DNA from: Candidatus Bathyarchaeia archaeon
Lineage (GTDB): Bacteria; Patescibacteriota; Microgenomatia; PFEM01; JAFGMK01
Direction: 5' to 3'
Length of the DNA: 64,000 bases
NCBI GenBank assembly: GCA_035529595.1
Contig: DATKWK010000017.1
Span: forward strand, 116,970-180,969
Part shown: in pieces, positions 1 through 64,000 of the stretch
Numbering within the stretch: position 1 is the first letter of the stretch
Layout: the number at the start of each line of letters is the position of its first letter
Translations under genes and position numbers: made by a program
The notes under the pieces: model-generated
Told to the model about the DNA's origin: nothing
The model's input: only the letters and a program-made list of their open reading frames with translations
Databases searched by the model: none

Positions 1-2466
1 TCTTCAAAAAGAATTGACGAAATTCAGGTGGGTGACATAATTCTAACCCGTGAGGATATTGAATCAACCAGGTTGGTTGAGGCGCGAGTCGAAAAGGTTT
101 TTGTTCATCAGGTTAACGAATATTTATTGGTTAATGGAAATCTGAGAGTAACCCCGGTTCACCGTCTGTTTGTGAATAATCGGTGGCAGATTGCCGGCGA
201 TTTAAAAGTCGGGGATAAACTGGTGGATTATACTGGACAGGCGGTTGAGGTTTTCTCGATCGAGGAAAAGTATGGTTCCTTTAAGGTTTATAACCTGCAA
301 ATTGCCGATTACCGAACTTATTTTGCCAATGGTTTTTGGGTTCACAACCAAAAAGGAAACGGTTTTGAAACGGCCAGAACTGACTTTCCGGCGACCGCTT
401 ATTGGAATCCTCACCTGGAAACTAACGACCAGGGAGAGGTCGAAATTGAAGTTGATTTGCCGGATAATTTGACCACCTGGCGATTGTCGGCAGTGGCGGT
501 TTCCCAAGAAACAGCGGTCGGGTCCGCTGTTCATGAAATTCTAGCTACTAAAGAAGTCTTGATTCGGCCGCTGATGCCGCGGTTTGTAAGCAGCGGTGAT
601 CAGCCTGATTTAGGGGTGATTGTCGTTAATACCAGTGATCAAAACCAAGAGGTGACGGTTAAACTTGAAGGCGAAGGTTTCACCATCGTGGCTAAAAGAG
701 ATCAACAGCAAGTAGTCGGGGTTGGCGGGCAGCAGAAATTTTCCTGGCCGGTTACGGTTACCGCTAAAGATAAAGTCAAGGTTCGATTAAGCGCCGAGGG
801 TAACAGTCAGCAGTTTCAAGATCGGGTTGAACTTGAGCTGCCGGTAGTTAGTTTCAGTACCCCTGAGGTAACGGCGACTTCCGGTGAAGCGGCGGACGTG
901 GCTCAAGAGAAGATTTTTCTTCCGGCTGAGGTCGATCAGACTCAGGGGGCGCTCTCCGTTTCTTTATCGCCTTCGCTTTCAGCCGGCGCCCAGCAGGGGT
1001 TTTCCTACCTGAAGTCTTTTCCTTATGAATGTGCCGAACAAATCGCCAGCCGACTGTTATCAGCCAGTCTTATTTCTCAAGCGATGTCCCAGGCGCAAAC
1101 AGATAAAGCCGGCAATCTGACCCGCCAACAACTGGAAGCAGTTGCCAGTGTGGCCGTCCAGAAGCTTAATAATAGTCAACATCCTGATGGCGGCTGGGGT
1201 TGGTGGATCGAATCAGAAACTGATCCCTTTATCAGCGCTTATGTTTTACAGGCGCTTTGGCAAGCCAACCAAAGTAAGTTTGTTGTTGATCAGTCGACGA
1301 TTGAGAAAACAGCTAACTATCTTCAAGGTCAACTGGCAAGTAGTAGTTCCTACCGATTAACTCTTGATGTCCGGGCTTTTGTCCTTCATGTTCTCAATCT
1401 GACCGGCTTTAAAAACGAAAGTTATCTGACGTCTCTTTATGAAAAACGGTACCAGTTAAACTTGGCCGGCCGGGCTTATCTGGCGATGGCCATGCAGGGG
1501 ACTAATCTTTCCCAGGAGCAAAAAAGAATCTTAGGCGATTTGGTTAGTTTGGTTAAAAAAACCTCAACCGGCAGCCATTGGGAGGAACCAACCCCTGCCT
1601 ATTATTTAATGGGCAGCAACAATACCACCACGGCGGTGATTTTAGAAATGTTGACGATGGTTGATCCTAAGAATCCTTTAATTGATGAGGTGGTTCGTTA
1701 TTTGATGGCTAACAGGTACGAGGGTCATTGGCGCTGTACCCGGGAAACGGCGACAATTATTTTAGGCTTAATGAAACAGTTCTTAACTGCCGGCGAAGGA
1801 AAAATAGATTATGAATATGACGTTACTCTAAATCAAGAAAAAATCTTGTCCGGTAAATTTACCAAGGAAAATCTCTTTGATCTGGTAGAAAAAGAGCTCA
1901 CGATTGGGGAGCTTAAAATCGGTGAAGATAATCCTTTCCAAATCGGTAAAAGCGGTCAGGGGAAACTTTATTACAATTTGGACTTGTCTTATTTCTTGCC
2001 TTTTGAAAAGATTGACGCCCTGGAGCGGGGGATGGTGATTGTCCGGGAGCTGGTCGATAGCCGGGGAAAAGTGCTGAATCAGGAAAAAGTGTCAGCCGGC
2101 CAGGACTACTGGGTTCGGCTTACTGTCGTTGCTCCGCAAGAAAGCCATTACGTGATTATTGAAGATAAATTGCCGGCCGGGTTTGAATCGGTCAATGAAA
2201 GTCTCAAGACGACGAATATTTTAAATGTCGACCGGCCGCCGTTTAAAGAGGAAGCCAACCGTTTCTGGTATTTTAATCACCAGGAGCTGCGTGATGACCG
2301 GACGGTTTTGTTTGCCGATTGGCTGCCCCAGGGAGTTTATGAATACAGCTATCGGGTCCGGGCGACTTTACCGGGCCGCTACCACTATCCGCCGGCTCAA
2401 GTCTACCAGATGTATTTTCCCGATGTCTTCGGCCACTCTTCAGGCGACTGGCTGGTAATCGAATAA
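1..2466 (+). CDS. 5'-truncated alpha-2-macroglobulin family protein with a thioester site, preceded in the same reading frame by a Hint/intein C-terminal domain
   Basis: The reading frame is open from nt 1, so the gene starts upstream of the window. Residues up to nt 348 match intein blocks F/G (KVYNLQIADYRTYFANGFWVHN). Downstream are A2M hallmarks: a TTWRL motif and a thioester-like FPYECAEQ motif, plus beta-sandwich (MG-like) segments. Confidence 0.55.
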   Translation, partial: SSKRIDEIQVGDIILTREDIESTRLVEARVEKVFVHQVNEYLLVNGNLRVTPVHRLFVNNRWQIAGDLKVGDKLVDYTGQAVEVFSIEEKYGSFKVYNLQIADYRTYFANGFWVHNQKGNGFETARTDFPATAYWNPHLETNDQGEVEIEVDLPDNLTTWRLSAVAVSQETAVGSAVHEILATKEVLIRPLMPRFVSSGDQPDLGVIVVNTSDQNQEVTVKLEGEGFTIVAKRDQQQVVGVGGQQKFSWPVTVTAKDKVKVRLSAEGNSQQFQDRVELELPVVSFSTPEVTATSGEAADVAQEKIFLPAEVDQTQGALSVSLSPSLSAGAQQGFSYLKSFPYECAEQIASRLLSASLISQAMSQAQTDKAGNLTRQQLEAVASVAVQKLNNSQHPDGGWGWWIESETDPFISAYVLQALWQANQSKFVVDQSTIEKTANYLQGQLASSSSYRLTLDVRAFVLHVLNLTGFKNESYLTSLYEKRYQLNLAGRAYLAMAMQGTNLSQEQKRILGDLVSLVKKTSTGSHWEEPTPAYYLMGSNNTTTAVILEMLTMVDPKNPLIDEVVRYLMANRYEGHWRCTRETATIILGLMKQFLTAGEGKIDYEYDVTLNQEKILSGKFTKENLFDLVEKELTIGELKIGEDNPFQIGKSGQGKLYYNLDLSYFLPFEKIDALERGMVIVRELVDSRGKVLNQEKVSAGQDYWVRLTVVAPQESHYVIIEDKLPAGFESVNESLKTTNILNVDRPPFKEEANRFWYFNHQELRDDRTVLFADWLPQGVYEYSYRVRATLPGRYHYPPAQVYQMYFPDVFGHSSGDWLVIE

Positions 2467-2497
2467 TCTATTATTGTGTTAGCTTCAGGAGGAGATT

Positions 2498-2749
2498 TCA
2501 CTCTTTGCAAGCTCTTTGCCGGTGAATGATTCGGTAAATAATAATTTTCTTGCTTTTATCGAGTTCGTAAATAATTCGATAAGGCCAGGCACGAAGTGAC
2601 CAAAGACCCTTTAATTTGCCGAGTAATGGTTTACCTGAAAAAGGCTCAGATTGGAGTATTTTTAATTTTTTGATGACTTTTCTTTGTTCTGCTTTGGCAA
2701 GATGAGCGAAGTCGTTTTCAGCTTTTTCGGAAAGAATAATTGTCGGCAT
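2498..2749 (-). CDS. RelE/ParE family type II toxin
   Basis: 83 aa with a C-terminal RAWPYRIIYELDKSKKIIIYRIIHRQ pattern typical of RelE/ParE. It lies immediately downstream of an antitoxin-like gene. Confidence 0.55.
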   Translation of the reverse strand: MPTIILSEKAENDFAHLAKAEQRKVIKKLKILQSEPFSGKPLLGKLKGLWSLRAWPYRIIYELDKSKKIIIYRIIHRQRACKE

Positions 2750-2755
2750 TAGATA

Positions 2756-3022
2756 TTATAGCTGGTATTTTTTCTCAAGTTTCTTAAGAGTAATATACTT
2801 TCCTTTTCTGATTTGCCTCCTGGCTTCTTTAATGGATTTTAAAGCATCAGGAATAGAAAGAACCTCCGCAGTTTCTTCAAGAGATTCAAGTTCTTCAAGA
2901 CTCATAACTACCGCCTTGGGCTTTCCGGAAACGGCAACCACAAACCTTTTTAGTTTCTTTTCTACCTGGCTAATAAAGGTTGGTAAATTGGATCTGAAAT
3001 TAGATATTGCCACTGTTTCCAT
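2756..3022 (-). CDS. Phd/YefM family antitoxin
   Basis: METVAISNFRSNLPTFISQVEKK...VVMSLEELESLEETAEVL is the canonical Phd/YefM N-terminus. The track ORF runs to 3058; the internal Met at 3022 is the more likely start. Confidence 0.5.
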   Translation of the reverse strand: METVAISNFRSNLPTFISQVEKKLKRFVVAVSGKPKAVVMSLEELESLEETAEVLSIPDALKSIKEARRQIRKGKYITLKKLEKKYQL

Positions 3023-3188
3023 TGTCTGTAATGTACGATATTTTGTACAAATTGTCAAGGATTAAATTCTTTACGGACCAAACTTTTGGTTGAAAATATA
3101 AAATACCGCTGTACCGTACCTGTTCCACATTAGGGGTGGAACTTTATTGTCAGTAAAGTAAATTTGACAAAAGCCGTTTTGTATTGTA

Positions 3189-3509
3189 TTGTCATTTACA
3201 ATGAAAGACGCCGCTAAACCTAAACCGGTTAAATTTGATTGGAATGAAGGCAATAAAGAAAAAAATTGGCACAAACACCGGGTTGATTTTCGGGAATGCG
3301 AACAGGTTTTTTTTAATCAGCCGTTAAAAATTTTTTATGATAAAAAGCACTCGCAAAAAGAACCAAGATTTGTCGCTTTCGGGAAAACCGATAAAAACAG
3401 AAAACTGATGATAGTTTTTACTCTCAGAGTAAACAGAATTAGAATTATTTCGGCCAGAAACCAAAGCCGAAAAGAAGGGAAAATCTATGAGCAAAAGCAA
3501 AAAAATTAA
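3189..3509 (+). CDS. brnT: BrnT family (DUF497) ribonuclease toxin
   Basis: FDWNEGNKEKNWHKHRVDFRECEQVF matches the BrnT FEWDxxKxxxNxxKHGVSFEEA signature. It overlaps the downstream antitoxin ORF. Confidence 0.55.
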   Translation: MSFTMKDAAKPKPVKFDWNEGNKEKNWHKHRVDFRECEQVFFNQPLKIFYDKKHSQKEPRFVAFGKTDKNRKLMIVFTLRVNRIRIISARNQSRKEGKIYEQKQKN

Positions 3510-3765
3510 ATCAATTCCCAGATTTGAGAACGAAGATCAGGAAAGGGAATTTTGGGCGAAACATGACGTCACCGATTATCTTGATCAATTCGAACCGATA
3601 GAGTTTGATTTATCGGAATTAAAACCTTCAACGAAGTCGGTAACCATCAGATTGCCTGAGTCTCTTTTGGCCGCCTTAAAAAGTCTAGCTCACCGGAAAG
3701 ATATTCCTTACCAGTCGTTAATGAAGGTTTTTCTGGCAGAAAGAGTTAAGCAAGAATTCCGCTAA
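3487..3765 (+). CDS. brnA: BrnA antitoxin (RHH/CopG-like)
   Basis: A 92-aa protein overlapping brnT by 23 nt. The C-terminal TIRLPESLLAALKSLAHRKDIPYQSLMKVFL is BrnA-like. Confidence 0.5.
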   Translation: MSKSKKIKSIPRFENEDQEREFWAKHDVTDYLDQFEPIEFDLSELKPSTKSVTIRLPESLLAALKSLAHRKDIPYQSLMKVFLAERVKQEFR

Positions 3766-3801
3766 AACAACACCCATCACGAATTAATCTTCAGCCGTAG
3801 C
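3764..3801. repeat. 38-bp direct repeat, copy 1 (aaaacaacacccatcacgaattaatcttcagccgtagc)
   Basis: It starts inside the brnA stop codon. A second copy at 4670..4707 is identical except for a tc/ct dinucleotide swap. Confidence 0.8.
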
Positions 3802-4015
3802 CAGAAATCCATTCCTTTTCTGAAAAAAGACTTGGTAAGTTGACTTGTTTTTTTATCTGAAAGAAAGATTAGATGTCAACCTTTCAAGAAATAATAAATA
3901 CCGGCGTGTCGTATTTGTTCCACATCGGGACGGAAATTGTCTGAGAGTTCTATTTACTTGATCGGGTAATTGTGATTTGAAAAAACTTTGCTATAATAAG
4001 CATCAAGGAGAAAAG

Positions 4016-4255
4016 ATGAATAAACGGATCGAAATCAACCCCCAAGTTTTAGTCGGAAAGCCGGTTATTAAAGGAACCAGAATTCCGGTCTATCTGATTT
4101 TAAATCTTTTAGCTCATGGCTACGACTTCAAACGGATTATCAAGGCCTATCCGATTTTGACCAAGGCCGATATTCGGGCGGCGCTTGAATACAGCGAAAA
4201 GAGACTTAAAAGAGAAAAGGTTTTCCCTTTAAGTTTTAAACCAGTTTCAGGATGA
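4016..4255 (+). CDS. DUF433-family protein (antitoxin-like partner of DUF5615)
   Basis: [30 protein letters not shown] is typical of DUF433. A strong AAGGAG ribosome-binding site precedes the ATG at 4016. Its stop overlaps the next start (ATGA). Confidence 0.5.
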
Positions 4256-4617
4256 TCAAATTTCTTCTTGATGCCAATCTCTCTGTTGAAACAGCCCAAT
4301 TTTTAAGAGACCGGAAATTCAATGTTAAAAGTCTTCTGGAAGAGAATTTAGGCCAAATTTCTGATCAGGAAGTAGCTAAGATTGCTTGTAAAGAAGGTCG
4401 AATTATTATTACTCACGATCTTGATTTTGGGGAAATTTACCACTTCAAGGAAGAAGAAAAGCTAGGTATTTTAATCCTCAGGCTGAAAGACCAAACAGTT
4501 GAAGCCGTTAATAAAATCTTAGGTGAATTTCTTAAAAATAAGATAATTCAAAAACAAAAACTTGATCACTCTTTGATAATTCTTGCTGAAAATTCATATC
4601 GAACCTACAAGTCCTGA
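4252..4617 (+). CDS. DUF5615 / Mut7-C-like PIN-fold putative RNase toxin
   Basis: [11 protein letters not shown]...[11 protein letters not shown] pattern. Translationally coupled to the DUF433 gene. Confidence 0.45.
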
Positions 4618-4669
4618 TAGTAGTATCGCTTTCAGCCTCAATACCGGAGCGGAAGAGACTTAAAAAAAT

Positions 4670-4707
4670 AAAACAACACCCATCACGAATTAATCTCTAG
4701 CCGTAGC
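4670..4707. repeat. 38-bp direct repeat, copy 2
   Basis: Matches 3764..3801. An inverted pair ccggagcgg (4644-4652) / ccgctccgg (4719-4727) flanks it. Confidence 0.8.
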
Positions 4708-4801
4708 TATAAATTAACCCGCTCCGGGTGTTGAGTCTTGTATCCCCTCAGGGTAATTCCTGCCGCAGTTGGCAAGTTTTACCCGTCGGGGAGAAGGTCA
4801 G

Positions 4802-5722
4802 TTAGGGTGGGCAGGGACACCAGTCAGGAAAACTGGTGCCGTAGGTGTCTTCCAGTTCCACGCTGGCCAGATCGGCTTGGGTTGGGCTCGATGCGGTGTG
4901 GAAGAACAGCACTGGCGCCCAGGCCTGGGGGTCGACCACCGTCCAGTGGACATGGAAGTCCACAGCGTCTGCCGGCCTCACGTCCCGGTACCACCCAGAC
5001 ATCATTTGATACTGGAATGGTTGGGATCCGTGAGGGACTTCATCTATCCGTGCCCCTTCCCCGGCTGCGAACCAGACCCTCGTCCAGAGACCGCTCCAGG
5101 GGCCCTCTTCCATTCGAACCGTCAACTTGCCGCCGGTTTCGGAGCCAGACAGCTCTAGATAGTTGGCATTGTCCTGCCAGAAGACCCTCCAGACTAATGT
5201 GTCGCTCCAAGCGGAGGGCGGACCGTCGTCCCACTCACCACGGACCCGAAACCAGAAAGTGCCGAACGGTCGGATTAGGTCGACCCAGTTGTGTCCAACG
5301 AACTGGATTTCCTGCCACGTCTGGCCCTCATCCACCGACTCCTGGAGGCGGAAGTAGTCGAAGATCTCCTCAGTGCTAGGGTCGTAGTACTGCCAGAAAA
5401 GGGATACTTCAGTGGAGCCATTGACATCGTTCCACCACTCCGGCCGCCAGGGGAAGTTCTTTCCCATGAGGGGGAAATAGAGAGTGGTGACTGGCGTAAA
5501 GGTGATAGGCGCGGTGGCGATGGCCACGGGTGTCTCTGATTCGGGCTCCTCTTTGGGACGGACGATCCAGCCTCGCTCAGGATTAACCGCTTCCCATCCT
5601 TCGGGAACGGATGGCGGAGTCGGTTCTTGAGCCGAGGCGTGGGTGCCGCAGAACGCGATGATCACCAGCCCCAGCGGGATGGCGATCGCGGCAACGATGT
5701 TGAGCCATTTTTTCTTGTTCAT
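4802..5722 (-). CDS. secreted Trp-rich FN3-like protein encoded on a GC-rich (foreign-composition) segment
   Basis: The segment ~4740-5720 is visibly GC-rich (~60%) against ~40% flanks. The product MNKKKWLNIVAAIAIPLGLVIIAFCGTHASA looks like a signal peptide, followed by an FN3-like W..Y..YRL/FRV pattern. The start is taken at the Met with the signal peptide. Confidence 0.4.
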   Translation of the reverse strand: MNKKKWLNIVAAIAIPLGLVIIAFCGTHASAQEPTPPSVPEGWEAVNPERGWIVRPKEEPESETPVAIATAPITFTPVTTLYFPLMGKNFPWRPEWWNDVNGSTEVSLFWQYYDPSTEEIFDYFRLQESVDEGQTWQEIQFVGHNWVDLIRPFGTFWFRVRGEWDDGPPSAWSDTLVWRVFWQDNANYLELSGSETGGKLTVRMEEGPWSGLWTRVWFAAGEGARIDEVPHGSQPFQYQMMSGWYRDVRPADAVDFHVHWTVVDPQAWAPVLFFHTASSPTQADLASVELEDTYGTSFPDWCPCPP

Positions 5723-6313
5723 GTGTCTCTCCTGAAGTGGGTTATGTGGCTGACGCTTTCCGGCCAAGCGATTCCTCTTGGAGAATGGGTGACTAGTCCT
5801 TTCCTGATCTTTCCTAAGGATCAAGAAAACGAAATCTCCAAGCTGCCGGAAGCAGAAAGGGTAATATTTAATTAAAAGCCAAAACTGCGACTCACCTCGG
5901 AGGAGCCAAGGTCGTTGCCTTGTCACCGTCCGAGGTGTTTGGGCGCTTTCTTAAAAAGTGCAAAGTTGGAAATTACTCCCTCTGTTTCCGGTAGCTTCAA
6001 AGATTTTTCTCCAAGAAACCCTAGTTAACTGACCATGTCAAAGTGCTTCTTGCCGAAAAGAGCCCTTTTCCGGCTGCTTTAATAGCCGGTCAAGATGATC
6101 TTAACCGCAAGGAAAGAGGGAAATGATTATTCTGTCTTTCCTTATGGTTAAGGCAATCAAAAACAAACCCGGTTTTAGAGGTTTATCTTTTGATCTCTAA
6201 AACAGCCTTATTATAGTTCAAACAAAGCCAAATTACAAGTACTATAGGGTTTTTGAAAACAGCTTTACAATTTATGATATGATATTCTCTAGAATAGAAA
6301 TTCATTTTTTGCT

Positions 6314-6580
6314 ATGGATCAAAAAATAAAACCTGAGAAACCATCCATCAAAGTCGCTGTTCCTGACGTCTTTAAAGCCGGTGTTCATTCCAACGTAGTT
6401 TCCGTGACCTCCACCAGTGATAATGAGGTTATTTTCGATTTTATATTTTCCAATCCCCAAGAAAAGGAAAACGAGATGCGGGTTGGGGTTTTGGTTTCAA
6501 GAGTAGTTTTGCCGACGTCTGTCGCCAATCGTTTATTATCAATTCTTAAAAAACATTTAAAAAAATCTCAAGTTGAGTAA
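6314..6580 (+). CDS. DUF3467-like small protein
   Basis: Resembles the ORF at 17561 (EVIFDF...RVVLP vs LVFDF...RIGMS pattern). The family assignment is from memory. Confidence 0.35.
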   Translation: MDQKIKPEKPSIKVAVPDVFKAGVHSNVVSVTSTSDNEVIFDFIFSNPQEKENEMRVGVLVSRVVLPTSVANRLLSILKKHLKKSQVE

Positions 6581-6585
6581 TATTT

Positions 6586-6813
6586 ATGACCGCTGTTTCT
6601 TATTTCAACATCCAACTTCCAAATTTAAAATTTCATGATCAAACAAGCGATTTTGGTTTAATTATTCAATCAGGTTTTACGCCACCCCAGAAAGAAACCA
6701 AAGATTTATTCGCTCTTATTGAGCATTTAGATATTATTCAAGAATCCCGTGAGTTGATAAAAAAAGGTCAATTTATCACCTGGAAAGATTTTGTTAAAAA
6801 GAATGAGTCTTAA
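6586..6813 (+). CDS. putative antitoxin of a ParE/RelE-type module
   Basis: A 75-aa ORF overlapping the downstream toxin-like gene by 23 nt. No family motif was recognised. Confidence 0.3.
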   Translation: MTAVSYFNIQLPNLKFHDQTSDFGLIIQSGFTPPQKETKDLFALIEHLDIIQESRELIKKGQFITWKDFVKKNES

Positions 6814-7105
6814 AAATGAAGAAAAAACCTATCGAATTATTCTTCCCAGTAAAGGTCGAGGTTTAAAGGAGATAAAAAGGCTTTATAAAAGAAGAGAGAG
6901 ACAAGTAGAAAAGGCGATTAAAAAACTTCAAAAGTTTCCCACAAACATTAGCCAAAAAGGAATTGAAAAACTGAAAAACCCCATTTTTGGCCAATATTCA
7001 ATTCGAGTCGCTGCTGGTGATAGGATATTTTATGATGTTAATAGTCAAACCGGAGAAGTTTATATTTTACGGGCAGGCAAGCACGATATTTACAAGCGAT
7101 TATAG
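6791..7105 (+). CDS. ParE/RelE family toxin
   Basis: KTYRIIL...IKRLYKRRERQVEKAIKKL...NPIFG...YSIRVAAGDRIFYDVNSQTGEVYILRAGKHDIYK matches the ParE/RelE fold pattern. Confidence 0.5.
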   Translation: MLKRMSLKNEEKTYRIILPSKGRGLKEIKRLYKRRERQVEKAIKKLQKFPTNISQKGIEKLKNPIFGQYSIRVAAGDRIFYDVNSQTGEVYILRAGKHDIYKRL

Positions 7106-7717
7106 ATTGATCCTCAAAAGATCGGTGTAAATCGGGCCTTGGGGAGTCAGTTGGCTTTTAATCAAAGCGACTTGGTTGATTTGAAACGACCATTTTCCCG
7201 GCAGTTGGAACTGGCTTAAAAACCGGCCGAACTCCTTTTTTTGCCCTGGCTTTATTTTTCGCAAACGGGCGATAGTTAGATGCGGGATAAAGGGTTTTGA
7301 ATCAAAAGGAATTTTTTCCTGATTAAGTTTTTCTCTTATTTGGCTATTGATCAGATTTATTTTTTCAATTTCTCCGGTCAAGCCGATCCAAATGATTTTG
7401 GGGAAATCCGGGTTGGGAAAGGCGCCTAACGGGGTTAGTTTAAGTTCAATTGAACTATTCACCTCAGAGGAGTCATGGTTTCTCCGCCGACTGGCGGATT
7501 CAGCCTGACACCTACGAGGTGTTAGGGTATTTTTCATAAGCTTGGCAGTTAGCTCCGCTTGTTCAGGGCTGATATCGGCAAAAAAAATCAGGGTCAAATG
7601 CAGATTTTGTCTTTTAACCCAGGTTGCCTTTACTCCTTTCTGCCGGAGCTGATTCTGGATTTTCTCGAGCCGGTCTTTAATTTTTTCCGGGATTTCTAAA
7701 GCAATAAAAGCTCTCAT
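7100..7717 (-). CDS. thpR: RNA 2',3'-cyclic phosphodiesterase (2H phosphoesterase, ThpR/LigT)
   Basis: Two H-x-T-x motifs (HLTLIFF and HLTIARL). A ~25-aa GC-rich insertion lies between the two halves. Confidence 0.6.
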   Translation of the reverse strand: MRAFIALEIPEKIKDRLEKIQNQLRQKGVKATWVKRQNLHLTLIFFADISPEQAELTAKLMKNTLTPRRCQAESASRRRNHDSSEVNSSIELKLTPLGAFPNPDFPKIIWIGLTGEIEKINLINSQIREKLNQEKIPFDSKPFIPHLTIARLRKIKPGQKKEFGRFLSQFQLPGKWSFQINQVALIKSQLTPQGPIYTDLLRINL

Positions 7718-7835
7718 GACAGCTAAACTTAAATTTCAAAGATAAAAACTCAAAACCACAACTCAAAACCGAAAATTTTTTAAAGTTTATAAAATTTTAG
7801 ATGTGGATTTAACATTTGCGTTTTGATTTTTTAGA

Positions 7836-9602
7836 TTAGTCCGGCTTAGTGCCTACCAGGTAGATTGCCTGCCAGGGCCGGTAGTTTGAATAGAAAGTCC
7901 TTTCCTGCAAAACCTGGCCGTCTCGGGTGACTTTCCAATCAAAAGCCGCTTTTGCCCCCCAGGCCGGCCAATCGATTTGTTTGGTCGTGCCGACTGGCAG
8001 ATTGGGATCATCCTGATAAAGAGCCGGCGGCGGAGAGGTTTGCCCCCAGATTCTGGTTTTACCTATTTCTGCCTTTCGACCATCCGGCGTTCCGTAAAGC
8101 TCAAAAGTCAATTTCTGAGCCTTTAGGTCAACTTTGGTTTGGACAAGAAGATGAGTTGGCAGATCGTTTTCAAATACGAGGTTCGCAGTCGGATCATAGA
8201 CAGTGGCATCCAAGCCGACTTGCGAGTTTTGTTCATAATAGGAAACCCGATAAGCATGGGCATGGCGTTCAATAATCGGCAGGCCGGCATTTAGAGCCGC
8301 CCGGAAAAGGGTGGTAGATACTTGGCAAACACCGCCGCCGTCTCCCAGAACTGTTCTGCCTGATCTGATAATGTAGGCCTTTTGGTAACCGGTTGTTTCG
8401 GAAACCTCGCCTAATGATTGGTTAAAAGAAAAAGCTTCTTGAGGCTTAATAAGAATTCCGTTTAAGCGCGATGAGGCCAACTTGATATTATGGATTCGGG
8501 AGGCAATAGAGCCTTTAAACCAAGATTCACCCCTACCGATCATTTCTCTTATTCCCAGATTATTGGCATCAGCGGTGGTAATCATCGGTTCAGTAGAGAC
8601 TACCGGTAAAGTTAAAGTTTGATCTCCGGCTAATTCATTTAAAGAGTTAACAATCATTTCTACCGTTGCCAACTGATTAAGCCTTTGGCCGTTTTTGGCC
8701 GGCCGGAATTCAACCACCCGGCCGTTTTCAAACTGAAAAGCGGCATCTTCCGGAGTCTGGTCAATCGAAGCCGCCAATTGCCCGACGTATTCAGAAATTT
8801 TAAACCGGTCGAAGCCGTTACTGGAAAAGAGGAAATTTACCAATTCTTCTTCTTCAAGACTCCAGCTTTTATTTTCCCAGACCAAAGTCAGTCTTTCCCC
8901 CAATAATTTTTCGGCTTGCTTAGTGATTCTGGTCACCTCTTCTTCAATCAAAGAAGGTGAAATAGTCAATAGGGGAAGACTGACGGGATTAGCATCAAGC
9001 TTTTCTAACTTTTCCATTAAGAGAGAAAATAGAAGACGCGTATTTAGCTGTTTTCCCGGTTCTCCCGGGTGAATGACAATGCGGGAGGTTTGACTGGCTT
9101 CTTTAACGACTTCGATGGAAGGCTCAACTGCCGGTATATAGAGTTCGGCTGCCAGACTGGCAACCTTTTCGTCCAAATAATCTTTATCAAAACTATATTC
9201 TAGCTGAAGGTTAATCCCATTTTTTGCTGCTGCTATTTTTTGCCGGGTATTCTGCCAAATATTGCCGGTCCGGCCAAATAGGTAAGCTTTTTTTATACTT
9301 TCATCGGTTTGATATTCCAGTTTTAAGTCATTCCAACCGATTGTCCAGGATTGTTGATCGGCAGTCAGAAGGAGGCCCTTATGCTTGTTGCGGAGGGCTT
9401 TTATAAGCGTCTCAATTATTTTGTTTGCTTCTTGCCGACTTAAATTACCGATTGGTTGGCCAATCAGCGTAATGCCCGGATATATTTTTCCTTGATAAAT
9501 CAGTTGGTAAGAGGCAAAAACAATCAGCGCTAAGACTAGAACTACGGCCGGAAAAAAAAGAGAATATCGCCAATAACTTTTAAGCTTCTTTTTCATTCTC
9601 AT
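7836..9602 (-). CDS. VanW domain-containing membrane-anchored protein
   Basis: N-terminal transmembrane segment. The C-terminal GGGVCQVSTTLFRAALNAGLPIIERHAHAYRVSYY is the VanW core. Confidence 0.6.
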   Translation of the reverse strand: MRMKKKLKSYWRYSLFFPAVVLVLALIVFASYQLIYQGKIYPGITLIGQPIGNLSRQEANKIIETLIKALRNKHKGLLLTADQQSWTIGWNDLKLEYQTDESIKKAYLFGRTGNIWQNTRQKIAAAKNGINLQLEYSFDKDYLDEKVASLAAELYIPAVEPSIEVVKEASQTSRIVIHPGEPGKQLNTRLLFSLLMEKLEKLDANPVSLPLLTISPSLIEEEVTRITKQAEKLLGERLTLVWENKSWSLEEEELVNFLFSSNGFDRFKISEYVGQLAASIDQTPEDAAFQFENGRVVEFRPAKNGQRLNQLATVEMIVNSLNELAGDQTLTLPVVSTEPMITTADANNLGIREMIGRGESWFKGSIASRIHNIKLASSRLNGILIKPQEAFSFNQSLGEVSETTGYQKAYIIRSGRTVLGDGGGVCQVSTTLFRAALNAGLPIIERHAHAYRVSYYEQNSQVGLDATVYDPTANLVFENDLPTHLLVQTKVDLKAQKLTFELYGTPDGRKAEIGKTRIWGQTSPPPALYQDDPNLPVGTTKQIDWPAWGAKAAFDWKVTRDGQVLQERTFYSNYRPWQAIYLVGTKPD

Positions 9603-9699
9603 AAGAATCGTGACTATGCTTGCAATTTAACTCTACCCTTTGTATGATAACATTAGAATCTAATTTTAAATCGTTAATTTTCTATTTTCAATTTCTTCT

Positions 9700-11901
9700 A
9701 TGGCTGCCCAAGATAATCAGAACAAGCAGGATATTTTTTCGCAGGCAGCGGGTAGTACACAACCTGCTTCCGGAAAAGAGCCGAATTCTTCCCCTGCCGG
9801 CGGGTCGCGGTCATCTCAACCGCTGCCGTCTCCACCTTCAGATAAGCCGGCCCTAACGGTTGAGGAGCTATATGCTCCTTCGGGAACAAAACCGGTTTCT
9901 TCAAAACCCATGGTGTCGGTTTTTGCTCCTCCAAAACTGGCAGCCGTGTCTGCCGGCAATCTTTCTGCCGCTGGTTCCCAGTCGCTGGTGGCTGCGGCAG
10001 CAAAACCAAAGTCTCTGTCTGCCGATTTTTCAGATTCTAAACCGGTTTCAGTGACCGGTAAGCCGGCACCCAGTTTGAGCACTGCGGCTGTTATTGCTTC
10101 AAAGGCAGCGGAAGATTCCAGGCCCGGCCCGGTCAATCCGGCCCAAAGGCCTAAAGTGCCAACGCCGTCCTCAACAAAGATACCGGTCGGAAAACCTTTC
10201 CAGCCTGTACCGCCAAAGCCTGAACCTGCTTTCAAGGTAGAAGAACTTTATGCGCCGTCAGAACCAAAAAAAGACGTATTAAAACCAGCGCCGTTTTCGA
10301 TTCCGGCGGCTCCGGCAAAACTTCAATCGGTGCCGGTGCCGGCGCCGGAAAGAAAAGACGCAATTTTCTCTGGCGTAAAATCAACTGAAGAAGAAAAGGC
10401 TAAGATTGAGTTTCCGGTAAGAGAGACTTTTTCTGTTCCTTCCGTGAAAGAAGTAACCGGGCAAAGACAGATGAATCCTCCGCCTGTTCCTCCTGGTGCA
10501 GTTAGGCCGGAACTACCGGTCCCTGCTGTCGTTCCAGTACCAAAGCCAGTCGGCGGCTTATCATCCGAAAAACCCCCCCTGATTCCTTCCCAACCCAAGA
10601 AATTACCGACGGCTAATATCTTCAAGGTTTTACTTATTTTTTTGGCGGTGGTAATTTTAGCCGGCGGCGGTTACTTGATATTCAAAACCTTCGGTAAGAA
10701 AAAGCCGGATGGAGAGGAAACTTTAGTTTACTGGGGATTATGGGAAGACGTCGATATTCTCGAGACAGTAACCAAGGATTGGGAAAAAGATCATCCGCAG
10801 GTAAAAATTAATTATCTCCGCCAGGCTAAAGAAGAATATCGTGAACGACTGCAGTCGGCTTTAGCCAGAAATGAGGGGCCGGATATCTTCCGTTTTCACA
10901 ATACCTGGCTACCGATGTTGAAAGATGAATTGTCACCGATGCCCGCCAACATTATGACTACGGCTCAATTCGAAGAAACTTTTTACCCGGTAGCTGTTTC
11001 TGATTTAAAAATTGGCACCTCGATCTATGGCGTTCCTTTAGAGATTGATACCTTAGCTTTGTTTTATAATGAAGATATTTTCAGAGCGGCCGGTAAAAAT
11101 CCGCCTACTAATTGGGATGAATTGCGAAGGTTGGCGTCCGAACTGACCGTCCGGGATTCCGGCGGACAGGTACAAATTGCCGGTGCAGCCATGGGAGTAA
11201 CCAGCAATATTGACCACTGGTCGGATATTCTTGGCTTGATGATGCTTCAAAACGGCGTTGATCTGGCCAAACCGCGGGGGAAGCTAGCTGAAGATGCGTT
11301 ACTTTTTTATAGTTACATTAATAAAAGAGATCGAGTATGGAATACTAACTTGCCTAATTCAACCTTGGCTTTTGCCAGCGGTAAAGTGGCAATGTACTTC
11401 GGCTTTTCTTGGGATATATTTGAAATCGAGCGAGTTAACAAGGAGCTGAAATATAAGATTGTCCCCGTACCCCAGCTTCCGGAAAGAGAGCCGGTTGCTT
11501 GGGCTTCCTATTGGGTGGAAGGAGTTTCCCGGAGGAGTAAAAAACAAGAACAAGCTTGGGAATTTTTAAAATATCTATCGAGCGAGGAGACAATGATTAA
11601 ACTTTACAAAGCTCAATCTGATCGTCGTCTTTTCGGGGAACCGTATTCACGAAAGAACTTATCTTCCCAATTAAGTAACGATCCCTTAGTCGGTCCTTTT
11701 ATTAATCAGGCGATTTTTGCCAAAAGTTGGTATCTCTGTTCACGAACCTTTGATAACGGCATTAATGAAATGATAATTAAGTATTTTGAAGATGCGGTTA
11801 ATACTACTGGCGACACCGGGACTTCGGCCGGCGATACCCTTCAAACCGTTGCTAAGGGTGTGAGTCAAGTTTTGTCTCGTTACCGCGTCTCCGCCCAGTA
11901 A
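9700..11901 (+). CDS. ABC transporter substrate-binding protein (family 1) with a ~310-aa Pro/Ala/Ser-rich N-terminal extension
   Basis: A disordered N-terminus with two VEELYAPS repeats, one transmembrane helix (LLIFLAVVILAGGGYLIF), then a MalE-like binding fold (YWGLWEDVD...DIFRFHNTW). Confidence 0.55.
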   Translation: MAAQDNQNKQDIFSQAAGSTQPASGKEPNSSPAGGSRSSQPLPSPPSDKPALTVEELYAPSGTKPVSSKPMVSVFAPPKLAAVSAGNLSAAGSQSLVAAAAKPKSLSADFSDSKPVSVTGKPAPSLSTAAVIASKAAEDSRPGPVNPAQRPKVPTPSSTKIPVGKPFQPVPPKPEPAFKVEELYAPSEPKKDVLKPAPFSIPAAPAKLQSVPVPAPERKDAIFSGVKSTEEEKAKIEFPVRETFSVPSVKEVTGQRQMNPPPVPPGAVRPELPVPAVVPVPKPVGGLSSEKPPLIPSQPKKLPTANIFKVLLIFLAVVILAGGGYLIFKTFGKKKPDGEETLVYWGLWEDVDILETVTKDWEKDHPQVKINYLRQAKEEYRERLQSALARNEGPDIFRFHNTWLPMLKDELSPMPANIMTTAQFEETFYPVAVSDLKIGTSIYGVPLEIDTLALFYNEDIFRAAGKNPPTNWDELRRLASELTVRDSGGQVQIAGAAMGVTSNIDHWSDILGLMMLQNGVDLAKPRGKLAEDALLFYSYINKRDRVWNTNLPNSTLAFASGKVAMYFGFSWDIFEIERVNKELKYKIVPVPQLPEREPVAWASYWVEGVSRRSKKQEQAWEFLKYLSSEETMIKLYKAQSDRRLFGEPYSRKNLSSQLSNDPLVGPFINQAIFAKSWYLCSRTFDNGINEMIIKYFEDAVNTTGDTGTSAGDTLQTVAKGVSQVLSRYRVSAQ

Positions 11902-11929
11902 TTTCGCCTTCTCTGCTATTATTAACTTA

Positions 11930-12865
11930 ATGGATATTCTTGCTGAAAATATCTTAAAGTCCGTTTCTTATGCTGATATTTTCGATTTTCCCTTAACTGC
12001 AGAAGAAATTACCCGTTACTTAATTTCTTCGACTAAGTTCAACCGGCAGGAAGTTGAGTTTACGGCTGGTAGTCTTTATCCTGGTCTTTTAGGAATCCAT
12101 AAAGGGTATTTTTTTTTGAAAAATCGAAAATTAATCATTTCCGGGCGGCTGAGAAGGCAAGAATTTAGTCAGAGAAAATTGGCTCTTGGTCGAAAACTAG
12201 CCTGTCTCTTAAGAATTGTACCTTGGATTCAGGCGGTTTTGCTTACCGGTAATGTTGCTTGGAAAAATGCGGATTCGGGAGATGACATTGATTGGTTGAT
12301 TATTACTGATAAAAATCGGCTTTGGTTGAGTCGGCTTTTCGCGGTTTTGATTTTACAGCTTTTAGGTATCAGGCGGCGGCCAGAGGATAAAGAAGTAAAT
12401 AACAAAATTTGTCTTAACTTGTTTTTGACTAAGGATAATTTAGTGGTTCCCGAAAGCAAACAGGATCTTTTTACCGCCCATGAGATTTTACAGGCCAAAC
12501 CCCTGTGGCAAAGACAACAAGTTTATCTTGACTTCATTCGGGTCAATGCCTGGGCCCAGAAATATCTGGCTAACGCTTATTCCAATATAGTCTGTCGACA
12601 AAGCAGATCAAGCCTAAAGAGCAGAAACAGTCTTTGTTTTAAGGTGTCAGGTGAGTTCTTCCGGCCGTTAAGTAAGATTGGCGGTTGGTTACTGGATTAC
12701 GCAGAGCAGATAGTTTTTAATTGGCAAAAAAAATATATGAGCGGTCGGAGAACAATTGAAACCGTTGAAGTAAGCCGAGCATTTTTCCATCCGGCAAACA
12801 TTCGAAATTGGGTAATGGCTGAATACCGGAAAAGATTAATAACCTTAAAATTAGTAAGAGTTTAG
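11930..12865 (+). CDS. hypothetical protein with a putative nucleotidyltransferase (Pol beta-like) motif
   Basis: GNVAWKNADSGDDIDWLII fits the G[SN]x9-13DxD nucleotidyltransferase pattern. Confidence 0.3.
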   Translation: MDILAENILKSVSYADIFDFPLTAEEITRYLISSTKFNRQEVEFTAGSLYPGLLGIHKGYFFLKNRKLIISGRLRRQEFSQRKLALGRKLACLLRIVPWIQAVLLTGNVAWKNADSGDDIDWLIITDKNRLWLSRLFAVLILQLLGIRRRPEDKEVNNKICLNLFLTKDNLVVPESKQDLFTAHEILQAKPLWQRQQVYLDFIRVNAWAQKYLANAYSNIVCRQSRSSLKSRNSLCFKVSGEFFRPLSKIGGWLLDYAEQIVFNWQKKYMSGRRTIETVEVSRAFFHPANIRNWVMAEYRKRLITLKLVRV

Positions 12866-12984
12866 ACTCTTACTGCTGATAGCCTTAAGACAGCTTCGGG
12901 TGTCTAATATTTTATATTACACCCTGGAGTGTAGAATCTGAATTTTTGGCTTTCAGGTTTTGGTTATGATATTATGGATGGTTA

Positions 12985-13380
12985 ATGTCAAAGTTAGCAG
13001 TAAAACAACTACCGGCTGGTTTCTGGATCCGCCTTCTGGCGATTTTGATTGACGCTCTGGTAATTGCCACCGGTCAGCGAATGTGCCGCTTGATTTTGCA
13101 GCCGCCCTGGCGGGAAGTCTTTTCTTCGGTTTTATCTTTGGCTTATACACCCGTGATGCTTTATTATTATCAAGCGACGCTTGGTAAGCTGGCGCTTGAT
13201 TTAAAAGTAGTTTCTGTCGATGGCAAAAAACTGGGGATTTTTCAAGTACTGCTGCGGGAATGGATCGGTAAATTCATTTCCGCTATTGTTCTGGGTTTGG
13301 GATTTTTATGGGTAGCTTTTGATAAGGATAAACGTGGCTGGCATGATAAACTGGCGGGAACAAAAGTCGTTAAAACATAA
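12985..13380 (+). CDS. RDD family membrane protein
   Basis: GFWIRLLAILIDALVI plus a second transmembrane block and a C-terminal RGWHDKLAGTKVV, typical of the RDD family. Confidence 0.55.
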   Translation: MSKLAVKQLPAGFWIRLLAILIDALVIATGQRMCRLILQPPWREVFSSVLSLAYTPVMLYYYQATLGKLALDLKVVSVDGKKLGIFQVLLREWIGKFISAIVLGLGFLWVAFDKDKRGWHDKLAGTKVVKT

Positions 13381-13481
13381 GTTTGTCGAGATTTTGTAAT
13401 TGGCGGTTTGTAATTTCTCCTTGGAGTTCGGTACTGGTCGAAACTAGATAGGATCGATCTTTTTCCATTTGATTCAGATAA

Positions 13482-14264
13482 TTGAATTGCGGAATTAAAA
13501 ATGACAAAATGGTTTTTATTATGAATTCCTGGCTTTATTCACTGGTCGCAGTCTCTCTTATCAGTCTGATTTCCATGGTCGGTGTTTTTACTTTGGCGAT
13601 AAGCCGAAAAGTTTTGGAAAAGATAATTCTTTTTTTGGTGGCTTTTGCTGCCGGTGGTCTTCTGGGCGATGTTTTTATTCATCTAATTCCCAATCTTGGG
13701 CAGGAATCCGGTTTTAGTCTTTTTGTTTCCGGTTTGATTTTGGCCGGATTTCTGGTCTTTTTTGCCTTTGAAAAATTTTTAAACTGGCGCCATTGTCATG
13801 AGGTGGATTGCCGGAAGCATCAACAGAATCTTGGTACGATGAACTTAGTTGCTGATGGTTTGCACAATTTCATTGACGGTGCTATGATTGCTGCCAGTTT
13901 CCTGGTTTCCCCGGCAGTCGGTATCGCCACCAGTCTGGCTGTGATCCTTCATGAAATACCGCAGGAAATCGGTGATTTTGCGGTTTTGATTCATTCCGGT
14001 TTTACCAGAAGAAAAGCCCTTTTTTATAATCTTCTTTCTGCTTTGACTGCTTTTTTGGGGGCAATCTTGGTTTTATTCACTCAGCAAACCGGAAAAATCT
14101 CCCAGTTTCTCCTACCTTTAACCGCCGGCAGTTTTTTATACATTGCAGCCGCGGATTTGATTCCTCAATTGCATCAGGAACGAGAACTTAAAAGATCCGC
14201 TTTCCAGTTTATTGGATTGTTGTTGGGGATGGCGGTAATGGTACTTTTATTGCTGCTTGAATAA
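13482..14264 (+). CDS. zupT: ZIP family divalent metal transporter (ZupT-like)
   Basis: HEIPQEIGDFAVLIHSG signature with multiple transmembrane helices. Confidence 0.7.
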   Translation: MNCGIKNDKMVFIMNSWLYSLVAVSLISLISMVGVFTLAISRKVLEKIILFLVAFAAGGLLGDVFIHLIPNLGQESGFSLFVSGLILAGFLVFFAFEKFLNWRHCHEVDCRKHQQNLGTMNLVADGLHNFIDGAMIAASFLVSPAVGIATSLAVILHEIPQEIGDFAVLIHSGFTRRKALFYNLLSALTAFLGAILVLFTQQTGKISQFLLPLTAGSFLYIAAADLIPQLHQERELKRSAFQFIGLLLGMAVMVLLLLLE

Positions 14265-14293
14265 AACAATGTTCAAGTGAAAAAGGATCGGCG

Positions 14294-15295
14294 ATGCGAT
14301 TAGGTAAAGCCCTTTTTGTTTATTTCTTGATTTTTATTTGCCTTTTTTTGGCCGGCGTTTACGTTTTTGGCAGAAATTATCTTAAGCGGTTAGAGAGAAA
14401 GAGTGCTCAGGTTATTTTGCCCTTCCCGGCAGCTACGCCGACAACCCGGCCACCGCCGACGGAAATCTCGCTCGTTGTTACCGGTGACGTCATGCTGGCA
14501 CGGTCGGTGACGACAAAAATGCGCGCCCTTGATAATTTTGCTTATCCTTTTACCGAAACCGCCGCTGTCTTAAAGGAAGCTGACTTGACTTTAATTAATC
14601 TTGAGTCGCCCTTTGGCAGTAATTGTTCTTCAACCGATACCGGAATGGTTTTTTGTGCTGACCAGCAGGCGATTGAGGGATTAATTAAAGCCGGAGTCGA
14701 TTTGGTGTCTCTGGCTAATAACCATGTGCTGGATCAAGGCGAGGCGGGATTAAGCGAAACAATCCAATTGATTAAACAAAACTTCATGACCCCTGTCGGC
14801 TTGAGAGATCCGGCCTTTTTGGAAGTCAACGGAGTGAAACTGGTTTTCTTGGCTTATAATGCCGTCAATCCACAGTCAACCCTGGTGTCTTGGGCGGATC
14901 CGGCTGTAATTGAGTCGGAGATAAAACGGTTTAGCCGAGAGGCTGATGTTTTAGTCGTTTATTTCCACTGGGGCCAGGAATATGCCGAAACCCCCAGAAG
15001 CGGCAGCGGTAGCCCTTTTGATCCGAAGAAACTGGCTCATCAGGCGATTGATGCCGGCGCCGATCTGGTTTTAGGCAGCCATCCTCATGTTGTTTGGGAC
15101 AACGAGTGGTATAACGGTAAACTAATTGTCTATTCGTTGGGAAACTTTGTTTTCGACCAAAGTTGGAGCCAGGAAACCCAAAAAGGGACTCTCGGAAAAT
15201 TTATCCTAGATCAGGAGGGTCTGGTCTCGGCTGATTTTTTGCCCGTGGAAATCATCAACTATCAACCGGTATTTACCGATAATTCTTCGAGTTAA
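14294..15295 (+). CDS. CapA/PGA_cap family metallophosphatase-like protein
   Basis: VTGDVMLARSV, NLESPF and ANNHVLDQGEAGL motifs, preceded by an N-terminal transmembrane segment. Confidence 0.6.
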   Translation: MRLGKALFVYFLIFICLFLAGVYVFGRNYLKRLERKSAQVILPFPAATPTTRPPPTEISLVVTGDVMLARSVTTKMRALDNFAYPFTETAAVLKEADLTLINLESPFGSNCSSTDTGMVFCADQQAIEGLIKAGVDLVSLANNHVLDQGEAGLSETIQLIKQNFMTPVGLRDPAFLEVNGVKLVFLAYNAVNPQSTLVSWADPAVIESEIKRFSREADVLVVYFHWGQEYAETPRSGSGSPFDPKKLAHQAIDAGADLVLGSHPHVVWDNEWYNGKLIVYSLGNFVFDQSWSQETQKGTLGKFILDQEGLVSADFLPVEIINYQPVFTDNSSS

Positions 15296-15319
15296 TCTGG
15301 AAACTTCTTGCCTTTCCTC

Positions 15320-15348
15320 TTGACAAACGGTTTTTCCTTTTTTAAAAT
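15320..15348 (+). promoter_or_regulatory. sigma70-type promoter of groESL (TTGACA-17 bp-TAAAAT)
   Basis: A consensus -35 and near-consensus -10 with a 17-bp spacer, ~75 nt upstream of the groES ATG. Confidence 0.55.
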
Positions 15349-15356
15349 AGCAATCG

Positions 15357-15373
15357 TTATCACGGAGTGATAA
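15357..15373 (+). promoter_or_regulatory. perfect palindrome TTATCAC-gga-GTGATAA at the predicted groESL transcription start (candidate operator, not CIRCE)
   Basis: 7-bp inverted repeat arms with a 3-nt spacer, starting ~8 nt after the -10 element. Confidence 0.45.
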
Positions 15374-15424
15374 TAAATTATTTTTAACCAGTTAAATAAG
15401 TTTATATATTAAGGAGGAAATATT

Positions 15425-17420
<1,996 letters not shown>

Positions 17421-17440
17421 TTGACAGATTGAAAATCAAA

Positions 17441-17468
17441 AAAGCCCCGAAAATTCGGGGCTTTTTTG
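17441..17468 (+). terminator. rho-independent terminator after groEL
   Basis: Hairpin gccccgaaaattcggggc followed by tttttt. Confidence 0.7.
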
Positions 17469-17560
17469 ATAGATAAAGAAATTATATTTCAAGTTAAATC
17501 CCTTTTTACCAATGTCAAAATAAAACCAGAAAGCATAATATTTTACAAAGGAGGTAAAAG

Positions 17561-17833
17561 ATGGCTAAAATAACCGATGGGCAAGAAAAGCCTGGTTCGG
17601 CAGTCAAAATTACGGTTCTCGGAGATGTTAAGATTCTTTATTCCGACTCCGTAATCATCCATACTAACCGGTTTGGTCTAGTTTTTGATTTTGCTCAACC
17701 GGTGGGTCCGCGGCAACAGAATGTCGTCTCCCGAATCGGTATGAGTCGGGAACACGCTCGTGTTTTTGCTCAGATTTTGGTCCGACAGTTGGAAAAAGAC
17801 CAAAATAAGCCGAGTAAGACCGTCATTCACTGA
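17561..17833 (+). CDS. DUF3467 family protein
   Basis: A 90-aa protein with FGLVFDFAQP...VSRIGMSREHARVFAQIL, as recalled for DUF3467. It is a paralogue of the ORF at 6314. Confidence 0.4.
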   Translation: MAKITDGQEKPGSAVKITVLGDVKILYSDSVIIHTNRFGLVFDFAQPVGPRQQNVVSRIGMSREHARVFAQILVRQLEKDQNKPSKTVIH

Positions 17834-17891
17834 TAGATTTTATTTTAGGTGATTATTTTACTAGTTTTCTTATTGATTAGTGAAGGAGTTT

Positions 17892-18593
17892 TTATTTCAA
17901 AAGACTCATGGGATTGATTTTTTCACCATTCTGCCAAACTTCCAGATGAAGATGAGGACCGGTTGTCCAGCCGCTCATACCGACAGTACCCAATATTGTT
18001 TTTGATTCAACTTCTTGGTTTTCTGAAACCCGAATGTTTTCCAAGTGAGCATAGAGTGATTTGATTCCGGAGTCATGATTAATAATTAAATGATTGCCGT
18101 AGCCGGCAGTAGAGTAGATCACCGATTCTACGGTACCCCTCATTAAGGGATAAATTAAACTGCCTTTTTTTCCTTTTAAATCAATTGCCCGGTGAAGAGG
18201 ATGATATCCTTGGCTGATTTGCAATGGAGAAAGAGGCGCCTTGATCGATTCTTCGGTCGTGACTTTAATATTTCCGTTGGCATCATAGATGATTGTTTCA
18301 GCGTCTGCTGCAAAATTAAAGGCCGATATTGGTTTACTGACATTGCCAAGAAAGAATAGGGCTAAGGCCAGGTTAAGACCAACAAATTCTTTGATTTTTT
18401 TAAGCTCTAAGATTCTTCTGAAGACGCGACTGATCTTATTACCTTTAAAGCGTTTATCACAATAAACTCTTTTAAGATAAAAATAGAAATTATGACTACG
18501 GGTAAAGAGAGTCTTTTTTGGACGACCCTTTTTCTTACCGAGTTTGACTTGCAGTTCGTTTCTGCCAAAAGAAAAATGAAAGTTGATCATCAT
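17892..18593 (-). CDS. M23 family metallopeptidase (LytM-like)
   Basis: HxxxD-like motif and C-terminal GPHLHLEVWQNG. The true start may be an internal Met. Confidence 0.6.
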   Translation of the reverse strand: MMINFHFSFGRNELQVKLGKKKGRPKKTLFTRSHNFYFYLKRVYCDKRFKGNKISRVFRRILELKKIKEFVGLNLALALFFLGNVSKPISAFNFAADAETIIYDANGNIKVTTEESIKAPLSPLQISQGYHPLHRAIDLKGKKGSLIYPLMRGTVESVIYSTAGYGNHLIINHDSGIKSLYAHLENIRVSENQEVESKTILGTVGMSGWTTGPHLHLEVWQNGEKINPMSLLK

Positions 18594-18769
18594 AAAACGG
18601 GCAATAAAAAAATCTGAGCCTTTTGGCTCAGACTACCAATAGTATATCACAAAAAGTCAAAATTGAGCAAAAATGGAAGTAATCTCAGGATGAGATTTTA
18701 GTGGAACTTGTCTGTTTGACTGACTAGGAAATGACGACTGATTTGGTAAAAACTGACAGATTTAACTTG

Positions 18770-18840
18770 AGGCCTGGGCGGGAATCGCACCCGCGTACGC
18801 GGTTTTGCAGACCGCTCCCTGGCTACTCGGGCACCAGGCC
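18770..18840 (-). tRNA. tRNA-Cys (anticodon GCA)
   Basis: Folded by hand. The 7-bp acceptor stem GGCCTGG/CCAGGCC and the anticodon stem GCGGT/ACCGC frame the loop CTGCAAA. The T-stem is GCGGG/CCCGC. The discriminator is U and no CCA is encoded. The T-loop reads TGCGATT (G at position 55, where U is usual). Confidence 0.6.
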
Positions 18841-18967
18841 GGATAGTTTATTTTACTAATAATTTACCTTATAGTAAAGATAGGGTCTTGAAGGGACAAA
18901 TCCGAGGTTTGGAAAATATTTTTTCCAGGCTATGTTATACTGAATAAAGCGCTATTTAAAATTTTTT

Positions 18968-19597
18968 ATGCCCAAAATTTCCTGTAAATATTTATTCTTG
19001 GCTGTCATTTTATTTTTACTTTGCATTAGCTTAGTCTGCAGATTGATTTCAATGAGATTAAGATTTTTAGGTTGTGGGCCAAGTCTAGTCGTTGCTCGAG
19101 TAATCGATCAGGAATTAAGCTGTCAGTCTTGTCCTACCAGTCCCAGATCCGGCAAGATCAATACTTTTAAGAAGCTGTACTCGATTAAGGGTTCGTTCGA
19201 CAGAATTTTCCGAATTACCAGCGCCAGTTATACTTTTGAAATGAATAAATTATATCTTATTTCGGCCTACCCGGTAAAAGAAGGCGAGGTGGTACCTCCA
19301 GAATACACGACTCCTTGGGAAGACGCGATTGTTGTTAGACTGAACGGATTTTTTGACCCGAGAATAGTCTATTATTACTTTTTAGCTTGGTTTGGTAAGT
19401 CTATATTAAATGTCGGGGCTTATTTTTTTGTTATATTTTTAATAATTTTTGATCATTTCCTTCCGGAATCAGTTTCGGGATTTTTGGCTCTTTTGAGTAT
19501 CCTAATTCTTGCCATTTTTATTTTGTATGCTCTTTATCAATTAATTAAGATTTTTTTTATTAAAATCAGGAAAAAACCTAATCCAGATTCTAAGTGA
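18968..19597 (+). CDS. hypothetical membrane protein
   Basis: Hydrophobic N- and C-terminal segments. No recognisable motifs. Confidence 0.25.
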   Translation: MPKISCKYLFLAVILFLLCISLVCRLISMRLRFLGCGPSLVVARVIDQELSCQSCPTSPRSGKINTFKKLYSIKGSFDRIFRITSASYTFEMNKLYLISAYPVKEGEVVPPEYTTPWEDAIVVRLNGFFDPRIVYYYFLAWFGKSILNVGAYFFVIFLIIFDHFLPESVSGFLALLSILILAIFILYALYQLIKIFFIKIRKKPNPDSK

Positions 19598-19808
19598 CAT
19601 GTTTTTGGGCGCGTTTCAAGCTGAGGTAAAGCAATTTTCACTCTTAAGAAAGAAATTTTAAAAAATTATCTTCGCTCATCACACCTCCGAGGAGTCCGTT
19701 CGGACACTTCGCAGGAGTAATTTCGCTTATTTTCTTTCTAAAGTCTGAACAGATACGAGGTAAAAGGTGTCGTTGACAGGCGAGTGGAAATATTTTAAAG
19801 TTTGAACA

Positions 19809-21377
19809 ATGAGGAAATTTCTTAAATTTTTGCTTCTTGGTATCTTATTTTTTCCCGCTCAAGTTTTGGCTGATGGGATGATTATTTCGCCGTCGGCTTA
19901 CCGGGTGTTTGAAACCGGGCAAAAAGCCGTGGTCTGGTTTGCCAATAATGAAGAGATTTTAATTCTTTCGACTAATTTTGAAGGTGATGCGGCTGATTTC
20001 GGTTGGATCATTCCTGTTCCAGCCCGGCCGGAGGTAGAAAAGGGCAGTGATGAGATTTTTACTGCCTTGGTTGAACTCACCGAACCGGAATATAAAATTC
20101 AGCCGCAGCTCTTAGAAAAAGGTTTCGGTACTCTAGAGTCACCGGGAGCGGAAAAAGTTACCGTGGTTGAAACTAAAAAAGTAGATATTTATGATGTGAG
20201 CGTCGTGACTTCCAGCGAAAGTGAAGCCTTAGCCGAATGGTTTGCTGAAAATAACTACCCTTATCCGGTTTCCCAAGCCTATATTCTAAATGAATATATT
20301 AATAATAAATGGTTTTTTGTGGCGGCCAAAATTAATACCGAGAATCTGGGAGCGAACGTTCAGGGACAATTACACACCGGTCACGCTACACCACTGTTGA
20401 TAAAATTTGAAACCAAAAAAATTGTTTATCCGCTGAAAATTTCTTCAGTAACTGGTGATTTTTACCAGACCGATATTGTTTATCAGGAAGGCTTTAATGA
20501 TTCAGTCAACAACTGGGAAACTTATGGCGGGACGTTTGAATTCGATAGGACAGATGCTTATGAGGGACAAACTTCTTTGCAGATTGTTACTAATCAGGAA
20601 GAAACACCGGTTGAGAGCGGATATCTTTTAGGCGGTCTAGAGAAAGACAAAAACTATGTTTTTTCTGCATATCTTAAGGCAGGAAAAAAAAGCTCTGGTG
20701 CGGTATATCTTAGTGTTAGTCAAAATGGCTTAGACGAAAAATCCGCCTCGTTTGTCTTAGGTGATAACTGGAAAAGGTTAATTATGGCCTTTACTGCTCA
20801 GGCTAAATCCCATCGTTTGAAGATCATTGGTAAAGATTTTATTAAGGGAGAAACTTTTAATATCGATGCCATCCAAGTAGAGGTGGGGACCAAAGCGACT
20901 CCCTTTGAGGATATAAAGCAGGGAAAAATACAGCCGCCCTTTTTTGTCTTAGAAGAAGAGGAGATTCCAGTGAGGAGGATGCTTCCTTCATTATCCTATC
21001 CTTATCCGTCAAACGAGATGATAGAAGTACTTTTATATGTTTTTGATTTCAAAAAGAAAGTCGAAATCCCCGGTTTTACCGCGGAATACGCTGGTTGGGT
21101 TCAGCCGAAACAGATCGAGGATTTGGCCTTAGACACAGTCGGTGATCCTTTGTTGTCCGCAAAAAGAAAAATGTATCTGACTAAACTAAGACGGGTGATG
21201 AGACAGGATGAAATGACCAGTGATCTTTACCCTCGTTACGCGGATCGTAACCAAGCTATCGGTCAAGGTAGCTCGATCTCAATTGATCCATTTATGGTAG
21301 TCTTTGTTTTTGCTATTCCGCTTCTTTTGGAAATCATTTTTGCGGTTTGGTTATTTGGGCGGAGGAAGGAACCCTAG
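19809..21377 (+). CDS. DUF2330-like secreted protein with a central carbohydrate-binding-like beta-sandwich and a C-terminal transmembrane anchor
   Basis: Signal peptide plus a GWIIPVPARPEV block typical of DUF2330. The middle region resembles CBM_4_9. The C-terminal hydrophobic segment is followed by RRKEP. Confidence 0.45.
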   Translation: MRKFLKFLLLGILFFPAQVLADGMIISPSAYRVFETGQKAVVWFANNEEILILSTNFEGDAADFGWIIPVPARPEVEKGSDEIFTALVELTEPEYKIQPQLLEKGFGTLESPGAEKVTVVETKKVDIYDVSVVTSSESEALAEWFAENNYPYPVSQAYILNEYINNKWFFVAAKINTENLGANVQGQLHTGHATPLLIKFETKKIVYPLKISSVTGDFYQTDIVYQEGFNDSVNNWETYGGTFEFDRTDAYEGQTSLQIVTNQEETPVESGYLLGGLEKDKNYVFSAYLKAGKKSSGAVYLSVSQNGLDEKSASFVLGDNWKRLIMAFTAQAKSHRLKIIGKDFIKGETFNIDAIQVEVGTKATPFEDIKQGKIQPPFFVLEEEEIPVRRMLPSLSYPYPSNEMIEVLLYVFDFKKKVEIPGFTAEYAGWVQPKQIEDLALDTVGDPLLSAKRKMYLTKLRRVMRQDEMTSDLYPRYADRNQAIGQGSSISIDPFMVVFVFAIPLLLEIIFAVWLFGRRKEP

Positions 21378-21378
21378 T

Positions 21379-22002
21379 ATGGCCACCTTAATACCCACTC
21401 CTGTCTCGATTATTATTCAGTTACTTATTATTCTCCTTTTTTTTATTTTTTTAGGATCAGTCGTTCTTGGATTGGGACGGGTTTGTGCCAAAAGAGCGGA
21501 GAATAAGACTCAAAAAAAACCCCAAAAGTGGTTTTTTTTGGTTGTCAGTTTTTTCTTCAGTACGATTCTTTACCTGGCTATTGCTGATCTGGCGCGGATT
21601 ATCTTTCGGTATCAACTGGCCGTTAATGATTGGTCTTTTTACCCGTATGATCAATTAATTAAAAAGATTTCGGCGCGGATGGTAGTGATTTTACTTGATT
21701 TCCCCGTTTTTGCCTGGGTTTGGTATCAGGCTACCGTCAAGACTGCTGATAAGACTCAAGAAAAAAGTGAGCTTATGGCTCGCAGTTGTTTCTTGCGGCT
21801 TGAGCTGTTTGTTTTCGGATCGGTTCTCTTTATTTTACTGGGAACTTGCCTTTATAATTTTTTCAACTGGATTTTAGGAGTTGGTGAAATCAATTGGACA
21901 AGTTTCAGTGGCCCCTTCAGTTATGCCATTGTGACTCTGTCATATTCTGTTTTTAAATTAACCGCTTATTTTTCTGCCGGCAAGAGATTGAAACTCCTTT
22001 AG
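21379..22002 (+). CDS. hypothetical polytopic membrane protein
   Basis: Four hydrophobic helices. The start is taken at the ATG at 21379 after the upstream stop. Confidence 0.3.
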   Translation: MATLIPTPVSIIIQLLIILLFFIFLGSVVLGLGRVCAKRAENKTQKKPQKWFFLVVSFFFSTILYLAIADLARIIFRYQLAVNDWSFYPYDQLIKKISARMVVILLDFPVFAWVWYQATVKTADKTQEKSELMARSCFLRLELFVFGSVLFILLGTCLYNFFNWILGVGEINWTSFSGPFSYAIVTLSYSVFKLTAYFSAGKRLKLL

Positions 22003-22061
22003 AGATCGAAACTTGATTGTCAGTTTGTCATTTTTTTTAAGTTATGGTATCATAGTCAACA

Positions 22062-22961
22062 ATGAAGAAGGGATTGATTTTAGCTGGTGTTACCCTGATT
22101 ATTATTGGTGTAGTCGGTTACTTGGTATTTGCTAAAGTTTTCGTTAAACCCGGTAAGGCGGCTCTCCAAATTGCTTCTACTCCCGATACAAAAGTCTTTT
22201 TAAATGATGAGGAATCGGGGATAACTCCTTATTTCAACGATAAGCTTGAGGCGAGTGAATATACGGTTAAGTTAGTTCCTCAGAACGGAGAAGATCTGAT
22301 TAACTGGGAAGGAAAAGTGAGTCTGGTTCCAAATATCGTCACCTCAATTACCTATCAATTGGGAACCAGTGAAGACTTGTCTTCGGGTGAGATTCTATCT
22401 TTGGAAAAGATTACTGATTCTAAGGCCTCTGCTTTGGCAGTCGTCTCTCAGCCCGATGAAGCGTTGGTTAAAATCAATGGGGAGTCAAAGGGATTTGCGC
22501 CCGTTCTGGTTGACGGTTTACCGTCGGGTGAGTATCAAATTACGATTTCTGCGCCTGGTTTTGTAGAAAAGACGATTTCGGCTCAGACGGTCTCCGGATA
22601 TAAATTGACGCTTTCTATCAAACTGGCTCGCGAAGAATTAGGTGATGTTGCCGAGGCAACCGAAAGCGCTGAAGAAGAAACAGAGGAGGAAAAAGAAACC
22701 GAAAATACGGAAGAGGAAGAGACAGAAGTGTCGCCGACGCCGATTTCTTTGGAAAAGCCATATGTAAAAATCCGCTCCACACCGACTGGTTGGTTAAGGG
22801 TCAGAATGGGGCCAAATACTTCGGCGACCGAAGCAGCCAAAGTTAATCCCGGTGAGGCCTTCCCTTATCTCGACGAGGAAGAAAACGGCTGGTATAAGAT
22901 TGAATACGAGAAGGGTGAGGAAGGTTGGGTATCAGGAGTTTATGCTGAGTTAGTAAAGTAG
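22062..22961 (+). CDS. PEGA domain and SH3b domain protein with an acidic linker
   Basis: N-terminal transmembrane segment, a PEGA-like DEALVKINGESKGFAPVLVDGLPSGEYQITISAPGF, and a C-terminal GWLRVRMGPNTSA...NGWYKIEYEKGEEGWVSG SH3_3-like region. Confidence 0.5.
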   Translation: MKKGLILAGVTLIIIGVVGYLVFAKVFVKPGKAALQIASTPDTKVFLNDEESGITPYFNDKLEASEYTVKLVPQNGEDLINWEGKVSLVPNIVTSITYQLGTSEDLSSGEILSLEKITDSKASALAVVSQPDEALVKINGESKGFAPVLVDGLPSGEYQITISAPGFVEKTISAQTVSGYKLTLSIKLAREELGDVAEATESAEEETEEEKETENTEEEETEVSPTPISLEKPYVKIRSTPTGWLRVRMGPNTSATEAAKVNPGEAFPYLDEEENGWYKIEYEKGEEGWVSGVYAELVK

Positions 22962-22986
22962 TTGTGCTTTCTGATAAGACTTCTTC

Positions 22987-23838
22987 TTAATCTTTAAACT
23001 GGATTGACAATAGCATTTGTTTAGCGACTTCATGTTGTGATGGTGTGTATATCATCCCGCTTAATTGTAGCTTGGGAACTATTTCATTTTCGATAGCTTC
23101 ACCTTTTTTTACTTGATCAAAGTAGACGCCAATAATATCTGGGTATACCTGCGGCTCGATCAACTTAGCCTGTCTTTTACCAATTGTCGGGTATGATACG
23201 TTATGAGAGTCTTCATAGCCTTTTAACGAATTAGAATAACTGCCGTAATCGTAAGATAACGAAAAATCCGGACATATTATTTCGCCAACCGAAGAATCGA
23301 TTCCTTGTATTGGCCGGTGGTAACAAAATGCCGGTGACAACATAGAGAAACTTCTTTCTATAGAAATATCTGTTCTTTGCCAAGACTCCAGTGGCTCATA
23401 GCTATACAGTTCAAGCGGTACAGGTGTAGATGTTGTTGTTGGTAACGTGACATGATCGAGGGGTAATGACGGAATTAAGCAGGCTCTGTTTTCACAGCCA
23501 TTTTCGCAAAGTATTATTGTTCTATTCACCCAAATTTCGCCATTGGTATTGGTATGGCATTGTCCTTCCCAAACTGCAGTATTATCTTGGATGCACTCAT
23601 CATTAACAATAATTTGTCTGCCCTCTAATCCGTAATATGTAACCGATCCGGGGAGATATTGTTCATGCTTAAAATTGTAAATATCGTTATCGATGCAAAT
23701 ATCTTGCTTATAAAGTAGAATATCAAAGTTTAACTTCTTGATTTTAGTCTGTTGCCATAAGCAGGTTGCGCTTATTGCCATAATTAGGCTAATTAAAACG
23801 CCGGATAAAATAACTAATTGCCTAACCTTTGGTTTCAC
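22987..23838 (-). CDS. hypothetical secreted Cys-rich protein
   Basis: N-terminal signal/transmembrane segment and many Cys residues. Confidence 0.3.
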   Translation of the reverse strand: MKPKVRQLVILSGVLISLIMAISATCLWQQTKIKKLNFDILLYKQDICIDNDIYNFKHEQYLPGSVTYYGLEGRQIIVNDECIQDNTAVWEGQCHTNTNGEIWVNRTIILCENGCENRACLIPSLPLDHVTLPTTTSTPVPLELYSYEPLESWQRTDISIERSFSMLSPAFCYHRPIQGIDSSVGEIICPDFSLSYDYGSYSNSLKGYEDSHNVSYPTIGKRQAKLIEPQVYPDIIGVYFDQVKKGEAIENEIVPKLQLSGMIYTPSQHEVAKQMLLSIQFKD

Positions 23839-23894
23839 TTTTAGATTAATTCTAAAATTTTTTGAGTAACGTCACTACTGATGATAGTAGTTGT

Positions 23895-24815
23895 TTAATT
23901 AATCTTTTTCAAGATTAGTAACTTTTTTAAGACTCTGGGGATTTCGTCGCATAGGTCTGAGGTGTTGAAATAAATTCCTACTTTCTTTTTCAAAGAGTCG
24001 CCGGCTAGGCCATTAATATACGCACCAGCGCAGGCAGCCAAGAAAAGATCGTTTTCGCAGGCAAGTGATGCCACCAGTCCAGCTAAAACATCACCAGTCC
24101 CTCCTTTAGTCATTCCTTCATTACCGGTGATATTGTATTTCCACTCGGTAGGCGAGGTAATGATATCGATTGGGCCTTTAAGTAAAATGACGCAGCCGTA
24201 TTGCTTTGAATATTTTTGGACCAGCTTGGCTCTTCTTTTATTTTTTTGATAATTGAAACTGGCGCTTTTGTGGTTATTCTGAGTTGATTTTAGAATTTCT
24301 ATCTCCTCTTTGGCAGGATTGAAAAGATTGACAAACTCACCCAAATGAGGAGTAATAACTTGCTTTTGATTCAAAGCCCTTTTATTAATAGTCTGAAGGC
24401 TGCAAGCGTCAATTATCCAGCACTGGTTAGGATGTTGAGCTAGAAGTTGCTCGGTTAAGTTCTTGGTAGTGGCGTTTTTTTCAAGACCCGGTCCGATAAG
24501 AACAGCTTCTGACTTCTTAAGATAAGCATGAACCTGATTTTTAGGAACGGCAATAAAGTCAAAGAGTAACGCTTTGTGGGCAATCTTTAAATTTTCAGGA
24601 ATTGAGCAGTAATAGACAAGATCAACGATTCGCGAAGCTATTTTAACTGCCCAAAGCGAGGCGCCATGGAAAAGACGAGAGCCGCCAATAATCAGTAATT
24701 TTCCGTTTTCTCCCTTATACGACTGTTTAGCTGGTTTATAGAGAGCTTTTATATCGCCAACATCGACGCGCTGAGCGAGTTCTTCTGAAATATATTTGCT
24801 TTTATCCCAATCCAT
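23895..24815 (-). CDS. nnrD: NAD(P)H-hydrate dehydratase (YjeF C-terminal domain / carbohydrate-kinase fold)
   Basis: GGSRLFHGA...GGTGDVLAGLVASL motifs. Confidence 0.65.
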   Translation of the reverse strand: MDWDKSKYISEELAQRVDVGDIKALYKPAKQSYKGENGKLLIIGGSRLFHGASLWAVKIASRIVDLVYYCSIPENLKIAHKALLFDFIAVPKNQVHAYLKKSEAVLIGPGLEKNATTKNLTEQLLAQHPNQCWIIDACSLQTINKRALNQKQVITPHLGEFVNLFNPAKEEIEILKSTQNNHKSASFNYQKNKRRAKLVQKYSKQYGCVILLKGPIDIITSPTEWKYNITGNEGMTKGGTGDVLAGLVASLACENDLFLAACAGAYINGLAGDSLKKKVGIYFNTSDLCDEIPRVLKKLLILKKIN

Positions 24816-25746
24816 AAATAATGAAAATCAGCAAGAATCCCCAAATCAAGACGCTAGTCAGAAGCGGTTTATCAGAAAGAAGAACTCTTTCCGGCGCCTC
24901 GGCTTTGCCTCCTTCATAAATGATTTTTGTGTAGCGCATGATTCCAAAAATAACAATCGGAATTGTGATCATCAACCACTTATTGGTTCCTGCCAGAGTC
25001 AGAGGTATTTTGGCAAAAATACCGGCTAGGGAAGGAAATTTATAAGTAATTAAAGGTGGAGGTTCAAAAAAGGTAAAGAGAGCATAAGATATCCAAGTTG
25101 AGGTAGAAAACATAGCCAAATAGTTATCTAGAATTTCTTCGCAGTAGTGAGTCAAAGTTTCGCGGTGCTTGCGGGCAATTGTCTTACTTAGGACAGTTAA
25201 CTCGGCACGCCGTTTGCCAACGGCTAAAAAAAGAGATAAGGAAATTACGCAAAGGAGAAACCAAACTGACATGTGAACGCCCAACGCAAAGGCACCGGCA
25301 TAGACTCGTAACACAAAACCACTGGCAATAGTGATTACATCAATAATAACGACCTTTTTAAGATAAAAGGTATAAAAAAACTGGGTAATCAAGTAAATTA
25401 GACAGGTGGAAAAAAAGAAAAAATTATTAAGGAGGGCTAAATATAAAGCGATAAAGGCGATTAGGATGGCGGAAAAAAGGGCGGCCGGGACACTTAGTTG
25501 GCCAGCCGCAATCGGCCGTTTGCTTTTATAAGGATGAATTTGGTCTGAAGGCAGGTCGATAACATCGTTAAAGATATAAACAGCAGCGGTAAGAAGAGAA
25601 AAAGCGATTAGGCAATAAATGATGGTGATAATTTCGGGTAAGAGAAACAGGTTACCTGAAAAAATTAAAGGAGCCAAGAGAGCAAGGTTTTTTAATGATT
25701 GTCTAGGCCTTGCCGACTTGACCAGGTTAATAAGAAACGAAGCCAT
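24802..25746 (-). CDS. UbiA family prenyltransferase (decaprenyl-phosphate phosphoribosyltransferase-like)
   Basis: NDVIDLPSDQIHPYKSKRPIAAG is the UbiA Asp-rich motif. Polytopic. Confidence 0.6.
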   Translation of the reverse strand: MASFLINLVKSARPRQSLKNLALLAPLIFSGNLFLLPEIITIIYCLIAFSLLTAAVYIFNDVIDLPSDQIHPYKSKRPIAAGQLSVPAALFSAILIAFIALYLALLNNFFFFSTCLIYLITQFFYTFYLKKVVIIDVITIASGFVLRVYAGAFALGVHMSVWFLLCVISLSLFLAVGKRRAELTVLSKTIARKHRETLTHYCEEILDNYLAMFSTSTWISYALFTFFEPPPLITYKFPSLAGIFAKIPLTLAGTNKWLMITIPIVIFGIMRYTKIIYEGGKAEAPERVLLSDKPLLTSVLIWGFLLIFIIYGLG

Positions 25747-26798
25747 AAAAGAATGCCTCCGATAATAATAACCAACATAATGATTGTATAAAATTTTTGC
25801 TGGCTATTCAAATATAGAGCGATTGTTCCCAATAGAGCCGTTGAGAGCCAATAAAAGTAGGCCGTTTTTCTTTTACTCCAGCCCAAGTCAAGAAGTCGGT
25901 GATGAAGATGGCCACGGTCAGCCCAGACTGGGGAGTGACCAGAGAGAATTCTTCGGATAATGGTATAGAATGCATCAATCATCGGGATACCGAGGACCAC
26001 GATCGCGGTACCTACTTTTGTAGTTGACAAAATCGCCAGCACCGCTAGCATGAAGCCGGCTAAGGTTCCTCCTCCATAACCGGGCATAATTTTTTGTGGA
26101 TAAAAGTTAAATGGTAAAAAACCTAAGTAGGCCCCGGCGGTAATCGAAGCTAAGATTGCTACTGGCCATTGAGTTATGTCAGCGGAAAAGCGAAAAGATA
26201 AAAGAGCAACTGTTAAAGCAGCGATGGTGACTACTCCCGGCAATTGCCCGTCAAATCCTTTGGCCCAATTGACAATATTGGTAAGCCAGACAATCCAGAT
26301 TAAAGCCAGAATGTCTGCCATAATCCAGATACTGCGTCTTTCTCCGAAGAGTGAAAAACTAATCTGCAGTTGATCAAGGCGGATTACATTAGATCTAAGC
26401 GGGTTATTGATAAAAGCGATACCTATTCCTGAAGCGACCACCATACCGGCGGCTAAAAAACAGGTAACTACCCGCAAGTAAGGATTTAGATCCAGTCGAT
26501 CATCCAGCAGGCCAACAAAAGTCAAAATTGTTGCCCCGCTGATAATTCCCGTAATATGTTTATCGAGAGGCAGGAGGACCACCGTGGTTAGAATAAGACT
26601 TAAATAAATCGGTAAACCTCCGGCGCGAGGTATGATTCCTTGGTGGGTATGGGCCGGATGTTTTCTTCTCTTTTTATCAGTAACTAAGTTGAATTTCCTG
26701 GCCAGATAAATTGCTGGTGGTGTAGCCAGAAAACTAATTAGGGCTGAAAAGAGAAGGGGCTTGAAAATCAGTTTTAAAAATAAGGACTCGCTAATCAT
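25692..26798 (-). CDS. polyprenyl-phosphate N-acetylhexosamine-1-phosphate transferase (GT4, MraY/WecA family)
   Basis: IPRAGGLP, GLLDDRLDL, NIVNWAKGFDGQ and DRGHLHHRLL motifs. Confidence 0.7.
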   Translation of the reverse strand: MISESLFLKLIFKPLLFSALISFLATPPAIYLARKFNLVTDKKRRKHPAHTHQGIIPRAGGLPIYLSLILTTVVLLPLDKHITGIISGATILTFVGLLDDRLDLNPYLRVVTCFLAAGMVVASGIGIAFINNPLRSNVIRLDQLQISFSLFGERRSIWIMADILALIWIVWLTNIVNWAKGFDGQLPGVVTIAALTVALLSFRFSADITQWPVAILASITAGAYLGFLPFNFYPQKIMPGYGGGTLAGFMLAVLAILSTTKVGTAIVVLGIPMIDAFYTIIRRILSGHSPVWADRGHLHHRLLDLGWSKRKTAYFYWLSTALLGTIALYLNSQQKFYTIIMLVIIIGGILLWLRFLLTWSSRQGLDNH

Positions 26799-26801
26799 TT
26801 T

Positions 26802-27188
26802 TTAGGTTATTAAGCTGGTTATTTTGTAGGCAGCGATAGAACAAAGAAGGGTAACTATCAATGCTGTTGCTGCCAGAACCCGCCTGATTAAAATATCTTT
26901 TTTGAGCGTAAAAATTGCCAGGAAAGTATTTAAGGTAAGGATTCCAAAAGAAAAAGCTGGTAAAAGCCAGAGTTCTAATGGAGAAGCAAGCTGTTTTTCT
27001 CCCCAGGGTCGACTGTAAAAAAGAGGTATTTGGGGGGGTAATCGATTCCAGCTATAAAAGATCAGTAGGGAGGTTAAAATGATCAAGCAAAGAGATGCCA
27101 GCGAAGAAAACCAGACAAAAGAATCATCTCTTAATAACGCTAGTTCCTTTTTATTAATGGGGATTTTTAAGAGCCTTCTCTGATTCAT
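26802..27188 (-). CDS. small hypothetical membrane protein
   Basis: Three hydrophobic helices. No motif. Confidence 0.3.
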   Translation of the reverse strand: MNQRRLLKIPINKKELALLRDDSFVWFSSLASLCLIILTSLLIFYSWNRLPPQIPLFYSRPWGEKQLASPLELWLLPAFSFGILTLNTFLAIFTLKKDILIRRVLAATALIVTLLCSIAAYKITSLIT

Positions 27189-27218
27189 TTGAGGCTTATT
27201 ATAACATTCCTCTTTCAG

Positions 27219-28715
27219 TTATCTTTGTGAATCCCGATGATAAATTTCAATCTCTCCGAAAGTTTCAATTAAGGAGTAGTTTTGGTGAAGGAAATAAAAA
27301 AGTTTGCCTAAGGATTCTTTTTCGTTTTTAAAAACAACAAAAAGACGAGGTGGTTTGAGAGAAAGAGCGGCAAGTGTCTTTATGAAATCCTTATCAAAAT
27401 CTTTAATGTGGTAGGCGGCAGCATAGCGGCCGACAGGCAATCTTTCCGCTAAAGGGTAAAGGCAAGTCTGGTCTCCCCAGACGAAAATCTTCTCGTTTGG
27501 AGCAGAATGAGTCTTGATGAAGTTAGCAGTTTGGTAAAGGCTTAAGATCTGGTTACTCCAGAATGTAGAATACTCTTCATGGCTTTTTATGCCTATCAGA
27601 TACTGATAGAAATTTTGGTAATAGGGCCAGACTGGGTAACGGTAATAATCGAAGTGGGTGAAAATTAAACTCAAGATTAGGACAAAAATGATTGGAATTA
27701 GTTTGAGTGCTCTATATGAAGAAAAAAGTAAGCCTAGCGAAAGACAAAATGCCGGCAGAGCTTGATATAAGTAGTGGGGGTAAGGACGAGAAGAAAGCAG
27801 GGCGGCAAAAATATTAAGAAAAAACCAACCAATGATCAGGTTAAATGTTGTCGAAGAGGGTTTTTTTCTTCTTAAAACAAACAGGGAAATGACAACTGAG
27901 AGTACGAGTAGCGCCCTTAGGGGCAGAGAGAAAGGTAGCGGAGAAGTTTTAATCACGCTCGGCGTCCAGGAAGAAAGATAGGGAATATTTTGGGCAAAAG
28001 CGGCATTAAAATAATCGCTCCCGGCGCCTTTAAGGCTGTAATATATTATACTTGAGGCAATTGGTGCCAAAAAACCAAAAACCAAAGACCAAAACTCTGG
28101 CTTGGTAAAAGAGATAATGATTTTTCTAAAGCTTTCTTTTTGAAGTACAAAGAAAACGATTATCGCTGTGACAAAGTCAAAGACTGCCGGTACTTTAAAA
28201 AGAGTTGAGAGGGAAAAAAGGCAGCCGGCAAAGAAAAAACCCGATTTTAAATTTTTTTTACGCAGCAGTATTAAAAAACCGGCAATCGAGGTATAAATCA
28301 GGAAATTTTCGGCGTTGGCAATTGTTCCTTCGAATAAGGGAATTGGTGCCAAGATCGAAAAAGCCAAAATAGAGATTCTGACCGATCTTTTTTCTTTAGG
28401 AAAAAGTTTTTGGGCTAAGTTGTGAAAAAAGAAAAAACCTACCCCTGTCCAAAGAAAGTAAAGCAGTCGGTAAGTCTTGAAATTACCGGCGATTGCCGCT
28501 ATTAGATAAAGAAGCGGTGGTTTGTTGTCATGAATATCGCGGTAAAAAACTAAACCTTTCCGAAGGGCTTGCCCTAGGGTTAGATAGACACCTTCGTCGC
28601 CATAAACAAGGGGTTCAAATAGCGAGGGGAGACGCAAGAGCAGAAAAATAATAAAACTGAGATAAAGATAGTTTTCTTTTTGAGAGAGGATAGCTTTAAA
28701 TTTCGCGCTTTTCAT
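27219..28715 (-). CDS. GT-C fold membrane glycosyltransferase (ArnT/PMT-like, GT39/GT83-type)
   Basis: YGDEGVY motif in the first extracytoplasmic loop, with more than 10 transmembrane helices. Confidence 0.5.
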   Translation of the reverse strand: MKSAKFKAILSQKENYLYLSFIIFLLLRLPSLFEPLVYGDEGVYLTLGQALRKGLVFYRDIHDNKPPLLYLIAAIAGNFKTYRLLYFLWTGVGFFFFHNLAQKLFPKEKRSVRISILAFSILAPIPLFEGTIANAENFLIYTSIAGFLILLRKKNLKSGFFFAGCLFSLSTLFKVPAVFDFVTAIIVFFVLQKESFRKIIISFTKPEFWSLVFGFLAPIASSIIYYSLKGAGSDYFNAAFAQNIPYLSSWTPSVIKTSPLPFSLPLRALLVLSVVISLFVLRRKKPSSTTFNLIIGWFFLNIFAALLSSRPYPHYLYQALPAFCLSLGLLFSSYRALKLIPIIFVLILSLIFTHFDYYRYPVWPYYQNFYQYLIGIKSHEEYSTFWSNQILSLYQTANFIKTHSAPNEKIFVWGDQTCLYPLAERLPVGRYAAAYHIKDFDKDFIKTLAALSLKPPRLFVVFKNEKESLGKLFYFLHQNYSLIETFGEIEIYHRDSQR

Positions 28716-28814
28716 TTATAGGGAACGAAACTAGTAAGTCTTTAATAATCTTAAACATATTAACTCAGTTTAGCAGATACGGACAAATTTACTCAAGAGG
28801 GCAATATCTTTTAA

Positions 28815-30308
28815 TTAGACTTTCTCTGTTACCCGATATTCCAGGTACTTTCCGAGCATTAATCGCGTTTGGGCATCAAGTCCCGGTAAGGCGGTAAAGA
28901 AAAAACCGGCTATCGGCATAAGAATAAACTCTAAAGGGATTAACCAGACTCGCCAGCGAGGAAATTCTTTGGGACGCGGTGGTCGTTGTTTGGCATCGAT
29001 AATTAAAATTATCACCATAAAAATTAGCGTAAAACTGAGTATGGTCGAGGAAAGTCTGGGTAGCGTGTAACCCATAATAGTTCTTGAAAAACGGCGGTTA
29101 AAGATCGATGGCAGCGTAATGCCTAAAGTAATAAAAAACCAGTTCACGGGCCATAGAAAGTGATCTTCGACAATTCTTACAACACGGATGGTTTTGTTCC
29201 AAAAAGAAACACCTGGCGTTAAGAAGTAATTCTTAATAATGTAAGGATCATCGGAAACTCCCCAAGCCCATCTTTTAAACTGTTCGTATTGGTTCTTGAA
29301 GGTTTTTAAAAAAGTGGTTGATTCGGCAGCGTCCACTTGTAGGGGGAGGAAAATCGGCTCGACTTCAACTTGGCCCTTAAATTTGTAAAAACACTTAAAA
29401 AAAATTCGGTAGTCTTCCGGAATGATATCAGGATCCCAATAACCGACCTGGTCAATCATTTTTAAAGAAGTGGAGTAATTTTGGAAATTAACTAATCGAT
29501 CAGTCCGCGTTAAAACGGCCATATTCCAAATCCCACCAATAGTATTGGCGACTCGGGAAAGAGCCGGTAACCGCCAGAAATTATTGTAGTATTGAATGGC
29601 CGGCTGCCAAAAGCGGCGATAGCGGTGAGGGTTATCTAAAAAGGCATAAGCCAGATAAGAAAAGTGCTTCGGGTGATATTTATGATCGGCGTCACAGCTA
29701 CTGATGGTTAGGTAATTAATATCCATGCCTCGCCTGTTGACCAACTCTTGTTTGGCCCAACGGGCGGCATAATTCTCGTTGGAGGCCTTCCCGATTATTT
29801 CTCCAGAAGCCAGTTTATGGACGGTGATAAAAAAATTGCCAAATTTTTTTCCACAGTCTTTTTCTAAAATTTTGGCGTTTTGTTGGCCTAGTTCAGCTCT
29901 TGCTTCAGTAGCAATAACCACGGTGATTTGTTTGAGGGGAAAGTCTTGCTCAGCCAAGGCTTTCAGATTTCGGCGGAGGATATGAAGCGGCTCATTGACG
30001 GTAACGATGATAATTAGGTGGTGAACTCTTCGCCAATCTTCAAAAAACTTGACTTCGCCCAGCCAGTCCATTTTTTTGGCAGCCTCAATTCTTAAATGAG
30101 CCAAAATTCCGGTAATTGCAATACTAACTGATTTGTAGAGCCAGAAAATGTCATATGCCAGAACTGTGTAAGCAACAGTAGTGGGAATAAGAAAACCGCC
30201 GATTAGTAAAAAAAGGATCATCGAATAAGCTACTACTCCCGGGAGAATTTCTAGAGCTCGATGAATTTTTCTGTCGTGGTCAACAATAAATTTTCTGATT
30301 TTACCCAT
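28815..30308 (-). CDS. processive family 2 glycosyltransferase (cellulose/chitin-synthase-like) with flanking transmembrane helices
   Basis: DAD plus the QFKRWAWG (QxxRW) motif, with transmembrane segments at the N- and C-termini. Confidence 0.6.
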   Translation of the reverse strand: MGKIRKFIVDHDRKIHRALEILPGVVAYSMILFLLIGGFLIPTTVAYTVLAYDIFWLYKSVSIAITGILAHLRIEAAKKMDWLGEVKFFEDWRRVHHLIIIVTVNEPLHILRRNLKALAEQDFPLKQITVVIATEARAELGQQNAKILEKDCGKKFGNFFITVHKLASGEIIGKASNENYAARWAKQELVNRRGMDINYLTISSCDADHKYHPKHFSYLAYAFLDNPHRYRRFWQPAIQYYNNFWRLPALSRVANTIGGIWNMAVLTRTDRLVNFQNYSTSLKMIDQVGYWDPDIIPEDYRIFFKCFYKFKGQVEVEPIFLPLQVDAAESTTFLKTFKNQYEQFKRWAWGVSDDPYIIKNYFLTPGVSFWNKTIRVVRIVEDHFLWPVNWFFITLGITLPSIFNRRFSRTIMGYTLPRLSSTILSFTLIFMVIILIIDAKQRPPRPKEFPRWRVWLIPLEFILMPIAGFFFTALPGLDAQTRLMLGKYLEYRVTEKV

Positions 30309-30503
30309 ATTTCTTCAGTAATTTCCTGACGGTATTCCATCAATAACGGTTTTTTTCTTTTAAACAGCCGTACCAAAATTCGGCTCCCCAGAGAATGGTT
30401 TTAAAACCGATACTGTTTAATTTATTAAAGTAATTTATTATATCATCAGGTTGACAAGACCGATTAGCTTTAGGGTTATAAATATTTACTAAATCATTAG
30501 TTT

Positions 30504-31313
30504 TTAAATATTGAAGAGATTTTGTGCATTCTGAGTTGTTTGACGAGCAACCTCTTTTAAAGGAATATTTTTAAGCCTGCTTAAATATTCGGCGATAATT
30601 TTGATATTTTTCGGTTCGTTTCTTTGGTTTCGGAATGGCACCGGAGAAAGAAAAGGACAATCAGTTTCCAGAATAATCTTATCAAAGGGGATTTGGCAGA
30701 AGATATTTTGCAAGCCTGGATCATAGGTCAAATTGCCATTGGTCCCAAAATAAAAACCCAGTTGGGTAACTTTACTGATTCTCTTCTTGCCGGCCGAATA
30801 GCAGTGAAAGACTCCCTGTAGTAAGTTTTCGGTTGTTGATTGAGGGTTATTAGTGAACGATTCAATAAGTTGGACCGTTTCCATAAATGCTTTTCGGGTA
30901 TGGATTATTAAAGGAAGCTTTAAATCTTGAGCGATTTTTATTTGTTGCTGGAAAAGAAATATTTGCTCTTTCCGGGTTCGGTCTTTTTCTCCGGGAGGCG
31001 CCGGAGAAAAATCCAGGCCGCACTCGCCCACGGCGACCACTTCTTGGTATGCGGCTAATTTTGCCAGCCGATCAGTTTGTTCTTTTAAAGGTTGGCTGTT
31101 TTCCGGATCGGTTTGTTGAGGGTGAATGCCTACCGCTGCATAAATAACACCTGGGTATTTCTTGGCCAAAGTAATTGCTTTTTCCGAATCATCAAGATTA
31201 CTACCGACACAGATTATTTTGGTTACCTTATTTTCCAATGACCGCTTAATAATCTGATCAATATCTTTAGCATATTCAGAAAAATTTAAATGTGCGTGAG
31301 TATCAACAAGCAT
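30504..31313 (-). CDS. tatD: TatD family metal-dependent hydrolase
   Basis: MLVDTHAHLNF..., VGECGLDF and HCYSAG motifs. Confidence 0.75.
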   Translation of the reverse strand: MLVDTHAHLNFSEYAKDIDQIIKRSLENKVTKIICVGSNLDDSEKAITLAKKYPGVIYAAVGIHPQQTDPENSQPLKEQTDRLAKLAAYQEVVAVGECGLDFSPAPPGEKDRTRKEQIFLFQQQIKIAQDLKLPLIIHTRKAFMETVQLIESFTNNPQSTTENLLQGVFHCYSAGKKRISKVTQLGFYFGTNGNLTYDPGLQNIFCQIPFDKIILETDCPFLSPVPFRNQRNEPKNIKIIAEYLSRLKNIPLKEVARQTTQNAQNLFNI

Positions 31314-31322
31314 AAATTTAAA

Positions 31323-32864
31323 CTATTTAATCCGGGGGAATAATGGTTTTTTGAATGTAATTTTTGTTCCCGGTTTAAGATTTGTCCAGCTGTCTTTATT
31401 AAGAGGATTTACAGCCAGTAGTTTATTAATTCCTAGTCTATCGGCAATTTCCAGGGATGTTTCTGGCAGAAATGGATAAATCTGCCAGGCAACTTGATGA
31501 AGACTGTCCAAAAGACCATAAATAACCCAGTTAAACTTCTTTTTGTCTTTTTTAGCCAGTTCCCAAGGTCTGTTTTCATCAATATATCTGTCTGCTTCGC
31601 TGATAAATTTCCAGATTGACTCCAACGCCTCGTTGAATCGGTATTGGGGCAAGAGTTTATCAATATCCTGCCAAGATTTTTTCCAATTATAGATTTTTTG
31701 GTTGGCCCTTAATGGATGAGAGTCGGGGTTTAGATCTATTTGAGGGACTTGGTGGCCACAGTTTTTCTCGACTAGAGCAAGAACCCGAGCTAGCAAGTTA
31801 CCTAACCCGTTAGCCAGATCGGCATTATAGAGTTGTTCAAAGCGCGAATAAGAAAAGTCGCCATCATGATAAGGCGGAATTTCTCTTAAAAGGTAGTAGC
31901 GGACGGCATCAGTCCCATATTTTTCAACCACTTCGAAGGGCGATATCACATTACCTAGAGATTTACTCATCTTTTGTCCCTCCACAGTGATGTATCCATG
32001 AACAAAGATTTCCTTGGGAATAGGCAAGTGAGCGCTTTGAAGCATCGCCGGCCAATAAATCGAATGAAACCGATTGACTCCTTTGCCAATGACGTGAAGA
32101 TCAGCCGGCCAGTATTTTCTAAATAGGGGTCCATTGTCGGCATAATCAAGGGCGGTGATATAGTTAGAGAGGGCATCAACCCAAACATACATTACTTGAG
32201 CCGGATCACCGGGAACCGGAACCCCCCAGCCTTTAGTTCTTTTGCTTGGTCGGGAGATACTGAAATCTTTAAGGCCCCTTTCTATAAAAGCCAGTGTTTC
32301 ATTTTTGCGGATACCAGGAACAATTTCAAGTTCATCTCTTTCAATTAAACTTTTAAGCCATTTTTCGTATCGGGACAATCGGAAGAAATAGTTTCCCTCT
32401 TCAATGATTTCCAGTTTGTCTTTGGGGTGTTCAGGACAGAAACCACCGACTAGGTCCTCGGGCTCATAGAATGCTTCGCAGCCCACGCAGTAAAGCCCAC
32501 GGTATTTTTTTTTATAGACATCGCTTTTTTTGAAATTTCTCCAAAGTTTTTGAGCGCCGGCAAAATGCCGTTTTTCAGTTGTTCGAATGAAATCATTAAA
32601 AGATAGATTAAGAAGCTTTTTTAGTTTATAGAAAAGTTGAGCGTTTTGGTCAACAAAAGTAGTAACAGGGACGCCGGCTTTTTCTGCTGCCTGGACGTTT
32701 TTTTGAGCATTTTCGTCCGTTCCCGTGAGAAAGAAGACATCTTCTCCCATTAGCCTATGATAGCGGGCGATGGCATCGGTTTCGACAACTTCCTGAGCAA
32801 AACCAATATGCGGAGCGGCATTAACGTAGGGAATGGCCGTTGTAACATAAAATTTTTTGTCCAT
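31323..32864 (-). CDS. metG: methionyl-tRNA synthetase
   Basis: HIGF(A) and KMSKS class I signatures. MetRS-like overall. Confidence 0.9.
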   Translation of the reverse strand: MDKKFYVTTAIPYVNAAPHIGFAQEVVETDAIARYHRLMGEDVFFLTGTDENAQKNVQAAEKAGVPVTTFVDQNAQLFYKLKKLLNLSFNDFIRTTEKRHFAGAQKLWRNFKKSDVYKKKYRGLYCVGCEAFYEPEDLVGGFCPEHPKDKLEIIEEGNYFFRLSRYEKWLKSLIERDELEIVPGIRKNETLAFIERGLKDFSISRPSKRTKGWGVPVPGDPAQVMYVWVDALSNYITALDYADNGPLFRKYWPADLHVIGKGVNRFHSIYWPAMLQSAHLPIPKEIFVHGYITVEGQKMSKSLGNVISPFEVVEKYGTDAVRYYLLREIPPYHDGDFSYSRFEQLYNADLANGLGNLLARVLALVEKNCGHQVPQIDLNPDSHPLRANQKIYNWKKSWQDIDKLLPQYRFNEALESIWKFISEADRYIDENRPWELAKKDKKKFNWVIYGLLDSLHQVAWQIYPFLPETSLEIADRLGINKLLAVNPLNKDSWTNLKPGTKITFKKPLFPRIK

Positions 32865-32878
32865 AAGACTATTTTAAA

Positions 32879-32904
32879 CGAAAAAACCTCCTTTTTAAAG
32901 GAGG
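32879..32904 (-). terminator. intrinsic terminator (cctcctttaaaaaggagg + T-run) between the yerC-like gene and metG
   Basis: Near-perfect palindrome followed by TTTTTT on the minus strand, ~15 nt upstream of the metG start. Confidence 0.4.
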
Positions 32905-33025
32905 CTGGCTTTTCTAATTTCTGATTTTTTAATCTGACTACTAGCCTCCTCGCCTTCTAGATAGGCATCATGATTCTTGTCAATACGGAGGTTAGAGATT
33001 TTACCATTGGTGCCATTTTAGCAAA

Positions 33026-33388
33026 TTATGCCTTAATTGACAACATTTTTTTTATCTTCCTTGTCCAGCGGTCAGCCCACTCGTCAGCTTCAATTTTTTT
33101 TAAACCGATTTTGAAACCTCTTCCTTTTTTAATTTGGTCAGCGACCACCGAAATTGTCGCGCTGGAGATCTTCAGGGTATCTTTAATTTCCCGGTAATTT
33201 TTGCCTTTATTTAATAGGTAAGCTGTTCCAAGGCGCTTAGTTACTACCGAAATTTCTGTTTCAGTAAGGAGGTCTTTTAGAAAAACTTCGACTTCTTGGG
33301 GATTCTTGATATCGGCTATAGTTTGATAAAAAAGCTCGCCGATCTTTTTTTCTAATTTCTTGTTAATTTTCTTTTTGGAAACTTGCAT
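33026..33388 (-). CDS. TrpR-like DNA-binding protein (YerC/YecD family)
   Basis: EISVVTKRLGTAYLLNKGKNYREIKDTLKISSATISVV helix-turn-helix region typical of YerC/YecD. Confidence 0.5.
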   Translation of the reverse strand: MQVSKKKINKKLEKKIGELFYQTIADIKNPQEVEVFLKDLLTETEISVVTKRLGTAYLLNKGKNYREIKDTLKISSATISVVADQIKKGRGFKIGLKKIEADEWADRWTRKIKKMLSIKA

Positions 33389-33492
33389 AATAAAAACCCA
33401 TTCTAAATCAGAATGGGCAGGTAATCAAAATTTAATTAATTAAAGCATATCTTGCTTGGGATGTCAATTAAGTTTTTAAAGAAGAGAAGAAA

Positions 33493-33813
33493 TTAGCGGC
33501 GGGAAAAGTAAATTTCTATACTGAAAAAAGAAGCGGTTAGAAAAATCAGACTAAGAACACTGGTCAGTTTAAACTGTCTGAGGAGTAAGAAAATAATCGT
33601 GAATACCGAAATCAGCAGCCCTCGTCGGCTATTGCCAAGAAGAAGTGCGAGAGTTAAGAAATTAGCTAGAAAGAAAGAAATGTAAAAGATTAAAAAGGCA
33701 AGGAAACCACTGGGCGCGACTTTTAAAAAAACCAGTAACCATGCCGTCCAGGATAGTAGGGTGATCAATAAAGCCGGCAAAAAATTCTTTCTCTTTCTGG
33801 TGCTCTTTTTCAT
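33493..33813 (-). CDS. small hypothetical membrane protein
   Basis: Three transmembrane helices. Confidence 0.3.
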   Translation of the reverse strand: MKKSTRKRKNFLPALLITLLSWTAWLLVFLKVAPSGFLAFLIFYISFFLANFLTLALLLGNSRRGLLISVFTIIFLLLRQFKLTSVLSLIFLTASFFSIEIYFSRR

Positions 33814-33861
33814 CTGATCCTAAAATTAGTAGTGTTATAATTAATAATAGCAGATTCCAAC

Positions 33862-34926
33862 TTGGATTTAATGTTAAACGAAATATATATACTAATTGTT
33901 GCCTTCTTGGTTATTTTAGCCCTGGTACTTTGGTTTATTAATTGGCGATTGAAGCAGATTAATAAAGAGGGCCAGGTCGATGAAAAGCTTTTAAGGGTAA
34001 TCGAAACCCTGCAGAAAGGGACTTCTGATCTGCAAAAAGGCCTTCAAGACCAGAGTCGACACATTTCCGACACCCTCCAGAGCTCAACCAAAACCTTAAA
34101 TGAGAGATTAGATAACGCCGCTCGCTATATTTCTCAGGTGGCTAAAGAAGTCGGGCAAATGAGCGAAATTGGCCGGTCAATGAAGGATTTGCAGGAATTT
34201 TTAAAAAGTCCAAAATTAAGAGGTAATATCGGGGAAGAAGTCTTAAAAGATTTGATCAGCCAAATGTTTCCCAAAAATAGTTTTTACTTGCAATATGGCT
34301 TTAAAAGCGGAGAGAAAGTCGATGCGGCTTTAAGAACCGAGGCCGGTCTGTTGCCGATTGACTCGAAATTTCCGATGGAGAACTTCCAAAGAATGGTCAA
34401 GGCACAAACTGAAGAAGAAAGAAACAAAATCAGAAAAACCTTTATCGCTGACGTCAAAAAACATCTTAAAAATGTTGCCGGTAAATATATACTTCCGGGA
34501 GAAGGAACCATGGATTTTGCCTTAATGTATATCCCTTCGGAGTCAGTTTATTATGAAATTGTCAACCTGCCTGAACTGACTGAATTTGCCCGGCAATTGC
34601 GGGTTTATCCGGTTTCACCGACAACTCTTTATGCCTCATTACGGATGATTCTTTTATCTTTTGAAGGGAAGAAGATTGAGGTTCGCTCGCGGCAAGTCTT
34701 CCAGCTTCTCAGAGCAATCCAAAGAGACTACCAGAAGACCGAGGGCGTCTTGTCTGTTTTGGGTAAGCATATCAGTAATACCTACAACCAAATGGCTAAG
34801 GTAACGCAAGCCTTTTCGCTGTTAGGTCAAAAACTTACCTCTACTCAAACCCTGGAAGCAGGAGAGGAAAAAACGGATGAAACCGGCGATATTAAACAAG
34901 ATTCTAGCCTCCACCAGCAGGCATAA
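33862..34926 (+). CDS. rmuC: DNA recombination protein RmuC
   Basis: N-terminal transmembrane segment, coiled coil, and an LPIDSKFPMENF block typical of RmuC. Confidence 0.6.
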   Translation: MDLMLNEIYILIVAFLVILALVLWFINWRLKQINKEGQVDEKLLRVIETLQKGTSDLQKGLQDQSRHISDTLQSSTKTLNERLDNAARYISQVAKEVGQMSEIGRSMKDLQEFLKSPKLRGNIGEEVLKDLISQMFPKNSFYLQYGFKSGEKVDAALRTEAGLLPIDSKFPMENFQRMVKAQTEEERNKIRKTFIADVKKHLKNVAGKYILPGEGTMDFALMYIPSESVYYEIVNLPELTEFARQLRVYPVSPTTLYASLRMILLSFEGKKIEVRSRQVFQLLRAIQRDYQKTEGVLSVLGKHISNTYNQMAKVTQAFSLLGQKLTSTQTLEAGEEKTDETGDIKQDSSLHQQA

Positions 34927-34953
34927 TTTTTCAACCTCCAGTTTGATGGTAAA

Positions 34954-37890
34954 ATGATTTCGATGTTAAGTCAAGATAAAAAAACTTTAAATCGGGAACA
35001 AAAAGATGCGGTGCGCTATGGCAGGGGTCCGCTCCTGGTTATCGCCGGTGCCGGAACCGGCAAAACCACTGTTATTGTCGAAAGAATCAGGTATTTGATC
35101 ACTAAGAGAAATATCAAGCCTGCAGAAATTTTGGCGCTGACTTTTACTGATAAAGCTGCTCGGGAAATGGAAGAAAGGGTTGATCAAGTGCTTCCCTACG
35201 GTTATGTTGACATGTGGATTTCTACCTTTCATGCCTTTTGCGACCGAATTTTAAGAGATGAGTCAATCCATATTGGCTTGGATCCGGGTTACAAACTGAT
35301 GGGTCAAGCAGAGGCGATTCAGTTTTTGATTAAAAACCTTTTTAAGCTGGATCTTGATTATTTTCGGCCACTGGGTAATCCGACTAAATTTATCCACGGT
35401 TTAATTGGCCACTTTTCCCGATTGAAAGATGAAGACGTATCGCCCAGTGAATACCTTCGCTGGGCTCAAGCTCAAAACTCAAAAATCAAAACTCAAAATT
35501 CTACAGAAAAAAAACAGGAAGCGGAAAAGTACTTAGAGCTGGCAAAAGCTTACCAAAAATATGAAGAATTTAAAATTAAAGAGGGTTTAATGGATTTTGG
35601 CGATTTGATTACCAATGTTTTGAGATTGTTCCGGAATCGGAAGAATGTTTTAACTCAGTACCAGAAGAAGTTTAAATATATTCTGGTGGATGAATTCCAG
35701 GACACTAATATTGCCCAAAATGAATTAGTGATGCTTTTAGCTGGCCAAAAAGCCAATTTAACAGTTGTCGCTGACGATGATCAATCAATTTACAAGTGGC
35801 GCGGCGCTGCCGTCTCTAATGTTTTACAGCTTAGAAAAAATTATCCCCAGATGAAGGTAATTACTTTGACGTGTAATTACCGTTCGACACAGAAAATTCT
35901 TAATCATGCTTACCGGTTAATTCAATATAATAATCCTGATCGATTGGAGGTTAAAGAAAAAATTAATAAACATCTTGAAGCTATCCGGCAGGAAAAAGGT
36001 AATCCGGTCGAGCTTATCTTTACCAACCGGGTTGAGGAAGAAGCTGATAGGGTGGCAGAAACAATAAAAAGTTTAAAGCTGAAAAATGAGAGCTATTCCT
36101 GGCAGGATTTTGCGATTTTAGTTCGGGCTAATAATCACGCCGAGCCGTTTATCCGGGCTTTGGTCCGGTTGGGGATTCCTTATCAGTTTTTGGGTCCGGG
36201 GCAACTTTTTCGATGCGAGGAGGTAAAAGATTTAATTGCTTATTTGAAACTGCTTTATAACTTTGAAGATAATGTCGCTGCTTATCGGCTGCTGTCGATG
36301 GCTGTTTTTAATCTTTCCGCCCGAGATTTGGCGGCAATTGTTAATTTTAGCCGCAAGATGAATTTGTCTTTGTTTGAAGCCTGCGAAAAGATAGAAGAAA
36401 TTCTTGTTTCTGCTGAAACTAAAGACAAAATAAGAAATTTTGTCGGGATGGTTTATCGCCACTTAAAGTTGGTCAGTAAAAAAACGGCCGGTCAAATTGC
36501 CTATTATTTCTTGGAAGACAGCGGCCTCTTAAAAAGGTTATCCGATTATAAGACGGTCGAGGAAGAGAATAAGGCACAGAATATAGCCAAGTTTTTTGAC
36601 CGCTTGAAAACTTATGAATCTGACCATGAAGATGCTTCGATTCAAGCAGTCGTTGACTGGATAAATTTATCTTTGGAGTTGGGTGAGTCGCCGCTTGCCA
36701 ATAACTTCGACTGGAGCCAAGAGGACCGGGTAAATCTCTTAACGGTTCACTCAAGTAAAGGCTTAGAATTTCCGGTTGTTTTCCTGGTCAACCTAGTCTC
36801 AGCCCGATTTCCGACTTATAAGCGGCAGGAACAAATTCCCTTACCGGAAGAATTGATCAAAGAGACGTTGCCTGAGGGCGATTATCATCTTCAGGAAGAG
36901 CGTCGGCTTTTCTATGTCGGGATGACCCGGGCTAAAGATTATTTATTTCTGGCGGCGGCTAAATACTACGGCGAGGGAAAGAGAGAAAAAAAAGTCTCTC
37001 CTTTCGTCTTTGAATCACTGGGTGAGGATGTGGCGCAGAAGATAATCAGTCAAAGAACCCCGATTGAGGACTTGCGGCAATTAAGTATTCTTGATTTCGC
37101 CCCTCAATCTGAACTTAAGCAACAACTTGATAGCCGATCCGGCAGACAAGAAATAACTTATTTGTCATTTTCGCAAATTGAGACTTTTGACACTTGCCCT
37201 TTGCAATACCGCTACCGCTATATTCAGCGGATTCCGATTCCATCTTCGGGAGCACAAAGTTTCGGTAACAGTATCCATAACACCTTACGAAAGTTTTATC
37301 AAAAGATCAAAGAGGGTCAAAAACCTTCTCCAAAAAAGTTGATTAGTTTGCTGGATAAGAATTGGTCTTCGGTTGGATATCTGAGTAAAGCTCATGAGAG
37401 ACGAATGAAAAATCACGGGAAGCGGCTGCTGGCTGATTTTTACCAGAAGGGTTTTAATCCCCAAGATAAAATTAAAGACTTGGAGCGGTTGTTTAAGATT
37501 AAACTCGTGTCCGATTTTAGCGTCGGGGGAAAGATTGACCGGATTGATGAAGTGACCGGCGGCATTGAGATATACGATTATAAAACCGGTAAGGTTTGGG
37601 ATCAGCAGAAAGTTGATGCCTCCTTACAAATGACTCTTTATACGCTGGCAGTCGTCAGTCATCAATCAAGTCTTTTTGCCAATATAGAACCTGAAAATAT
37701 AACTTTGTCATTTTATTTTTTGGAGACCGGCGAGAAAAAAACCACCCGTCGGAATAGAGAAAGTCTCCAAAAAGCACGGAAGGAAATACTGGCGAAAAGG
37801 AAAGAGATCGGGTCATCTGATTTTCCTCCTACTCCCGGATTATGGTGTGATTTTTGCGATTTTAAACTGATCTGTGAAGCCTGGAGTTAG
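34954..37890 (+). CDS. UvrD-like SF1 helicase fused to a C-terminal PD-(D/E)xK (Cas4/AddB-like, 4-Cys) nuclease
   Basis: Walker A AGAGTGKTT and UvrD motifs. The C-terminus has DTCPLQYRY, an IDRIDE...YDYKTG block and CDFCDFKLIC, giving four Cys as in Fe-S RecB-family nucleases. Confidence 0.65.
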   Translation: MISMLSQDKKTLNREQKDAVRYGRGPLLVIAGAGTGKTTVIVERIRYLITKRNIKPAEILALTFTDKAAREMEERVDQVLPYGYVDMWISTFHAFCDRILRDESIHIGLDPGYKLMGQAEAIQFLIKNLFKLDLDYFRPLGNPTKFIHGLIGHFSRLKDEDVSPSEYLRWAQAQNSKIKTQNSTEKKQEAEKYLELAKAYQKYEEFKIKEGLMDFGDLITNVLRLFRNRKNVLTQYQKKFKYILVDEFQDTNIAQNELVMLLAGQKANLTVVADDDQSIYKWRGAAVSNVLQLRKNYPQMKVITLTCNYRSTQKILNHAYRLIQYNNPDRLEVKEKINKHLEAIRQEKGNPVELIFTNRVEEEADRVAETIKSLKLKNESYSWQDFAILVRANNHAEPFIRALVRLGIPYQFLGPGQLFRCEEVKDLIAYLKLLYNFEDNVAAYRLLSMAVFNLSARDLAAIVNFSRKMNLSLFEACEKIEEILVSAETKDKIRNFVGMVYRHLKLVSKKTAGQIAYYFLEDSGLLKRLSDYKTVEEENKAQNIAKFFDRLKTYESDHEDASIQAVVDWINLSLELGESPLANNFDWSQEDRVNLLTVHSSKGLEFPVVFLVNLVSARFPTYKRQEQIPLPEELIKETLPEGDYHLQEERRLFYVGMTRAKDYLFLAAAKYYGEGKREKKVSPFVFESLGEDVAQKIISQRTPIEDLRQLSILDFAPQSELKQQLDSRSGRQEITYLSFSQIETFDTCPLQYRYRYIQRIPIPSSGAQSFGNSIHNTLRKFYQKIKEGQKPSPKKLISLLDKNWSSVGYLSKAHERRMKNHGKRLLADFYQKGFNPQDKIKDLERLFKIKLVSDFSVGGKIDRIDEVTGGIEIYDYKTGKVWDQQKVDASLQMTLYTLAVVSHQSSLFANIEPENITLSFYFLETGEKKTTRRNRESLQKARKEILAKRKEIGSSDFPPTPGLWCDFCDFKLICEAWS

Positions 37891-37916
37891 TCAAGGGATT
37901 CAGGTCTAATCTGAAT

Positions 37917-38306
37917 ATGCTGAAAATTTCTAGAAGATTAAATAAAAAAGCCCTGATTCTTTCTTTGATTCTGGATGGATTTTTGATATTATTTGCCAGC
38001 CAGTGTCTTTCTCTCGGTTTCGTCTTAGACTGTTACGGTCCGGGCTGCAATCGCCAATGGTGCGATCATTGGGCCTTCCTACTCTTTGATTTCTATCTGG
38101 TCATTTACATATTATTAACTGTCATGTTTATAGAATTACCGGGTGGTGAATTGCTTGGTCTGCTGGTTTGTTTGGTGATAATTCTCCCAGCCAACTACTT
38201 AGTTTCCCTTTTAATTATCAAATTAGTAAATCTTACTTTTAGTAGATTTAGGTTGTTATTGGCCAAACGGGGTGACAAATTACGAAAATTACTGCCCAAA
38301 AAGTAA
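37917..38306 (+). CDS. hypothetical membrane protein
   Basis: Hydrophobic. No motif. Confidence 0.25.
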   Translation: MLKISRRLNKKALILSLILDGFLILFASQCLSLGFVLDCYGPGCNRQWCDHWAFLLFDFYLVIYILLTVMFIELPGGELLGLLVCLVIILPANYLVSLLIIKLVNLTFSRFRLLLAKRGDKLRKLLPKK

Positions 38307-39155
38307 GTTTTTCCTATAACATCCCGGGTAACCGATTTCTTTACCGCCGAAAGATTTTTTAAAGTGGGAGAATCCAAGCCAGGACTTTTGGGGAAATCGT
38401 AGATCAAAGATACCTTCAAAGTCAAAATTCCGGCAGCCTTTATTTTTGGCGATTTTAATTGCTTCCCAAACCAGACCGTATTGGGCCAGGAGCCGGCGGC
38501 CTTTTTTGGAAGTAAAAGCATAAAAATAATAAGCGGTTTGGCCGGCCAGAAGAATAATCGTTCCGGCAATGATATTCGATTGTTTGTTTTGATAAGCAGC
38601 CAAGAAGATTGCCTTTTCCGAAAAGGAAGATTTCAGAGATCCGATGGTTTTAAAAGCAGGAATAATCAGCTGCCAGCCGGCGGCTTTTTTCCAGGAGCGG
38701 TAAAAACTTAATATTTCATCATCTTGACTGCAAATTAAGGTTTTAAGATCAGGTTTTTGCCGGAGTTTTTTTAAGACTAACCGGGTATCCTTTTTCAACT
38801 GACGAGTAAGTTTATAGTCACTTTGGTTTAGATCAAGAACAACTGTTTTAGTCGGTAAAAAAGGTGATTTGGAAATTTTATAACCGTATTTTTTATAGAG
38901 ACTGGTTTCTGGTTCTTGGTCAAGATCAGGTTCGATATAGGCAAAAAGCGCTCGGTATTTACGGCTGATTTTTCCGATTGTTTCAGGAGAAGGTAAATGT
39001 TTCGGCCGTTGAAGCTTCAGGATGGAAAAAGGGGTGAGGGGGATCTTGCGGATAAATACCTGGACTCCTTCTGTCTTTTCCACCTGCCAGCCGATTTTTT
39101 CTAAATAAACAGCGTAGTTTGGGGATTGTCTTAGGTCAAGGGGGTTGGAAATCAT
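38289..39155 (-). CDS. FemAB family peptidyltransferase (FemX-like)
   Basis: Shared blocks with the ORF at 42921: KNKGCRNFDFEGI / KRNGCKSFDLWGS and FKKSFGGK / FKTGFGGQ. Length and pattern fit FemAB. Confidence 0.5.
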   Translation of the reverse strand: MISNPLDLRQSPNYAVYLEKIGWQVEKTEGVQVFIRKIPLTPFSILKLQRPKHLPSPETIGKISRKYRALFAYIEPDLDQEPETSLYKKYGYKISKSPFLPTKTVVLDLNQSDYKLTRQLKKDTRLVLKKLRQKPDLKTLICSQDDEILSFYRSWKKAAGWQLIIPAFKTIGSLKSSFSEKAIFLAAYQNKQSNIIAGTIILLAGQTAYYFYAFTSKKGRRLLAQYGLVWEAIKIAKNKGCRNFDFEGIFDLRFPQKSWLGFSHFKKSFGGKEIGYPGCYRKNLLFGQ

Positions 39156-39305
39156 CGGGATAAATTTGCCCTTTCTTTATTTCTAAAGTAACCTATGCTT
39201 AGGAAATAATAGCATGGTTTGGATGTTACGCCAAAACTAGCATTAAACGAAGTCGATTCGCCTAAAAAAGAATTATCGGAGAAATTTGTACAGTAATAAG
39301 CTAAT

Positions 39306-39737
39306 ATGAATTGCCCATTCTGCGATCCTAAAGTAATTGAGAAGCAATCCTTGTATGAAACTGAAAACATTCGGATTATTTATAATATTTGTCCAGCAAA
39401 TAAAGGCCAGTGTTTAGTTGTGCCTAAAAGGCATGTTTTAAACATTCGCGAATTGACAAAAGATGAGTTGGTAGACTTAATTTTCTCAATTCAGCTGGTT
39501 TCTTTAAGGTACGATCAGTATTTTAAACCTGCTGGCTTCAATTATGGCTTCAATGAGGGCAGATATGCCGGACAGATGGTAGATCATTTCCACTTTCACA
39601 TTATGCCTCGTGTCGATGGTGATAAAAATCGATTGCCTGAACATCACCTTTTCCATAGAGACCCCAAAACTAGGCGAAACCTAACATTCGAAGAAATAGA
39701 GCCTTTTGTTACCGAGCTTAAAAAACTATTTCGTTAA
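39306..39737 (+). CDS. HIT family hydrolase
   Basis: HFHFHIMPR histidine triad. Confidence 0.75.
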   Translation: MNCPFCDPKVIEKQSLYETENIRIIYNICPANKGQCLVVPKRHVLNIRELTKDELVDLIFSIQLVSLRYDQYFKPAGFNYGFNEGRYAGQMVDHFHFHIMPRVDGDKNRLPEHHLFHRDPKTRRNLTFEEIEPFVTELKKLFR

Positions 39738-39765
39738 ATCTACGGACAATTCATCTGCGTTTTTT

Positions 39766-39785
39766 CACACCCGATGTGGTTTTCT
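39766..39785. repeat. 20-bp direct repeat R1 (cacacccgatgtggttttct)
   Basis: Identical copies at 40651..40670 and 41561..41580. Confidence 0.8.
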
Positions 39786-39997
39786 CCTTATATGTAGTTC
39801 ACTTACTTGTATTACTTTACCCAAATTGTTTACTTCGCTTTGTTGTTAAGGTAATACCACAAAGTTCGTTTAGAACTTTGTATGTACTGGGGCGTTATAA
39901 GATATGAATTATTGCTATTTAGATTTTTCAGCAAACTTTTTGTGAAATAAAAAGTAGAAGAGGGGCGCCAGAAACGGAACTATAGATATTTATCTTT

Positions 39998-40549
39998 TTA
40001 AAGCAAATCTCTAGGTTGAAAATAAATAACTGAAGCAGCTATAAACATAAAACAACCCATAACGAAAAACATTAAATCAAAACTATTTAAGGTTACCAGA
40101 AAACCTCCCATTAAGGCTCCAAGACCAGTTATAAAACTGGCCATCATTTCCCAACTTCCCCAACCAGACGCTGCTTTACCTTTACTTAGGTGATTAGAAT
40201 AAAGACCATCGTATGCTGGACTACCAATAGCACTGGCAACAGCTAAAATAAGTTGAATAGACAATAAATGAACAAACGAAGAAACAAAAATATAACCGAT
40301 ATAGGCAAGTCCGGTTAGTATATAGCCGATTACCATGGCAATTTCTGGTTCTTTCATTAAATCTTCTTTTTTTCCAAAAAAGTACATTAAAATACCAGTT
40401 GCAAAGGCATATAGAGCAACTGCATATCCTGCCTCTAATATTCCTCCTCCAATATCTTCAATAAAGATTGCATAAATTGGGCTAAACATCATTGCTGCAA
40501 TCTTGCTAAAAGCGCCTGCTACTAGCATTATCTTTAAAGCCTTATTCAT
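39998..40549 (-). CDS. 6-TM membrane protein resembling half of an MFS transporter
   Basis: Six hydrophobic helices. The 183-aa length is about half of a 12-TM MFS protein. Confidence 0.3.
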   Translation of the reverse strand: MNKALKIMLVAGAFSKIAAMMFSPIYAIFIEDIGGGILEAGYAVALYAFATGILMYFFGKKEDLMKEPEIAMVIGYILTGLAYIGYIFVSSFVHLLSIQLILAVASAIGSPAYDGLYSNHLSKGKAASGWGSWEMMASFITGLGALMGGFLVTLNSFDLMFFVMGCFMFIAASVIYFQPRDLL

Positions 40550-40650
40550 GTCAGTATCAGTTTATCATAATTTATTAAAATATTAATTTTTACAGTACAG
40601 AAATTTACCATCAAGCTCTCTTTCTTCGCTGAAAATTTATAATATTACCC

Positions 40651-40670
40651 CACACCCGATGTGGTTTTCT
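40651..40670. repeat. 20-bp direct repeat R2
   Basis: Lies immediately upstream of the HIT 3' fragment. Confidence 0.8.
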
Positions 40671-40677
40671 TTTAGAA

Positions 40678-40833
40678 CATCTTCACTTTCATGTCATTCC
40701 TCGCTATCAAGATGATGGGCTGTCCAGCATTCACTTGTTTCATAGAGGTCCTGAAACTAAAGATAAGTTAAATCTCTCTAATGGAGAACTGCGACCTATT
40801 GTAGAAGAATTTAAAAAGCTGTTTCGAAAATAA
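40678..40833 (+). pseudogene. 3' fragment of a second, divergent HIT gene (about the last 50 codons, no start)
   Basis: Translates to HLHFHVIPRYQDDGLSSIHLFHRGPETKDKL...FKKLFRK*, collinear with the C-terminus of the intact HIT gene. DNA identity is only moderate. Confidence 0.55.
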
Positions 40834-41005
40834 TGCAGTGAGTTATACTCTGCGCTCCTGTTAGTCGCTTGCCGCGCTGCGCTTTCACAAAAATGCTAAT
40901 TTTGAAATTTTAGTATTTTTGTTCAGGTCATCTAACACGGTATATCTAGCTCGCTTGTTGCACTCGCTCGACCCGAATTAGCCAATGTTGTAAAATAGAA
41001 GACAA

Positions 41006-41596
41006 ATGAGTTTTTTTGATTTTCTAGTTTCTGGTTCTGTATTCCTAAGCCTTTTAGCGCTAATTTTTTATGGTTCTGTGTGGTTGCTAAAAGAAAGCAC
41101 CAAAAAGTTATTAGAGAAAGAACTTGAGAAGCATAAAAATAATCTGTCCAAAGAGCTAGAAGTTTACAAAAAAGAAATTGATCTTAGCTATCGACATCAG
41201 TTAAGTCTTCAAGATAGAAGCAGAAAGCTTTTTGAAGAGTTTTCAAACTCACTAGAGGAAATTTACAAAACGAAAGGGGATGAATTATCACTCAGGTTAA
41301 ACAAGCTCTTTGGACTTTTGGCCCTTTACGCACCTGACAAAGTTTATAGGGTCTTGAGAAAATCCTTGGACGGGAAGGCACTACCTAATGAAGTAAAGCC
41401 TCCGATATATTTTGCTTTAAGAAAATCACTTTTTGGTGCCAAGTCAAAGCTAAAAGAGGGCGATTTGATTAAACATATTAAGGCTAAAAGATTAATGCTA
41501 AAAGATAGATACTTATTAAGTAGACATTGGCTAACTTCAGATATACCGATAAGATTTTTCCACACCCGATGTGGTTTTCTCAATACCGATGTATAG
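41006..41596 (+). CDS. hypothetical membrane-anchored coiled-coil protein
   Basis: N-terminal transmembrane segment and a Lys/Glu-rich coiled coil. The ORF reads through repeat R3. Confidence 0.3.
   Translation: MSFFDFLVSGSVFLSLLALIFYGSVWLLKESTKKLLEKELEKHKNNLSKELEVYKKEIDLSYRHQLSLQDRSRKLFEEFSNSLEEIYKTKGDELSLRLNKLFGLLALYAPDKVYRVLRKSLDGKALPNEVKPPIYFALRKSLFGAKSKLKEGDLIKHIKAKRLMLKDRYLLSRHWLTSDIPIRFFHTRCGFLNTDV
41561..41580. repeat. 20-bp direct repeat R3
   Basis: Followed 40 bp downstream by an inverted partial copy, ccacatcgg. Confidence 0.8.
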
Positions 41597-41732
41597 TATC
41601 TGCGCCACATCGGCTGTGGAGACGCTTAAGTTCGGCTAACATACAATTTATTGCACTATGACACAAAAAATTCGAATATACACTAGTTAGGCGATATATT
41701 ACTTAAGAAATTATCGAGATGTTAATGTAAAG

Positions 41733-42011
41733 ATGAGGAAAAAGCTTGCTGTAGCAATTCTTATGTTAATAATTGCAACTCTTTTATTCCTACTGTATAT
41801 GCGATTTGGAGAGGAATTGTATATTAAATACAGATATCCGGATCCTGAATCGTATTGGCATGATTACGACGTGCATTACCAGTTTTGCAATTCTAAAGGA
41901 TATGAGCGATGTCAACCATCAATTATTTGCAAGCAGGAGATGTCGGATTGCCTCTCAGGGTGTATCCGGTCTTGCCTGCCAAAACAAGATAATACGTTTG
42001 GACTGAAATAG
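41733..42011 (+). CDS. small membrane-anchored Cys-rich protein (7 Cys)
   Basis: One transmembrane helix followed by a Cys-rich ~60-aa domain. Confidence 0.3.
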   Translation: MRKKLAVAILMLIIATLLFLLYMRFGEELYIKYRYPDPESYWHDYDVHYQFCNSKGYERCQPSIICKQEMSDCLSGCIRSCLPKQDNTFGLK

Positions 42012-42155
42012 CATTTTTTATAATACATCGCCTAATACGGGCTATACGGTCCTTCGACTCTACTCCGGACCCAAATCCTAGTAGAATTAGGATCGGGACT
42101 TTTTATAGCCCGAAACGTTAAATGAAATAGAAAAAATTTATTATCTGAGTAATTT

Positions 42156-42743
42156 ATGAAAATCACGAAGCTAGAAAAGGTCTACTATTTTACTACAGAC
42201 TTAGTTCTTATTGTTATAGTGCTAATTGGGATTATAGTCAGCTTAATTTCAATAAACAGAAAGGTATCAACGCTTTCTTTCGACTTAGCCAGACATATTC
42301 ATCTGCCGGCATCTCCGACTCCAAAGCCAGATGTTAGGTTCAATCCAATGAATTGGAAAAAATATACGAGCAAGTTATATGGCATTACTCTAAGGTACCC
42401 TCGTGATGTCGAATTTACAGCCTCGCCTCTGTTTGACAAAGAATTTTTAAGCGTAAAAAACGAAAATGGCTATATGACTCTTCAGTCGGGGTGTCGACTG
42501 AGCCAGTTCCCAAACTTTGAAGATCGTGTTTCAGTAGGTGGGATTATGGTTGACAGGTTTTGGTTTTTAAAATCAGGGAGACATAATATATACAAAGCTG
42601 AAGTGGTGATTAAGGAATCACCGAATATTGATAAAAAGGAGTGTATTGATATTTCAATGGGATTAAAACCAGAAAAAGAGGAGGAAACGAGACAGTTATT
42701 TGACTTTATTCTGAACCTTATAGAATACAGGAAGGTAAAGTAA
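42156..42743 (+). CDS. hypothetical membrane-anchored protein
   Basis: N-terminal transmembrane helix. No motif. Confidence 0.3.
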   Translation: MKITKLEKVYYFTTDLVLIVIVLIGIIVSLISINRKVSTLSFDLARHIHLPASPTPKPDVRFNPMNWKKYTSKLYGITLRYPRDVEFTASPLFDKEFLSVKNENGYMTLQSGCRLSQFPNFEDRVSVGGIMVDRFWFLKSGRHNIYKAEVVIKESPNIDKKECIDISMGLKPEKEEETRQLFDFILNLIEYRKVK

Positions 42744-42920
42744 GGAGAATATTTTCTACATCACATAAGAGCGTGTATGCGGTTCAGTCACACCGCTGCG
42801 CTGTGTTGCAAAATTCTTATTCATTAACTTTTTTAAATTAAATGAAAAAAATTGCCGCCGTGATTTTGGAAAATAATCGCGGTGAAATTCTTCTACCATA
42901 AAAGATTCTACTGGATCGGT

Positions 42921-43973
42921 CTATAAGGACAGGCCTGATTTTAGACGGAGCAGTTTCCAACGGAGATTTTCTGCCAGGCGCGCCAAATAGTAAAGCTGAG
43001 GGTTAATTACCAAGTCATAAGTGCCTAGAAATTCAACAATTTGGCCGCCGAAGCCGGTTTTAAACCGGTGCCAGCCAAACCAAGGGTCTTTCGGGTCGGG
43101 GCTAGGTCCGAGGCTTCCCCAGAGATCGAAACTTTTACAGCCGTTTCTTTTACCAAACCTGATTGCTTCCCACATCATGGTATAAGCGGGCATCACTTCT
43201 TGATGCTCACGTGAAGAAGCTCCGTATGGGTAGTAAAGTACGTTATTGAAAACAAATAACACCCAAGCCACGAGAACTTTTTTTTGGTATTTAGCCAAGA
43301 ATAAACGGGCAATTCCGGCCGGATTTAAAATTTTCCACATCTTACGGTGATATTCGGAGCTGTGGGCATAAAACTTTTGCCTTTGGGTCGTTTCATTCAT
43401 AAGCTTAAGGTAAGTTTCAAAAGCAGCCGGAGAATTGTCTTCAATTATTTCGACACCTTTCTTTTGCGCCAGGCGGATGTTGTAGCGGGTTTTTTCTTTC
43501 ATAGCATCCAAGAGTTTTTCTTCCGTTTGTTCAAGGTCAATCTTAAAGGTGTAACGGGTAAACAGTGGCCGTCCCGGTCGGCAGCCATGGGCGGTTAGAA
43601 AATCCTTAATCGGTTGATACTTTTTTTCTGCGTTTCCCGGAATTTCCCGAACCGGTGAACCGACATTTGGTTCCAATCTGATAAAAATCGCTTTTTGTTT
43701 TTCGCCCAGGCTTTTAAGCGAAGAAAGCATTGTTCCGTCCGGCATTGGGCCTTTGGGAAAGTAAATCACATTAAGATTTAGTTGAGGGATCGGTAAGGGG
43801 TGAATTGTTAATTGATAGGCGTTTTTAATTTTTTTTTCCTCAAAGGCACCCAGACGAACGACTTTGACTCCGGTTGTTTTTCTGAATTCTCCCCACTCCC
43901 AAGATTGGAGAGGATGGGTTACAATTTCATTAAATTGCTCCTTTTCTTCGCTGTAAACTTCTCGAACGATCAT
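42921..43973 (-). CDS. FemAB family peptidyltransferase (FemX-like), paralogue of 38289..39155
   Basis: Shares the FemAB blocks listed for the first paralogue. 350 aa. Confidence 0.55.
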   Translation of the reverse strand: MIVREVYSEEKEQFNEIVTHPLQSWEWGEFRKTTGVKVVRLGAFEEKKIKNAYQLTIHPLPIPQLNLNVIYFPKGPMPDGTMLSSLKSLGEKQKAIFIRLEPNVGSPVREIPGNAEKKYQPIKDFLTAHGCRPGRPLFTRYTFKIDLEQTEEKLLDAMKEKTRYNIRLAQKKGVEIIEDNSPAAFETYLKLMNETTQRQKFYAHSSEYHRKMWKILNPAGIARLFLAKYQKKVLVAWVLFVFNNVLYYPYGASSREHQEVMPAYTMMWEAIRFGKRNGCKSFDLWGSLGPSPDPKDPWFGWHRFKTGFGGQIVEFLGTYDLVINPQLYYLARLAENLRWKLLRLKSGLSL

Positions 43974-43998
43974 GGTTAATTAATTTAATAAGTTGTAC

Positions 43999-45843
43999 TT
44001 ATATTGTATCAGAGACGAAGTCGTCTTCCGGTGAGTCAACTAAATCAACAGGAATGTCTTTAATAAAACGGGAAACAGGGTTATTTAGCCGTTGGCCAAA
44101 GTAAAGTCGGCGATGAGCGTAGGTTAAGTACAGCCTTTCTTTGGCTCTAGTGATACCGACATAGTAAAGCCGCCTTTCCTCTTCCAAACCTTCCTTATCA
44201 AGAAGACTTCGTGAATGGGGGAAAAGTCCTTCTTCCATTCCGAGGATAAAAACAACCGGAAACTCAGTCCCTTTGGCGGCATGCATAGTCATCAGCGTTA
44301 AGCCTTTTGATGAAATAGGCTGAGACTTGTTTTTAGGGAGACTTTCTTTTTGAATTAAGGCAACATTTTCCAAGAAGTCATTTAAGTTTGGAAATTGGGT
44401 CGCCACCGAACGGAGTTCCTGAATATTTTCGATTCGGCTTAAATCCTCCTCTCTTTGGCGATCATAAGATTCCAGGTAGCTGACGGCTGCCAAAATTTTA
44501 TCAAGGATTTGAATTGTGACCAGCTCTGACATCTTAAGTTGCTTTACCAGCTCTTGAAACTTTTCCAACCTTTTTTTTCCTAATTTTTCGATTCTTTGAT
44601 GGGATATCAGATCGGCAGGATTGGCCAGAAGTCTTAAATAAGCTAAACAGTCTTTAATTTCCTTTCTTTCGTAAAAACGGGTGCCGCCGACTAGGACATA
44701 AGGAAGGCCGCTGCGAAGAAGAGTTTCTTCGATGACCCTTGATTGGGCATTAGTTCGGTAAAGAATGGCAAATTGGTCGAAAGATCGATTGCCGTCAAGA
44801 GTCAGTGATTGAATAGTATTGACTGTAAAGAGAGCTTCATCCAGCTCGTCTGCTGCATGGTAGAGCGTGATTTTCTCTCCTTCTCTCTTTTCAGTCCATA
44901 GTTTTAAAATGGGGTGTGAGGTGTTTTTTTTGATCACTTCATTGGCTGCCTGAAGGATTGTCTTGGTTGAACGGTAATTTTGTTCAAAGTTGATAATTTT
45001 TAAGTCCGTATAATCTGAACGGAGGTTAAGGATGTTGCGATAATTAGCTCCCCGCCACGAATAGATTGATTGGCTGGCATCTCCGACAACACAAAGCCGG
45101 CGATATTTTTTGCTCAGAAGTTTAGTCAGCCGGTATTGGGCGCGATTAGTATCCTGGTATTCGTCAACTAAAAGGTAGTGGAATTTATCCTGATAGAAGG
45201 TTAATACTTTCTTTTCAGTTTCCAAAAGCCTGACTGCTTCTAGCAACAGATCATCGAAATCAAGGGCATTATATTCTCTAAGCATTTTTTGATAGATGAC
45301 AAAAATTCCGGCGACGGTTTTTTGAAATGGCCCACGAACATACTGCTGATACTCGCTGGGTGTAATGAGTTCGTTTTTTGCCTGAGAGATAGTAGCCAAA
45401 ACTGAGGCAGGATTGAATTTTTTGGGAGAGATATCTAATTTAACCATGGCTTGTTTCACTGTTTGTAACTGGTCTTGTTCGTCAAAGATGCTAAAGCCGG
45501 CCGGTAAGCCGAGATATTTACCCTCTTTTCTTAGAAGGCGGGCACAGAAGGAATGAAAGGTACCGGTCCATGGAAGGGTAGATATTGAAGAATCCGTTCC
45601 CGGGCCAAGTAAGGCTTTGATTCGTTTCTTCATTTCTTCAGCCGCTTTGTTAGTAAAAGTTACCAGGAGTATCTTATCGGGATCGACACCTGTTGCCTTA
45701 ATTAAGTAAACAACTTTGTAAATAAGGGCACGTGTTTTACCGGAACCGGCTCCAGCTAATATAAGCAGCGGTCCTTGGTTATAGACAACTGCCTCTTGTT
45801 GGTGAGGATTAAGTTGGGATAGAATACCGTCAAGATTTGACAT
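43999..45843 (-). CDS. pcrA: ATP-dependent DNA helicase PcrA/UvrD
   Basis: AGAGSGKT Walker A and collinear UvrD motifs. 614 aa. Confidence 0.8.
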   Translation of the reverse strand: MSNLDGILSQLNPHQQEAVVYNQGPLLILAGAGSGKTRALIYKVVYLIKATGVDPDKILLVTFTNKAAEEMKKRIKALLGPGTDSSISTLPWTGTFHSFCARLLRKEGKYLGLPAGFSIFDEQDQLQTVKQAMVKLDISPKKFNPASVLATISQAKNELITPSEYQQYVRGPFQKTVAGIFVIYQKMLREYNALDFDDLLLEAVRLLETEKKVLTFYQDKFHYLLVDEYQDTNRAQYRLTKLLSKKYRRLCVVGDASQSIYSWRGANYRNILNLRSDYTDLKIINFEQNYRSTKTILQAANEVIKKNTSHPILKLWTEKREGEKITLYHAADELDEALFTVNTIQSLTLDGNRSFDQFAILYRTNAQSRVIEETLLRSGLPYVLVGGTRFYERKEIKDCLAYLRLLANPADLISHQRIEKLGKKRLEKFQELVKQLKMSELVTIQILDKILAAVSYLESYDRQREEDLSRIENIQELRSVATQFPNLNDFLENVALIQKESLPKNKSQPISSKGLTLMTMHAAKGTEFPVVFILGMEEGLFPHSRSLLDKEGLEEERRLYYVGITRAKERLYLTYAHRRLYFGQRLNNPVSRFIKDIPVDLVDSPEDDFVSDTI

Positions 45844-46940
45844 CGGTTAATCTTAGCATTCTTATGGTAAAGAAAAAAGACAAATTCTTAAGTAAGGTAA
45901 GAAGAAAATTATCAAGAAATATCTATCTATTTCGTTTTCTGTTTTTTTCTCTAATAGGCGGTGCCGTAATATTTGCCTTAAATTTCATACTGCCGACTTC
46001 GTTGCGTCTAGTCAGGAGCTTATTTAAAGAGCCCCTGCTTTTAGCTTCTCATTCTTTTGAAGACTTAAGGTCTACAGACGGCCGAATCAATATTTTGTTT
46101 CTAGGAGCCGGGGGTAGTAATCATCAAGGTGCTGATTTAACCGATTCCATAATATTTGTTTCGCTTGGGTTAGAGAATCAAGATATTTTAATGCTTTCTT
46201 TGCCTCGGGATATATGGATTCCTTCAATGAGGGCCAAGATTAATACTGCCTATCATTACGGTGAGAAAAAAAGACCGGGCGGTGGTTTGGTTTTGGCAAA
46301 ATCGGCGGTCAGTGAAATCTTGGACCAGCCGGTCCATTACGCGGTTTTGGTAAATTTCCAGGGATTTATAAAGGCGATTGATCTTCTGGGAGGGGTGGAT
46401 ATCGAAGTCGAGCGGAGTTTTGATGATTATAAATACCCGATTCCGGGTATGGAAAATGCCCAGCCGGAAGAGTTGCGTTTCGAGCAGCTGCATTTTGATG
46501 TCGGTTGGCAGCACTTGGATGGCGACAGGGCGTTAAAATATGCGCGTTCCCGTTACGCTGATGGTGAAGAAGGAACCGATTTTGCCCGTTCAAAAAGACA
46601 ACAAAAATTGATTCTGGCCTTGATGAAAAAAGTCTTTTCTTCTAAAACCTTCTTGAGTCCTCAGCGGATTTTCGAACTGGGCAAAATTTTAAAAGAATAT
46701 CTTGATACTGATCTTTACCAGGAAGACTATCTCTCGTTCCTTGAACTGGCTCTCAGATTTAGACAAGGAGAAATTAGGTCAGCGATACTGGATGGGATAA
46801 CTGGAGTCGAAGAAGGCTATTTAATTAATCCACCCCAGAGTGAAAAGTATGATCAGCAGTGGGTTTTGGTTCCCAGAACCGGCGACTGGCAGGAAATCCA
46901 AAAATACGTTGTTTCCTTGATAGAAAAAAAAGATAAATGA
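45837..46940 (+). CDS. LCP (LytR-CpsA-Psr) family cell-envelope polymer transferase
   Basis: N-terminal transmembrane segment plus INILFLGAGG...DSIIFVSL...LSLPRDIWIP, the LCP core. Confidence 0.7.
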   Translation: MTSVNLSILMVKKKDKFLSKVRRKLSRNIYLFRFLFFSLIGGAVIFALNFILPTSLRLVRSLFKEPLLLASHSFEDLRSTDGRINILFLGAGGSNHQGADLTDSIIFVSLGLENQDILMLSLPRDIWIPSMRAKINTAYHYGEKKRPGGGLVLAKSAVSEILDQPVHYAVLVNFQGFIKAIDLLGGVDIEVERSFDDYKYPIPGMENAQPEELRFEQLHFDVGWQHLDGDRALKYARSRYADGEEGTDFARSKRQQKLILALMKKVFSSKTFLSPQRIFELGKILKEYLDTDLYQEDYLSFLELALRFRQGEIRSAILDGITGVEEGYLINPPQSEKYDQQWVLVPRTGDWQEIQKYVVSLIEKKDK

Positions 46941-46965
46941 AGCCTGTAAGATTACTTCAATAACT

Positions 46966-49122
46966 TTAAATCTGGTAGATTTCGTAAATTTTAGTATTGC
47001 CCGAGCTAAAGATTACCTTCCCAAGAGAACTAAGGACTTCTTCACTTAAGTCAGGATAAGCTTCTTTTTCCAAAGTGCCGACGAAAATATATCTGACTTG
47101 ATATTTTTGCAGTAGTTCTTTGACTTCTTCCAGATTTTGAGAAGTGTAGATTTTTTTCACCTCTTCGGTTCTGGCGGCGGAAATATCGAAGGTTCCCCGC
47201 CACAGCCACTCGTGAACACGCCAGCCTAAGATAGTTGGCAGACCGGTATTGGCACTAACCCGGGCGTAGTCAGTATAGCTTTCTCCAACAGCTTCAACGA
47301 TAACCGGGTCGTCCTTCACATTTTCATTAAGCCAGGTAATCGCCTGATAGTCGTTCGGGTAGGTAGCGGAGAGATATTTCGTACCGTCCAGACCGCGAGA
47401 GGTTTTTAGATCGCCGTAGTAAGATCTGATAGCAAACCGGGGATAGGATATAATTACCGCTGCTCCGGCGGCAAATAAAAAGAAGAAAGCTTTTTTAAAT
47501 CCTTTATTCGCCGAGCCGGTTAAGATTCTGACGAAAATATAACCGCTTAATAAGTAAAATACAACAAAGGCTTGATAAGTAAGCTTAAACATGGTATTGG
47601 CTCGCTGGTGGTTATGAGCGTAGATATCTTTAACGCGCAAGATTTCGGGAAAAGCAATTAAAAGCCAGGAGACGATAATCAGTGTCAGAACCAAATAATC
47701 CGCCGGCTCAACCTTTTTATTTTTTCTGATTAGGGCAACGAAACAGATGGAATTAAAAAGAGGAAAACCCCAAAGAAATAAGAGCATCCATGGTGGTGAG
47801 TGAAAGTCTACCAGGGCAATTCCCTGAGCAATATTTTTAAAATTTAGGTGAAACGGTAAACTGGCAATAATACTGACCAGCACTAACCAAGAACAGAAAC
47901 CGACAGTATCTATCCAGACTTTTTCCCGTTTGCCGGTCAAGTAATTAAAAGACAATATCGCTGCCCCGGCATAGAGGAGATAGATAGGATAATCCCAGGC
48001 ATTAGTCATAAAGGCAATCCCTAACATAAGGGCTAAAAAAGTAAGTAAGGGTAGCTGGTTTAAAGTTGTGTTGATAGTACTGGTAATCAGCGATAAATAA
48101 GGAATTTGCCCCAGTTCATCTTTCAGAACAGAAACGATCTTTTTGCCGATTTTTTGCAATTTTTCTCCAGCTTTAGCCGGTTGTTTATTTTCTTCGCTAA
48201 ATTGATAGAGGCGCTGGAGTAGAGTAATAATTAAGGCAATCATCAAAAGAGCAGTCGGAAGATTAAGGAAATGTCCATGCAGATCAGAAACTACTAAGCT
48301 GTAGCTGGGAAATTCGTGGATAGTGTTATCGGCAGCGCCGAATTTGTCGACAATAAATCTGGTAGCGTCGGGATACCAATAGGTCTTAAGGGTTTTTTCC
48401 GTAAACCAGTGATAAAGAATCTGCCAATTACCGCCGAAGGTAAGCATGAAAGCGGAAAGCAGGCCGCCTATTAATAAGGGCAAGTGGGTTTTTTTCTTTC
48501 CCTGGGACCATTTAATTAAGTTCGAGGTAATCGAGAAACCAGCTGAAAGAGCTTGACCACAGATAGTCGCCAGCATGAGATTATAGGTAATGGCTGAAGC
48601 AATTCCGGAAATCCGGGTTAAAAGGGCGGTTTGGTAGTGGCCGAAGTAATAGTAATTGATGGAATTACCGGCTAACCACATATCATTGGGAGGAAAGAAG
48701 CGGCTTCGTAGAATGGCATTAACAAATCCAAAGTCCATGAATTTTTCCAGACCATTAATGTCAGGTTGAAAAGACCGGATGTGAGCCCAGAAGAAAAGAC
48801 CGAAAACAAAGAGACATTCTTCAAAAATAATTACTCGCCAACCCTTAATAAATTCTACTAAAAGCTGTTTCCGGCGTTTGATTAAATAGAGATTTAAAAG
48901 AATAATTAATGCGATTGAGAGGGAGATTGAAATTCGGGTGAAAGGCAATAGCTTTAAAATTGCCAATAACCAAACTAAATAAGAAACAAGTACCAGGGAG
49001 ATAATTTTGGCAAAAGCATATCCCCGATCGTAAAATTTAACAAACAGTGTCCAAGTTAAAGGAAGGTTGATTAAACCGAGGACAAAGATTATCAACCACC
49101 AATAAAAAGTCGGATTAAGCAT
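46966..49122 (-). CDS. large polytopic membrane protein with a C-terminal extracytoplasmic domain, putative GT-C-like glycosyl/oligosaccharyl transferase
   Basis: About 13 transmembrane helices followed by a ~170-aa soluble domain. AWDYPIY is loosely reminiscent of the STT3 WWDYG motif. Confidence 0.3.
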   Translation of the reverse strand: MLNPTFYWWLIIFVLGLINLPLTWTLFVKFYDRGYAFAKIISLVLVSYLVWLLAILKLLPFTRISISLSIALIILLNLYLIKRRKQLLVEFIKGWRVIIFEECLFVFGLFFWAHIRSFQPDINGLEKFMDFGFVNAILRSRFFPPNDMWLAGNSINYYYFGHYQTALLTRISGIASAITYNLMLATICGQALSAGFSITSNLIKWSQGKKKTHLPLLIGGLLSAFMLTFGGNWQILYHWFTEKTLKTYWYPDATRFIVDKFGAADNTIHEFPSYSLVVSDLHGHFLNLPTALLMIALIITLLQRLYQFSEENKQPAKAGEKLQKIGKKIVSVLKDELGQIPYLSLITSTINTTLNQLPLLTFLALMLGIAFMTNAWDYPIYLLYAGAAILSFNYLTGKREKVWIDTVGFCSWLVLVSIIASLPFHLNFKNIAQGIALVDFHSPPWMLLFLWGFPLFNSICFVALIRKNKKVEPADYLVLTLIIVSWLLIAFPEILRVKDIYAHNHQRANTMFKLTYQAFVVFYLLSGYIFVRILTGSANKGFKKAFFFLFAAGAAVIISYPRFAIRSYYGDLKTSRGLDGTKYLSATYPNDYQAITWLNENVKDDPVIVEAVGESYTDYARVSANTGLPTILGWRVHEWLWRGTFDISAARTEEVKKIYTSQNLEEVKELLQKYQVRYIFVGTLEKEAYPDLSEEVLSSLGKVIFSSGNTKIYEIYQI

Positions 49123-49388
49123 TTAAGAATATCCCCTTTTTTACTTTACTACATCACAATTTTAATTTAAAGAAAACCGATGAATATTTAAGATTCGCTC
49201 TTTATCAATTATAATAACAAAAAGTGACAGTTCAAACTACTGGTACAGATAGCCTCAAGACAATGGGGTGAGATCACCAACAGATACTGACGTAAGTCAT
49301 GCAGGCTGGCTTGGCGTTACGGGCGGGAAGACACCCCGAGGATGGAAGGATTTTGAACTATTACAGCAAAAACAGGAGCTTTGAAAAA

Positions 49389-51050
49389 ATGAAGCAGCAG
49401 AAAAAAATACGCCTCGGTTTTGATCTAGATGGAATAATTGTTGATAAACCTCCGTTAGTTCCAAAAAAAATGATCGAAAGGTTGTTTAAGGGGTCTAAAG
49501 AAAGTCTTTCCTATCGTTTTCCCAAGTCCAAACTAGAACAATTCATCCGTAAGCTTTCCCACTTTTATCTTTTCCGGCCGGCTATTAGAAGAAATATCGT
49601 TTTAATTAGAAATCTTAAGCAACTCAAGAACTACCAGGTTTTCCTTATTTCCTCTCGTTATTCTTTTTTAGCTAAAGAGACAAAATTATGGCTGAAAAAA
49701 AGAAGAATAGCAAATATTTTTAAAGAGATTTATCTCAATACTGAAAACGAGGCGCCGCATCTTTTTAAAGAAAAAATGATCAATAAGTTGAGAATTAACT
49801 ATTTTTTTGAAGATGACCATGACATCGTCAATTATTTAAGAAAGAAGCTGCAAAAAACAGAAGTTCTTTTAGTTGGTCAAAACAGTGAGGGCATGATTGA
49901 AAAGTACATCCGTATCCCAAAGTTAAGAATGCTATTCCTCTTAACCTATTATTACCCTTATTGGACAGGTTTGACTGCTTATGCCCAAAGAACAGCCGAA
50001 GGCTTAGTTGCCAGAGATCATCAAGTTACTGTTTTAACTTCCCGTCATCAGAAAGAATTGCCTTTTTGGGAGACTTTCCGCCACGTAAAGATAATCAGGC
50101 TTAAACCTCTTTTTAGAGTTAGTCGCTCGTTTTTTATTCCTTCGCTTCTTCCGAAGCTGTGGCGTCAATTGAATGAAATTGATGTGCTGATTATCTATTT
50201 ACCTTTTGCCGAAGTTTTACCTGCTGTAATTTTAGCCAAAATTAGAAGAAAAAAAGTATTTTTGATTCATAACGGTGATTTGCTTCTCCCCCGAGGGTTT
50301 TTGAATCGTATTATTGAGAAAACCTATCTTTGGCTGACCAAAATAGCTATCCCCCTGGCTGATAAAACAGTTGTTCAAACTTGGGACTTCGCCTCTCACT
50401 CTCCACTTTTGTCTAAAGTTAAACCAAAACTAATTCAAATTTATCCTCCTGCAGAAATCTTAAAACCCAATCCTCAGGATGTGGCTAATTGGCAAAAAGA
50501 ATTAAATCTTAAAGATAAAAAAGTCATTGGTCTTGTTGGCCGTTTCGTTAAAGAGAAGGGTTTTGACTATTTATTTAAGGCTATACCTTTGATTCTGAAA
50601 ACTTTTCCCCAGGCGGTTATTCTTTTTGCTGGACCGCGGCAAATGGCTTATGAAAATTTTTATCGAGAATGTATTCCTTATATAAAAAAATATCGGGATA
50701 AAGTGATTTTTACAGGCTTGATTCTTGATCGTCAGAAAATGGCTAACTTCTATAAGCTTTTAGATGTTTTTGTTATTTCTTCGCGCCAAGATTGTTTTCC
50801 AGCTACTCAGGTTGAAGCTATGATTTGTCAAGTACCTGTTGTTGCTACCAACATTCCTGGAACAAGAGAGGCCATTAAAAAAACAGGCATGGGTCTTTTA
50901 GTAAAACCGAACTCTCCCAAAGCTCTCGCTAAAGGAATAATTAAGGTTCTTAGAAATCCCACAAAATATATTAAACCGATAAGTAAAAATGAAATTTTTG
51001 ATTCCCAAGAAGCCATAGTTAAATACGAAAGGCTATTTCGGGATGATTAG
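49389..51050 (+). CDS. fusion of an N-terminal HAD-like domain and a C-terminal GT4 (GT-B) glycosyltransferase
   Basis: LGFDLDGIIVD near the N-terminus. The C-terminus has GRFVKEKGFDYL...FAGP and EAMICQVPVVATNIPGTREA (E-x7-E). Confidence 0.5.
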   Translation: MKQQKKIRLGFDLDGIIVDKPPLVPKKMIERLFKGSKESLSYRFPKSKLEQFIRKLSHFYLFRPAIRRNIVLIRNLKQLKNYQVFLISSRYSFLAKETKLWLKKRRIANIFKEIYLNTENEAPHLFKEKMINKLRINYFFEDDHDIVNYLRKKLQKTEVLLVGQNSEGMIEKYIRIPKLRMLFLLTYYYPYWTGLTAYAQRTAEGLVARDHQVTVLTSRHQKELPFWETFRHVKIIRLKPLFRVSRSFFIPSLLPKLWRQLNEIDVLIIYLPFAEVLPAVILAKIRRKKVFLIHNGDLLLPRGFLNRIIEKTYLWLTKIAIPLADKTVVQTWDFASHSPLLSKVKPKLIQIYPPAEILKPNPQDVANWQKELNLKDKKVIGLVGRFVKEKGFDYLFKAIPLILKTFPQAVILFAGPRQMAYENFYRECIPYIKKYRDKVIFTGLILDRQKMANFYKLLDVFVISSRQDCFPATQVEAMICQVPVVATNIPGTREAIKKTGMGLLVKPNSPKALAKGIIKVLRNPTKYIKPISKNEIFDSQEAIVKYERLFRDD

Positions 51051-52743
51051 TAACAAATTCTTTTTTTCCAAAATCAGTCTTTTAGCTATAGCTATAATTT
51101 GTTGCTCTGTTTCTATATTTATTTACGCTTCAGATAATAAGTTGGTTTTTTACCGGTTAACTTTCTTTCTTTGGATAGCTAGCCTTCTTCTGATATTTTT
51201 TTTTGTTGTCTTTTCTTCTCACCGTCAGTCTATTTCCTATAAAAAGTCCCCAAAAGAGGTCCTTTTTCTCTTTATCTTGATTCTTTTTTCTGGCTTTATT
51301 AGGTTTTATCGACTCACTGAAATTCCTCTTCTTAGTGGCGATGAAGTTCGAGATGCTGGTTTTTTACCAGAAGCTTTTTTAAGAGGGGAGATAAAAGATC
51401 TTTTCGGTCACGGAATTTACGGGATTCCCAATCTCTTTTTTGCTCTAGCCTCAATTCCTCATCTTTTATTTGGCCATTCAGTTTTGTCAATTAGATTCTT
51501 TGCGGCTTTCTTTGGTGTTCTAGCAGTAGTTTTGACCTATTTTCTAGGTAAAGAACTTTTTAATTCCCAAGTTGGTAAAATTGCTTCTATCTTAATGGTT
51601 ACCTATCATGTTCATGTTCATTTTAGTCGCAGTGAATTTATCAATAATTTAGATTCCTTTTGGGCTCCCCTAGTGGCAATTTTGCTTTTGAAAACGTTTA
51701 GCAATCCATCTGCTTCTCTAATCTTTGGCCTCTTTTTAGGACTGGGCTTTCATCTTTATCAAGGAATTAGAGCCTTTTTGATTTACTCATTCATCTATTT
51801 TATATTTTGGACTGTTAATAATTGCTACCGGAACACTAGACGGTTTTTGGTTAGATTCGGTTATTTATTATCCGGAATAATTTTAGGTTTAGGACCTTCA
51901 GTTGTGGTTATTCTGAAGAGACCTAAGGAATTCTTTAATACAGGCACTGCTGGAGGGTTACTACCATTTCAGATAGGGATCCAAGATTTTCTGTCGGTTT
52001 TTCCTGAGCGTCTTTTGAATTCTTTTGGTGCGCTAATTCGTTATCCTATTGATTTTCATTATCGTTATGGCGGTCCCTTTTTAGAAGCCCCTCTTAACTT
52101 ATTTTTTTTGGTCGGTTTTCTTGTTTGCTTCCAGAAGCTGTCAAAGAAAGAATATAACTTCATAATTTTTTGGCTTTTCTTTGTAATTCTTATTAATAGT
52201 ACTTTTCTTAGAGGTATGAATTTTACCCATCGGCTTCTCAGTCTGGTTCCAGCCATTATGCTTACAGTTTCTTTGGGAATAATCCGCTTTGCGACTTTCT
52301 TTAATAAGCAACCCAGGCTCTATCGGGTGTTCTTGGTTTTAGTAATGGTAATTTCTCTTTTTTATAACCTGAAAAGATATTTTTACGACTTGGTTTGGAG
52401 AAATGCCTACGATTCCAATACTAAAGTGAGTACCACTGCTGGTTTTTTCACTGCTGAATTACCTGCTCAAACAAAGATATTTTTTTTAAACTCTCCTCGA
52501 ATGAGCTGGGAAAGTTGTCCTAGCTGGAAATATCTTGCGCCTCACGCCTATATAGAGGATTTGACAGAAGAAAATTTTACCTCGGTTTTAGCCTCTTTGT
52601 CACCAGACAGTCGTCTGGTATTTATCGCCCTCCCTGAAAGGATTAATGATCTAGAAAAGATAGAGAAACTTTGGCCGCTGGGGATTAAGAAAAAAAAGTC
52701 GTATGGAGGAGAATTGCTTTTTGTCAGCTACAAGCTTAATTGA
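51043..52743 (+). CDS. GT-C fold membrane glycosyltransferase (ArnT/PMT-like)
   Basis: LSGDEVRD motif in the first loop. Polytopic. Confidence 0.5.
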   Translation: MISNKFFFSKISLLAIAIICCSVSIFIYASDNKLVFYRLTFFLWIASLLLIFFFVVFSSHRQSISYKKSPKEVLFLFILILFSGFIRFYRLTEIPLLSGDEVRDAGFLPEAFLRGEIKDLFGHGIYGIPNLFFALASIPHLLFGHSVLSIRFFAAFFGVLAVVLTYFLGKELFNSQVGKIASILMVTYHVHVHFSRSEFINNLDSFWAPLVAILLLKTFSNPSASLIFGLFLGLGFHLYQGIRAFLIYSFIYFIFWTVNNCYRNTRRFLVRFGYLLSGIILGLGPSVVVILKRPKEFFNTGTAGGLLPFQIGIQDFLSVFPERLLNSFGALIRYPIDFHYRYGGPFLEAPLNLFFLVGFLVCFQKLSKKEYNFIIFWLFFVILINSTFLRGMNFTHRLLSLVPAIMLTVSLGIIRFATFFNKQPRLYRVFLVLVMVISLFYNLKRYFYDLVWRNAYDSNTKVSTTAGFFTAELPAQTKIFFLNSPRMSWESCPSWKYLAPHAYIEDLTEENFTSVLASLSPDSRLVFIALPERINDLEKIEKLWPLGIKKKKSYGGELLFVSYKLN

Positions 52744-53825
52744 TTTGGCGAACCAAAGATTTTTAAAGTTAGTAAACTATTGATAATACTCTGATAAGCT
52801 TCACAGGGTGTCCAGCAATTAGGACAGTATCCGGCCTTAATTAATTTTCGGGTTTTTAAAATTTCTTGTTTTCTTTTTGTAGAGAACCTTTTTAAATCTA
52901 GATTAAAGTCTCGAATGTTACCAAGAATTCTATTCCACATAAAGCAGGGTGTAATATTTCCCTTTGCGTCGATTGCTATCGAGCTTTCTAAAGCAATACA
53001 AGTCAATGGTTGTATCCGTGGTTTCCGGTAAAATTCGGAAATCCGTTCCAGATATATTCTTTCGACAAGATCAATAACTGAGCTTATTTTCAAATTTTTT
53101 TTGATTATGTCGATGACCCTGTTTAGGGTTTTACTGTCGTGATTAAGTCCGGTAAAACTCTTGTTGTCTTCTAGATTTTGATATAAATAACCTTTATGGG
53201 CAATTGTCACTGTTATTTTATGTCCTTCAGTAGTCAGTTTTCTAAAAAAACTTTCCAAATATTTTAAGTTATATTTAGAAATAGTTGTTTCAAGATTCAC
53301 TGCTAAGCGAGGTTCCTTTCCAGAAAGAGCTAGGATATTTTGATAAGTCGACCAGGTTTTCTTGTAAGCTCCAGAAATTCCGCGTATTTTGTCATGGATT
53401 TTTTCGGGGCCGTCGAGAGAAAAATTAATAAAGAGATTAGCTAAAGGTAAGCTTAGGATTTCCTGAACCTTTTTAATTACCGTATCTTGCAGTAAACCAT
53501 TAGTGGGAATGCTGATCAGAGAGAGGGAAGGAAGATTTTGCAATGCAATATTACAGATTTCAACTAAATCTTTCCTTAAAAAAGGTTCGCCACCGGAAAG
53601 GCTTAGCCAAACAAAGGATTTTGGAGCACTGATAAATATCTTCTCGATTTCACGAAGACTGAGATCTTTTTTTTGCAGATTAGAGTTGCTGTTGTATCCA
53701 CGCCAAACATTACAAGTTTTACAGCGGGAATTACAGGCAGAAGTAACGGCGAAATTTAATTTATAGGGATGTTTCTTTAGTTTGGAAACAATGATCGACC
53801 TAATAATTCCTGTTTTTTTTCTCAT
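52728..53825 (-). CDS. radical SAM protein with a Cys-rich C-terminal (SPASM/twitch-like) region
   Basis: CNSRCKTC (CX3CX2C) at the N-terminus. The C-terminus has CFMW...CPNCWTPCEAY. Confidence 0.6.
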   Translation of the reverse strand: MRKKTGIIRSIIVSKLKKHPYKLNFAVTSACNSRCKTCNVWRGYNSNSNLQKKDLSLREIEKIFISAPKSFVWLSLSGGEPFLRKDLVEICNIALQNLPSLSLISIPTNGLLQDTVIKKVQEILSLPLANLFINFSLDGPEKIHDKIRGISGAYKKTWSTYQNILALSGKEPRLAVNLETTISKYNLKYLESFFRKLTTEGHKITVTIAHKGYLYQNLEDNKSFTGLNHDSKTLNRVIDIIKKNLKISSVIDLVERIYLERISEFYRKPRIQPLTCIALESSIAIDAKGNITPCFMWNRILGNIRDFNLDLKRFSTKRKQEILKTRKLIKAGYCPNCWTPCEAYQSIINSLLTLKIFGSPNQLSL

Positions 53826-55534
53826 TGTTTTCTGGCAAAGATTATTACTTTCGGGTGGTCGTAAACCGTAAAAGATTCATCAGCATCCTGGTCCGGAAAA
53901 CAAAAAAGCGGTTTTCCCACAGGTGGAAAGCAGGGATAAGAAACAAATTCAGCTACCCTTATAAAATCTAGTTTTTCCTCAAATAATTCTTGATAGTATT
54001 TACTAGTTTGCGGATATATCTCCGGCAGTTTCGGTATTGAGCCTGATAATCGGTTGGAAGATAGAATAAGATAATCTGTCTTCTCAAGTATTTTATTAAT
54101 CTCTTTCCATTTTTCTTGATTTTCTTGATTGTAGAGAGGTAGTTGCTCTCCTTTATAGATACTGGCAGGGTTTCCCTTAAATGAAATTGGTAACCAATCG
54201 TCCCAATGTTCACCGGCTAAGAATGAGTCCGCGGGAATATTTTTATAGATCCAGTAAGAGGCAGTTATTCTCGAATGAGGGTGTAGATAGATCGACAAGA
54301 AAGAAAGGGGATAAATTAATACCAAGATTCCCAAAATCCATCGCCAAATAATTAGCTTCGAAGTGTTCCTTTGAAAAAAAGCTGCTGTCAGAATAGCTAA
54401 AAAAGGATAAATAGGGTAGAAATAACGCATTCCTTTAGCGAACTGAATTCCCTGATAAAAGAATGTTCCGGTAACGAAGGTTACTGTTAAAAAAAGGTTT
54501 ATGTCGCTTGTTCCAATCAGTTTCATCGATTTTTTTTGAACCAATTTTTTTATCTTTTTTACTATCCTAAGAGATTGTTCAATCAGGGCTAAAATAGCCA
54601 GCACTCCAAGGGGCAATCCTAAACCTCTGAGGATCAGATTTTTGAGGGGGAAAATAATCGGCTTAGTTTTGATCCACTGAATTGCAGGAGGAAAAAGTGA
54701 CTCCGGTCGGTTAAAAGAAGCAAGTTCTTTTAGATTATTAATGAACTGCTGATTCAGCGATAGGTCAAAAAAATTTCTGGAAGAAAATATTCGAGGATCG
54801 CCGATTCTTAAGAATAAATAGGTAAAGATAATAAAGATCAGTATAGAACTGGTAGCTTGAAGTGGTTTTCTTTCTTTAATAAGCATAAATATTAGTCCTA
54901 AGAGGATTGTTGCTATACCAAAGATAGCCGTAACTTTGGAGGCTAGCGCCAGTCCGATTACGACACCCATTAAGGCGGAAATGATAGCGTTGTTTTTGGG
55001 ATGATTGATGAGATGAAATAAAAGATAAAGTCCGAGAGTATTGCCAAAAACCAAAAAAGGTTCAACCGCAAAAAAATGGGCTAGTTGGATCGGTAGAACG
55101 CTTATGGCATAAAAAAATAAGGCCCAGAGGGCAATTTTGTTTCTTTGTCTGTCTTTTTCAAAAAGTTCACGACTGACAAAGAAAACCAGAATGAGAACAG
55201 CTGTTTCAAGCAGGGCGGAAATTGCCCGGCCAACTATAGTGAAGCGGTTGTAATCAGCCAGCTTAAAGGATTCAGCAACCAGTTTGACAAAATTTAAAGG
55301 AAAGGTGCCGTAAACAAAGAAGTTATAATTATTGTTGTAGGGATTTAGAGAAGAGATAGACGGATCTAAATAATCACTAAAGCTTGCCGGAAATTTTATT
55401 TGCACGCCTACCATTGTTAAAAAGCGTTCGTCCGGATGTAAATGCTGGTTCTCGTCCCAATTAAGGTTAAGGGTCCTAATCGATAAACCAAGAAGAAGAA
55501 TAATAATGAAAGTCAGTTTCTCTTTACCGTTCAT
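53822..55534 (-). CDS. GT-C fold membrane glycosyltransferase (ArnT/PMT-like)
   Basis: HPDERFL motif in the first loop. Polytopic. Confidence 0.5.
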   Translation of the reverse strand: MNGKEKLTFIIILLLGLSIRTLNLNWDENQHLHPDERFLTMVGVQIKFPASFSDYLDPSISSLNPYNNNYNFFVYGTFPLNFVKLVAESFKLADYNRFTIVGRAISALLETAVLILVFFVSRELFEKDRQRNKIALWALFFYAISVLPIQLAHFFAVEPFLVFGNTLGLYLLFHLINHPKNNAIISALMGVVIGLALASKVTAIFGIATILLGLIFMLIKERKPLQATSSILIFIIFTYLFLRIGDPRIFSSRNFFDLSLNQQFINNLKELASFNRPESLFPPAIQWIKTKPIIFPLKNLILRGLGLPLGVLAILALIEQSLRIVKKIKKLVQKKSMKLIGTSDINLFLTVTFVTGTFFYQGIQFAKGMRYFYPIYPFLAILTAAFFQRNTSKLIIWRWILGILVLIYPLSFLSIYLHPHSRITASYWIYKNIPADSFLAGEHWDDWLPISFKGNPASIYKGEQLPLYNQENQEKWKEINKILEKTDYLILSSNRLSGSIPKLPEIYPQTSKYYQELFEEKLDFIRVAEFVSYPCFPPVGKPLFCFPDQDADESFTVYDHPKVIIFARKQ

Positions 55535-55554
55535 AATGGTCTCCGAAATTTCAA

Positions 55555-57288
55555 TTATTTTATAAAATTAATATTTAGGCAGAGATTAAGTAAATCCTTA
55601 TATTTCTTTTCTGAGTAGAAGAGGGTTTTTTTATATAGCCGGATAACCGGGTGGTCAAAAACCGACCAGGTTTCTTCGGCTAATTCGTCAGGAATTTCCC
55701 ATTTCCAGTCGTACATATCAATTGATGGGTAGGAGGTAAATTCTTTAATTTTAGCATATCCTAACCGGTCGGAAAAAAGAAGTCGGTAGTAACAAGCTAC
55801 TTTCGGGTATTGGCCAGCCGGATGGTCGGCAAAAATTCGCCTTGAGGGAATTAAAAGATACTGACTGTCGGCTAAAGTGTCAAACAGCTTATCAAAGAGA
55901 ACTTTTTCCTGGTCAAGATTGTAAAAATCAAGATTAACAACGCGGAAATTCCCCTTCAGGGGAATATCAACCACGTTGCCACCCTCACTTAAGATTTTGC
56001 TTTCCGGAGGAAGATTATCTCTCATCCATTCCGAGGCTGTAATTCTAATATCCGGTTGAAGATAAATTGAAAAAAAAGCCAGACCGTAGATAAAGCTGAC
56101 GGTAATTAGCAAGATAATAAATGCATTTCGGAAAATTATAATTTTTTTGGATTGATATCGTGCAGAGTCGCTTTGCTGCCTAAATTTAACTTGAATCCTA
56201 TTCTCAAAAAATTCAATTATTTCCAAGGAGAATATAACAAAAAAGGGTAATAGGGGCGTGACAAATCTGGTCCATTTGGCAAATATCAGGCCGCTGGTAG
56301 TAAAATAACTTGCAAAAGCCCAGATTAAAAGAATCTTTTCCGGTTGTTTTCTGATCCTTTTCCGGATGATGTTTATCAGGGTTAGAAATAACCCAAGAAG
56401 ACCGGTGATTTCCATAAATGGATTGAGACTAAAAGGAAAGATCTGAACAAGTTGAAAGATAACTGGCTGGGTATTAATAAATTGGCGGGTATAAAAAACC
56501 GGGATTTTGCCACGAGCGACGTTAATTTCATACTGAGCGACACGCCAAAACTCGGAAAAATCAAGCACCTGGTATGGTGAAGTGAGAAAAGAAACCAAAA
56601 AAGCCCCCAGCAGAGATATGCTTAATAAGAGAAAAAGCTTTTTCTGCCGCCAAATTTTCTTTAAGGAGAAATTTGCCTCAAGTAAAGCGATAAAAGGGAA
56701 ACTAAAAAAGACTAAAGCATTAAGCTTAGTGGAAAGCCCGATCCCCAAGATGATGGCTAAGAATAAAAATATTTTTTTATTGGGTGTTTTTTTAAGCAGT
56801 TCAAGCGAATGGTAAAGAGTGGTAAAAAAAAGCAGAGTCAGGACTGATTCAGTTGTTCCGAAATGGCTTGCCTGGATTAATCCCGGGATAAAACTGGTCA
56901 GAATGGCAGCTAAAAGCCCGTATTGTTTATTAAAAACCCTTTGACCGATCAGATAAACTACCCAAATAGTTAATGTCGAGGCAAACGCTGCCCATAGACG
57001 AAGGCTGCTGATTGCTTCCGGGAAAGACACCGGACTTAAGGAAAAGTGATTGATCAAATTCGGTAGTTGTTTGGTCAGATAAACCCAATAAATTGGAAAA
57101 TGCCCATAGGCAAAAAAATGAGGATGAAAATCCGGCGGTTTGAGTTGGCTGATGCTGCTGGCAATGTTATTCTCATCCGGGTGAAAAAATAAACCCTCGC
57201 CCCAATCTAGGCGATAGAAGCGAAAAAAAGCACCTAAAAGAAGCGTCACAAATAGAGCTGTCTTGTGAAATCTGTCTTTTTTACTCAT
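55555..57288 (-). CDS. GT-C fold membrane glycosyltransferase (ArnT/PMT-like), paralogue of 53822..55534
   Basis: HPDENNI motif. Polytopic. Confidence 0.5.
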   Translation of the reverse strand: MSKKDRFHKTALFVTLLLGAFFRFYRLDWGEGLFFHPDENNIASSISQLKPPDFHPHFFAYGHFPIYWVYLTKQLPNLINHFSLSPVSFPEAISSLRLWAAFASTLTIWVVYLIGQRVFNKQYGLLAAILTSFIPGLIQASHFGTTESVLTLLFFTTLYHSLELLKKTPNKKIFLFLAIILGIGLSTKLNALVFFSFPFIALLEANFSLKKIWRQKKLFLLLSISLLGAFLVSFLTSPYQVLDFSEFWRVAQYEINVARGKIPVFYTRQFINTQPVIFQLVQIFPFSLNPFMEITGLLGLFLTLINIIRKRIRKQPEKILLIWAFASYFTTSGLIFAKWTRFVTPLLPFFVIFSLEIIEFFENRIQVKFRQQSDSARYQSKKIIIFRNAFIILLITVSFIYGLAFFSIYLQPDIRITASEWMRDNLPPESKILSEGGNVVDIPLKGNFRVVNLDFYNLDQEKVLFDKLFDTLADSQYLLIPSRRIFADHPAGQYPKVACYYRLLFSDRLGYAKIKEFTSYPSIDMYDWKWEIPDELAEETWSVFDHPVIRLYKKTLFYSEKKYKDLLNLCLNINFIK

Positions 57289-57296
57289 TCTTATGC

Positions 57297-58559
57297 TTAA
57301 CTTTCTTTATTTTCCTTTAAAACAAGGCCGGCAATTTTTCTGCCCAACTCGATCGAGTAGTTTAATCCCCGATCCCACGGATAAATTTGTTGGAGATTTG
57401 CCAAATAAACATTCGGAATTGGCGTTACGTGATCGGGGATCATTTCAGCGTAGTTAACTGAAACAACCGGTTGAGCGCATAAACTTTTATGGCAAATAAT
57501 ATCGATAATATCAGTATCAAACTTAAATTCAGGGTTAATTCTCTTTAAGAAAGGCAAAAATTCCTTCAAAATCAGTTTTTTTTCCATTTTAAAATAACGA
57601 TGATTTTGAGGATAATAACCGCCGACATAGAGAAGACGGTGATTACCATAAAATTGAGTGCCAATAAAATTAGTATGTTCATCAACAAAAACAAAAGGGA
57701 ATTCCCGTTCGTTGATATTAAGCCAGTAACTACCATCCCGCAAAAAGCTTTTTTTAAGAATCAGCAGTAAGTTAAGAGCACCGACCAGGTGTAATTTTTT
57801 AAGAGCTCTTCGGTAATTGTTCGGCAAGTCATTGGTGATTTTCAAAAATATATCGGTTGGACAAGTAACGATTACCTTGTCAAAATTGCGGGCAATGTTA
57901 TCAAGGCTGGTGACCTCGGTGTTTAATATAACCCTGCCCCCATTACTTTTGATGTGATTGATTAATTCATTAAGTAAAATATTGAATCCGCCTCTTAAAT
58001 ATCCGAGTTTTATGCTTCTTTTCTTAATTCTTGCCCATAACCAACTCATAGAAATTTTACTGGCATCACAGCCAAATTTACTTTTAAGAAGCGGCTGCCA
58101 GAGTAATTCCGAAACTCTTTTTCCATAATAGCGCTCAGTCCAGGTAAAAGCAGTCTGTTTTTCCAGTTTTTGCCAGGAGGAAGTAGCTTTCAAATGAAAA
58201 GTACTCGATCCAATCCGGGCTTTCTCTGTCCAGGAAAAAATAGGAGCCTTAAGGATGGAAAAGGGGGAGTCGAATTGAAAAAGCCGTTCTCTAAGATAAA
58301 TTGAAGTTTTTGGTCTGACAAAGAAAAGTCTATCGTTTAGTTTAAGCTCACCGATTAGTTTACAAGCCTCATGATCCGAAGTAAAAAGATGGTGCGGAAA
58401 GTATTCAAGCGGCCAATTCCAATTCTTATATTGATAACTGGCAGCCAATCCACCGGCAAATTTTTCCTTTTCAAAAACCGTGACTTTCTGATTCCGTTGC
58501 GACAGATATAGTCCGGCGGTTAGTCCGCAAATGCCAGCACCGATAATGGCAATTTCCAT
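57297..58559 (-). CDS. FAD/NAD(P)-binding oxidoreductase (amine-oxidase / PPOX / UGM-like Rossmann fold)
   Basis: IAIIGAGICGLTAGLYL...VFEKEKFAGGLA dinucleotide-binding motif. Confidence 0.5.
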   Translation of the reverse strand: MEIAIIGAGICGLTAGLYLSQRNQKVTVFEKEKFAGGLAASYQYKNWNWPLEYFPHHLFTSDHEACKLIGELKLNDRLFFVRPKTSIYLRERLFQFDSPFSILKAPIFSWTEKARIGSSTFHLKATSSWQKLEKQTAFTWTERYYGKRVSELLWQPLLKSKFGCDASKISMSWLWARIKKRSIKLGYLRGGFNILLNELINHIKSNGGRVILNTEVTSLDNIARNFDKVIVTCPTDIFLKITNDLPNNYRRALKKLHLVGALNLLLILKKSFLRDGSYWLNINEREFPFVFVDEHTNFIGTQFYGNHRLLYVGGYYPQNHRYFKMEKKLILKEFLPFLKRINPEFKFDTDIIDIICHKSLCAQPVVSVNYAEMIPDHVTPIPNVYLANLQQIYPWDRGLNYSIELGRKIAGLVLKENKES

Positions 58560-58589
58560 AAGATTATTTTAATTCAGAGAAGTAATTTT

Positions 58590-59201
58590 TTAAATAGGGA
58601 GGAGTAATCCGAACAGAAGGATGAAAAGACCGGCGACGATAAAAACGCTGGTTTCAATTGCGCCCCCAGCCTTGGGTAGTTCGCTGATTGACGTCGGTGT
58701 TGGACTCAAGGTAGGTTTTGGAGTTGAAGTCGGCCCCGGAGTTGGAGTCGGTGTTGACGACGGTTGTCCGGTTGGGGTTGGAGTCTGGGTACTGGTGGGT
58801 GTCGGAGTAGGACTCGGGCAAACACAATCTTCCTCTCTTGGGCAGTCCGAGCTAACGCAGCGTTTTGAAGTATCGTTGGCGCTCGGTTTCTGACAGACTA
58901 GAGTATCCGGGCAATCAGAATCACTATCACAGGTATCCCAGCATTCGGGTATTGGCGTCGGAGTTGGAGTCGGTGTTTGAGAAACTGGCGGCGTCGGAGT
59001 TGGAGTCGGTGTTGGTGTCGGGATATCAAATTCTAAAATACATTCAGGAGCTACCGCCCCCGGTTGACTTTCCGGTTGTGTGGGCGCTACCGGCCTTTTT
59101 CCTACTTGGTAAAGTTTCCAGGCAGTAACAACAGCAGCAACTCCCAAAACTAAAGTCAGACAAATAAGTGCCGCTAGATACCAATTTTTCTTTAGATTCA
59201 T
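58590..59201 (-). CDS. secreted Pro/Thr-repeat protein with a Cys-rich module and a C-terminal LPKAG + hydrophobic tail
   Basis: Signal anchor, PTPTPTPTP linkers, a cluster of about 10 Cys, and a terminal ELPKAGG followed by a hydrophobic stretch. Confidence 0.4.
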   Translation of the reverse strand: MNLKKNWYLAALICLTLVLGVAAVVTAWKLYQVGKRPVAPTQPESQPGAVAPECILEFDIPTPTPTPTPTPPVSQTPTPTPTPIPECWDTCDSDSDCPDTLVCQKPSANDTSKRCVSSDCPREEDCVCPSPTPTPTSTQTPTPTGQPSSTPTPTPGPTSTPKPTLSPTPTSISELPKAGGAIETSVFIVAGLFILLFGLLLPI

Positions 59202-59210
59202 ATATTTATC

Positions 59211-60524
59211 CTAGAGCCAGCCTAATGATGAATGATGGACTTCGGCTTCCACTCGGAAATGATAAGTTGCCGTCGGAATCGTGTAACTAATATAATAAAT
59301 GGTCTCGTTGCCGATTGTTCTCTGTTCAGCCGTCGTTAGCCATTCACCACCATTGATCCTGAACCGGGCACCATCGATATTTCCCTGGCTAAAAGAGGCG
59401 CTAACGCCAAAATAAATTATCTCTCCAGCTTGAAGGGAAGAATAATTGGTGATTGCTTCCCATTCCTCGTTATAGGCATGGATCCAATCACAACTGGCCG
59501 AGGGAGTCGGAGTCGGGGTCGGTGTCGGGACCCCAGTTGGGGTAGGAGTTGGAGTAATGGTTGCAGTTTCGCCACACCACTCTACTTTGACAATTGCTAG
59601 ATGAGAACCCGGAGAACTAGTGTCTCCGGTAAAATTAACAGTTACTGATAATTCGTTTTCGGTAAAGGATCCATGAACAGAGCCGCAACAAAATGTCTGG
59701 CCTTCCAGTTCTTCGTTTCCAAAATCGGGACAATTGACAGTACCTAAAGGCGTCACTAATTCGTGGACTTCATTGCTCTGAAATTGGTTTGGGTCGCCGC
59801 TCCACTGCCAAGAATTGTGGATAACAACATGGGTAGCATTTTCTGGCCTGGTAAAGGTATGCTGGAAAGATGGTTTTTGCGGTTGCCAAACTTCAGTGCT
59901 CCAGGTTTCATCATCAATTAATGGCTTACCGATTATTGTTTCGCAGTCAGGACATTCCCCCTGAGCCGGAGTCGGTGTTGGTGTCGGAACCCCAGTTGGG
60001 GTAGGAGTTGGAGTCGGCACCGACGTGGGAGTCGGAGTTGTCGTCGGACAATTGAAAACTTGGTATCGTCCCGAAGCATTGGGATTACCGTTTTGATAAA
60101 CTTCCCATTCTACCCAATCTTCGCTTACCAGAGGGAAATCGTAAGAAAAATAGTCGGAATACTGACAAGTACTCTCAGTAGTAGTAAATTCTTGTTCTTG
60201 CCATTCAGTAGTGCCTTCTTTACGAACTTTCCCCAGCCACGTACCTATGTCGCAAACATATATTCTCCAGCTATAACAGTCGCCTTCATTATGGCAGGCA
60301 GCCGTTCTAATATCTTGACGTTCCCTGATAAAAAAAAGAGTAGCAACCAGGGAGCCGGCAGTGAGTCCCATTCCGAGAAAAAGTCCTAATTTCTTTAAAT
60401 TTAAGCGCCTTTTTTCATTCGGTACAATCGCCTTTGTCTCCGCCACTGGCTCACTGAGTTTGTCTGGATCCTGTGGGTTAACTTGGCTTTGATTATTCTG
60501 ATTTTCCATTCTATTTTTTAACAA
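59211..60524 (-). CDS. membrane-anchored surface protein with PT-linkers and beta-sandwich-like domains
   Basis: N-terminal transmembrane segment and two (TPTPTP)n linkers. Confidence 0.35.
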   Translation of the reverse strand: MLKNRMENQNNQSQVNPQDPDKLSEPVAETKAIVPNEKRRLNLKKLGLFLGMGLTAGSLVATLFFIRERQDIRTAACHNEGDCYSWRIYVCDIGTWLGKVRKEGTTEWQEQEFTTTESTCQYSDYFSYDFPLVSEDWVEWEVYQNGNPNASGRYQVFNCPTTTPTPTSVPTPTPTPTGVPTPTPTPAQGECPDCETIIGKPLIDDETWSTEVWQPQKPSFQHTFTRPENATHVVIHNSWQWSGDPNQFQSNEVHELVTPLGTVNCPDFGNEELEGQTFCCGSVHGSFTENELSVTVNFTGDTSSPGSHLAIVKVEWCGETATITPTPTPTGVPTPTPTPTPSASCDWIHAYNEEWEAITNYSSLQAGEIIYFGVSASFSQGNIDGARFRINGGEWLTTAEQRTIGNETIYYISYTIPTATYHFRVEAEVHHSSLGWL

Positions 60525-61929
60525 TCTCTATAAATGAACCGCAAGCAACAAGAATTAGACCCATTATGAGACTAACTAATGTTGGAGTCAAGACCCCAGG
60601 TTTTATCTCCATAGCTGAAGGAGTAGTTGTTGGAGATGGGCTAAGGGCACCAGTTGGCTTTGTGGTCGGGGCAGGCGGAGTAGCAGTTGGACTAATGCTT
60701 GGGGTTGGCATCCCTGTTGGGCTAATAGTTACTGTCGGTTCAACGGCAGCGGGAGTTGGTGTTAATGCGGGTTGGCTGGTAGGACTAGCGGACGGTGTCG
60801 CGGTAAAAGCGGGCAGGTCACTCTCATCGGCTGCCAGAACAATAAATTGATGAGAAATCTCATGTTTTTTTCCCTGATCATCAATGTAGTTTAAAGTAAT
60901 TTTATGCTCGCCCGGTTCCAAGTTATTCGTTATCGACCAATTCCAATCTCCCCATTCGTTGGGAATTGTTTTTCCGGTAAATAAGGGCGACTCAACTTGG
61001 ATGGTAATTTCTTCGCCTGCCGGGCCTTTACCCAAAAATTCCGGTTTTTGAGTAGAGACAGCTTCGCCCGGTTTTGGATTAAGAATAATTAAGGAGTATG
61101 AAGGGGTGGAAACTGGGAGGTCTTCAAGAGAAAATCCGGAATCAGAAAGGCTGTCTTCTTCCGCTGACTTCGCTACAGTCTTTTGGCGAAAATCTAAGCT
61201 TTCTCCAAGAGTAATTGGGGGTACCGGACTGTTATTGCTCGTTGTTGTCACGGCGCTGGCCGTAAGATCTTTTCCCTGAACAAAGATTTCGATTGCCGAT
61301 GCTTCGGAATCGTAGGAAACAAAACTTGAAAGATCCTCACTTCTGGCTAAATTTAAAGGAATAGCCCAGTTTCCGGAGGAGCTAACTAAGGAAGACTGCA
61401 ACGATGAATTTGCCATGTTTAAATAGACAATAGCCTCCTCAGCGGGTTGACCGTTAATGTCGAGAATTATCCCGTAAGCCAAATCATTGGCAAGTTCCGC
61501 TTGCTTAATTTCCGGGGCGGTAGTCGTCTGATATGGAATGCCATTATCATCGTATTTTTGGGAATCGCAGTAGACTTCAAAGTAATAAGTGACCGCCGGG
61601 TCAAGACCGGTAATATTAATATAATGTACGAGATAGGCTTCTTCCTTTTCTGACTCTGTATTTCTTTCGTCTGGCCATTGCTGGTCAAATGAATTAGGCG
61701 CTTTCCCTATCTTGATCCAGCCGATTGTCGGCTTGGCAGTAACCCAGGAGACAACAAATGAGTTACTGCTAATATTACTAATTTTTAGTTGATTAGGATT
61801 ATTTTCCGCTTTTGCTTTTAGGAATATATTTTGGCTTCTTTTGATAAAGAAGACGCTGATTCCCAGGCCAATCAGTATGATAATTAGGCCGATTAGAGTA
61901 GGGATTTTCTTGTTTTGTCGGGATTCCAT
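60511..61929 (-). CDS. surface protein with an FN3-like N-terminal domain, a PT/PA-rich stalk and a C-terminal transmembrane anchor
   Basis: N-terminal transmembrane segment, ISNISSNSFVVSWVT...TYYFEV (FN3), a PT-rich tail and a C-terminal hydrophobic helix. Confidence 0.4.
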   Translation of the reverse strand: MESRQNKKIPTLIGLIIILIGLGISVFFIKRSQNIFLKAKAENNPNQLKISNISSNSFVVSWVTAKPTIGWIKIGKAPNSFDQQWPDERNTESEKEEAYLVHYINITGLDPAVTYYFEVYCDSQKYDDNGIPYQTTTAPEIKQAELANDLAYGIILDINGQPAEEAIVYLNMANSSLQSSLVSSSGNWAIPLNLARSEDLSSFVSYDSEASAIEIFVQGKDLTASAVTTTSNNSPVPPITLGESLDFRQKTVAKSAEEDSLSDSGFSLEDLPVSTPSYSLIILNPKPGEAVSTQKPEFLGKGPAGEEITIQVESPLFTGKTIPNEWGDWNWSITNNLEPGEHKITLNYIDDQGKKHEISHQFIVLAADESDLPAFTATPSASPTSQPALTPTPAAVEPTVTISPTGMPTPSISPTATPPAPTTKPTGALSPSPTTTPSAMEIKPGVLTPTLVSLIMGLILVACGSFIEIVKK

Positions 61930-61983
61930 AGGTCGATAAACATTTCCCGGTTATTGAATTAGTAGACTTAATAAAAAGATACT

Positions 61984-62292
61984 TTATTCTCTTGTTGCAG
62001 ATCCTGTCGATTGTTTTACTTCTTCCTCTATCTTTTCTTCTGTTTCTTCCGCTTCAAGTTGCGGTACGGCCTGTTTTATTTCTTCTAGAGAAATTTGCCT
62101 TTTTCCTGACAATAAGTCAATAACTTCTATATCCAACTTAGGATTAAGAGGATTAAGTTGTTGGCGAACATCTAGTTTTACCTTTGTCTCAGTATAAGCA
62201 CGATAGATATCAAAACCAGCCCAGACTAATACTGTGATTAAGGTAATGATCGCTAAGTTTAGTGTCTCTTGACTAATCCTTTTCTTTTTCAT
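61984..62292 (-). CDS. small membrane protein (possible pilus-assembly accessory)
   Basis: One transmembrane helix and an acidic C-terminus. It overlaps the PilO-like gene. Confidence 0.25.
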   Translation of the reverse strand: MKKKRISQETLNLAIITLITVLVWAGFDIYRAYTETKVKLDVRQQLNPLNPKLDIEVIDLLSGKRQISLEEIKQAVPQLEAEETEEKIEEEVKQSTGSATRE

Positions 62293-62935
62293 TTTCAGAT
62301 AAAGGTAGATAAAAAGTCTCTAATTCTAGCTTCGTACTTAATATTTTTGCAGATGATGCCCTTTTTCCTTTTTGGATAGATAGATTGTTTACATTAATTA
62401 TTCGTCTTAATTTTAAGAGAGATTCTAAAAACTTTTGCATATCTTCATAATTCCCGTTAAGTGAAAGCGTAGCCTTAAAAGTCGGATAAGGATTTTTTTC
62501 TCGCAGAACTTTCTCTTTAACATTTTGGCCTTTTTCTTGTAAAACAGCGTCTCGGCTTTGGGCGGAAGAGAATTCGAGATTATTTTCTTTAGCGATCACC
62601 TCAAGTTGGCCAAAGAAGACTGCCGGTTCGGAAGCTGGTGGTAAAGCTTCATCAATGAGAGACAACTTCGGTTTTAAAGAAGAGTATTCTTTTTGAGCAA
62701 GTGATAGATCTTTGATTTTCCCATCTAATTTATTGGTAATTTCTTTTTGATCTTTTATCTCTTTACTTAACGAAGCAATCGTTACTGTAGTGGGCTTGAT
62801 CGCGAAGAGGGCAAAAAATGAAGTTGTCACTAGCGAAAGAATAAGACTAGTGTAAATTTTTACCTGTTTTTTTTGGTAAAAATCGGCAACTTTATTTAAA
62901 TAGTTGGAATAAAGGCTATTTCCTGGTCTGAACAT
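62273..62935 (-). CDS. PilO-like type IV pilus assembly protein
   Basis: Transmembrane helix, coiled coil and C-terminal domain architecture. The gene overlaps the PilN-like gene. Confidence 0.4.
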   Translation of the reverse strand: MFRPGNSLYSNYLNKVADFYQKKQVKIYTSLILSLVTTSFFALFAIKPTTVTIASLSKEIKDQKEITNKLDGKIKDLSLAQKEYSSLKPKLSLIDEALPPASEPAVFFGQLEVIAKENNLEFSSAQSRDAVLQEKGQNVKEKVLREKNPYPTFKATLSLNGNYEDMQKFLESLLKLRRIINVNNLSIQKGKRASSAKILSTKLELETFYLPLSENEKEKD

Positions 62936-63479
62936 TTAGGTTAGAATTTAACATTACTTCTAATGAGAAACTGATTTCCATTTCCGGTTCTTTAGAGATG
63001 TTTTCTATCTTGATTTCCGTGAAATAGGGTGACTGTTTAAGATTGTTAATTAAAGTCGCTATTCCCGACTCAGATAATGACATCCCTTCAATTGCCAGTT
63101 TGTCTTTGTTAATTTCGAGATTGTCCAAAGTTACGTTTAAGGGAACCAGGCGAGCGAAGTTAGTCAAGGCCATACTGGGATCATTTATCATACCAGTTAA
63201 TTCTTTAATAACTTTAAGGTTTTTTTGGGTTAAACGAAATTCTTTTTCGAATTGCTGGGATGACCTTATTCGTGCTTGTTTAATTTCAATCTCCTCGTAG
63301 AGATCAGAGAGATCCCGATCGAGTTTGAACCGGGAGATAAAAGCGATAATCACGATCAGTTCCGTAGTAACAACGATATAACGGCCAACAGTTAAAGCCC
63401 ATTTGATTAACCTGCCAGTTGGTTTTTTTTCCCAATCTTCTTGGGGTAAAAGATTGATTTCTTTCTTGAGGGCAGCCAT
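62916..63479 (-). CDS. PilN-like type IV pilus assembly protein
   Basis: Conserved N-terminal INLLP motif, followed by a transmembrane helix and a coiled coil. The start is taken at the internal Met (MAALKKEINLLP). Confidence 0.5.
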   Translation of the reverse strand: MAALKKEINLLPQEDWEKKPTGRLIKWALTVGRYIVVTTELIVIIAFISRFKLDRDLSDLYEEIEIKQARIRSSQQFEKEFRLTQKNLKVIKELTGMINDPSMALTNFARLVPLNVTLDNLEINKDKLAIEGMSLSESGIATLINNLKQSPYFTEIKIENISKEPEMEISFSLEVMLNSNLNVQTRK

Positions 63480-63565
63480 TGAACAATAAAAAGTGATTGT
63501 TAAACTGATTTCTAGAATACAATAAAGAAGCGGCTGATTGCAATAGAGAGGAATAATATTTTGGA

Positions 63566-63850
63566 TCAACCAGTTTTTTTCTTCCTCTTCGGGGGAGATT
63601 TTTTGGCCAAGCTGGCTTTATTGATTAGCTTAGTTAGCCTGGATTTTAGACGGGCAGCCTTGTTTTTATGAATGACCCCTTTTTTAGCCGCCCGATCAAT
63701 AATCCGGCTTGCGTCAGCCTGTATAGACAGGTTGGGTTGCTTGAGGGTTGACTTCAAAACCTTCTTTAATTTATTGCGGATCAAAAGGTTCTTTAACTTT
63801 TTCCTTCGGTCGCGGCGAAGGGCTTTCTTGGCTGATTTAGTGATTGGCAT
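63566..63850 (-). CDS. rpsT: 30S ribosomal protein S20
   Basis: Basic 94-aa protein with KSAKKALRR...KGVIHKNKAARLKSRL, typical of S20. Confidence 0.8.
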   Translation of the reverse strand: MPITKSAKKALRRDRRKKLKNLLIRNKLKKVLKSTLKQPNLSIQADASRIIDRAAKKGVIHKNKAARLKSRLTKLINKASLAKKSPPKRKKKTG

Positions 63851-64000
63851 ATTTTACCGACTTAATTTTTTTAACTAAACTTAGATATTACTTTCTTGCA
63901 GCTTTTAATTATAGCAGATATAATACACGCCAGGCAATCGTTAGTTTGTCTTCTGAAGGATGGTTGAACATTTTTTTAAAAATAATTCGCGAATTTTGAC

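Follow-up and report, generated by a model that had tools for sequence, protein, structure and literature searches.

A type A bacterial-intein-like domain interrupts the bait loop of an alpha-2-macroglobulin in a CPR bacterium and may excise itself

Results

An in-frame Hint domain within an A2M gene

The first 348 nucleotides of the window, by which we mean the whole 64,000-nucleotide stretch analysed here, encode most of a Hint domain of the type A bacterial-intein-like (BIL) class, inserted in frame in the bait loop of a thioester-containing alpha-2-macroglobulin (A2M). Judging from sequence comparison and from analogy with described BILs, we lean towards a domain that excises itself while the bait loop is re-joined. 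The features encoded at the beginning of the window are as follows.

1..348, + strand: residues 14-129 of the 129-aa type A BIL Hint, aa 1412-1527 of the full protein (PT-HINT PF07591, E 2.9e-14)
133..162, + strand: Hint block B, NGNLRVTPVH, with the T-x-x-H motif (Hint Thr64, His67; family conservation)
283..348, + strand: Hint blocks F and G, KVYNLQIADYRTYFANGFWVHN (TIGR01443, aa 95-116)
343-348, + strand: terminal His128-Asn129 of the Hint (read from the sequence)
349..354, + strand: C-flank Gln+1 and Lys+2 (conserved in the Hint+ family; Gly at both positions in Hint-less orthologues)
355..393, + strand: remainder of the bait loop and linker, GNGFETARTDFPA, into the next MG domain (aligned to orthologues and ECAM)
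394..666, + strand: MG domain after the bait region (Pfam A2M PF00207, E 1e-22, aa 132-222)
463-480, + strand: DNLTTW within the PF00207 MG domain (read from the sequence)
991..1356, + strand: TED, N-terminal part (PF07678 at aa 331-452)
1030-1041, + strand: thioester motif C-A-E-Q in the TED (read directly)
2029..2466, + strand: C-terminal MG10 domain and stop codon (PF17973 bMG10, E 6e-35, aa 677-808)
2290-2301, + strand: RDDR motif in MG10 (motif position)
2404-2415, + strand: YQMY in MG10 (motif position)

Frame 1 is open from the first base of the window to the stop codon at 2464-2466 (821 aa). The full gene is a single intact ORF of 2232 aa (protein HUW21212.1; L005:2282-8980), the sequence of which is identical in two independent assemblies, JGI and Logan. 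The Hint occupies aa 1399-1527 of this protein, with 1398 aa of the A2M on its N-terminal side and 705 aa on its C-terminal side. The N-junction reads GSGGG/CFLPETQ, where Cys1 is Cys1399, encoded 39 nt upstream of the window start. The window carries 116 of the 129 Hint residues, the first 13, including Cys1, being cut off by its start. A sequence-only reading of the window had proposed a BIL-like Hint embedded in frame in a thioester-containing A2M, and the PF07591 and TIGR01443 matches, the CAEQ motif and the single ORF confirm it. The intein C-terminal blocks that it pointed out are present, although the Hint portion in the window extends beyond them to include block B. The recovered upstream sequence is continuous, with Cys1 directly after GSGGG, and contains neither a frameshift nor a separate Hint gene. 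A second Hint was looked for in the window and none is encoded. Separately, Rfam and tRNA scans of the window returned only a tRNA-Cys.

The domain is a type A BIL

Pfam and NCBIfam matches of the Hint and A2M domains lie far beyond chance. PT-HINT (PF07591), the top-scoring Pfam family for the Hint, matches window aa 3-116 over profile positions 9-136 of 137 (53.9 bits for a cut-off of 27.7 bits, E 2.9e-14), and the NCBIfam model TIGR01443, "intein C-terminal splicing region", matches aa 95-116 above its own cut-off; the match of the Pfam Hint family PF01079 falls below its threshold. The PT-HINT, Intein_splicing and Hint models match all 34 family members scanned. With a profile of 34 family Hints, the best match is the C. 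thermocellum BIL (2lwy, 6.6e-18), followed by the Tetrahymena BIL2 (6tmm/6y75, about 1e-17), whereas canonical inteins reach only about 1e-9. The AF2 model of the Hint is all-beta (pLDDT 93.5), with a TM of 0.88 to BIL2 6y75 (24% identity) and of 0.86 to BIL 2lwy (30% identity).

All testable hallmarks of type A BILs were found: a Hint fold of 129 aa with blocks A, B, F and G and no endonuclease insert, an N-terminal Cys, a C-terminal His-Asn, a +1 residue other than Cys/Ser/Thr, and a location in the variable poly-Gly bait loop of an extracytoplasmic A2M. The sequence of this loop differs between proteins, and the insertion does not depend on it. The C-terminal His-Asn is the feature that separates type A from type B BILs (PMC4031507). 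Described type A BILs (Amitai et al. 2003; Dassa et al. 2004; 2LWY, Aranko et al. 2013) are likewise Hints of ~130 aa without endonuclease, with Cys1, the block B T-x-x-H, a C-terminal His-Asn and no Cys/Ser/Thr at +1, and sit in a variable loop of an extracytoplasmic, non-housekeeping protein. The A2M-inserted Hint is a further example of this known type, common in CPR bacteria. It differs from described BILs in its A2M host and bait-loop site, both absent from BIL contexts in the literature searched, and in that one site, with near-invariant flanking Gly-Gly and Lys-Gly, is kept across at least 144 clusters at 50% identity.

Other assignments were rejected. Class 1 mini-inteins (Mtu RecA mini-intein, Npu DnaB) share the fold, blocks A/B/F/G, Cys1 and His-Asn. 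A canonical class 1 intein does not fit Gln at +1, which is found in both assemblies and agrees with the family norm of Q/D/E/G, nor an insertion site in a Gly-rich linker where nothing is conserved beyond glycines. Unlike mini-inteins, the A2M BIL has neither a +1 nucleophile nor a homing endonuclease. Where they occupy conserved sites of replication or repair enzymes, it lies in a Gly loop that is not conserved, within a surface protein that is not essential. PT-HINT modules of polymorphic toxins are releasing modules upstream of a C-terminal toxin, whereas the A2M Hint is internal and followed by MG-CUB-TED-MG10; the pretoxin assignment fails on the PF00207, TED and bMG10 domains of A2M downstream and the lack of a toxin domain there. 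A Hedgehog-type Hog/Hint, which is C-terminal, has a region for sterol or adduct recognition and lacks a splice junction at its C-terminus, is at odds with an internal domain that ends in His-Asn and precedes 705 aa of A2M.

The host A2M and the insertion site

The host is a membrane-anchored, thioester-containing bacterial A2M that carries the Hint in its Gly-rich bait loop. Pfam identifies MG2, bMG3, bMG5, bMG6, A2M_BRD, A2M, TED_complement and bMG10 along the full protein, that is, the MG domains, bait-region domain, TED with CxEQ and MG10 of a bacterial thioester A2M; the best PDB matches are 4u48, 4rtd and 4ziq (SaA2M, ECAM), and the N-terminus is made of hydrophobic helices. The Hint sits between A2M_BRD (aa 1206-1349) and PF00207 (aa 1543-1633). 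Its insertion site aligns with the ECAM bait stretch RFGG/DGDELKRGG and, by comparison with human A2M, lies ~5 residues ahead of the position that matches residue 728, from which the alignment of human A2M to the post-bait MG domain runs onward. The remainder of the bait loop, GNGFETARTDFPA, aligns with the orthologue stretch ...GGNDTSRRDFPDT... and with the ECAM bait stretch FGGDGDELKRGG.

ECAM (E. coli YfhM) and SaA2M share with the host A2M the MG2/bMG3/bMG5/bMG6, BRD and A2M domains, the TED with CxEQ and the bMG10 with RDDR. The RDDR and YQMY sequences match CTMG motifs that, in ECAM and SaA2M, touch both the TED and the bait after its cleavage (PMC4498604). From the retained CxEQ and the RDDR in MG10, we infer that the protein probably traps proteases in response to bait cleavage. 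In contrast to ECAM and SaA2M, the host A2M is about 600 aa longer, contains four Big_5 repeats, has N-terminal hydrophobic helices and no lipoprotein signal, and has as bait a short poly-Gly loop interrupted by the Hint; it also belongs to a CPR bacterium. CPR bacteria are not known to have an outer membrane. The A2Ms of this group are large surface proteins (PMC8080830).

Upstream, a gene for a PBP1C-like penicillin-binding protein (Transgly and Transpeptidase, with a weak BiPBP_C match) overlaps the A2M start by 11 nt, and the same PBP-A2M arrangement is found in a Gottesmanbacteria locus. ECAM and SaA2M are encoded next to pbpC, and the host A2M likewise adjoins a class A PBP gene. The A2M gene is predicted to be co-transcribed with the PBP1C-like gene in this Microgenomates (CPR/Patescibacteria) genome.

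Conservation of the junctions

Word-index homology searches returned no matches with window aa 1-240, and only 8 short proteins with no taxonomic information when the Hint profile was used. An exhaustive HMMER search gave 271 cluster representatives at E <= 1e-30, and scans of genome and metagenome contigs yielded relatives at 41-42% identity. The family set used here consists of at least 144 protein clusters at 50% identity with the Hint at the bait-loop site, each counted through one representative.

Gly-1, Cys1 and the terminal HN are each present in 144/144 representatives. At +1, the same representatives have Q (49), D (49), E (23), G (13), S (4), K (2), N (2), L (1) or A (1), so that 134/144 carry Q/D/E/G and 140/144 a non-nucleophile. 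Since Q/D/E/G is the rule and the two assemblies agree, the Gln that follows His-Asn, to which the sequence-only reading had drawn attention, is genuine and not a sequencing error. In an alignment of 145 members, Asn58 is found in 143, Thr64 in 144, and His67 and HN in all 145, while Lys+2 is kept in 142 (98%); Gly-Gly at -2/-1 and Lys-Gly at +2/+3 are near-invariant. Position 118 of the Hint, in block F, is His in 116/145 (80%) and Arg in 4/145. The window copy has Arg there, which might slow Asn cyclisation, and holds all residues that are invariant in the family. No decayed Hint copy was seen among the 144 representatives or the 145 aligned members. Catalytic residues invariant in more than 140 diverged clusters point to selection acting on the Hint. 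Finally, 24 of the 133 full-length Hint+ A2Ms have no CxEQ thioester and still have an intact Hint, which argues that Hint retention is not coupled to the thioester.

Hint+ and Hint- alleles

In orthologues without the Hint (50-54% identity) the poly-Gly loop is uninterrupted, KGGSGGGGGGGNDTSR, and the predicted spliced product KGGSGGG-QKGG-NDTSR has the same length as this loop. In the extein tree of 50 orthologues, Hint+ and Hint- proteins are intermixed, with at least 12 state changes. Two alleles at the same locus, P0155 (Hint+) and P0175 (Hint-), share more than 99% of their protein residues along about 2000 aa and about 99.9% of their DNA, and differ by a 387-nt indel that covers C...HN-QK. 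Gln+1 and Lys+2 travel with the Hint cassette. Of the 26 SNPs between these alleles, 14 lie within the 150 nt directly 3' of the indel (Poisson p about 1e-24). A cassette of 387 nt flanked by a SNP-dense tract between nearly identical alleles argues for movement by recombination, and the comparison shows that the Hint behaves as a discrete cassette, present or absent between near-identical alleles and exchanged in this way. The presence/absence polymorphism and the co-conversion-like tract beside the insertion resemble what is left after intein homing.

A second Hint- allele has a different breakpoint. Simple deletion between flanking GGAGG repeats as the origin of the Hint- allele was rejected: it does not account for the sequence at the junction, and SNPs are dense in the 150 nt next to it. 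A recent spread by horizontal transfer among distant hosts was rejected as well, Hint identity never exceeding 0.68 where flank identity is below 0.4; in close pairs, Hint identity tracks host identity. The polymorphism means that both forms are tolerated, from which identical mature products do not follow.

Discussion

Proposed self-excision and re-joining of the bait loop

We propose that, after export and folding, Cys1 would undergo an N-to-S acyl shift at the invariant Gly-1/Cys1 bond, and that Asn129, aided by His128, would cyclise and cut the HN/Q bond. With no nucleophile at +1, the Gly-thioester would have to be resolved by an amine on the C-terminal half once this is freed. One candidate is the alpha-amine of Gln+1, the group proposed to act in type A BILs; the other is the epsilon-amine of the near-invariant Lys+2, which would parallel the Tetrahymena BIL2. 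On departure of the 14.9-kDa Hint, the A2M would keep its Gly-rich bait loop as one covalent chain, equivalent to the loop in orthologues without a Hint. Some of the molecules may be hydrolysed instead, giving two chains.

The sequence-only reading had held that a domain with Gln at +1 can only cleave. This is not supported: splicing has been reported for type A BILs that lack a nucleophile at +1, the freed amino group attacking the thioester (PMC4031507), and BIL2 ligates through a lysine epsilon-amine to form an isopeptide (PMC8616854). BIL2, from the BUBL1 polyubiquitin-like locus of Tetrahymena thermophila (6Y75/6TMM), is the best structural and the second-best profile match of the A2M BIL, and in both the N-flank ends in Gly-Gly, as in ubiquitin-like domains. 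In BIL2 the lysine epsilon-amine is reported to resolve the thioester (PMC8616854); from its 98% conservation and this analogy, we infer that Lys+2 of the A2M BIL may act likewise as a nucleophile. Unlike the A2M BIL, BIL2 is eukaryotic and cytoplasmic, and is flanked by ubiquitin-like domains that it conjugates to substrates.

The equal loop lengths, the at least 12 state changes and the near-identical Hint+ and Hint- alleles suggest that re-joining is the selected outcome. On the other hand, BILs become efficient at splicing when +1 alone is changed to Cys/Ser/Thr (PMC7664689), and the presence of Ser+1 in only 4/144 members is odd if efficient ligation is strongly selected.

Possible cleavage-only processing at the junctions

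The main rival, which we rate as less probable, is that the BIL cuts one or both junctions and never re-joins them, leaving a two-chain A2M or a pre-triggered, collapsed one. A two-chain A2M would be comparable to furin-processed C3/C4. This is the view of the sequence-only reading, which is supported only in part. Its idea that cleavage would release a secreted protein is not supported, since the Hint is internal and lies in the bait loop: with 1398 aa of the A2M on its N-terminal side, a cut there would leave the trap in two pieces and would not set it free. The non-nucleophilic +1 residue in 140/144 members and the mostly cleaved products that reviews report for BILs, type A BILs in vitro included (PMC4031507; PMC7664689), speak for cleavage, which the invariant catalytic residues at both junctions fit as well as they fit splicing. 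However, discontinuity of the bait is itself the trigger in A2M-family proteins (PMC9352918; PMC4498604), so that constitutive cleavage would inactivate the trap. For human A2M, it is the interruption of the bait region that sets off collapse, and a bait made entirely of Gly/Ser is functional (PMC9352918), which again implies that an element limited to cleavage would discharge the trap. That alleles with and without the Hint, about 99.9% identical in DNA, occur together in one population, and that orthologues have switched state at least 12 times, argues that both forms give an equivalent product, and the spliced loop would have exactly the length of that in Hint-less orthologues.

A possible functional role in the trap

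We regard as rather unlikely that the BIL is a working part of the trap, either by building a branched bait loop bridged by a Lys+2 isopeptide or by conditional junction cleavage as a trigger. If the former were true, a "splicing" chemistry directed by lysine, of which a ciliate BIL is the sole example to date, would extend to this family; if the latter, the A2M thioester would fire without an attacking protease, for instance fixing an episymbiotic CPR cell covalently to its host.

A specific form of such a trigger seems still more doubtful to us. The unprocessed Hint, with its adjacent N- and C-termini, might hold the bait loop closed until a signal fires cleavage. It is just as doubtful that a thiol, pH, metal or target nucleophile induces N- or C-cleavage so that the A2M activates itself, and we would give no better chances to the further step in which the thioester attaches covalently to a nearby target such as the host surface of the episymbiotic CPR bacterium. 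The Hint does sit exactly at the A2M trigger element, its catalytic residues are invariant in more than 140 clusters, BIL2 activity is modulated by metal (PMC8616854), and CPR A2Ms are large surface proteins (PMC8080830). Yet the Hint is sporadic among orthologues and near-identical alleles with and without it coexist, which is unexpected for an indispensable regulatory module, and 24/133 full-length Hint+ A2Ms have lost CxEQ with the Hint intact.

That the Hint is non-functional (the decayed remains of an intein, a pseudogene, or an error of assembly or sequencing that hides a Cys/Ser/Thr at +1) is very improbable: the gene start is truncated in the window alone and the usual block F His is replaced by Arg, but the 2232-aa ORF is intact and identical in two independent assemblies, the window copy keeps all family-invariant residues, Gln/Asp/Glu at +1 is the family norm, and the family has 271 cluster representatives at E <= 1e-30.

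Significance

The sequence-only reading did not recognise the domain combination as described. Literature searches that combined BIL, Hint or intein with macroglobulin turned up no paper on it; the architecture is nevertheless abundant in sequence databases, where automatic annotation has labelled it, in UniRef for instance, as "Intein C-terminal splicing domain-containing protein". The at least 144 diverged clusters and the matched Hint+ and Hint- alleles, at about 99.9% DNA identity, form a natural data set that makes testable the native products of BILs, the spread of an endonuclease-free Hint cassette and the role of the flanking Gly-Gly and Lys-Gly. For A2M biology, a self-processing module is placed exactly at the element whose continuity controls the trap and, for CPR bacteria, a minimal poly-Gly bait is found in an A2M in operon with a PBP1C-like enzyme. 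On the practical side, a compact BIL that may ligate without a +1 side-chain nucleophile could serve traceless protein ligation. If the Hint is only a neutral passenger, it is an ordinary though well-documented addition to the BIL catalogue. As a minor observation, a CopG-antitoxin gene neighbours the A2M locus.

A Hint domain within a single A2M reading frame

The combination of Hint and A2M domains described from the window was borne out, each of its elements being located in frame 1, which runs without interruption from the first base to a stop codon at 2464-2466 (821 aa).

Features of the A2M reading frame in the window
aa 3-116, plus strand: PT-HINT (Pfam, E 2.9e-14, profile positions 9-136 of 137)
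aa 95-116, plus strand: intein C-terminal model (NCBIfam)
nt 334-336: region of Hint residue 125
nt 343-348, plus strand: His-Asn (sequence)
nt 349-354, plus strand: Gln-Lys, +1/+2 (sequence)
nt 352-354: Lys+2
aa 132-222, plus strand: A2M, PF00207 (Pfam)
nt 1030-1041, plus strand: CAEQ (sequence)
aa 331-452, plus strand: TED (Pfam)
aa 677-808, plus strand: bMG10 (Pfam)

The C-terminal Hint blocks noted by the sequence-only reading are indeed present, but the window is not limited to them, as 116 of the 129 Hint residues lie inside it, among them those of block B (TPVH, within nt 133-162). The remainder of the gene was recovered through an exact match to a CopG-antitoxin gene nearby (window 3487-3765). 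Two contigs, one of 385 kb from JGI (L005) and one from Logan (L006), are identical to the window throughout the 13,765 bases that L005 shares with it, and window base 1 is position 6515 of L005. The A2M gene (L005:2282-8980) is one 2232-aa ORF, the same in both assemblies, with the Hint at aa 1399-1527; the Hint region is thus neither a separate gene nor frameshifted. The N-terminal junction, ...NLGSKGGSGGG/CFLPETQILVRGG..., shows that Cys1 is present 13 residues ahead of the window start, after GSGGG and preceded by A2M domains of the same ORF. At +1, where a hidden Cys, Ser or Thr had been considered, the window and both assemblies carry Gln. Pfam matches in the full protein comprise four Big_5 repeats, bMG3, MG2, bMG5, bMG6, A2M_BRD (aa 1206-1349), PT-HINT, A2M (aa 1543-1633), TED and bMG10. 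In addition, a hydropathy scan finds three hydrophobic segments within the first 170 aa, suggesting that the A2M is membrane-anchored with the bulk of the protein extracellular.

The Hint interrupts the bait loop

A natural Hint-less orthologue is colinear with ECAM and SaA2M, and the Hint insertion point aligns to ECAM ...LAALRFGG/DGDELKRGGKPP... Human A2M, whose bait region we take to be residues 690-728 (UniProt P01023), is alignable from residue 728 on, beginning about 5 residues past the insertion point. The bait region of human A2M spans 39 residues (PMC9352918), and the ECAM bait stretch is largely disordered (Arg923-Leu942 in that paper's numbering; PMC4498604). Alignment of the insertion point to the ECAM bait, about 5 residues ahead of human residue 728, hence places the Hint within the bait loop, whose cleavage fires the trap. 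In Hint-less members of the CPR A2M subfamily (P0169-P0197), the loop that corresponds to window nt ~340-390 is very short and nearly all glycine (KGGSGGGGGGGNDTSRR). One idea is that such a near-pure-Gly loop could be a bait for lysostaphin-type Gly-Gly endopeptidases, which would fit a PBP partner.

A conserved type A BIL

A profile of 34 family Hints best matches the C. thermocellum BIL 2LWY (6.6e-18), followed by Tetrahymena BIL2 (about 1e-17), canonical inteins reaching just ~1e-9. The AF2 model of the Hint (pLDDT 93.5) likewise scores higher against BIL2 (TM 0.88) and 2LWY (TM 0.86) than against any intein. By definition, a type A BIL has Cys1, ends in His-Asn and lacks a +1 nucleophile (PMC4031507). 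This Hint shows all three features and, as a fourth BIL trait, lies in a variable loop of a protein at the cell surface. It is a true type A BIL; such domains have been known since 2003. A canonical intein, a pretoxin Hint and a Hedgehog-type domain were each ruled out, as each class requires a feature that this Hint lacks.

An exhaustive HMMER search with Hint and MG as query (240 aa) gave 271 representatives of 50%-identity clusters at E <= 1e-30; the best 150 of the 271 are nearly all 1.6-2.3-kaa A2Ms with the Hint at the same place. Named-source relatives, the A2M of the window (HUW21212.1, P0151) itself aside, are all CPR/Patescibacteria (Shapiro-, Gottesman-, Levyi-, Portnoy- and Pacebacteria, Microgenomates group). 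Gly-1, Cys1 and His-Asn are each conserved in 144/144 complete copies. The +1 residue varies (Q49, D49, E23, G13, S4 and five others) and Lys-Gly follows at +2/+3 in 125 of the 144. An alignment of 145 sequences shows that Thr64 of block B (144/145), His67 (145/145) and Lys+2 (142/145) are also kept. The window's copy retains every invariant residue; its sole notable deviation is Arg for the block F His, at Hint residue 118 (window aa 105, nt 313-315), where relatives have His in 116/145 and Arg in 4/145.

Hints of the same BIL clade also stand in tandem, two to five in a row and 2-6 residues apart (P0035, P0049, P0005, P0101), with spacers such as HN-KG-C and HN-GKGGGG-C, again with Lys after HN. 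Their hosts are other large proteins, one with a Tim44-like domain and one with a metallophosphatase.

In the searchable literature, we found no description of a BIL in an A2M host or at a bait-loop site. Surface proteins with A2M domains appear in a CPR genome paper, without mention of a Hint (PMC8080830); the Hint and A2M domains of such proteins are already auto-annotated in databases.

An exchangeable cassette

Of the orthologues that share 38-54% identity with the window protein, 30 carry the Hint and 20 do not. The Hint-less junction reads ...NLGAKGGSGGGGGGGNDTSRRDFPDTAYWNP... and the Hint-containing one ...KGGSGGG/C..HN/QKGGNDTSR... Hence, C...HN-QK takes the place of some two to four glycines, and re-joining would give a loop as long as the Hint-less one. 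Both states are intermixed on the extein tree, where parsimony requires at least 12 changes.

Two Gottesmanbacteria proteins, P0155 (2141 aa, with Hint) and P0175 (2012 aa, without), share >99% protein identity and a common gene neighbourhood. At the DNA level, a 387-nt indel and 26 SNPs over 14.3 kb set them apart, and 14 of the SNPs lie within 150 nt directly 3' of the indel (Poisson p about 1e-24); in a second Hint-less allele the breakpoint differs. An indel with an adjacent SNP-dense tract is a recombination (co-conversion) signature, though the Hint is without a homing endonuclease. GC content is 33% in the Hint versus 39% in the remainder of the gene. For close pairs, the identity of the Hints goes along with that of their hosts, whereas for distant pairs it levels off near 0.44, and none of the pairs compared showed near-identical Hints in distant hosts; the association is therefore old, with exchange among relatives. 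Overall, the Hint behaves as a discrete, exchangeable cassette.

Fate of the bait loop

Most likely, the bait loop is re-joined after Hint excision. Cys1 would form a thioester with the invariant Gly-1, Asn129 cyclisation would cut ahead of Gln+1, and an amine of the freed C-terminal half would attack the thioester, as proposed for type A BILs (PMC4031507). Alternatively, Lys+2 could be the acceptor, by analogy with BIL2, which forms a Lys isopeptide (PMC8616854); the near-invariant Lys+2 moves with the cassette, and Lys likewise follows HN in the related tandem BILs.

The main rival is cleavage only, without ligation, as the sequence-only reading had proposed. It agrees with the in vitro behaviour of BILs (PMC4031507, PMC7664689) and with the persistent avoidance of a +1 nucleophile across the family. 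Re-joining is favoured over it because bait discontinuity is itself the trigger of A2M proteins (PMC9352918), because alleles with and without the Hint coexist in one population, and because the predicted product has the length of the Hint-less loop. A conditional self-trigger, in which Hint cleavage fires the A2M, is possible but fits poorly with the sporadic Hint distribution and leaves Hint retention in thioester-less members unexplained. Lys-directed ligation or self-triggering, if true, would raise the interest of the system.

CxEQ is kept in 109 of 133 Hint-bearing copies with a full C-terminal part and lost in 24, with the Hint intact; in thioester-less examples (P0034, P0039, P0052), Cys1, His-Asn and Lys+2 are all intact.

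Neighbouring genes and source

A2M/PBP1C pairing has been described for ECAM (PMC4498604). The gene upstream of the window's A2M (L005:43-2292), which shares 11 nt with the A2M start, encodes a class A PBP whose domains are Transgly, Transpeptidase and a weakly matched BiPBP_C. At the Gottesmanbacteria loci (L007/L009:3486-5945), a class A PBP likewise has a weakly matching C-terminal domain of PBP1C type. The overlap of a class A PBP with a CPR A2M start thus indicates that the pairing known from Proteobacteria is conserved in CPR bacteria, which are not known to have an outer membrane.

The MAG from which the window comes is listed at NCBI as 'Candidatus Bathyarchaeia archaeon', but the named relatives of the A2M are all Microgenomates/Patescibacteria and the neighbour gene encodes a class A PBP, a peptidoglycan enzyme. 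Probably, the contig belongs to a CPR bacterium and was mis-binned or mislabelled.

Three back-to-back toxin-antitoxin pairs (window 2498-4617) lie directly downstream of the A2M gene, and a ~1.2-kb island of 58-62% GC (window 4700-5900; genome ~38%), which looks like recently acquired foreign DNA, lies just past them.

Features downstream of the A2M gene in the window
2498-2749 and 2756-3022, minus strand: ParE/PhdYeFM
3201-3509 and 3487-3765, plus strand: BrnT/CopG-type antitoxin
4016-4255 and 4252-4617, plus strand: DUF433/DUF5615
4802-5722/5926, minus strand: ORF of the high-GC island, 306-374 aa, no Pfam match on record

The sole Rfam or ARAGORN match in the 64 kb is a tRNA-Cys (GCA) at window 18769-18840, on the minus strand.

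Follow-up and report, generated by a model that had tools for sequence, protein, structure and literature searches.

How did three unrelated toxin-antitoxin (TA) gene pairs come to lie side by side, and why is the third of them enclosed by a direct repeat? These questions are raised by a locus within a 64-kb stretch of DNA, which we analysed as a whole and refer to as the window.

Three adjacent TA modules and their surroundings

Profile searches, as proposed in a preliminary description of this DNA, bore out its view that three unrelated TA gene pairs stand next to each other: the coordinates were correct (Table 1), and all proteins passed the Pfam gathering scores of their families, namely ParE/RelE with Phd/YefM, BrnT with BrnA, and DUF433 with DUF5615. 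In module 1, the toxin reached 47 bits against PF05016 (cut-off 23), with NCBIfam RelE_StbE and YoeB matches that were both below their own cut-offs, and the antitoxin reached 55 bits against PF02604 (cut-off 29.8) as well as an above-cut-off match to NCBIfam TIGR01552 phd_fam. Judged by these domains and by the adjacency of the genes, module 1 is a predicted type II TA system composed of a RelE/ParE toxin and a Phd/YefM antitoxin. BrnT and BrnA of module 2 scored 88 bits (PF04365) and 99 bits (PF12441), respectively, the NCBIfam BrnA match (2.5e-11) being below its cut-off. The toxin gene comes first, its ATG lying 9 nt 3′ of a promoter-like site, and gene overlap and domain content together mark the pair as a putative type II BrnT/BrnA system. 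The proteins of module 3 matched PF04255 (81 bits) and PF18480 (76 bits); its toxin has 92 homologues, the nearest at 74%, and residues D38, D56 and D58 are invariant in 35 homologues. Module 3 is accordingly classed as a probable type II pair of a DUF433 (COG2442) antitoxin and a PIN-like DUF5615 toxin. Pairwise coupling of the genes, which had been claimed for all three modules, holds as an overlap for brnT/brnA (23 nt) and DUF433/DUF5615 (ATGA at 4252); yefM and parE are separated on one strand by a 6-nt gap. A shared CCGGAGCGG/CCGCTCCGG palindrome was considered as an operator of the DUF433/DUF5615 family and rejected: apart from the window, an exact-motif scan located it close to the module in just one other locus (L014). 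By eye, a further locus, L011, carries a one-base variant of this palindrome.

Table 1 Features of the TA array and of its convergent neighbour (positions in the window)
Feature	Position	Strand	Details
Module 1 toxin, RelE/ParE superfamily	2498-2749	minus	Pfam ParE_toxin 3e-12
Module 1 antitoxin, Phd/YefM	2756-3025	minus	Pfam PhdYeFM_antitox 1e-14
B1, copy of a dispersed ~50-nt intergenic element	3094-3144	plus	hairpin GTTCCAC-N7-GTGGAAC
Promoter-like site of brnTA	3164-3192	plus	TTGACA-17-TATTGT
Module 2 toxin, BrnT	3201-3509	plus	Pfam BrnT_toxin 7e-25
Module 2 antitoxin, BrnA/CopG type	3487-3765	plus	Pfam CopG_antitoxin 3e-28
Repeat copy A1, putative truncated copy of terminator arm	3763-3808	plus	starts in brnA stop
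Inferred 860-bp insert, between A1 and A2	3809-4668	plus	linker, B2, promoter, DUF433, DUF5615, 51-nt tail
B2, second B copy, within the insert	3889-3938	plus	32 nt upstream of module 3 -35 box
Promoter-like site of module 3	3970-3997	plus	TTGTGA-16-TATAAT with TG extension
Module 3 antitoxin, DUF433 (COG2442)	4016-4255	plus	Pfam 6e-23
Module 3 toxin, DUF5615 PIN-like (Mut7-C type)	4252-4617	plus	Pfam 3e-21
U arm	4637-4653	plus	inverted copy of 4719-4735; alternative 16-bp stem around A2
Predicted intrinsic terminator of orphan gene	4659-4733	minus	hairpin 4733->4674, then UUUUAUUUUUUUAAG (4673->4659)
Repeat copy A2	4669-4714	plus	in minus-strand reading: U-tract start, whole 3′ arm, loop, 9 nt of 5′ arm
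Orphan gene, 306 aa	4802-5722	minus	N-terminal signal/TM segment; convergent on TA array

Further claims about the surroundings fared unevenly. Of a supposed fourth ParE-type pair beside a DUF3467 gene, the DUF3467 gene was confirmed (6314-6580, 6e-10); the toxin at 6791-7105 gave only sub-threshold YoeB/RelE-superfamily matches (TIGR02116 1.6e-7, 31 bits against a cut-off of 51.8; PDB YoeB 1e-3), and the presumed antitoxin (6586-6813) matched no family. The locus had also been portrayed as a defence or mobile-element island, a view that was not supported: PADLOC returned no match for 10 island proteins, and the precomputed annotation of window positions 1-55.8 kb contains no mobility gene. 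The foreign-composition DNA said to adjoin the array does exist, as a high-GC block (0.55-0.62) spanning about 4650-5850. Here lies an orphan gene (GC 0.55-0.62), whose protein found only itself among 5.8e9 proteins and has no Pfam match.

The direct repeat and the hairpin of the orphan gene

The direct repeat reported to flank module 3, at a length of 38 nt, is real and does enclose the module; its full length, however, is 46 nt, with 42 of 46 positions identical (91%) between the copies A1 and A2. Its edges are abrupt, in-register similarity being absent past either one, and its onset within the brnA stop codon could be confirmed, at the T of TAA. The left part of the repeat is an exact 28-mer and the right part has diverged. 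At up to three mismatches the 38-mer occurs exactly twice in the 64 kb, the expectation from 100 shuffles being 0, and a search for further copies, likewise suggested beforehand, returned only the same two in the window plus 6.5 kb upstream (locus L007, also scanned, is within the window). The GC jump directly after A2, and the exact 28-mer in both copies, might be taken to signal an artefact, either similarity by chance or misassembly around a short repeat. Such an artefact is extremely improbable, given that none of the 100 shuffles yielded two matches, that the copies differ at 4 positions, that 14 kb agree at 100% between the JGI and Logan assemblies, and that past the orphan gene the low GC of the same genome resumes. 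Several known kinds of repeat were considered as well. The differences between the copies are not adenine-specific and a reverse transcriptase is absent, which argues against a DGR template/variable repeat; a CRISPR-like repeat was rejected on the grounds of just two copies, 860 bp apart; and Rfam gave a chance-level match only, elsewhere in the region.

A2 overlaps a predicted hairpin downstream of the orphan gene. As minus-strand RNA, the segment 4620-4760 folds at -51.3 kcal/mol (z -5.5, 0/200 shuffles), while the isolated hairpin 4660-4745 reaches only -18.7 kcal/mol as plus-strand RNA, and 5 of the 8 differences between the hairpin arms are G.U-compatible on the minus strand alone. The stop codon at 4802 precedes the hairpin by 69 nt, and the 15 nt past the hairpin stem include 11 U. 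With a stable stem-loop, a U-tract and a gene upstream on the same strand, the hairpin 4674-4733 is thus a candidate rho-independent terminator. On this structural prediction, A2 is part of the orphan gene's terminator and A1 a truncated copy of it, fused to the brnA stop. As A would be a piece of the terminator hairpin, it is 46 nt of local target sequence that would flank the 860 bp in between. This speaks against the repeat as the end of a mobile element, A belonging to the neighbour's hairpin. The 9-bp inverted pair noted around A2 also exists and is in fact about 16 bp long (4637-4653, CTCAATACCGGAGCGG; 4719-4735, CCGCTCCGGGTGTTGAG).

Could A instead be a functional RNA or DNA element, such as a terminator half, an sRNA or a protein-binding site, that is kept twice by selection or gene conversion, so that no insertion has to be invoked? 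All 4 differences between A1 and A2 fall within the apical stem, and two of them turn Watson-Crick pairs into G.U, so that a 9-bp minus-strand mini-hairpin is kept. Nevertheless, significant structure is present only with A2: in its own context A1 folds no better than shuffles on either strand, and it lies 20 nt from the nearest minus-strand U-run. A plus-strand terminator role was rejected for both copies, the folds being weak and a U-tract absent, and no Rfam family was matched. Further, abrupt edges and a start within the brnA stop codon suit a duplication junction better than a conserved element, and the family-wide bracketing described below requires no such element. We therefore regard maintenance of A without insertion as very unlikely.

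Origin of the module 3 cassette

The 860 bp between the two copies contain the promoter, DUF433 and DUF5615 only, without a mobility gene. In the nearest relative, L011, homologous DNA (3970-4610 against 911-1551 of L011, 72.5% identity) starts at the -35 box (3970) and stops shortly before the toxin stop (4610), and the flanks are not homologous. Modular acquisition of module 3 had been proposed before, and its own promoter, the bounding repeats and the restriction of L011 homology to the cassette support it, unlike the site-specific route put forward with it, to which we return below. The alternative proposal, insertion of everything downstream, finds no support in a repeat that encloses only 860 bp with module 3.

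The reading that we favour, with a probability of about 0.6, is that the module 3 cassette inserted between brnA and the orphan gene and thereby duplicated 46 nt of its target, that is, insertion with long target duplication (ILTD). It draws on what was observed: a repeat with sharp edges that coincides with part of a strand-specific predicted hairpin, a conserved cassette of defined extent, and other loci in which the arrangement recurs. As in ILTD, the direct repeat exceeds 30 bp, the insert is smaller than 20 kb and holds a whole module without a mobility gene, and the repeat is local target sequence near a neighbour's start or stop (the brnA stop and the predicted orphan-gene terminator). 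We infer the insertion and its direction, because an empty-site relative was not found: 5/5 contigs with an identical BrnA share the same neighbours, the collections searched contain no close relative, and a search for the toxin in plasmids, aimed at annotated empty sites, gave no match. Among VanW-anchored GTDB loci, three distant relatives show synteny confined to the far (SBP) side of VanW, where they lack a TA array. Both A and a second repeated element, B, are absent from relatives' loci. With an orphan gene that has no homologue, A2M homologues of at most 39% identity and synteny only on the SBP side, an empty site was not obtainable.

Mechanistically, a promoter-antitoxin-toxin cassette of ~860 bp would have entered the short tail-to-tail spacer of brnA and the orphan gene, its target being the orphan gene's intrinsic terminator, of which 46 nt were duplicated. 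A2 is still joined to the other hairpin arm, so that the terminator would have stayed intact, and A1 would preserve the brnA stop codon, leaving both neighbours undamaged. The route is the least certain part. We favour a Campbell-type single crossover with a circularised fragment that carried the cassette and a copy of the target; widely staggered breaks followed by repair would be an alternative. Either way, host recombination functions would act and no cassette-encoded recombinase would be involved. The expected empty-site junction would read GAATTCCGC-TAAAACAACACCCATCACGAATTAATCTNNAGCCGTAGCNANAAAT-TAACCCGCTCCGGGTGTTG, and an excised circle or deletion product ...GAGACTTAAAAAAA-[46-mer]-CCATTCCTTTTC. 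Recombination between the flanking repeats would normally delete the insert, a loss against which an addictive TA pair would select; the persistence of scars of this type next to addiction modules would thereby be accounted for. Tandem TA arrays would be built by repeated insertion at one target.

When the empty site was rebuilt from the brnA 3′ end, one repeat copy and the sequence from 4715 onward, the same hairpin formed with either repeat variant. The present U-tract (UUUUAUUUUUUU) is better than that of the rebuilt site (UUUUAGCGG), and the supposed insert, through its right end, thus contributes to terminator quality. At that end, the U arm is an inverted target copy, which a simple insertion does not predict.

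Element B adds a second repeat to the array. B1 and B2 give a local alignment score of 35, compared with a maximum of 30 in 1000 shuffles, and they interleave with the copies of A in the order B1-A1-B2-A2; two simple insertions would be insufficient to produce this order unless B2 arrived with the cassette. Alternatively, both plus-strand modules might follow one recurring frame, B - promoter - TA - A, arisen by tandem duplication of one unit with subsequent cargo replacement or by array exchange via the short homology arms B and A. The significant similarity of B1 and B2 (0/1000 shuffles), the interleaving at similar periods (795 and 906 nt) and the position of each B copy 20-32 nt upstream of a -35 box (20 nt in the case of B1 and brnT) are consistent with such a frame. 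However, a third B copy detected by nhmmer (41575-41623) has no adjacent TA gene, the B copies are only ~75% identical compared with 91% for A, and the remainder of both units cannot be aligned. In addition, 70 kb contain no further B...A units, and A is part of the neighbour's predicted terminator rather than a free-standing cassette end. We consider a repeated frame unlikely.

Site-specific recombination would treat A as an att- or attC-like site, at which an integrase, or a recombinase of the Xer type, would have acted in trans from another locus to mobilise an integrase-less module. A small insert between direct repeats of tens of bases does resemble attL/attR, the pattern of an identical 28-nt left part and a diverged right part recalls a core with arms, and TA cassettes are common in chromosomal integrons. 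Against this stands the precomputed annotation, which lists no integrase or transposase domain within 10 kb or in window positions 1-55.8 kb; the sole tRNA of the window, tRNA-Cys at 18769, is far from the locus. A1 lacks the second hairpin arm needed by attC, and the R′′/R′ boxes (RYYYAAC/GTTRRRY) are unmatched by eye. No third copy of A was found, a 23-nt core of the repeat had 0 matches in metagenome and viral collections (one exact-match query), and the repeats of 12 other events (see below) share neither sequence nor junction motif. The site-specific insertion proposed in the preliminary description is thus quite unlikely. For the same reasons we rejected an integron cassette array and, with an insert that consists of the TA pair only, integration at an integrase-dependent or tRNA-derived att site; dif-like half-sites, as expected of an Xer/dif-like site, were not seen by eye.

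Recurrence in the family and comparison with known systems

The ILTD reading gains from other members of the family. Of 66 testable metagenomic DUF433/DUF5615 modules, 14 have flanks that share a direct repeat of 25 nt or more, compared with 4/119 pseudo-modules of the same loci (Fisher p 1.6e-4, the control windows not being mutually independent); loci L021, L023 and L024 represent one event. In an earlier run with 700-nt flanks, 0/145 pseudo-modules taken from housekeeping DNA had bracketing repeats. Flanking repeats in direct orientation, specific to each locus, are thus statistically enriched in this TA family. Across the 14 modules the bracketing repeats measure 25-494 nt and are often host coding sequence. 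By local alignment, 14 loci have repeats of 41-262 nt that are again locus-specific, often cover the start or stop codon of a neighbour and are 71-97% identical; as identity falls short of 100%, either the events are old or the donor DNA had diverged. Most of these loci hold 676-904 bp between the copies (860 bp in the window and in L052), and copy 2 begins 0-8 nt past the toxin stop in 5 of them. In L017, two unrelated TA modules, Phd/PIN and DUF433/DUF5615, occupy one target, a glycosyltransferase 3′ end, of which a second copy lies between them; L021 lacks the Phd/PIN unit, the only with/without comparison analogous to an empty site. L011 has three TA modules with the core AAAAGCCTGATCTT after each.

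More tentatively, and with confidence somewhat short of even, we suggest that type II TA cassettes (promoter, antitoxin and toxin) of ~0.7-0.9 kb may spread without a recombinase via ILTD, that repeated use of one target may build tandem arrays of unrelated modules and that addiction may keep the scar. If true, this would extend ILTD, so far described only for restriction-modification (RM) systems, to RNase-type TA modules. It would also shift the probable cause from cleavage by the nuclease of the module to a host-encoded mechanism or plain selection for keeping the insert. In the literature, we found no report of ILTD for TA modules. For the window by itself the result is modest: the genome is Patescibacteria-like, the TA cluster is ordinary, and it bears what appears to be one well-preserved insertion scar; across the family, a dozen or so independent loci present a recombinase-less cassette amid duplicated local sequence.

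Movement of chromosomal TA modules and their tandem arrays are usually ascribed to hitch-hiking on plasmids, phages, integrons and transposons. Integron attC cassettes and pdif modules resemble the window in their small, promoter-bearing TA units in tandem and their hairpin-related repeats; the window differs in lacking an integrase, a conserved recombination site and a complete A1 hairpin, and its repeats vary by locus (for pdif, the comparison draws on general knowledge and inspection by eye). IS1549, reported in 1998, is said to generate unusually long target duplications on insertion, similar to what we propose here. Insertion sequences of this kind encode their own transposase by definition, whereas the insert in the window encodes a TA pair only.

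As to cargo, PIN-COG2442 (DUF433) pairs such as Synechocystis VapBC10 (PMC3834315) share domains, gene order and stop/start overlap with module 3, and TA pairs of this type were predicted by Makarova et al. 2009 (PMC2701414). The module 3 toxin belongs to the DUF5615/Mut7-C branch.

The nearest system is ILTD of RM systems (Nobusato et al. 2000, Gene 259:99; Furuta, Abe & Kobayashi 2010, PMC2853133), for which ILTD was defined and in which the repeats often cover start or stop sites; in two H. influenzae cases, 46-bp repeats reach 2-15 bp into the 3′ end of the gene upstream (PMC2853133). Both RM ILTD and the window feature a small addiction-type unit without a mobility gene between locus-specific direct repeats of >30 bp, and the ILTD repeats are target copies that often cover a neighbour's stop or start, so that no gene is broken. 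Unlike RM systems, which cleave DNA, the cargo in the window is a type II TA pair whose PIN-like toxin is presumably an RNase; this undercuts the suggestion that double-strand breaks made by the restriction enzyme itself drive ILTD. The window further differs in its target, a predicted terminator hairpin, and in having no empty-site genome. If general, the mechanism would offer a concrete route, open to testing, by which TA modules spread and their arrays grow. It would bring TA and RM systems together as addiction modules with one insertion signature, and would weaken the idea that DNA breaks by the restriction enzyme cause this signature. In practice, flanking direct repeats could mark the limits of TA cassettes and help to date the insertions.

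Direct repeats around the third module

The six small open reading frames of the array form three pairs and all pass their Pfam gathering scores; NCBIfam agrees for YefM/Phd, for BrnA below threshold and for RelE/YoeB at superfamily level. The preliminary description of three unrelated toxin-antitoxin (TA) pairs is confirmed by Pfam. The genes of two pairs overlap: brnT and brnA share 23 nt, and DUF433 and DUF5615 share ATGA; between yefM and parE there are 6 nt. DUF433 (COG2442)-PIN pairs such as module 3 are an accepted TA type, predicted in 2009, and one of them, VapBC10 of Synechocystis, has been studied experimentally (PMC3834315). For a proposed fourth ParE-type pair (6586-7105), the DUF3467 neighbour is confirmed; the toxin (6791-7105) is YoeB/RelE-superfamily by sub-threshold scores only, and its 75-aa upstream partner, which has no family match, may represent a new family of antitoxins that pairs with a YoeB-like toxin. 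This pair showed no bracketing repeat.

Features of the TA array and recurrent elements (window positions unless a metagenomic locus is named)
Feature	Position	Strand	Basis
ParE/RelE-type toxin	2498-2749	minus	Pfam, above gathering score
Phd/YefM antitoxin	2756-3025	minus	Pfam, above gathering score
Repeat B1	3094-3144
BrnT	3201-3509	plus	Pfam, above gathering score
BrnA/CopG antitoxin	3487-3765	plus	Pfam, above gathering score
Repeat A1	3763-3808
Putative insert	3809-4668
Repeat B2	3889-3938
DUF433	4016-4255	plus	Pfam, above gathering score
DUF5615, PIN-like (Mut7-C type) protein	4252-4617	plus	Pfam, above gathering score
U arm	4637-4653
Repeat A2	4669-4714
Terminator outer arm	4719-4735
Orphan gene	4802-5722	minus
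Third B copy	41575-41623
CTG(C/A)TATAATTGCCCC copies, L045	753-770, 4014-4031
CTG(C/A)TATAATTGCCCC copies, L046	2688-2710, 3157-3175, 4375-4397, 5800-5822, 7069-7091, 7640-7657

The 38-mer noted on both sides of module 3 occurs exactly twice in 64 kb at up to 3 mismatches, and two matches were found in no shuffle. The proposed direct repeat is borne out and lengthened from 38 to 46 nt, with 42 of 46 positions identical between the copies (A1 and A2) and abrupt edges on both sides. On the minus strand, RNA of 4620-4760 folds into a long hairpin (-51.3 kcal/mol, z -5.5, 0/200 shuffles), whose stem spans 4733 to 4674 and is followed directly by UUUUAUUUUUUUAAG. Since hairpin and U-tract lie 69 nt past the stop codon of the orphan gene, a high-GC gene convergent on the array, they are its predicted intrinsic terminator. 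On the plus strand the isolated hairpin (4660-4745) reaches only -18.7 kcal/mol, and of eight arm differences five pair as G.U in minus-strand RNA but are A.C mismatches in plus-strand RNA. A2 takes in the beginning of the U-tract, the 3' arm in full, the loop and 9 nt of the 5' arm. A1 lacks a partner arm, and on neither strand does its surrounding sequence fold better than shuffles. Repeat A is therefore a duplicated target sequence, not the end of a mobile element. All four A1-A2 substitutions sit in the apical stem, two of them turning Watson-Crick pairs into G.U, so that an empty site reconstructed from the brnA 3' end, a single copy and the sequence from 4715 on gives the same hairpin whichever variant is used. 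The U-tract is at present longer than in this reconstruction. We infer insertion of the cassette between brnA and the orphan-gene terminator.

Extent and setting of the cassette

The nearest DUF5615 homologues (69-74% identity) are located in other TA arrays. With the closest, at metagenomic locus L011, DNA homology (72.5% identity) begins at 3970, the -35 hexamer of the predicted module 3 promoter (TTGTGA-16-TATAAT), and ends at 4610. The flanks of the two modules are unrelated, and both A and a second repeat, B, are absent from the relatives' loci. On this comparison the conserved unit is promoter, antitoxin and toxin, which sits within the 860-bp segment bounded by A1 and A2. Modular acquisition of the third module, as first proposed, finds support in substance; its site-specific nature does not.

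B1 and B2 (about 75% identity, 0/1000 shuffles) each precede the -35 box of a plus-strand module by 20-32 nt, and the third copy lies away from any TA gene, after a terminator-like hairpin (41560-41574). Element B, ~50 nt long, is intergenic and dispersed (letters common to the copies: AATACCG..TG...GTA..TG..CCACAT..G); a scan of 2300-7300, which spans B1 and B2, found no Rfam match, and the copies show no convincing shared fold. Given the interleaved order B1-A1-B2-A2, B2 must have come within the insert unless a cassette-frame model holds, an alternative that draws on the same interleaving and that we consider improbable. Arrival of B2 within the insert suggests a donor from the same lineage. 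At the insert's right end, the U arm (CTCAATACCGGAGCGG) is an inverted copy of the terminator outer arm (CCGCTCCGGGTGTTGAG); together they form an alternative 16-bp stem with A2 in its 65-nt loop, and this stem dominates the plus-strand centroid fold. It could be a plus-strand terminator for DUF433/DUF5615, or a mark left by the insertion mechanism.

The window derives from a 385-kb contig (JGI 3300031539 Ga0307380_10000013), and an independent assembly of the region from SRR8554643 is 100% identical over 14 kb. The genes present are bacterial and resemble those of Patescibacteria (PBP1, FemAB, VanW, GroEL, LytR), the nearest VanW (58% identity) coming from a Ca. Paceibacterota MAG. Although the MAG is named 'Candidatus Bathyarchaeia archaeon' at NCBI, the contig is closest to Patescibacteria MAGs; probably the name is an error or the bin is mixed. 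The TA cluster is flanked by an alpha-2-macroglobulin gene and LigT/VanW, and the sole tRNA of the window is at 18.8 kb. The reading as a mobile or defence island finds no support: no protein of the cluster has a PADLOC match, and the annotation of 1-55.8 kb records no integrase or transposase domain.

The GC block at about 4650-5850 (0.55-0.62 vs ~0.43 for the genome) is the orphan gene, a 306-aa secreted-type ORF with no homologue among 5.8 billion proteins. Next to the L011 array, too, lies a convergent high-GC orphan gene for a lipoprotein (2730-3302, minus), unrelated in sequence, with its own terminator (minus-strand hairpin and T8, about 2598-2665). The alpha-2-macroglobulin gene (2232 aa; 28-2466 and on beyond the window's upstream end; L001 2282-8980) carries a mid-gene PT-HINT domain (PF07591), an intein-like insertion whose C-terminal part is encoded by 28 to about 357. 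Its best homologues reach only 39% identity and the named ones are mostly from Chloroflexi-type MAGs, which suggests a horizontal origin.

Bracketing repeats across the DUF433/DUF5615 family

Self-comparison of 80 loci encoding DUF5615 relatives, fetched from a metagenome scan, found many modules bracketed by direct repeats. By blastn-short between 1-kb flanks (E <= 1e-3, length at least 25 nt), 14 of 66 testable modules were bracketed; among pseudo-modules placed in other parts of these loci it was 4 of 119 (Fisher p 1.6e-4). With 700-nt flanks, an earlier run bracketed 0/145 pseudo-modules in housekeeping DNA; pooling these controls, which differ in flank length, gives 4/264 (p 8e-8). L021, L023 and L024 amount to one event, which leaves about a dozen independent ones. 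Aligned locally, the window and 14 of the metagenomic loci gave repeats of 41-262 nt at 71-97% identity, which differ from locus to locus and are often host coding sequence, such as a glycosyltransferase 3' end (L021/L023/L024) or gene 5' ends including the ATG (L033, L070, L075). The copies are separated by 676-904 bp in most aligned loci and by exactly 860 bp in L052 and the window, and in five loci copy 2 begins 0-8 nt past the toxin stop. In two low-GC loci, L014 and L052, the duplicated target likewise holds terminator-like hairpins. The junctions of bracketed loci share no common motif.

In L011, HicBA, DUF433/DUF5615 and MazE/PIN follow in succession, each then followed by a copy of another short repeat (core AAAAGCCTGATCTT). 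L017 has a glycosyltransferase C-terminus, a Phd/PIN module, a second C-terminus copy and a DUF433/DUF5615 module; L021 is colinear with its second half and lacks the Phd/PIN unit. By its gene order, L017 appears to show iterated insertion.

Other loci carry further repeats. A 72-nt sequence with an in-frame stop, apparently the 3' end of a gene, occurs three times in L026 (721-792, 1246-1317, 1647-1719), with small ORFs between; this looks like iterated insertion with target duplication and a cargo other than DUF5615. In L012, a 26-40-nt copy of the tRNA-Leu(taa) 5' end (6473-6512) lies immediately behind a DUF433/DUF5615 module and 147 nt upstream of the complete gene (6636-6722), and may be a further scar of a small duplication or insertion. 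L025 has ~120-nt MITE-like repeats, tandem and dispersed, beside its module (4179-4537, 5351-5503), and a promoter-like motif, CTG(C/A)TATAATTGCCCC, recurs at intervals in the low-GC loci L045 and L046, both of which carry a DUF433/DUF5615 module.

Proposed mechanism and relation to known insertions

Under the favoured route, a circular fragment of cassette and target copy would have been integrated by host recombination, a single crossover producing exactly this structure; alternatively, repair of widely staggered breaks may have been involved. That the copies differ in many loci is compatible with either an event long past or a donor that had diverged. Recombination across the repeats would remove the insert, a loss that addiction would penalise. 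As a TA cluster the window locus is ordinary and bears a well-preserved insertion scar; recurrent scars of this type can account for the build-up of tandem TA arrays.

Judged from sequence, module 3 and the family pattern are probable cases of insertion with long target duplication, in which small addiction modules without a mobility gene are flanked by long, variable and locus-specific target duplications, often across a neighbour's start or stop codon. The window has a repeat >30 bp and a small insert holding the whole module, and no mobility gene. This mode was described for restriction-modification (RM) systems (Nobusato et al. 2000; Furuta et al. 2010, PMC2853133), and two of the cases, from H. 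influenzae, have 46-bp repeats that overlap the upstream gene's 3' end (PMC2853133). A 2014 review of RM and TA systems mentions it for RM only (PMC3874152), the TA survey of Makarova et al. (2009) does not mention flanking repeats, and a full-text search of limited literature found no report for TA modules. A scar type previously tied to RM systems thus recurs across the DUF433/DUF5615 family. Whereas Furuta et al. proposed DNA breakage by RM enzymes to underlie such insertions (PMC2853133), here the same scar surrounds a PIN-like toxin that is presumably an RNase, which argues for a host mechanism and selective retention.

Follow-up and report, generated by a model that had tools for sequence, protein, structure and literature searches.

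The stretch of DNA analysed here, referred to as the window, covers 64 kb of a 385-kb contig that carries a wrong (archaeal) label in NCBI. Between an alpha-2-macroglobulin gene and LigT, the window harbours a toxin-antitoxin island with the order ParE/PhD, BrnT/BrnA, DUF433/DUF5615, a GC-rich islet, DUF3467, and a pair formed by a 75-aa ORF and a YoeB-like ORF of 104 aa; four toxin-antitoxin pairs flank the islet (Table 1). The islet holds a single real gene, whose product (P0001) is identical to NCBI HUW21219.1. This minus-strand gene had been described in the original prediction, and the translation indeed contains the quoted stretches WQYYDP..., YFRL... and FWFRVRGEWDD. Its GC content at the three codon positions (.586/.482/.717) is distributed as in a genuine reading frame. 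The opposite-strand ORFs had been taken for shadows, and in the one at 4738-5379 on the plus strand GC is highest at codon position 2, which is what a shadow ORF would show.

Table 1. Features of the islet locus, with window positions.
Feature	Position	Strand	Basis
Toxin-antitoxin island hosting the islet	2498..7105	.	Pfam assignments
46-nt direct repeat, copy 1; begins at the BrnA stop codon, without complementary arm	3763..3808	+	
Intrinsic terminator of the islet gene; arms 4706-4733 / 4674-4701, then UUUUAUUUUUUU (4673-4662) on the minus strand	4660..4733	-	
46-nt direct repeat, copy 2; one arm and loop of the terminator; left islet junction	4669..4714	+	
GC-rich islet, maximum-likelihood segment	4720..5799	.	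segmentation, GC z, tetranucleotides
Single real islet gene, 306-aa protein; ATG at 5722, stop 4802-4804	4802..5722	-	coding-frame GC, JGI gene call
Trp-rich C-terminal domain, residues 178-306, ending DWCPCPP	4805..5191	-	common to P0005 only
Fibronectin type III (FN3) domain, residues ~94-177	5192..5443	-	profile and fold
Conserved linker ahead of FN3, residues 80-93, LYFPLMGKNFPWRP	5444..5485	-	alignment
Signal peptide or N-terminal anchor, residues 1-31	5630..5722	-	inspection of translation
Shine-Dalgarno AGGAG, 6 nt before the ATG	5729..5733	-	read from sequence
Putative upstream leader, mixed GC (38-60% per 50 nt)	5723..5945	-	extent and role inferred

The composition of the islet is the most conspicuous property of the locus. 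The original prediction spoke of an abrupt change to about 60% GC from flanks of about 40%, and two-state segmentation of positions 3000-8000 bears this out, with 59.0% GC inside the best segment, 37.6% outside it and a log-likelihood gain of 78.6. Over 4740-5722 the GC content is 59.3%, against a mean of 40.6% for the whole 64-kb window; relative to the remaining windows of 980 nt (mean 40.4%, sd 3.7%, max 52.2%), this amounts to z=5.1. The windowed GC and tetranucleotide analysis that had been proposed as a check placed the islet as the strongest outlier of the 64 kb on both measures. In dinucleotide signature, the islet lies at a distance of 205 from the host, whose own chunks reach at most 161; its distance from L021, a high-GC contig considered below, is 150, slightly beyond the internal range of that contig (max 145). 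According to the segmentation, the left edge is sharp (4695-4745) and the right edge fuzzy, falling anywhere in 5685-5955. The islet could reach 5945, and the leader is possibly still foreign DNA.

At the left edge, the islet had been said to begin right after a second 38-bp repeat and an inverted pair. Both elements exist, although the repeat measures 46 nt and not 38; the GC rise begins inside and just past the inverted pair 4674-4701 / 4706-4733. The two repeat copies are 91% identical, and a 22-nt core occurs twice where 0 occurrences are expected. The terminator formed with copy 2 has a minus-strand fold of -51.3 kcal/mol (z=-4.6), and none of 200 shuffles was equally stable. This hairpin spans the left compositional boundary, pairing the host-side repeat with islet-side sequence. 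The repeat occurs twice in the window; neither the other loci retrieved nor the viral-contig collection contain it, and an attC- or MITE-like site was rejected on these grounds. The locus does not resemble an integron gene cassette either, as only copy 2 forms a hairpin, which is terminator-like, and no integrase was found among Pfam domains within +/-10 kb. Upstream of the gene, no sigma-70-like promoter was found in the leader; on the minus strand, promoter-like sequences first appear at 6238-6210 and 6270-6241. An Rfam scan of 3600-6400 gave no match.

Signs of a mobile element were sought around the islet. Within +/-10 kb there are no integrase or transposase Pfam domains, nor any reverse transcriptase among the Pfam hits that could indicate a diversity-generating retroelement; no tRNA is adjacent, the only one being 13 kb off, and no flanking direct repeats or target-site duplication of the islet were found. 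Phage and plasmid collections gave no tblastn match, and viral contigs no relative. The distribution of the gene was followed through 14 loci with a relative of the neighbouring VanW (45-58% VanW identity over full-length matches), 5 of which keep at least the VanW-LigT adjacency. The presence of the same gene at the same locus in many relatives had been named beforehand as contrary evidence for a recent acquisition; none of the 14 loci carries the islet gene or a comparable GC peak, and synteny stops after LigT. A GC peak in L015 was considered as a counterpart and dismissed, being an unrelated Ala/Glu/Pro-rich gene. Scans of genome and metagenome collections with the neighbouring VanW protein as query returned distant relatives only (at most 58% full-length identity) and no empty site.

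The islet protein begins with MNKKKW, an 18-residue hydrophobic core and A-S-A|Q, which by inspection agrees with the signal-peptide-like N-terminus of the original prediction; the long h-region might instead be an uncleaved anchor, and in the AF2 model residues 3-25 form a helix. The linker, LYFPLMGKNFPWRP, is a conserved, Pro-rich "YFPLMGKNFPWRP" motif. Its counterparts in the alignment are YFPIIFKRYPPIP and YFPIIMKRWPPIP in the proteins P0010, P0035, P0036 and P0041, and NLPIVCRKYPCIP in P0005. Since its pLDDT is low, this segment probably forms an extended linker in the modelled protein. A literature search for the linker motif returned nothing relevant.

The following domain, which had been described as FN3-like, is recognized through profile matches to solved FN3 domains and through its predicted fold, while hmmscan of the 306-aa protein against Pfam (E<=10) gave no fn3 match (PF00041) and a spurious HCO3_cotransp only. 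Against the PDB, a profile of the linker and FN3 together (hereafter the module) matched multi-domain titin (6e-20), PTP-delta (1.7e-6) and FN3con (5.9e-5). The AF2 model of the module has 7 strands with a domain pLDDT of 60-88, of medium confidence only, and the best 50 Foldseek PDB matches listed are all FN3 or FN3-type cytokine-receptor domains (prob 1.0, TM 0.5-0.63). Of the hallmarks of an FN3 beta-sandwich of about 90 residues, the conserved strand-B Trp (W110) and the aromatic-x-Φ-R-V motif of strand F (FWFRVRG) are seen in the alignment. By using phmmer, the islet protein was matched to P0002, a Tepidisphaeraceae protein, with E=7.4e-28, the matched stretches being Pfam fn3 repeats; the FN3 domain aligns to each of these repeats, with pairwise E down to 3e-9. 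Such bacterial multi-FN3 surface proteins share the D/E-G-x-T-W and FRVRA/G motifs with the islet protein (32-38% identity per repeat), but they have at least 14 tandem FN3 copies and no linker motif, where the islet protein has one FN3. The C-terminal domain gave no Pfam, NCBIfam or PDB sequence match; its AF2 pLDDT is below 30 and that of the full-length model is 43, and because this model is poor the domain was left out of the fold search. The Trp richness previously noted is confirmed at 6.8% of the protein, while 42 host ORFs average 1.5% and reach at most 3.2%. The islet protein most likely has a binding or adhesive role at the cell surface.

The range of relatives is narrow. A HMMER search against 1.84 billion representatives gave only 6 matches, all distant, and a word-indexed homologue search returned the islet protein itself only. 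Profile re-searches added DUF11 proteins and one fragment only, and therefore protein names yielded no donor taxon. The contigs of the module-bearing proteins are GC-rich: 56% for L003, 62.6% for L021, 61.7% for L023 and 53% overall for L022 (~55-60% across genes), and the non-CPR relatives all lie on contigs of 53-63% GC. L021 corresponds to JAAEKC, that is Clx_SAG4 of the class Anaerolineae with 61.3% GC, an assignment that rests on the accession prefix JAAEKC (PMC7387413, Table 1). Within the module, the closest relative of the islet protein is P0010 with 38% identity; over nearly the full length it is P0005 with 25%. The protein search that the original prediction had suggested for locating the donor lineage did reach distant high-GC relatives, and no donor sequence in the databases searched was closer than about 38% identity.

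Two groups of relatives are informative. The first consists of secreted Chloroflexota proteins (Anaerolineae SAG JAAEKC) with the order DUF11/CLIPPER, linker, FN3 and C-terminal domain (P0036, P0041, P0035, and also P0010). As in the islet protein, the linker YFP[IL][IM]xK/RxΦPxxP stands directly before FN3, and an FN3 strand GT(Y/F)(Y/W)(Y/F)RV and a putative signal peptide are common to all; the GC values at the codon positions of their genes (.57/.51/.73) are close to those of the islet gene (.59/.48/.72). However, the islet protein is without the N-terminal DUF11 (PF01345, found in P0010 and P0036) and its C-terminal domain, rich in Trp, is a different one. The alignment is confined to the module, excluding the C-terminal 'DDFSNPxSGWY...' domain that the Chloroflexota proteins share, and the identity there is 22-38%. 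The second relative, P0005, is a hypothetical protein of 334 aa from a Microgenomates MAG (GCA_964354025.1), with a putative signal peptide, the linker, FN3 and a C-terminal domain in the same order. It is the only near-full-length homologue, with its 25% identity extending over residues 53-261 and the C-terminal alignment reaching residue 261. The P0005 gene likewise forms a GC-rich islet (53% vs 44%, GC3.61) in a low-GC CPR genome, beside a YafQ toxin-antitoxin pair. Nevertheless, the FN3 domain of P0005 has a Cys-rich insertion, the GC contrast is weaker (+9 points), the flanks differ and the locus is not orthologous.

Codon usage sets the islet gene apart from its host. The GC3 of 42 host ORFs averages.39 (sd.05, max.49), against.717 in the islet gene. 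Its relative synonymous codon usage (RSCU) correlates with that of the host at r=-0.23, where every host gene reaches at least 0.42, and with that of L021 genes at r=+0.66 and +0.71, and of L003 at r=+0.55. For this protein, host codons would give a GC of 50.0% and the codons used by the Anaerolineae single-cell genome one of 60.8%; the gene itself has 59.7%, within 1.1 points of the latter.

Taken with the high-GC contigs of the non-CPR relatives, this codon usage gives strong support to horizontal acquisition from a high-GC donor, the first of the two origins put forward in the original prediction. The islet is quite probably a horizontally acquired single gene of ~60% GC, most likely from a Chloroflexota (Anaerolineae-like) donor, within a toxin-antitoxin island of a CPR genome. 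A Chloroflexota-like donor is probable; since no donor sequence was found (best module 38%), the donor phylum rests on composition and distant family relationship. We infer the direction of transfer, and its presumed recency is read solely from the lack of amelioration. In this scenario, a segment of a donor of ~60% GC would have entered a CPR/Patescibacteria genome of ~40% GC at a flexible island rich in toxin-antitoxin genes, carrying its own ribosome-binding site and ending in a Rho-independent terminator. The product would be exported through the N-terminal Sec-type signal peptide, or held by an anchor, and would display the linker 'YFPLMGKNFPWRP', one FN3 beta-sandwich and the Trp-rich C-terminal domain, presumably in an adhesive role. 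The islet shares with alien genes and genomic islets of the Lawrence-Ochman type the abrupt shift in GC and GC3, the foreign codon usage, the patchy distribution, the location in a toxin-antitoxin-rich flexible region and an ORFan-like surface-protein cargo. It differs from known genomic islets in its size of ~1.1 kb with a single gene, in having no integrase, tRNA, insertion-sequence ends or direct-repeat scars, and in its CPR recipient.

A quite unlikely alternative is a mobile family of exported proteins resident in CPR. It would comprise P0001, P0005 and possibly further genes of such slots, and would pass from one CPR genome to another at toxin-antitoxin-flanked slots, its GC content being actively maintained and not a passing trace of recent import. 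Only P0001 and P0005 share the C-terminal domain; both belong to CPR genomes, where their GC-rich genes lie beside toxin-antitoxin pairs, and at an identity of only 25% their divergence would be old. Moreover, the slot of the P0005 locus (L002/L019) holds differing GC-rich exported-protein genes: in a genome ~83% identical, it is occupied by an unrelated gene of this kind (in L019), whose codon usage resembles that of the islet gene (r=0.62). The product of the latter, P0044, was examined as a homologue of P0001 and P0005 and rejected, its likeness being limited to the signal peptide. On the other hand, the FN3 module of P0001 is nearer to P0010, in its high-GC context (38%), than to P0005 (30%), and the lower GC content of the P0005 gene fits partial amelioration or another donor. 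The sample, furthermore, is two genes, and we know of no mechanism for keeping GC3 high in one gene.

It is very unlikely that the gene is old and native, with a GC content that stems from its amino acids (Trp, Pro, Gly, Ala, Arg) or from mRNA selection and not from foreign origin. The amino-acid content by itself does move the expected GC from 41% to 50%, about half of the surplus of the gene, and other surface-protein genes of the window are mildly GC-enriched via codon position 2 (58590-60524). Yet the other 9.7 GC points are synonymous, in excess of the host expectation by ~6.5 host standard deviations (host genes deviate with sd 1.5, max 2.8), and the GC3 and the anti-correlated RSCU point the same way. 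In addition, the native FN3 protein of the window (60511-61929) has a host-like GC of.44, and the gene is missing from all 14 related loci.

That an assembler spliced a fragment of a high-GC organism into the CPR contig, the other origin offered by the original prediction, has the faintest chance of all, because the identical protein is carried by 5 contigs of 3 samples (JGI 3300031539 and two others), drawn from several sources (JGI, NCBI, ENA, Logan), which differ in size (385,069 and 385,351) and for the most part agree in the neighbouring genes; the left junction does fall on repeated sequence, where graph assemblers mis-join, and the implausible label of the source MAG (Bathyarchaeia) suggests imperfect curation, but a chimera needs two mis-joins separated by only 1.1 kb, the second leading back to the host locus left by the first, the other copy of the repeat belongs to the host genome itself and not to a foreign sequence, the hairpin of the terminator joins the two sides of the junction, and a homologous GC islet, the P0005 gene, exists in an unrelated CPR assembly.

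Read as horizontal acquisition, the islet taken alone is a textbook alien gene and a case of ordinary transfer, to be flagged as foreign, and not as an assembly error, before any biology is read from it. A second, independent lineage of Microgenomates shows the same phenomenon, likewise at a variable slot flanked by toxin-antitoxin genes, which suggests that foreign genes for surface proteins land preferentially at such places. The hosts of CPR are mostly unknown, and an adhesin-like gene with Chloroflexi-type codons offers a testable hint of a partner. A broader proposal, unlikely but not negligible, is that Microgenomates-like CPR repeatedly capture genes for exported surface proteins from Chloroflexota (Anaerolineae-type) at toxin-antitoxin-guarded slots to bind that lineage, or that a CPR-resident mobile family with maintained GC is at work. 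If the former is true, such islets would be the molecular traces of an association between CPR and Chloroflexi hosts that has so far gone unrecognised; if the latter, an unknown force would keep them GC-rich. The comparison has also brought to light a conserved linker motif (YFPIIxKRxPPIP), so far without annotation, which connects domains of secreted proteins on high-GC contigs.

The evidence supports the GC-rich islet at approximately 4720-5800 as one horizontally acquired gene that encodes an exported FN3-domain protein (export is predicted), with a Chloroflexota-like donor composition, inside a toxin-antitoxin island of a CPR (Patescibacteria) genome. By sliding-window composition, GC content was 55-62% across ~4650-5850 and 33-40% on either side, and the remaining 1-kb bins of the 64-kb window reached at most 48.4%. 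The interval 4740-5722, in which the original prediction had placed the islet, has 59.3% GC (other 980-nt windows: mean 40.4%, SD 3.7%, maximum 52.2%; z = 5.1) and is the top tetranucleotide outlier of the window. Two-state maximum-likelihood segmentation of 3000-8000 separated segment 4720-5799 at 59.0% GC from surroundings at 37.6% (log-likelihood gain 78.6); its left edge is sharp (4695-4745) and its right edge diffuse (5685-5955). The existence of the islet is confirmed by these three approaches.

Main features of the islet, its surroundings and the comparable slot in other genomes
Feature	Position	Strand	Description
Toxin-antitoxin island	2498-7105		4.6 kb, between the alpha-2-macroglobulin gene and LigT
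Islet gene	4802-5722	-	306 aa (P0001); sole real gene of the islet
Terminator hairpin	arms 4706-4733 and 4674-4701, then UUUUAUUUUUUU	-	3' of the islet gene stop codon
Linker motif	5444-5485	-	also in secreted proteins of L003, L019, L021 and L023
Variable slot	L002 9837-11249; L019 835-3130; L020		P0005 (334 aa) or P0044 (582 aa), both Trp-rich and N-terminally anchored

The single minus-strand gene expected in the islet has GC values of.586/.482/.717 at the three codon positions, as expected of a true reading frame from a GC-rich genome. The opposite-strand ORFs are shadow ORFs, as had been proposed: in ORF 4738-5379 (+), GC peaks at codon position 2, and the translation is rich in Arg, Pro, Gly and Ser. 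An AGGAG motif and a 6-nt spacer precede the ATG at 5722, and the upstream GTG at 5926 is an unlikely start, since the signal-like N-terminus opens exactly at the Met of this ATG. Behind the stop codon, the inverted pair folds at -51.3 kcal/mol (z = -4.6; 0 of 200 shuffles equally stable) and, with the tract that follows, is the intrinsic terminator of the gene; an Rfam search of 3600-6400 returned no match. The 480 nt upstream of the gene contain no sigma-70-like promoter; on the minus strand, the closest candidates are farther out, at 6238-6210 and 6270-6241, where the host intergenic DNA is AT-rich, so the mode of transcription is inferred. The intergenic region separating the islet gene from the DUF3467 gene contains a near-perfect hairpin at 6100-6152, in which 23-nt arms with 83% complementarity enclose a 7-nt loop; it has no U-tract on either strand.

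Codon usage sets the gene apart from its host. Its GC3 of.717 lies 6.4 SD above host ORFs (mean.39, SD.05, maximum.49). Back-translated with host codon frequencies, P0001 would have 50.0% GC, so amino-acid content accounts for about half of the GC excess. The gene's actual 59.7% exceeds this value by 9.7 points; the deviation of host genes from their expected values has an SD of 1.5 points and a maximum of 2.8. With the codon usage of L021, a locus from an Anaerolineae single-cell genome, the expectation is 60.8%. The RSCU correlation of the islet gene with the host set is -0.23, against +0.66 and +0.71 for L021 genes and +0.55 for those of L003; no host gene falls below 0.42 in its correlation with the host set or exceeds 0.23 in that with the high-GC set. 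The dinucleotide signature distance between islet and host is 205 (host's own range: mean 70, maximum 161), and that to L021, L003 and L023 is 150, closer than the host yet outside L021's own range (maximum 145). A native FN3 protein of the window (60511-61929, minus strand; 472 aa, FN3/purple-acid-phosphatase-N and Big_13 domains), with a host-like GC of.44, serves as an internal control and shows that the FN3 fold alone does not demand a GC-rich gene.

P0001 is Trp-rich, as had been noted, with 6.8% Trp compared with a mean of 1.5% and a maximum of 3.2% across 42 host ORFs with lengths of 150 aa or more. By inspection, its N-terminus consists of MNKKKW, an 18-residue hydrophobic stretch and A-S-A|Q; residues 3-25 were modelled as a helix by AF2, and the segment resembles either a Sec signal peptide or an anchor at the N-terminus. 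Direct sequence searches of Pfam, NCBIfam and PDB gave no match, and HMMER against 1.84 billion representative proteins gave only six distant matches, three of them multi-FN3 proteins. Residues ~100-177 align with every Pfam-confirmed FN3 repeat of P0002, a Tepidisphaeraceae multi-FN3 protein (32-38% identity, E down to 3e-9). A six-sequence profile of this module matches solved FN3 domains of titin (6e-20), PTP-delta (1.7e-6), gp130 (8e-6) and FN3con (6e-5), its AF2 model has seven strands (pLDDT 60-88 over the domain), and the best Foldseek PDB matches are all FN3 domains. The FN3-like pattern originally perceived was therefore correct. The C-terminal domain (residues 178-306) has a counterpart only in P0005, a 334-aa Microgenomates MAG protein of the same overall architecture (25% identity over residues 53-261); AF2 confidence for this domain is low (pLDDT below 30).

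Directly N-terminal to the FN3 domain, P0001 carries the conserved segment LYFPLMGKNFPWRP, with counterparts in P0005 (NLPIVCRKYPCIP), P0010 (YFPIIFKRYPPIP) and P0035, P0036 and P0041 (YFPI[IM]MKRWPPIP); a similar segment stands ahead of unrelated domains in P0018 and P0044. This linker was modelled as disordered. Its consensus, [Y/N][F/L]P[I/L][I/M/V]x[K/R]xΦPx[I/R]P, lies between domains, with FN3 or another domain following it. Pfam and NCBIfam have no model for it, and a literature search on the motif found nothing. The non-CPR carriers comprise one confirmed Anaerolineae genome and others on high-GC contigs.

The relatives reside in GC-rich DNA. L003, with P0004/P0010 and a motif-bearing neighbour, has 56% GC throughout; L022 has 53% overall and about 55-60% across its two genes. 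L021 (contig JAAEKC010000192), with P0036 and P0041 in tandem, has 62.6%, and its family genes show GC1/2/3 of.57/.51/.73, nearly the islet's values; L023 (61.7%) is syntenic to it. JAAEKC000000000 is Clx_SAG4, a single-cell genome of the Chloroflexi class Anaerolineae with 61.3% GC (PMC7387413, Table 1). Horizontal acquisition from a high-GC donor, as first suggested, is thus supported by GC3, RSCU, codon-expected GC and relatives on contigs of 53-62.6% GC. The most economical direction of transfer, from a high-GC lineage resembling Chloroflexota into CPR, is one that we infer, as the closest sequence found is only 38% identical (module).

The recipient is a CPR bacterium. The window neighbours include PBP1a, alpha-2-macroglobulin, GroES/GroEL, VanW and LigT, and the best VanW relatives are from Paceibacterota (58%) and Shapirobacteria (45%) MAGs. 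The source contig is JGI Ga0307380_10000013 (385 kb; NCBI HUW21219.1, HUW21232.1), and the NCBI label of its MAG, 'Candidatus Bathyarchaeia archaeon', is probably a binning error or mislabelling, because the window genes are bacterial and CPR-like.

The toxin-antitoxin island is ordered ParE/PhD, BrnT/BrnA, DUF433/DUF5615, islet gene, DUF3467 and a 75-aa ORF paired with a 104-aa ORF, the latter a weak YoeB match (E = 4.5e-3). Neither an integrase or transposase nor an adjacent tRNA or a flanking direct repeat accompanies the islet, and nothing similar turned up in phage, plasmid and viral collections. P0001 is the sole member of its 90% identity cluster. Neither the gene nor a comparable GC peak occurs in any of 14 loci with a VanW relative (3 from species-representative genomes, 11 from metagenomes); all are distant, so none is a true empty site, and VanW-LigT adjacency, at least, is kept in 5. 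The repeat described beside the islet does exist (3763-3808 and 4669-4714, 91% identical), with a size of 46 nt instead of 38 bp; its 22-nt core occurs twice, with none expected from shuffles. Copy 2 supplies one arm and the loop of the terminator and has been extended into that hairpin. Copy 1, which begins at the BrnA stop codon, has not, and lacks a partner arm and a significant fold. The window has only these two copies, and the other retrieved loci and the viral-contig collection have none. Both lie downstream of toxin-antitoxin operons, two different ones.

A parallel case is found in L002 (GCA_964354025.1), where the proteins encoded beside P0005 cluster at 90% identity with proteins named Candidatus Microgenomates. 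There, the P0005 gene is the GC maximum (53.3% versus 44%; GC3.61; Trp 4.2%) and adjoins a YafQ toxin-antitoxin pair. In L019 and L020, about 83% identical to L002 in nucleotide sequence, the slot between the AdoHcy hydrolase gene and a 299-aa gene holds the different, non-homologous P0044 gene (52-60% GC versus about 42%), with an N-terminal hydrophobic anchor and a YLPLIAKDY segment. L002 and L018 carry the YafQ pair, which L019 and L020 lack; in L018 the slot gene is missing. Foreign GC-rich genes for exported proteins (export is predicted) thus recur at variable slots beside toxin-antitoxin modules in CPR genomes. Since the P0001 module is closer to P0010 (38% identity) than to P0005 (30%, short alignment), independent imports would fit better than one ancient import; the alternative, a CPR-resident family staying GC-rich, is less likely. 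An assembly chimera, the other origin first considered, is unlikely: five contigs from three samples, in JGI, NCBI, ENA and Logan assemblies that differ in length, encode the identical protein, mostly beside the same neighbours; a chimera would need a pair of mis-joins separated by 1.1 kb that lead back to the same locus; the terminator hairpin draws on sequence from both sides of the left boundary; and an unrelated assembly holds the analogous P0005 islet. Mechanistically, the acquired gene is an alien gene of the ordinary kind. Three points go beyond this, none of them yet strong: recurrence in a second CPR lineage, a possible host clue and an unannotated linker motif.

Elsewhere in the window, at 9700-10700 (plus strand), a 733-aa solute-binding protein has a Pro/Ala/Ser-rich N-terminal extension of roughly 320 aa that ends in a transmembrane segment and has about 55% GC; tblastn matches of relatives start only at residue ~258-336. 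At 58590-60524, GC is mildly raised through codon position 2 (.60 and.48) in Pro/Thr linkers and not through position 3, so amino-acid content drives the effect. The minus strand here encodes a pair of surface proteins that contain long TPTPTP linkers; the first ends in LPKAGG and a hydrophobic tail, a sortase-type sorting signal.
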